NCBI GenBank assembly: GCA_044356295.1
Contig: JBIKWN010000054.1
Coordinates: 1-16,878 of the forward strand
Direction of reading: 5' to 3'
Origin: Bdellovibrionota bacterium
GTDB lineage: Bacteria; Bdellovibrionota_C; UBA2361; JBIKWN01
Length of the DNA: 16,878 nt
Both the position numbers and the translations under genes were made by a program. Shown here in pieces: positions 1-16,878 of the stretch; positions within the stretch are counted from its first letter, which is position 1, and the number at the start of each line of letters is the position of its first letter. The notes below the pieces were generated by a model. The model was not told where the DNA came from and did not search any database. It saw nothing but the letters and a program-made list of their open reading frames with translations.

Positions 1-1
1 A

Positions 2-736
2 TGCCCAGCAGCAGATCTGTTAAGAATCGGTGCCACTGCACTAGTCATTCAAGGCTTTGAGGAGCGATCTATCACTCCGCTCAGATACGATTACTTCAAG
101 TCGCTTGAGGACTTAACTAATATCAGCGAATCTAAATCAAATTGGTTGTTAGAAGGAACGCGCCCAAAACCAATGCTTGCTCTTTCTGTTCAAGAATATT
201 TCCTTAAGCAGGTAAAGAGTAATTTAAAAACGATGTCCCCACTGCGGCAGTTCTTTATTAATTTATGGGAAGAGGGTTTGTATCGACTTTCGCATAACGA
301 CCCAGATAAGTTAATTGGCTTTAACGACTGGGCAACGAAGCGTTGGCTCATTGGACTGCAGGCAAAAGAGAATCAGTGTAGTGTTTTTGATCCACCGTGC
401 CTTGCCATCGATAATGAATATCACGAAATGCAATTTGGTGTTGAATCACTTTTTGATTTCCTACAAAACGATGGAACTATTTTGCACCAAATTCCGCAAA
501 AGCATATCAATCATGCTGCCAAGTATCCTCCAAAAAACACTAGAGCACATGCTCGTTCAGTTTTATTAAAGGAGTTTCAAGACTCATGGAGTTTTAGATT
601 ATCAGTCGATTGGGATGAAGCTGTAATTAATCGAATTGGGAGCGATCAGTCAATGATTCCAATGCAAACTATTAGTATGCCAGACCCAAGAAATAGATAT
701 GTCTACAAAGCAAGAAAAGCAATCCGGCAGGTTTAA
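2..736 (+). CDS. Pup-protein ligase/deamidase (PafA/Dop) family protein, C-terminal portion (5' end outside window)
   Basis: The frame is open from position 2, upstream of the track's TTG at 146: CPAADLLRIGATALVIQGFEE resembles PafA/Dop 'LKxGxTxLVLxxxE'. Further family motifs follow in the expected order: NDWATKRWL (DWxxK), LAIDNEYHEM (DLxYHD), AAKYPPKNTRAHARS (PPxxTRAxxRG), SVDWD, ISMPDP. PafA versus Dop cannot be decided without the N-terminus. Confidence 0.85.
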   Translation, partial: CPAADLLRIGATALVIQGFEERSITPLRYDYFKSLEDLTNISESKSNWLLEGTRPKPMLALSVQEYFLKQVKSNLKTMSPLRQFFINLWEEGLYRLSHNDPDKLIGFNDWATKRWLIGLQAKENQCSVFDPPCLAIDNEYHEMQFGVESLFDFLQNDGTILHQIPQKHINHAAKYPPKNTRAHARSVLLKEFQDSWSFRLSVDWDEAVINRIGSDQSMIPMQTISMPDPRNRYVYKARKAIRQV

Positions 737-1398
737 TTTTTCTTACTAAATTTCAGATAAAGCAACCAAATACCCTGAAGAAGTAACATCAGAGCTAGGG
801 CACCTACAAACCAATAAACTATATATACTTTATTGGCAGATATCTCTGGATCAGGAGGTGGATATTTTAATACAACGCTTTTTGCGATCTTTTCAAGAAT
901 TGGAAGAGTACTAGCGAGGGCATCCCTGTCGTTTACCATCGTTAAAATGAAATATCTTTCTTTTGAAGGAAAAACAAACACCCCTGCTGCAACGGGACGC
1001 TGGTTGTGGACATACAGAATTTTTCCAAAGAAAACGTCACGACCCGCAAGTTTACGCTTTTCGCCGTACTCAGCCTCGGCATCAACAAAACCTACTGCTC
1101 GGTAACTATCAACTACTTCGTTTCGTATTTCACTCATCGTTCTGTCAGCGACTTTTGCATTACCAATCTGCTGCACCACCGTCACCGTAGGGAAATAGCC
1201 TTGATTTGGACGAGCGATAAAAATGACATCGCCTGAGTCTTTCTTTTCGATAGTGAATGAATCAGGGAAGCTAAGAGAGATTCCAAGCTTGTTATCCGAA
1301 TACGTTGTATCTTGAGAAACAGCCGAAAAAGCCACAAAAAACAGGGCAATTACAGGTAGATAGAGAGATACATATTTTTTAGGGTGAGTGAAAAACAT
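733..1398 (-). CDS. Hypothetical exported protein, PsbP/DcrB-like fold, with C-terminal TM anchor
   Basis: 221 aa. Signal-peptide-like N-terminus (…LFFVAFSAVS|QD). 'TYSDNKLGISLSFPDSF' is typical of PsbP-like starts, and 'YFILTM…LEKIAKSV' fits the fold's end. A Pro linker precedes a hydrophobic helix and basic tail (KFSKKN). The stop overlaps the convergent PafA-like stop in TTAA at 733-736. Confidence 0.55.
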   Translation of the reverse strand: MFFTHPKKYVSLYLPVIALFFVAFSAVSQDTTYSDNKLGISLSFPDSFTIEKKDSGDVIFIARPNQGYFPTVTVVQQIGNAKVADRTMSEIRNEVVDSYRAVGFVDAEAEYGEKRKLAGRDVFFGKILYVHNQRPVAAGVFVFPSKERYFILTMVNDRDALASTLPILEKIAKSVVLKYPPPDPEISANKVYIVYWFVGALALMLLLQGIWLLYLKFSKKN

Positions 1399-1516
1399 AG
1401 ACTCATGCTACCGATTTCAGACACAGAACCGCAACTTGTTTTTAAGCACAAGAGGAAAAAGGCGATTTTTCAAGGGAATTTTAATTATTTTTTATTTAAA
1501 TAACTTAAATTTTATA

Positions 1517-1546
1517 TTGCGCTCTTGTCACAGATCTCACTATTAT
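1517..1546 (+). promoter_or_regulatory. Candidate sigma70 promoter for the HU gene
   Basis: TTGCGC(1517-1522)-N18-TATTAT(1541-1546), preceded by a very AT-rich tract (about 1478-1516) resembling an UP element. Confidence 0.35.
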
Positions 1547-1609
1547 CGCGAAAATAGAGGTTTTTGCTCTGAAAAAATTTTAACGTTAACTCAAAGGAGA
1601 TTAAACATT

Positions 1610-2038
1610 ATGGCTAAAAAGCCAGTAAAAAAAGCAGCTCCTAAAAAAGCTGCACCAAAGAAAACCGTAAAAGCTGCTGCTCCTAAAGCTGCTGCTGCAA
1701 AACCTATCGTTCAGAAGGTACAAGTTGCGAGTCGTCCAAAAAATGGTTCGACTAACAGCTACACTTATTCTGAGTTCGTAGAGAATGTTAAGAACTATTG
1801 CGGTATTGAAAAGCGTGCTCAAGCAAAGACTATGGTTGATGATCTTGCATCATTCATCCGTGATTCTTTAAAGAAAGGTTACAAGCTTCCACTTCTTGGA
1901 CTTGGAAAACTTTATGTAAGAGAAAGCAAAGCTCGTATGGCACGTAACCCACAGACTGGTGAAGAAATTCGCATACCAGCTCGTAAGCGTGTACGTTTCA
2001 CTCCTGCTAAAGCACTTAAAGAGCATGTATTGAAATAA
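1610..2038 (+). CDS. hup: HU-family DNA-binding protein with N-terminal Lys/Ala/Pro-rich (histone H1-like) extension
   Basis: SD AAGGAGA at 1594-1600 precedes ATG 1610 (142 aa). HU/IHF arm motif 'GLGKLYVRESKARMARNPQTGEEIRIPARKRVRFTPAKALKE'. N-terminus MAKKPVKKAAPKKAAPKKTVKAAAPKAAAAKP. Confidence 0.9.
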   Translation: MAKKPVKKAAPKKAAPKKTVKAAAPKAAAAKPIVQKVQVASRPKNGSTNSYTYSEFVENVKNYCGIEKRAQAKTMVDDLASFIRDSLKKGYKLPLLGLGKLYVRESKARMARNPQTGEEIRIPARKRVRFTPAKALKEHVLK

Positions 2039-2064
2039 TCGTTTGAGTTTCTCGAAACGAAAGG

Positions 2065-2100
2065 AAGGACTGGTCAGAAATGACTAGTCCTTTTTTTATT
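2065..2100 (+). terminator. Rho-independent terminator after hup, probably bidirectional
   Basis: Stem AAGGACTGGTCA (2065-2076), loop GAAA, stem TGACTAGTCCTT (2081-2092; one G-U), then a T tract. A second weaker hairpin TCGTTTGAG-TTT-CTCGAAACGA lies at 2039-2060. It sits between convergent transcription units. Confidence 0.85.
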
Positions 2101-2114
2101 CTTTGATAAAAAAT

Positions 2115-2171
2115 TTAATCCTTCAAGTAAACAAGTGGTGAAGTTTCATCAATAGTAAAATCAAAAACCAT
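2115..2171 (-). CDS. Candidate small ORF, 18 aa (MVFDFTIDETSPLVYLKD)
   Basis: Minus-strand TAGGAGG (2182-2176), 4 nt, ATG (2171), TAA (2117-2115). It lies downstream of der and ends just before the terminator hairpin. Confidence 0.35.
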   Translation of the reverse strand: MVFDFTIDETSPLVYLKD

Positions 2172-2281
2172 ACAGCCTCCTAGGTATTTTTAAGTTACAA
2201 ATAGGTATGAACCTAAATGCAAAAAAACAACCTAAGTCAGAACGTCTGTTCTAATTGACGATTTTAGCCGAAATTTAGCTA

Positions 2282-3643
2282 TTATTTAACGTCGCCCTCT
2301 TCTCCTCTTTTACGAAGAGAAAGTTTCAAATCTGTCCCAGAAAAAGGAAACGACTCACGGAGCGTGTTTTTAATATATCGTTGATACGAGAAATTAAGCT
2401 TATCCGGGTAGTTTAAAAACAATACGATTTCCGGCGGAGCGCTAGAAGCCTGTGTTGCAAAAAGTAGCTTAATTGGCTGCCCTCGAAATACAGGAGGTGG
2501 TTTACGCTCCCACGCTACCGAGAGAATCTTATTTAATTTCGAAGTTTGGATTCTGTGCGTCCAGTTTCCATATACTTCTTTTGCGGTTTCTAAAATAGAA
2601 GGACACCGTCTTCCGGTTTCTGCTGACACAAATAATATTGGAGCATAACGAGCGAACTTAAATACTTCGTAAATACCTTCAGTGTACTCTTTAACTGATT
2701 TATGATCTTTTTCAACAAGATCCCATTTATTCATTACCAAGATAAGCCCCCTGCCGCGTTCTTGGGCAAGACCTGCAATCTTTGCATCTTGTTCTGTCGG
2801 AAGTCCTTGAGAAGCATCCATCACCATCACGGCTACATCGCATGAGGCAAGAGAGGTTAATGCATGAAGATTCGCATAACGCTCAACTGTTTGTTCATCA
2901 ACTTTATTTTTCTTTCTCAGTCCTGCGGTATCTACAATCTGATACTTCTGACCATCACGTGTAATCATGATATCGATACTGTCTCTTGTTGTTCCTGCAA
3001 TATCTGAAGTGATTAATCGCTTCTCACCAAGGATACGATTGATAATAGAAGACTTTCCAACGTTTGGTTTACCAATAATGGCAAGTTTTATTGCGCCAGT
3101 TTTTGTTTTTTCGTGAGGTTCGATCTCTTGAGGATTAATATCAAGAATATCTCGTATTTCATCTACTAGCTCAGGAATCCCAACGCCGTGTGCTGCACTT
3201 ACAAAGTTAGCTTCAGGAACTCCGAGTCGGTAAAACTCATTTGCAGAAACTTGTACATCTGGCTTTTCACACTTATTGATAACGTAAATAACTTTCTTAC
3301 CAGATCGTCTCATTTTTTTAACGATCTCTTTATCATGGGCATGCGGGCCAGCAATTCCATCAAACAACACAATAGAAACATCAGCTTCTTCAATTGCAAT
3401 ACGTGCCTGCTCTTGTACTTCGTCTTCGAGCCCACTTCCTTCTTCACCGATCATTCCACCGGTATCGATCAAGGTAAAAGGAAACTCAAAGCGACTAACA
3501 TAGCCGTAATGTCTATCACGAGTAACGCCAGCAATATCTTCAACAATTGAAACTCGGTGACCAACAAGGGCATTAAATAATGTAGATTTTCCAACATTTG
3601 TTCTTCCCACAATTGCGATTGTAGGGATTTTTGTAAAGTTCAT
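2282..3643 (-). CDS. der: Ribosome biogenesis GTPase Der (EngA)
   Basis: Two tandem GTPase domains: GRTNVGKS/GVTRD/DTGG/NKCE and GKPNVGKS/GTTRD/DTAG/NKWD, plus a C-terminal KH-like domain (SYQRYIKNTLRESFPFSGT). Confidence 0.97.
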   Translation of the reverse strand: MNFTKIPTIAIVGRTNVGKSTLFNALVGHRVSIVEDIAGVTRDRHYGYVSRFEFPFTLIDTGGMIGEEGSGLEDEVQEQARIAIEEADVSIVLFDGIAGPHAHDKEIVKKMRRSGKKVIYVINKCEKPDVQVSANEFYRLGVPEANFVSAAHGVGIPELVDEIRDILDINPQEIEPHEKTKTGAIKLAIIGKPNVGKSSIINRILGEKRLITSDIAGTTRDSIDIMITRDGQKYQIVDTAGLRKKNKVDEQTVERYANLHALTSLASCDVAVMVMDASQGLPTEQDAKIAGLAQERGRGLILVMNKWDLVEKDHKSVKEYTEGIYEVFKFARYAPILFVSAETGRRCPSILETAKEVYGNWTHRIQTSKLNKILSVAWERKPPPVFRGQPIKLLFATQASSAPPEIVLFLNYPDKLNFSYQRYIKNTLRESFPFSGTDLKLSLRKRGEEGDVK

Positions 3644-3647
3644 AGCT

Positions 3648-4370
3648 CTATTTTTCCTTTTTAGCAGACATCTTTTTTAAGTGAGCAAGAGCCATTGATG
3701 CTGCCTCTGCTTGAGATGATTTTTTTGTTGCGCCTTTACCTGTTCCGAATACTTTATCGTTAATAAGTACAGAAGAAATAAAACTTGGTGCATGTTCAGG
3801 ACCAGCAACGGTATCAAGTCGATATATCGGTGCATCCATTGCTAAGGCATGAAGTACTTCTTGAAGTTCAGTCTTAGGATCCGTTGGAGAAACTTTCTTT
3901 ATCAGATCATAAAAGATGGTATCGATCACATCTTTTGCTTCGTTGTATCCACCGTCTCGGTAAATTGCTCCAAAAAGAGCTTCAACAACATCTGCTAGAA
4001 GTGATGGTCTTTCTTTTCCGCCAGTGCTTTCCTCACTCTTACTGACTCGTACAAACGCACTCAGCTCAAGAGAATGTGCAATTGAGGCAAGGTTCTGAGT
4101 GTTGACAAGAGCTGCTCTCATTTTTGAAAGATCCCCTTCTTTATGTTCGGGATACTCGTCTAACAGCAGATGAGCGATAGCAAGGTCTAATACTGCATCA
4201 CCAAGGTATTCAAGTCGTTCGTAGTCTTTTTTTTCGCCTCGTTGTTGTAGCGATCGATGCGTCAATGCAGACTCAAGAAGGTCTTTTCTTTTAAATCGAT
4301 ACCCAATCTTTTTTTGCAAAACATCGAGTGGCGACTTCTTAACTGATTTTTTGGCTTTAACTTCAGCCAT
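3648..4370 (-). CDS. rnc: Ribonuclease III
   Basis: ALTHRS, signature ERLEYLGDAVL, ADVVEALFGAIY, dsRBD DPKTELQE…GPEHAPSF…GKGATKKSSQAEAA. Likely start is ATG 4370 (MAEVKAKK; GGAGG upstream), overlapping the mnmA stop by 8 nt. Confidence 0.96.
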   Translation of the reverse strand: MAEVKAKKSVKKSPLDVLQKKIGYRFKRKDLLESALTHRSLQQRGEKKDYERLEYLGDAVLDLAIAHLLLDEYPEHKEGDLSKMRAALVNTQNLASIAHSLELSAFVRVSKSEESTGGKERPSLLADVVEALFGAIYRDGGYNEAKDVIDTIFYDLIKKVSPTDPKTELQEVLHALAMDAPIYRLDTVAGPEHAPSFISSVLINDKVFGTGKGATKKSSQAEAASMALAHLKKMSAKKEK

Positions 4371-5463
4371 TGACGATTCTTCCTCCCCCAAAAACCTCTT
4401 CGTTCTCTAGGTCATAGAGAACACATGCTTGACCTGGAGACACCGTGCTCCAGTCATCTAAGAAGCTTATTCTAGCAGTTTTATCCTCTGAAGGAACGAC
4501 GGTAACCTTAACTCCTTTATGTCGATGACGAAGCTGTGCGAGGGCTTCAAAGGCCACTCCTGCAGGACGATCGTACGGGGCAACCCAGCTTAGGTCCTTT
4601 ATGAGGAACTCCCTTCTTTCAAGTTCATGTTTTTCACCAGCTATAACGAGGTTGTTATATGGGTCAATTTCGAGGACATACAGTGGATTTTCGTGACCGC
4701 CAATTTTAAGCCCTCGTCTCTGTCCGACGGTAAATCTATCGATTCCATCATGAGTTGCTAATACTTTGCCCGAACGAGTAACTATTTGACCTTCAGGTTT
4801 TTTGCCTCCAATTGAGACTAGAAAATCTTGCACAGAACCAGAAACAAAACAGATATCTTGGCTCTCTGGTTTTGAATGAGTAGCAAGTCCTGCTTCTTTA
4901 GCAAGTTCTCGAACTTCTGGTTTTGTTAAATCGCCAACAGGAAATAGTGTTTCGGATAGTTCTGTTTGTTTTGAGCCGTAGAGAAAATAGCTTTGATCTT
5001 TCTCAAGATCTTTTCCTCGTAACAGATGCCAGCCTGCATCGCTTTGTTTAACACGCGCATAGTGACCCGTTGCAACATGAGAACAACCAAAAGCTTTTGC
5101 ACGATCTCTAAGCTCTCTGAATTTTACTTTATTATTGCACTCGATACACGGATTTGGTGTTTCGCCCCTCGCATATGTTTGAACGAAGGTATCAATAACT
5201 TCTTTTCTAAATGTTTTTTCAAAATCAAAAACGTAATAAGGAATACCCACTTTTGCAGCAACTTTGCGTGCATCAGTAAAATCATCAGGCGCGCAACATG
5301 TTGCACGAGTACAGCTTCCACCGTTATTTCGGTAATCCCAAACTTGCATAGAAATTCCAACACAAGGAATTCCTTGTTTAGCAAGAAGCAGTGCTGCTAC
5401 TGAAGAATCAACTCCACCTGACATTGCAACAACAGTACGATTTGGTTGTAAGCTTTCACTCAT
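4363..5463 (-). CDS. mnmA: tRNA-specific 2-thiouridylase MnmA
   Basis: PP-loop AMSGGVDSS, PNPCIECN, ATGHYAR, KDQSYFL, SQDICF, FTVGQRRGL, SPGQACVLY. Confidence 0.97.
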   Translation of the reverse strand: MSESLQPNRTVVAMSGGVDSSVAALLLAKQGIPCVGISMQVWDYRNNGGSCTRATCCAPDDFTDARKVAAKVGIPYYVFDFEKTFRKEVIDTFVQTYARGETPNPCIECNNKVKFRELRDRAKAFGCSHVATGHYARVKQSDAGWHLLRGKDLEKDQSYFLYGSKQTELSETLFPVGDLTKPEVRELAKEAGLATHSKPESQDICFVSGSVQDFLVSIGGKKPEGQIVTRSGKVLATHDGIDRFTVGQRRGLKIGGHENPLYVLEIDPYNNLVIAGEKHELERREFLIKDLSWVAPYDRPAGVAFEALAQLRHRHKGVKVTVVPSEDKTARISFLDDWSTVSPGQACVLYDLENEEVFGGGRIVNG

Positions 5464-6659
5464 TATGCTGCATCCTTTGCTTGCATTGTGTAATAAGCAG
5501 ACGCGATTCGCTTCACAGCCAACTCAATATCTTGTTCTGATAAATAATGATGAACACTAAAGCGAACAGTTTGAAGGGCATCTTTCTCAGAAAAACCATG
5601 AGCCAACAAGACTGGGGAAGCAGAGATTTTTCCAGAGCTACATGCCGAACCGCTGGATGCAAAAACACCATTTAAATCTAATGCAACAACCATGTCGCTG
5701 GTTGCAATTCCAGGAAAGAGAACACTTACGGTATTACCTATCGTGTTGTCTTTTGAGAAATTGATAACCACTTCAGGAATTGAGGCTTTTAGAAGTTCTG
5801 TAAAGCGTTTTGCATTCTCTCTTAGTTTGGCTTGACGAGAATCACCTTCATCGATCAAAGCTCTGACAGCTTCACCAAAAGAAAAAATTCCAATCACATT
5901 CTCTGTACCTGGACGTCTTCTTGTTTCTTGTGGTCCACCAACAAGAACTGGATCAATTGAAACACCGTCTTTCATAACGACGGCGCCTACTCCCGAAAGT
6001 CCACCAATTTTATGAGCACTAATACTCATATAATCAACGTCTAGTTCTTGGAAATCTATTTTTTGTTTACCAAAAAGTTGTACTGCATCAGTGTGACAAA
6101 GAATTTTAGGATTCTTTAACTTAGCTTCTTTAAAAATCTGTTGTATCGGAAGACATACACCTGTTTCGTTATTGACAGCCATTACTGAAATTAGTTTTGT
6201 TTTATCAGTAACTTTATTAATAAAATCTTCGACATGAAATTGTGAATCAGATCTTGGTGAAATCACCGACAGTGTAACGCCGAGTGATTCTAAGCGTTTT
6301 GCAACTTCCATAACGGCCGGATGTTCGACTGCTGAAATAATCAGTTCAGGAATAAATCCATTATGTCTTTCGGTATTGATGTAGCTCCAAAATGGAGACA
6401 TTAAAACTGAATTATTAGACTCAGTAGCACCAGAGGTAAAAGCAATAGATGCCTTTGGCGCTGAAATGGCCTGTCTAATCAAGTCTCTGGCGGTTTCAAT
6501 TATCATTCGAGATAATTGACCACCCTGATGTATTGAGCTTGGATTGAAAAAATCCATATCAAGGCAGTGCAAAGCCTTCCTGACCGAAGGGTGTATCGGA
6601 TAGGAGGCATTACTATCTAGATTAATAAACCCTGATTCAACAGGGGGACAAGTTGTCAT
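5463..6659 (-). CDS. iscS: Cysteine desulfurase, IscS/NifS group I
   Basis: NPSS, FTSGATESNN, VEHPAV, NNETG, HTDAVQ, PLP lysine SAHKIGG, catalytic SSGSACSS. TAATG stop/start overlap with mnmA. Confidence 0.9.
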   Translation of the reverse strand: MTTCPPVESGFINLDSNASYPIHPSVRKALHCLDMDFFNPSSIHQGGQLSRMIIETARDLIRQAISAPKASIAFTSGATESNNSVLMSPFWSYINTERHNGFIPELIISAVEHPAVMEVAKRLESLGVTLSVISPRSDSQFHVEDFINKVTDKTKLISVMAVNNETGVCLPIQQIFKEAKLKNPKILCHTDAVQLFGKQKIDFQELDVDYMSISAHKIGGLSGVGAVVMKDGVSIDPVLVGGPQETRRRPGTENVIGIFSFGEAVRALIDEGDSRQAKLRENAKRFTELLKASIPEVVINFSKDNTIGNTVSVLFPGIATSDMVVALDLNGVFASSGSACSSGKISASPVLLAHGFSEKDALQTVRFSVHHYLSEQDIELAVKRIASAYYTMQAKDAA

Positions 6660-6720
6660 AAAGAAGCCCTATTTTAGCAAAAGCACGGCCGTAAAGGAAA
6701 AGAGGCAAATCTATCTGTTT

Positions 6721-7440
6721 TTAACCTGTTTTCTGGGTACTTAGACGAGCGGATTCAGGAAGGAGCTTTCCATCGAGTAAAGATTCAATCTCTTCCATCG
6801 AACATGCCTCATCACGGTCAAGAGTTAAATATGGAATCTCTGCTGCTTTCAGAACGTCTTTCACAAATATTAAAGAGTCACTGTTAACCTTGGATTTAAC
6901 AGAGATTGCAAGTCGAATTTTCAGTGAATGCCTGTCAATCAGAACATACTGAACACCATGATTGCGAAGTCGTTTTAATAAATGAACTGAAACAGATTTT
7001 TCAGTTGTATCAACGAGTCGAGAAAGAACTACATTAGGGATGACTAGAAAACGACCTTTTGCATATTGATTTAGATTCAAGAATAGCGATTTATCTTTCG
7101 AGTCTAAAAAAGCTTTCTTAGCTGTTACTGGAATAATTATATCTTCTTCTGGTTCAGTAGGACCTTGATATGAGTCTTGGTAATGTTTCGTTATTTGAGG
7201 CGAATCAGTATCTGATAAAACAAAAGCTCCCCCCATCAGTGGTGGATGGTTTTCTTTTTGTAGTGCATCTTGATCCTTAATTTGAATTTCACTAATTGTT
7301 TTTTTAGGAACAGGAAGGATCATGTAGATAAGAAATATTGCTATGCCAAAGAATGTTACGATCCAGGACATTTGGATAAGTGACATACTCATCGCATATA
7401 AGAGCGAGGTCAAAACAATATCTTGAATCCTTTCGAGCAT
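6721..7440 (-). CDS. Membrane-anchored protein with degenerate DUF2726-like domain
   Basis: N-terminal hydrophobic segment(s) (…WIVTFFGIAIFLIYMILP). The C-terminal half follows the DUF2726 pattern: FL…LF..L…VIPNVVLSRLV…QYVLID…RLAISV…KDVLKAAEIPYL. Confidence 0.6.
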   Translation of the reverse strand: MLERIQDIVLTSLLYAMSMSLIQMSWIVTFFGIAIFLIYMILPVPKKTISEIQIKDQDALQKENHPPLMGGAFVLSDTDSPQITKHYQDSYQGPTEPEEDIIIPVTAKKAFLDSKDKSLFLNLNQYAKGRFLVIPNVVLSRLVDTTEKSVSVHLLKRLRNHGVQYVLIDRHSLKIRLAISVKSKVNSDSLIFVKDVLKAAEIPYLTLDRDEACSMEEIESLLDGKLLPESARLSTQKTG

Positions 7441-7554
7441 ATATCTTCACTAACCTATACAAAAAGTCCGCTCTACTCAATTTAAAAATATCCTAAATTG
7501 AAAAAATAACGTTAAAACAGTGGAATAACTTAAAAATTGGTCGATACTATCTAT

Positions 7555-7881
7555 GTGGCATCAGATATTAACCAGATATTACCAATTGCTCTTGGAGCAC
7601 TCGTAAACAACTCACAGCAAGCTTCAATTGCCGCATCTAGAACAAATGCTCTTCATTCTCCCCTAGCAAATATTCATCAGGTAACTCAGGCTATTGCTGC
7701 TCAGTCTGTCGCAAAAGTTAATGCTGACAAAAAAGAGCAAAGTGTTCAGATTCCGAAACGAAGCGAACCAAACTTTGGTGCGGACGACGATGAAAAGCCT
7801 CGTGATGAGGAGCAGTCCATTCAATCGAAAAGTAAGCCTCAATATAAAAAGGGCTCTGGTAATTTAGATTTAGTTGCCTAA
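7555..7881 (+). CDS. Small hypothetical protein ending GSGNLDLVA (YjfB/motility-associated-like C-terminal motif)
   Basis: ORF open 7537-7881, with probable start GTG 7555. Q/A-rich helical N-half, charged low-complexity C-half, terminal GxLDLVA. Confidence 0.65.
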   Translation: MASDINQILPIALGALVNNSQQASIAASRTNALHSPLANIHQVTQAIAAQSVAKVNADKKEQSVQIPKRSEPNFGADDDEKPRDEEQSIQSKSKPQYKKGSGNLDLVA

Positions 7882-7891
7882 TGTTTTTGAT

Positions 7892-8266
7892 ATGAGCCTT
7901 TTAAGAGTAAAAATTCTAGGAATTTTACTGATGGCAGTTTGTGTTTTTCAGTTCGTGATTAATTACTCACTGAGGCAGGCAAATACTTGGGATTCCAAAC
8001 CTGAGGATAAAGTCATAGTCGAAAAACTAGACCGAGAATCCAATCGGTCGTACGGGGTAAAAACAAAACTTTCCGAAATGCCAGAATGGCAATTTTACCG
8101 AATTAAAGGGTTATCACATACAAGCGCAGAGCACGTTTTTAAGAACCGAGATTTAATTCTAAAAGAAATTCGAAGTAGTAAGGATGCTGTGAAAGTGCTT
8201 ACTTCCTTTAAAGGAATCGGTGAGTCCACAGCACAGAAGCTGCTAGATCAAGTATCAATGGAATAG
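7892..8266 (+). CDS. Helix-hairpin-helix (ComEA-like) protein with N-terminal TM segment
   Basis: N-terminal hydrophobic helix (ILGILLMAVCVFQFVI). Two HhH-like motifs, RIKGLSHTSAEHV and SFKGIGESTAQKL. Likely ATG 7892, 10 nt after the previous stop. Confidence 0.7.
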   Translation: MSLLRVKILGILLMAVCVFQFVINYSLRQANTWDSKPEDKVIVEKLDRESNRSYGVKTKLSEMPEWQFYRIKGLSHTSAEHVFKNRDLILKEIRSSKDAVKVLTSFKGIGESTAQKLLDQVSME

Positions 8267-8384
8267 CTTTTTTGCTTCAATTCCATAAGAAAAATTCTTA
8301 TACATTTCCATTTACAGAAGCGACTTTCTTTTATTTCAATACGTTAGACTGGGCAAAAAATTAATAAATTTAGCTCCCATTTCT

Positions 8385-8411
8385 TAACAAGACTCAACTT
8401 TCCGCCGTACT
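8385..8411 (+). promoter_or_regulatory. Candidate sigma28 (FliA) promoter of flagellin
   Basis: TAAC(8385-8388)-N15-GCCGTACT(8404-8411) versus consensus TAAA-N15-GCCGATAA. Spacing is exact and it lies directly upstream of a flagellin gene. Confidence 0.45.
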
Positions 8412-8417
8412 TAGTAA

Positions 8418-8496
8418 TCACAGGAGTGGATATTTTTATAATACAACTTCTGTAACTCGCAAAAAGAACAAAGACAAAGAAAAGGAGTTTTTTGTC
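8418..8496 (+). promoter_or_regulatory. Flagellin 5' leader with two GGA-loop hairpins (CsrA/RsmA-type sites)
   Basis: TCAC-AGGA-GTGG (8418-8429), and GACAAAGAA-AAGGAG-TTTTTTGTC (8473-8496), which places the Shine-Dalgarno in a hexaloop. Confidence 0.55.
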
Positions 8497-8498
8497 CA

Positions 8499-9359
8499 GT
8501 GGGCCTTTCGATTCGAACCAACATCGATTCACTCGTAGCGCAAGGAAACTTGCGAAGGGCTTCGAACGATCTTAGCAAAACATATGAAAGACTCTCATCT
8601 GGAATGAGAATCAATAGTGCAAGCGATGATCCCGCAGGATTAGCCTTGGCTTCTAAGCTTGAAGCTGATACGAGAATTGCATCAGTTGCTGTTCGAAATG
8701 CTAATGATGGAATATCAGTAACAAGTATTGCTGATTCTGCTCTTGATGAAATTAATAATTCTCTCTCTCGAATGCTTGAACTTGCGATGCAAAGCGCAAA
8801 TACAACGCAGACTACCGCTCAGCGTTCTAGTATCAACTTAGAATTCGTAGCGCTTGGTTCTGAAATTGATAGAATTTCAAGAACGGTTTCGTTTAACAAT
8901 ATTACACTTCTTTCAAATAGCAGAGATATTTCAATTCAAGTTGGAATGGACTCAACGTCGAACTCATTAATTACGATTCCAAGCGTTCGTGCAACGTTAG
9001 ACTCTCTTGGATTAGCAGCAACCGGTGGTAGTTCTCTTGTGTATTCGTTAATGACTACATCAGATGCAGGATCAGCATTTGCGTCTACTAATAGCCTTTC
9101 AGCTATTCAAAATGCTATGACAAGTCTGACAACAGTTCGAGGAACAATTGGGGCATCACAAAGTCGATTAACAAGAGCTCTAGGTTATCTAGAAGTTGCA
9201 AGAGAAAATTTTGCTGCAGCAGCTAGTAAGATCAGAGACATTGATGTTGCAGAAGAAACTGCAAAAATGGTAGCGCTGCAGGTTATTCAACAATCTGCTA
9301 CTGCAGTTATGGCTCAGGCGAACCAGACTCCACGGTTGGTCTTAGATTTGTTGAAGTAG
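8499..9359 (+). CDS. fliC: Flagellin (short, D0/D1-dominated)
   Basis: N-terminal IRTNI…ERLSSGMRINSASDDPAGL…RNANDGIS; C-terminal RGTIGASQSRL…SKIRDIDVAEE…AQANQTPRLVLDLL. 286 aa, GTG start, SD AAGGAG at 8482-8487. Confidence 0.96.
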   Translation: MGLSIRTNIDSLVAQGNLRRASNDLSKTYERLSSGMRINSASDDPAGLALASKLEADTRIASVAVRNANDGISVTSIADSALDEINNSLSRMLELAMQSANTTQTTAQRSSINLEFVALGSEIDRISRTVSFNNITLLSNSRDISIQVGMDSTSNSLITIPSVRATLDSLGLAATGGSSLVYSLMTTSDAGSAFASTNSLSAIQNAMTSLTTVRGTIGASQSRLTRALGYLEVARENFAAAASKIRDIDVAEETAKMVALQVIQQSATAVMAQANQTPRLVLDLLK

Positions 9360-9385
9360 TTATTGAAAATCGAAACTAATAGAAC

Positions 9386-9844
9386 CTATAAAATACCCAA
9401 CACTTCATCGGCATGCCCCTTTGGAGAAACATCTTCGAACAGCGCAATAATCTTATTATCTTCACTTAAAACAAAAGTCTTTCGAAAGATTCCCATATAC
9501 TCTCTTCCCATAAACTTCTTTTTTCCGTACGTATTAAACTGTTTAGCAATTGAAAAATCACTATCAGTCAAAAGGATATGAGCAAGATTATATTTTTCGC
9601 AAAACTTCTTTTTAGTTTTATCAGTGCCACCTGAAATGCCGATAACGACAGTTTTTTTACGCTTAAATTTAGCAAGAGCGTCAGAGAACTCTTTAGATTC
9701 AATGGTACATCCAGGTGTATCATCTTTTGGGTAAAAATAAATTACTTTCTTTTTACCTTTAAAATCTTTGAGGCTTACCTCACCACCATCTTTATCAGTT
9801 AATGTGAAGTCTGAAACTTTTTTTCCAAGAGATATTTTAGCCAT
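9386..9844 (-). CDS. bcp: Peroxiredoxin, BCP/PrxQ family
   Basis: YFYPKDDTPGCTIE peroxidatic motif, KKKFMGREYMGIFRKTFV, GHADEVL. Probable ATG 9844 overlapping the acyl-CoA dehydrogenase stop by 8 nt (152 aa). Confidence 0.92.
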   Translation of the reverse strand: MAKISLGKKVSDFTLTDKDGGEVSLKDFKGKKKVIYFYPKDDTPGCTIESKEFSDALAKFKRKKTVVIGISGGTDKTKKKFCEKYNLAHILLTDSDFSIAKQFNTYGKKKFMGREYMGIFRKTFVLSEDNKIIALFEDVSPKGHADEVLGIL

Positions 9845-11606
9845 GGTCCAAAGTATCGAATGGATATCTTTTATTTTCAAGTATTCGTTTGGAAATTGAA
9901 TCAGCTAGTTTGATATGAGCAACATCTTCATTCTTATCAAGCCTTCTTAAGTTTTGATTAATTCTTCTTTTGGCTTGTTGAGTAAAAATCTTTGCGATTT
10001 CAATTTCATCACGACATTCTTCTATCGTTGACTCTTCTATTTGGGTACTCACTCTTGAGATAACACATAAACAGGCAAAGAGATCTATTGCACAATCTGA
10101 AAGTCGCTTAGAAATAATTTGCGAGCCTACGATTTTTTTTCCAAGTTTTTTTACAACTTCTTCTGTTTTTGCAGAAAACGCAGCTACGTATTCTTCTAGA
10201 ATTTCTGATTCTTGCTGAAATACTTCGTGAGCTCGGTCGATTTTTGGACGGCCAAAAGAGGAAAACTCAGAAACTTTTTTTCCTGCATATTCCTTAAACA
10301 AGCCATACCCTTTAATCGGATGTGAAAAAACATCTTTAATCCCTTTCTGGAGATCTTTTAGGTAGGTGGCTATATCATTAATTGCTGAGAGCGCGATGTA
10401 TATTCGAAGTATTTCATTCGTACCTTCAAAGATAAGATTGATTCTAGAATCTCGAACAATCACTTCGTATGGATACTCTTTCATAAATCCATTTCCGCCT
10501 GCAATCTGAAGCGCTTCGTTACCAACGTACCATAGCGATTCACTGGCAAAGATCTTACTCATTGCAGCTTCAACAGAATAATCTTCAAAACCTGAATCAA
10601 TATAATATCCAACCATTGAAACGATACTTTCTGTGACATAGCACTGAATAGTCATCTGAGAGATCTTTTCTTTAATCAGTTGATACTCACTAATTGATTT
10701 CCCAAATTGTTTACGTTGATCCGCTTGATGAACAGCAGCAATAATGGATCGCTTCATAGCACCAACGCATCCACCTCCAAGCCCAGTTCGGCCATTATTA
10801 AGAATCGCCATTGCTACTTTAAAACCCTTGCCCTCTTCTCCAAGGACATTTTCTGCAGGAATTTTCATATCCTGAAAAACAATCGTTGAAGTTGCAGATG
10901 CACGAATTCCCATTTTATCTTCTTTGACGCCATGAGTAAGACCAGCGCCTCGCTCAACAATAAATCCAGTAATTTTTCCAGCGTCGCTATCAGTTCTGGC
11001 AAAGACTGTGAAAAAATCAGCAATCGGTCCATTAGTTATCCAAAGTTTTTCTCCGTTTAAAACAAAAGATCCATCAGATTGTTTAACTGCAGTAGTTTTA
11101 ATTGAAGCAGCGTCAGAGCCAGCACCAGGTTCTGTTAAACAAAAAGCTGCAATCATTTCACCTGTTGAAAGTTTGGGAAGATATTTTTCTTTTTGGGCAT
11201 CAGTTCCAAAAAGTAACAGTCCCTTCATCCCGATCGAGCTATGGGCACCAACTGTAAGACTTGTTGAGCCATCATAGGTTGTGACTTGCTGGAGCACTCG
11301 TGAGTACCCTGAGTTTGATAAACCAATACCTCCGTATTCTTCTGGAATAATTAAACCAAACAGACCTAATTCTTTTAGTTCATTTATATAGTCACTCGGC
11401 TGGCCCCCTTTTTGGTCATACTCCCGAAAATGAAGCGCCTTAGATTGCATAAACTTATCAACGGACTCCAGAACCATTGAAATGGTTTCTTGCTCTTGTT
11501 TTGAAATTTTGGGAAACGGAAAAAAATTATCTTGTTCTACTTTTCCAAGAAAAAGTAATTTTGCAGCTGATAAATCAAGTTTAGGGGGGTGCGTAGTGTC
11601 CTTCAT
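9837..11606 (-). CDS. Acyl-CoA dehydrogenase, long form (VLCAD/ACAD9-like)
   Basis: IPEEYGGIG, AAFCLTEPGAGSDA, LNGEKLWITNG, KMGIRASAT, RKQFGK, ALQIAGGNGF, IFEGTNEI, plus a C-terminal extension typical of roughly 590-aa members. Confidence 0.93.
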   Translation of the reverse strand: MKDTTHPPKLDLSAAKLLFLGKVEQDNFFPFPKISKQEQETISMVLESVDKFMQSKALHFREYDQKGGQPSDYINELKELGLFGLIIPEEYGGIGLSNSGYSRVLQQVTTYDGSTSLTVGAHSSIGMKGLLLFGTDAQKEKYLPKLSTGEMIAAFCLTEPGAGSDAASIKTTAVKQSDGSFVLNGEKLWITNGPIADFFTVFARTDSDAGKITGFIVERGAGLTHGVKEDKMGIRASATSTIVFQDMKIPAENVLGEEGKGFKVAMAILNNGRTGLGGGCVGAMKRSIIAAVHQADQRKQFGKSISEYQLIKEKISQMTIQCYVTESIVSMVGYYIDSGFEDYSVEAAMSKIFASESLWYVGNEALQIAGGNGFMKEYPYEVIVRDSRINLIFEGTNEILRIYIALSAINDIATYLKDLQKGIKDVFSHPIKGYGLFKEYAGKKVSEFSSFGRPKIDRAHEVFQQESEILEEYVAAFSAKTEEVVKKLGKKIVGSQIISKRLSDCAIDLFACLCVISRVSTQIEESTIEECRDEIEIAKIFTQQAKRRINQNLRRLDKNEDVAHIKLADSISKRILENKRYPFDTLDHG

Positions 11607-11690
11607 ACACCTATTCTATCCTTACTTTTACCGGTTGAGGTATTGGATTTTATTATGAGATTCTATAACAATACCCCCTGTTTGATATTT

Positions 11691-13511
11691 ATGCCAAGTG
11701 CCAGAACAACACAGCGATCCTCTGTTATAGCTAGAATTAAAGCATTCTCACTTGTCTCGGTTTTTTTCAGTTGTTTACAATCCCCGCTCTTTACCCTAGC
11801 GGATCCACAGGATCCTAAGGATATAGTCTACACAAAAGATGGAATTGAAAATCTTGAAAAGTTCGAGGGCAAAACTATACGAAATATTACTATTAACGTT
11901 ACAGATGTATTCGAAGAACCTACCGATAATCGATTATTCGCTACTGCAAATTCGATCAAAATTAATACGAATGACTCAGTAGTTCGAAGGGAATTACTCT
12001 TTAAAGAAGGCGATACCTTTAGTGCTTTCCGAATAAAGGAATCTGAAAGAGTACTCAGACAGCTCCGTTTCAATCGTGATCCAATCATTACCCCAAAAAT
12101 GGTTGGCGATTATGTCGATATTGATGTCAAAACTCAGGATACGTGGACGTTAATTCCTACTTTTAATTATTCATCTGGTGATGGTTCGGGTTCAAAGAGT
12201 GTTGGAATCTCTGAGTCTAATATATTAGGTCTAGGAAAACGTGCTGAGCTACTCGTCTCAGACGAAGAAAACCGACGAACCTTTGAAGGGATCTATGACG
12301 ATTGGAGAGTAATGAACTCAAAGGTTCGAATGGTTCTCGCCAATTTTTACAGAGCTGACGGAAATAGATTTGTAGGCTTGATTGAGTCTCCTTATAGAAC
12401 CTTACTTGATAAACACTCTTGGTCATTTGATGCTGATATTGCTGATAACATAGGGAAACTCTGGTCCGGAGGGAATGAACGTTTTATTTATCGTCGTAAT
12501 TCTGTTGACCTAGGCGCAAATTACAGCTGGAGCCTTGGACCTCGTGAACATCAAGAAAGAATTACGCTCGGTCTTGATTATGAAGATAGCGAATTCAAAC
12601 TTCCAACTGCACAAGATTATATTGATGCAAATGTCGATCAAAGTGACATCGTTGAAGATCCGACTTTATTAGCTAAAAATCGAAAATTTGTTGGGCCACG
12701 ATTTTCTTATGAATCGCTTGAACCTCGTTTTATTCAGATGAGGTATATTGATAGGTTCGATCGTCCTGACGATTACGATATCGGAAGAAACTTTAGCTTC
12801 TCTGGAACTACGGCATTCAGCGAACTTGGCTCAATAGAAGACGCCTTGCTTTTCAACCTAAATCAAACAGCAGGAATGAAATTCAGTAGTTCATCATTTC
12901 TACGTGGTGAACTTGGTTTTTCTGGAAGAAATACGTACGGGGATTTTGAAAACACTCTTTTTCGTGCTGAAAGCAAATATTACAACGTACTTGGTGATGT
13001 AAGAGTTAAAGATATCTTTCTTGGTAAACATACATTGGCATTCGGTTATTCACTCGATTTTGCAAATAAACTTGATCAAGATAGAGAATTCCTTTTAGGT
13101 GCCGATTCGGGGCTTCGCGGATATGACTCTCGAACGTTTACTGGTGATAAACGTTTTATCTTAAATATAGAAGATAGAGTTCACATTGCAGAGGATGTTT
13201 GGAAGCTCATGAGCTTTGGTGCAGCAGCTTTTGTCGATGTTGGTGGCTCAACGTATGATTCATTTAGCTCTTTATTTAAAGAGGACCTCTATGGTGATGC
13301 AGGTATAGGACTTCGTTTTGCTTTTCCTCGATCCTCTGGTGGACGAACGCTTCGAATCGATTTTGCAGTTCCATTCAGAGATGGGCAAGACGGCTCAAAC
13401 GCATATGAAGTTCGTTTGATTTTTGCAGGTGGTCAAACTTTTAGCGCGAGAACCCGAAGCGAGCAAATCGGTACTCAGAAAGCTAATGTTGAAGTTGGAA
13501 CTGACCGCTAA
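11691..13511 (+). CDS. Omp85/BamA-TamA superfamily outer membrane protein (POTRA + beta-barrel)
   Basis: POTRA-like 'TNDSVVRRELLFKEGD…ESERVLRQL', 'ESNILGLG', L6 motif GLRGYD, 'AAFVDVG…DAGIGLRF…LRIDFAVP'. Start uncertain (ATG 11655 or 11691). Signal-like FSLVSVFFSCLQSPLFTLA. Confidence 0.85.
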   Translation: MPSARTTQRSSVIARIKAFSLVSVFFSCLQSPLFTLADPQDPKDIVYTKDGIENLEKFEGKTIRNITINVTDVFEEPTDNRLFATANSIKINTNDSVVRRELLFKEGDTFSAFRIKESERVLRQLRFNRDPIITPKMVGDYVDIDVKTQDTWTLIPTFNYSSGDGSGSKSVGISESNILGLGKRAELLVSDEENRRTFEGIYDDWRVMNSKVRMVLANFYRADGNRFVGLIESPYRTLLDKHSWSFDADIADNIGKLWSGGNERFIYRRNSVDLGANYSWSLGPREHQERITLGLDYEDSEFKLPTAQDYIDANVDQSDIVEDPTLLAKNRKFVGPRFSYESLEPRFIQMRYIDRFDRPDDYDIGRNFSFSGTTAFSELGSIEDALLFNLNQTAGMKFSSSSFLRGELGFSGRNTYGDFENTLFRAESKYYNVLGDVRVKDIFLGKHTLAFGYSLDFANKLDQDREFLLGADSGLRGYDSRTFTGDKRFILNIEDRVHIAEDVWKLMSFGAAAFVDVGGSTYDSFSSLFKEDLYGDAGIGLRFAFPRSSGGRTLRIDFAVPFRDGQDGSNAYEVRLIFAGGQTFSARTRSEQIGTQKANVEVGTDR

Positions 13512-13512
13512 A

Positions 13513-13839
13513 TTAATCCCAGTTTTTGAACAGCTCTTTTTTTAGCTTTGTAACGTTTTCGCCTTCTGTACTTTCTTTCAGCCCTGCTACAACGAGAACC
13601 TTATTAGGATTTACACGTAAAAAGTCGCAAATTGAAAGGAACGAGAAGATATAATCATCTTCTGGACTGAGGAAAAACTCGGTGGCTTTTCGCTTTTCAT
13701 ACCCTTTTTTCTTCACATCGTTTAGTGCCCCTACCAGGATGGCCCGCAGAAGCTCCTTCTCTGGATTAGAGGTATCATAAGGCTCAAATTCCTCGAACCC
13801 CTTGAAATCTATATTGTTTTTCTGTTCTTTATCACTCAT
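13513..13839 (-). CDS. Conserved-looking hypothetical protein (108 aa)
   Basis: ATG start, fills the gap between genes. Helical pattern PEKELLRAILVGALND…ATEFFLS…DYIFSFLSICDFLRVNP. Confidence 0.7.
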   Translation of the reverse strand: MSDKEQKNNIDFKGFEEFEPYDTSNPEKELLRAILVGALNDVKKKGYEKRKATEFFLSPEDDYIFSFLSICDFLRVNPNKVLVVAGLKESTEGENVTKLKKELFKNWD

Positions 13840-13861
13840 AGCTACTTTACTTCCCAGGGTA

Positions 13862-13889
13862 TCATCGACAGATAAACCCTTGTTCTTGA
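13862..13889 (-). promoter_or_regulatory. Candidate sigma28-type promoter for the 108-aa gene
   Basis: Minus strand TCAAG(13889-13885)-N15-GTCGATGA(13869-13862), 22 nt upstream of ATG 13839. Confidence 0.4.
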
Positions 13890-14004
13890 TTAGATGACTC
13901 TAAAAAAAAATCTGTTTAAGAATTTTCTAGCTTTTTCCGACCTACATAATATCGACGAAGGATTGTCGATACTCACCATAATCATATGTGCCAAGGAGGG
14001 CCAA

Positions 14005-14208
14005 ATGAAAATTGAACGTATCTATACTAGAGGTAGTTCCGTGGATCGATTAGATCCCGATAGCAAAAAGAAACACCGCGATTTCCGCGAGGAAAAGAAT
14101 CGTGATGGTTTATCTGAACATTTTGAAGAAGATGAAAAGATAGAAATCATCGATACTGCAGCGGCAACGAATCAACTCGATAAAAAGAAAATTGATCTGA
14201 TTGTGTAG
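14005..14208 (+). CDS. Small charged hypothetical protein (67 aa) ending KKIDLIV
   Basis: Strong SD AAGGAGG (13993-13999) 5 nt before ATG 14005. MKIERIYTRG…DKKKIDLIV. Confidence 0.7.
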   Translation: MKIERIYTRGSSVDRLDPDSKKKHRDFREEKNRDGLSEHFEEDEKIEIIDTAAATNQLDKKKIDLIV

Positions 14209-14215
14209 TATCATA

Positions 14216-15907
14216 TCAGTGAACGAGATGCTGATTGTGGTTCTCTTCTGAAAGTTTTGATATCTCGAGAAGAACTTCTTCAAGTGATACTGGTTTTGCT
14301 AGAAATCTATCGACACCTTGTTTTAATTGTTCTTCAATTGAGTAATTAAATGCATCTCTGCTGAGATACATCAGTGGTAGCGATACTGATTCTAATTTTT
14401 TACGAATCGATTGAAATGATTCATTCGGATATGTTTTTGAATAAGATTCATCTACTAAGATAACTTGAGGACGAGTTGCGCTCTTAACATCAAGTGTTTT
14501 AAGGTGCCATTCTACCATACATCCTTTCTTCGTTAAGTATTCAACTAAAAGAATATTTTCGGGATTTTTATATCCAATAAAACTTATTCGTGCTCCGATA
14601 ATTGTACTTTCTGGTTTTTTTTGAATAGTTGTCAGAAACTTATTATTTGAAAGATCTTTAATAGCTTCTTGAAAGATTACTGAAAATACTGTCCCCTCAC
14701 CAACTTCGGATCTAAAATCGATAGAACCACCGTTGACCTCTACAAGTCTTTTCGTAAGAGGCATACCAAGACCTGTTCCAGTTTGCTCAGCTGCGTATCC
14801 GTGGGTAACTCTTTCAAATGCGCCGAATACTTTTCCAAAATCGGCAGGTGCAATCCCACATCCGGTATCTTTTACTAAAATTTCAATTTTACCGCCAACA
14901 GTGCGCTCTGCTAAAAGTTCTATCGTTCCACCTTCTGGAGTATATTTTACAGCATTCGTAAGTAAGTTTATTAACACTTGCCGAAAATGCCGCCGATCAC
15001 ATAAAACTTCAGCATCAATATGTGCAGTAACAATAACTTTTTGTTTTTTTGAATGAGCCTGTACTTGAATAACATTTGATAGCTCTTTTAAAATTTCAGC
15101 TACTTGTATAGGTGTCTTTTGAGGTGCAACTTTTCCAGCTTCAACTCGGGCGTAGTCGAGTACATCATTTAATAGCTCTAGTAGGTGCTCGCCATTCGTT
15201 AGAATCATTCCGAGCAGGTCTTTTTGCTGTCCAGTTAATTCACCTGTCATCCCATCTTTCATAACTTCTGAGGCATTTAAAATGACGCCAAGTGGACCAC
15301 GAAGTTCATGACTAAGTCCTGCAAGAAATCCAGTTTTTGCTTTTAGTGAGTCCTCTTGTAGACGTCTTGCCCTCTGAATTTCAGTGATGAAATTTGAATT
15401 TATGATTGTAAGGTTTGCATACTGTGCATACATTTTCAGAGCTTGTTCCTGCGGAGAGAGCGGATACTTTTTAAAACTTGCTCGTAGAACCCCTACTGCT
15501 TCACCAGCGAAATGTAATTGCTCTACAAGTGTTACGTTGCCGAGAATTGAAATCTGACCCGAACTTCCTCCAAGCATTTCATCAATAGGTTCACTAAATG
15601 GGGTCCCCGATACGATTGATTGTCTATACGATTTAGATTCCTTGTCGTAGAGACAAATCTCAACACCTATTGCTTCTAGGGAAACTCTTGCTTCAGACAC
15701 AAGCTCTTGTAAAAGAAGGAGTCGCTGCTTACTGGAAACAATTGGTTGTTCAAGTAGCGAGAGCATCTGTTTTGATGGACCCTTTTCAGAAGGAGCGCCA
15801 AAAAATAGGAGTGAAAACCTTTCGTTAAGAAACGTTAAACAATCAATACATTTTTGGAATAAACTACGCCACACCACATGGAGTATATCGACCAATGTTG
15901 AGATCAA
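14216..15907 (-). CDS. Hybrid sensor histidine kinase (GAF-like input, HisKA, HATPase_c, atypical receiver)
   Basis: H-box FLAGLSHELRGPL, N-box RQVLINLLTNAVKYT, DTGCGI, GTGLGM, C-terminal REC-like PQVILVD…LMYLS…FLAKPV. Start codon uncertain (TTG 15907 is the longest option). Confidence 0.9.
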   Translation of the reverse strand: MISTLVDILHVVWRSLFQKCIDCLTFLNERFSLLFFGAPSEKGPSKQMLSLLEQPIVSSKQRLLLLQELVSEARVSLEAIGVEICLYDKESKSYRQSIVSGTPFSEPIDEMLGGSSGQISILGNVTLVEQLHFAGEAVGVLRASFKKYPLSPQEQALKMYAQYANLTIINSNFITEIQRARRLQEDSLKAKTGFLAGLSHELRGPLGVILNASEVMKDGMTGELTGQQKDLLGMILTNGEHLLELLNDVLDYARVEAGKVAPQKTPIQVAEILKELSNVIQVQAHSKKQKVIVTAHIDAEVLCDRRHFRQVLINLLTNAVKYTPEGGTIELLAERTVGGKIEILVKDTGCGIAPADFGKVFGAFERVTHGYAAEQTGTGLGMPLTKRLVEVNGGSIDFRSEVGEGTVFSVIFQEAIKDLSNNKFLTTIQKKPESTIIGARISFIGYKNPENILLVEYLTKKGCMVEWHLKTLDVKSATRPQVILVDESYSKTYPNESFQSIRKKLESVSLPLMYLSRDAFNYSIEEQLKQGVDRFLAKPVSLEEVLLEISKLSEENHNQHLVH

Positions 15908-15950
15908 CTAAATAGGACTTTAGTGGGATGTAAAAAGCGTGAAAAATAAG

Positions 15951-16736
15951 TTATACGCCGAGAAAATCACGATTTACTGTATAAAACCCAGGTTGTTTAT
16001 TCATAAGAACGAGTCCCAAGGACAGGGCTCCGCGAGCAAAAATTGCCCTATCCCAAGCACGATGCGTTAATTCTAAACGTTCACCTTGGCCAATAAAATA
16101 TACTGTATGTTCACCAACGACTGTGCCACCACGTATTGCAGTTACCCCTAAGGATTCTGGGCTTCTTGCAGCATGAATTGCACCCCTATCATGTACAACA
16201 TCAAGAGTACGACCTTCTTTTTTAATAGCATCGGCAAGGAGAACTGCTGTCCCAGAAGGCGCATCTTTCTTTTGATTATGATGAATCTCGCTTATTTCAA
16301 TATCAAAAGAATCACCCAACATGATTCGAGCACTTTTACACAACTCAACAAGTGCTAAAACACCGATGGAAGTATTGGGAGCTCTGAGTAATGGAAAATG
16401 ACCATTGGCGAAATCGCCTAAAATCTTAATTTGTTCCGGGGTAAAGCCAGTGGTAGCAACAAGTAATGGAGTCTTAGTGGATTTACAATACTCAGCTAGA
16501 GGTATTGTAGCGCTTGGGGTTGTGAAATCTAGAATCACATCAAGCGATATCTTTTTTATCTGTAACTCTTCAACGGTATACTGTTCAATAGATTCGCCAG
16601 TATCAAGAAATAAACCATTAGAATTTTTATTTCTAACAATAGCTACTAACTGAAAGTCTTTTTTCAGGTCACCAAAAACACTTAAAATGTATCTTCCAGT
16701 TTTACCTGTTAAACCCTGAACGCCAATTTTTTTCAC
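15951..16736 (-). CDS. dapB: 4-hydroxy-tetrahydrodipicolinate reductase
   Basis: GLTGKTG, DVILDFT, ATTG, APNTSIG, EIHHNQKKDAPSGTA, RGGTVVGEHTV, LELTHRA. GTG start 4 nt after the dapA stop. Confidence 0.95.
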   Translation of the reverse strand: MKKIGVQGLTGKTGRYILSVFGDLKKDFQLVAIVRNKNSNGLFLDTGESIEQYTVEELQIKKISLDVILDFTTPSATIPLAEYCKSTKTPLLVATTGFTPEQIKILGDFANGHFPLLRAPNTSIGVLALVELCKSARIMLGDSFDIEISEIHHNQKKDAPSGTAVLLADAIKKEGRTLDVVHDRGAIHAARSPESLGVTAIRGGTVVGEHTVYFIGQGERLELTHRAWDRAIFARGALSLGLVLMNKQPGFYTVNRDFLGV

Positions 16737-16740
16737 AATA

Positions 16741-16878
16741 TCACAAAACCTTTTTTAGCTTTTCAATAGTTGAAGGTTCTGCAGGGACAAGTGGTAAACG
16801 TACCATGTCAGATGCGATTATACCTTGAAGTTTCAAAGCAACCTTAACTGGGATTGGATTAGTTTCGATAAAGAGAGC
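16741..16878 (-). CDS. dapA: 4-hydroxy-tetrahydrodipicolinate synthase, C-terminal fragment (5' end outside window)
   Basis: Manual translation of the minus strand from 16878: ALFIETNPIPVKVALKLQGIIASDMVRLPLVPAEPSTIEKLKKVL*, the typical DapA C-terminus. It lies directly upstream of dapB. Confidence 0.92.
   Translation of the reverse strand, partial: ALFIETNPIPVKVALKLQGIIASDMVRLPLVPAEPSTIEKLKKVL

Follow-up and report, generated by a model that had tools for sequence, protein, structure and literature searches.

To our knowledge, the only roles described for PafA and Dop are those of writing and erasing Pup marks within the Pup-proteasome system. What, then, is a PafA/Dop-type enzyme doing in a freshwater (lake-water) Bdellovibrionota bacterium, which we take to be a free-living or predatory-type flagellated diderm? 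The question is raised by a reading frame at the left edge of the window, i.e. the whole stretch of 16,878 nucleotides that was analysed, which corresponds to positions 1-16878 of contig C33 in a genome (G000) of 2.96 Mb, 128 contigs and an estimated completeness of 93.6%. An earlier note had seen in this frame a divergent member of the PafA/Dop family in a flagellated diderm outside the actinobacteria, and had proposed that it terminates a plus-strand pupylation or UBact-like operon, or else that it is an enzyme of ligase fold that stands alone and acts on a new substrate. Its description of the surroundings agrees with our analysis, which located a flagellin (8499-9359) and a weak POTRA match (11589-13511) and gave a GC fraction of 0.389.

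The frame is open from nucleotide 2 of the window up to its TAA and yields a product of 244 residues. Comparison with the Pup_ligase profile of Pfam (PF03136) gave 87.6 bits for window positions 2-733 against a cut-off of 25, with the match spanning profile positions 239-439 of 441, and the best sequence matches in the PDB were PafA of C. glutamicum (4B0T/4BJR, E=3e-8) and Dop (9CKU/4B0R/5LRT). These matches, and the structural ones described below, bear out the family assignment of the earlier note, and the PafA/Dop-type motifs LRIGAT, DNEYHE and TRAHARS that it had read in the frame open from the edge could all be located (Table 1). The three substitutions that it had singled out as notable are likewise present; however, the same columns vary elsewhere in the family. 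The unusual changes sit instead on the other half of the gene, where a histidine and an arginine at near-invariant columns are replaced by phenylalanine and leucine, respectively.

Table 1. Coordinates of the Pup_ligase-family gene, its motifs, its downstream neighbor and two related metagenomic genes (positions without a prefix are those of the window)
Feature	Position	Strand	Remarks
N-terminal 198 codons of the gene	G000:C32:3425-4018		ATG at 3425, runs off the contig end; PF03136 83.6 bits
C-terminal 244 codons and TAA of the ~449-aa Pup_ligase-family gene	2..736	+	PF03136 match; TAA at 734-736
LRIGAT motif (consensus LKxGTT)	20..37	+	start of the long helix after the beta-sheet cradle; column variable in the family
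DWATK motif	326..340	+	its Trp invariant in 53/53 aligned family members
DNEYHE motif	410..427	+	Tyr-His pair nearly invariant across the family
C-terminal domain (approximate), the part specific to pupylation-type enzymes	527..733	+	layout after passages of PMC3511204; secondary structure from the P0001 model
TRAHARS motif within the C-terminal domain	539..559	+	T, R, A, R conserved
VDWD with invariant Trp, within the C-terminal domain	605..616	+	columns of the 53-sequence alignment
Convergent ORF, 221 aa, membrane-type	733-1398	-	overlaps the TAA by 4 nt
L012 ligase-slot gene	L012:7875-9143		window's side of the tree; metagenome
L013 ligase-slot gene	L013:7827-9278		window's side of the tree; metagenome

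The left edge of the window is a true contig end, and a search of the whole genome recovered a second PF03136 piece, and no further one, at the 3' end of contig C32 (4,019 nt), where it covers profile positions 72-228; the profile score exceeds the gathering cut-off in both pieces. The C32 piece carries GTEQE, NGGKAYLD, FYEVATPE, HENY, HQRA and RLHH, the first of these being the N-terminal GhExE motif for which the earlier note had proposed a search. In tblastn searches with P0001, a metagenomic protein of 451 aa that is 79% identical to the part in the window, residues 1-200 matched C32 and residues 208-451 matched C33. Because this alignment leaves only 7 residues (201-207) unaccounted for between the contigs, the two pieces are probably the halves of one intact gene of ~449 aa that is cut by an assembly gap. 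In P0001 and P0002 the stretch corresponding to the gap reads VLNDPSL. Neither half contains a stop codon, searches with P0001 (tblastn) and PF03136 found no second copy or missing piece on the other contigs of the genome, and in G072, a genome of the same genus, an unbroken ORF of 466 aa (L006:7944-9344) lies behind the same DUF1653 neighbor. The gap amounts to ~20 nt (19-21 nt), or ~7 codons; a contig of the putative source run stops at window base 1, and that of an independent lake-water run reaches only 7 nt further into the interval between C32 and C33. A frameshift or an insertion could still be hidden in these 19-21 unseen nucleotides. In two further runs, strain variants altered 17 and 11 codons, 11 and 7 of them synonymously, a preponderance that is faintly suggestive of purifying selection.

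To assess the active site we used a family alignment of 53 sequences, and all 13 of its 13 invariant columns are kept in the clade to which the protein belongs. The conserved residues are G20, E22, E24, N58, G59, Y63, D65, E71, E76, H118, E119, N120 and Y121, as well as Q160, R161, R177, R183, R195, H197 and the C-terminal residues of the W, YH and TRAxxR motifs; the clade members, which are 31-79% identical, retain the catalytic set. HMMER alignment equates Asp65 with D64 of C. glutamicum PafA, which is the loop aspartate mutated in 4BJR (the D64N variant is named in passages of PMC8599861), and passages of PMC3511204 propose the conserved loop aspartate as the catalytic base. By the same method Arg177 aligns with PafA R201, and Arg183 and His197 with Dop R227 and H241; portions of PMC8599861 describe a salt bridge from R201 to the C-terminus of Pup, a role of R227 and H241 in holding the phosphate, and a contact of Dop Arg90 with the alpha-phosphate. 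The position of this last residue is occupied by Lys61 here. The basic sites of C. glutamicum PafA that passages of PMC10465538 implicate in substrate recognition (R137, R218, R442 and K444) are not kept in a hand alignment; since R442 and K444 are also missing from the PafA equivalog P0139, we draw nothing from their loss.

Against this conserved background two positions stand out: Phe69 falls in a column with histidine in 48 of the 53 sequences and Leu140 in one with arginine in 42, and the pair is common to four to five diverged members of the inner clade. From their strand positions both side chains would be expected to face the active site. The passages of PMC8599861 on Dop and PafA describe no role for the histidine column. 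The two replacements suggest a remodelled donor pocket, but they could also reflect catalysis that is impaired or gone, and not a new specificity. We also looked for the Dop-loop, an element of 40-65 conserved residues that every Dop ortholog possesses according to parts of PMC8599861, and found none: the linker before beta2 is ~32 residues long, is unconserved in the clade and has a pLDDT of 54-68 in the model of P0001. Further, the position of Dop H231, the histidine of DEPHAD, which according to the same source stacks with a tryptophan of the Dop-loop, is a leucine here.

An AlphaFold model of P0001, computed with a 53-row alignment, reached a pLDDT of 93.6 and a pTM of 0.93. Its ten best Foldseek matches in the PDB are all Dop or PafA (TMq 0.69-0.83), followed by YbdK (0.45-0.46) and then by glutamate-cysteine ligases (~0.45). 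As judged from this model of the 79%-identical homolog, rather than from the split protein itself, the predicted fold has the two domains of the family, namely a glutamine-synthetase-like beta-sheet cradle and a C-terminal domain of ~70 aa. YbdK/GCS2 and the gamma-glutamylcysteine ligases, which act on free glutamate, share the cradle and the acyl-phosphate chemistry; unlike the protein studied here they lack the C-terminal domain of pupylation-type enzymes (PMC3511204, in part), and they match with only 8-14% identity, at a TMq of ~0.45.

Within the family, the protein is neither a PafA nor a Dop equivalog. With the PafA model TIGR03686 its halves scored 54.4 and 64.0 bits and P0001 139.2 bits, against a cut-off of 551.3, and with the Dop model TIGR03688 the corresponding values were 52.3, 60.3 and 146.9 bits, against a cut-off of 492.3. 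When 1.84 billion representatives were searched exhaustively without a profile, 432 matches were obtained at E<=1e-3, only 4 of them at E<=1e-30; when 95 representatives were scored, one exceeded the Dop cut-off and one the PafA cut-off, and the window's clade was among the lowest. The tree with PafA and Dop that the earlier note had called for was built with IQ-TREE in quick mode (75 rows, SH-aLRT supports, unrooted) and places the protein on a side that has neither equivalog. One group of 20 rows (SH-aLRT 98) takes in both kinds of equivalog, PafA and Dop, along with most of the near-equivalogs (9 of 11 labelled rows), whereas the window protein belongs to a group of 48 rows (SH-aLRT 97) that lacks both. 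Within the latter it is part of a clade of eight rows (98) with P0001, P0002, P0009, P0010, P0012 and the proteins of G072 and G100. Forcing this clade onto PafA changed the likelihood by -66 lnL (p-AU 0.046) and forcing it onto Dop by -89 lnL (p-AU 0.031), both values being marginal and referring to groups that were named after the tree had been seen.

A scan of metagenomes with generic patterns yielded 80 loci, ~26-36% identical by their best segment. The 72 of these with a full-length ORF were added to a FastTree tree, and 8 of the 72 fell on the window's side, which in this tree, too, is free of every PafA and Dop equivalog and which includes ligase-slot enzymes of Pup-type clusters as well as orphans. 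The clusters are those of L012 and L013, each with genes for a Mpa-like AAA protein (406 and 397 bits with TIGR03689) and a Dop-like protein (412 and 410 bits with TIGR03688), then a Pup-like ORF of 56-58 aa ending in GGQ or SAQ and after it the ligase; no proteasome genes were found among the ORFs scanned within ~6 kb of these ligases. In contrast, L015, L016, L019 and L020, also on the window's side, stand alone. The L012 and L013 ligases resemble the window protein in tree side and in their similar sub-threshold PafA and Dop scores; they differ from it in being only ~31-33% identical to P0001, in keeping the histidine and the arginine, and in having adjacent partners where the window gene has none. 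The orphans would be derived in the case of a root towards PafA and Dop, although the trees themselves are unrooted.

With PafA (TIGR03686; 4B0T/4BJR) the protein shares the Pfam family, a similar length (~449 aa as against ~450-490 aa), the fold of two domains (the P0001 model has a TMq of 0.75-0.80), the lack of a Dop-loop, and the GxExE motif, catalytic aspartate, HENY, QR, R201-equivalent arginine and phosphate-binding arginine and histidine. In contrast to PafA it lies on the opposite side of the tree, is 22-29% identical to the equivalog P0139, resides in a genome devoid of Pup, Dop, Mpa and the 20S proteasome, and carries a clade-specific N-terminal extension of the form FPSxLxxExW in addition to the His-to-Phe and Arg-to-Leu changes. 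With Dop (TIGR03688; A. cellulolyticus 4B0R/5LRT/7OXY) it has in common the family, the fold (TMq 0.81-0.83), the aspartate and the phosphate-holding arginine and histidine; unlike Dop it has neither the Dop-loop nor the DEPHAD histidine, and its genome offers no substrate for depupylation.

A tagging system would require partners, and these were sought across the whole genome. The profile for 20S/HslV subunits (PF00227) had 0 matches in a search that was positive in 11 of 14 control genomes, and that for Pup (PF05639) had 0 matches at E<=10. The best match of the Mpa model, a frame of 614 aa, reached 140 bits against a cut-off of 505, a level typical of generic AAA proteins, and the genome has no second Pup_ligase gene that could serve as a PafA or Dop paralog. 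Among 20,689 small ORFs only 16 end in G[GSA][QE] or [GSA]G[QE], none of them resembling Pup; among 10,398 frames of at least 60 aa, a GG[QE] end was seen in only 2; and an HMM built from the Pup-like ORFs of L012 and L013 had a best E-value of 0.15. Nor did we find the genes or small ORFs of a UBact-type locus (mpa, dop, prcBA and a modifier ending in R[ST]G[EQ]), for which the motif given in the earlier note was used in place of a UBact-specific HMM. PF00227, PF05639, a Mpa-grade AAA protein and a second PafA/Dop gene are absent also from the three other carrier genomes of the phylum (G072, G035 and G100), the four carriers being 86-96% complete. The postulated tagging system was not borne out, and the evidence favors the fallback of the earlier note, that of a solitary enzyme with the ligase fold and a new substrate.

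As the earlier note had observed, the gene collides with a convergent gene, whose minus-strand ORF overlaps its stop codon (Table 1). On C32 its upstream neighbor is an opposite-strand DUF1653 gene (77 aa) that lies 96 nt from the start codon, beyond which are genes for a secreted protein of 136 aa, a DUF1328 protein and a BON protein and small uncharacterized ORFs. As the neighbors are divergent on the 5' side and convergent on the 3' side, and neither flank has room for a modifier gene, the ligase gene looks monocistronic rather than like the tail of an operon, contrary to what had been proposed. An upstream pupylation operon can also be rejected from content, given that all 4,019 nt of C32 are devoid of a gene for Mpa, a 20S subunit, Dop or a modifier. 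Ahead of the start codon there is a single sigma-70-like site, but such sites are no more numerous than expected by chance.

We also considered the neighbors themselves as partners. DUF1653 adjoins the ligase only in G000 and G072, is on a different contig from it in G100 and is absent from G035; as this association is kept only within the genus, and as DUF1653 is more widespread in the phylum (38 of 124 genomes) than the ligase (4 of 124), a dedicated partnership was rejected. The convergent downstream gene was likewise rejected, the genes at that position being unrelated in G000, G072 and G100, and a comparison of the carrier loci revealed no neighbor conserved beyond the genus. A role in anti-phage defense was rejected too, with PADLOC-DB returning 0 families for 6 of the 6 proteins scanned.

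Each of the four carriers, G000, G072, G035 and G100, has a single PF03136 gene, and the only relative in a collection of species-level genomes is that of G072. The clade as a whole is rare, with some six clusters at the 50% identity level in the set of 1.84 billion representatives, all from uncultured genomes, and we found no report of PafA/Dop homologs in Bdellovibrionota or Saccharibacteria among open-access papers and preprints. The G035 copy has a very long branch (2.09). Downstream of it are genes for an aspartate kinase, an HhH protein, a NifS-like protein and mnmA, the last three of which match genes at 4363-8266 of the window; this loose synteny hints at an old vertical residence with many losses.

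On balance we consider it fairly probable that the protein is an orphan, ATP-dependent carboxylate-amine ligase of the PafA type, with a putative non-Pup substrate. Ligase rather than amidase chemistry would be expected because the protein has no Dop-loop and lies on a side of the tree that includes the ligase-slot members L012 and L013; and a donor other than recognisable Pup, with a product that is not a proteasome degron, because Pup, Dop, Mpa and the proteasome are all missing from the lineage. The beta-sheet cradle would bind ATP and Mg2+, as in PafA; the side-chain carboxylate of a glutamate-like donor would then be phosphorylated to an acyl-phosphate, and an amine, aided by the loop residue Asp65, would attack the activated carboxyl to form an amide or isopeptide bond. 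Several observations tell against this reading: besides the unseen gap, the two replaced near-invariant residues and the marginal AU values on unrooted trees, P0001 scores slightly higher with the Dop than with the PafA model, the distribution over the phylum fits a gene that is being lost, and the genome is incomplete enough for a partner to be unassembled.

One alternative is the opposite chemistry, that of a Dop-like amidase which with bound ADP and phosphate would hydrolyse a gamma-glutamyl amide or deamidate a C-terminal glutamine. The slight preference for the Dop model extends to every full-length member of the clade, the best Foldseek matches are Dop structures, the aspartate and the equivalents of R227 and H241 are conserved, and, according to passages of PMC8599861, a handful of residues does not suffice to distinguish ligases from depupylases. 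Yet we regard such an amidase as distinctly improbable, for the Dop-loop is absent and the H231 position is a leucine, the enzymes in the ligase slot on this side of the tree are paired in L012 and L013 with a separate Dop-like gene, grouping of the clade with Dop is disfavored, if marginally (p=0.031), and nothing in the genome could be depupylated. Retaining ligase chemistry within a complete Pup- or UBact-like system, with partners encoded elsewhere, too divergent or unassembled, appears to us very improbable. It would be in keeping with the incomplete, fragmented assembly, with the fact that relatives on the same side do work within such clusters, and with the elusiveness of small modifiers, the Pup-like ORF of L013 having no Pfam match and that of L012 one of only E=0.045; but all four carriers lack 20S/HslV, Pup, a Mpa-grade AAA protein and a second paralog, no neighbor is conserved beyond the genus, and neither the modifier HMM nor the 16 ORFs selected by their ends revealed a Pup-like protein. 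The distribution in 4 of 124 genomes raises instead the prospect of a decaying relic or a catalytically dead protein, left over from the loss of an ancestral Pup system or broken within the contig gap, and the long G035 branch, the replacement of near-invariant polar residues by Phe and Leu and the unseen gap sequence are compatible with it. We think this quite unlikely: both halves are open, every invariant column and the catalytic set persist in a clade of such diverged members, most of the strain variants are synonymous, long vertical retention is suggested by the loose synteny with G035, and the occurrence of the same Phe/Leu pair in four to five diverged members has the appearance of a functional state that became fixed, not of random decay.

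If the orphan ligase reading is correct, the ligase scaffold would have a second use, outside the context of Pup, Dop, Mpa and the proteasome. A more far-reaching version of it, to which we attach only a small likelihood, is that the enzyme is the core of a proteasome-independent conjugation system, in which a descendant of Pup ligases, in a lineage that has shed Pup, Dop, Mpa and the proteasome, attaches by means of a remodelled donor pocket some other peptide or protein, or a glutamate-like molecule, to lysines of the cell's own proteins or possibly those of its prey. The practical weight of the finding is limited by the rarity of the clade and its confinement to uncultured genomes. Nevertheless, the enzyme would be a tractable target, soluble and encoded by a single gene, with which to ask what else PafA-type chemistry joins, and, as the orphans fall on one side of the family together with the ligases of non-actinobacterial Mpa-Dop-Pup clusters, their tree would bear on how pupylation has spread and decayed outside the Actinobacteria.

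The divergent 522-aa Pup_ligase-family homologue of G035, another genome of the phylum, is followed by genes for an aspartate kinase, an HhH protein, a NifS-like aminotransferase and mnmA (L011:8809-15017). Genes for the HhH protein, the NifS-like aminotransferase and mnmA are also present at window 4363-8266, close to the window's Pup_ligase-family gene and on the opposite strand, and this shared proximity in both genomes suggests a common neighbourhood of old date. Within the gene itself, a 34-nt stretch (window 478-511) recurs, with 3 differences and 2 gaps, on other, longer contigs from three runs, where the flanks are unrelated on both sides; this recurrence may reflect a small element common to these sequences, or chance.

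Elsewhere in the window, the ORF with an HU/IHF-type domain (see table) carries a Lys/Ala/Pro-rich, histone-H1-like tail preceding this domain, and its translation probably begins at the ATG near 1610 rather than at the GTG at 1388. For the Omp85 named in the earlier note, at window 11589-13511 (+), Pfam gives just a single weak POTRA match (E=0.0016, below the cut-off) and none to the Omp85/Bac_surface_Ag domain. In G072, a genome of the same genus, a 682-aa flagellin (L006:5571-7619, -) has FG-GAP repeats enclosed between its Flagellin_N and Flagellin_C ends.

Searches with PF00227, which were positive in 10-11 of 14 control genomes, recovered zero matches across the whole genomes of the four carriers of the family (G000, from which the window derives, G072, G035 and G100). 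Hence, both HslV and the 20S proteasome seem to be absent from these organisms.

A tight 21-row clade of the Pup_ligase tree (metagenome loci L021, L023, L027, L029, L037, L053 and 15 others) is placed on the PafA/Dop side, opposite the window protein, on a very long branch (1.43). Its proteins, ~690-740 aa in most cases, appear to be a large fused or extended form of the family.

Coordinates of the HU/IHF-type ORF and of two metagenomic Pup-type clusters
Feature	Location	Strand	Remarks
HU/IHF-type DNA-binding domain ORF	window 1388-2038	+	domain at residues 126-214 of the listed ORF
Compact Mpa-like, Dop-like, Pup-like and ligase cluster	L012:4085-9143		metagenome contig Ga0209541_10004980
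Compact Mpa-like, Dop-like, Pup-like and ligase cluster	L013:4090-9278		metagenome contig Ga0190334_1000016

The Pup-like ORFs of the two metagenomic clusters encode 56 or 58 aa and end in GGQ or SAQ; no 20S gene was found among the ORFs scanned within ~6 kb. The surrounding genes encode a DUF357 protein, a family-B DNA polymerase, an Ocnus protein and an amino-acid-kinase-fold protein, all families typical of archaea. Should the Pup system of these loci prove to be non-bacterial, it would be notable.
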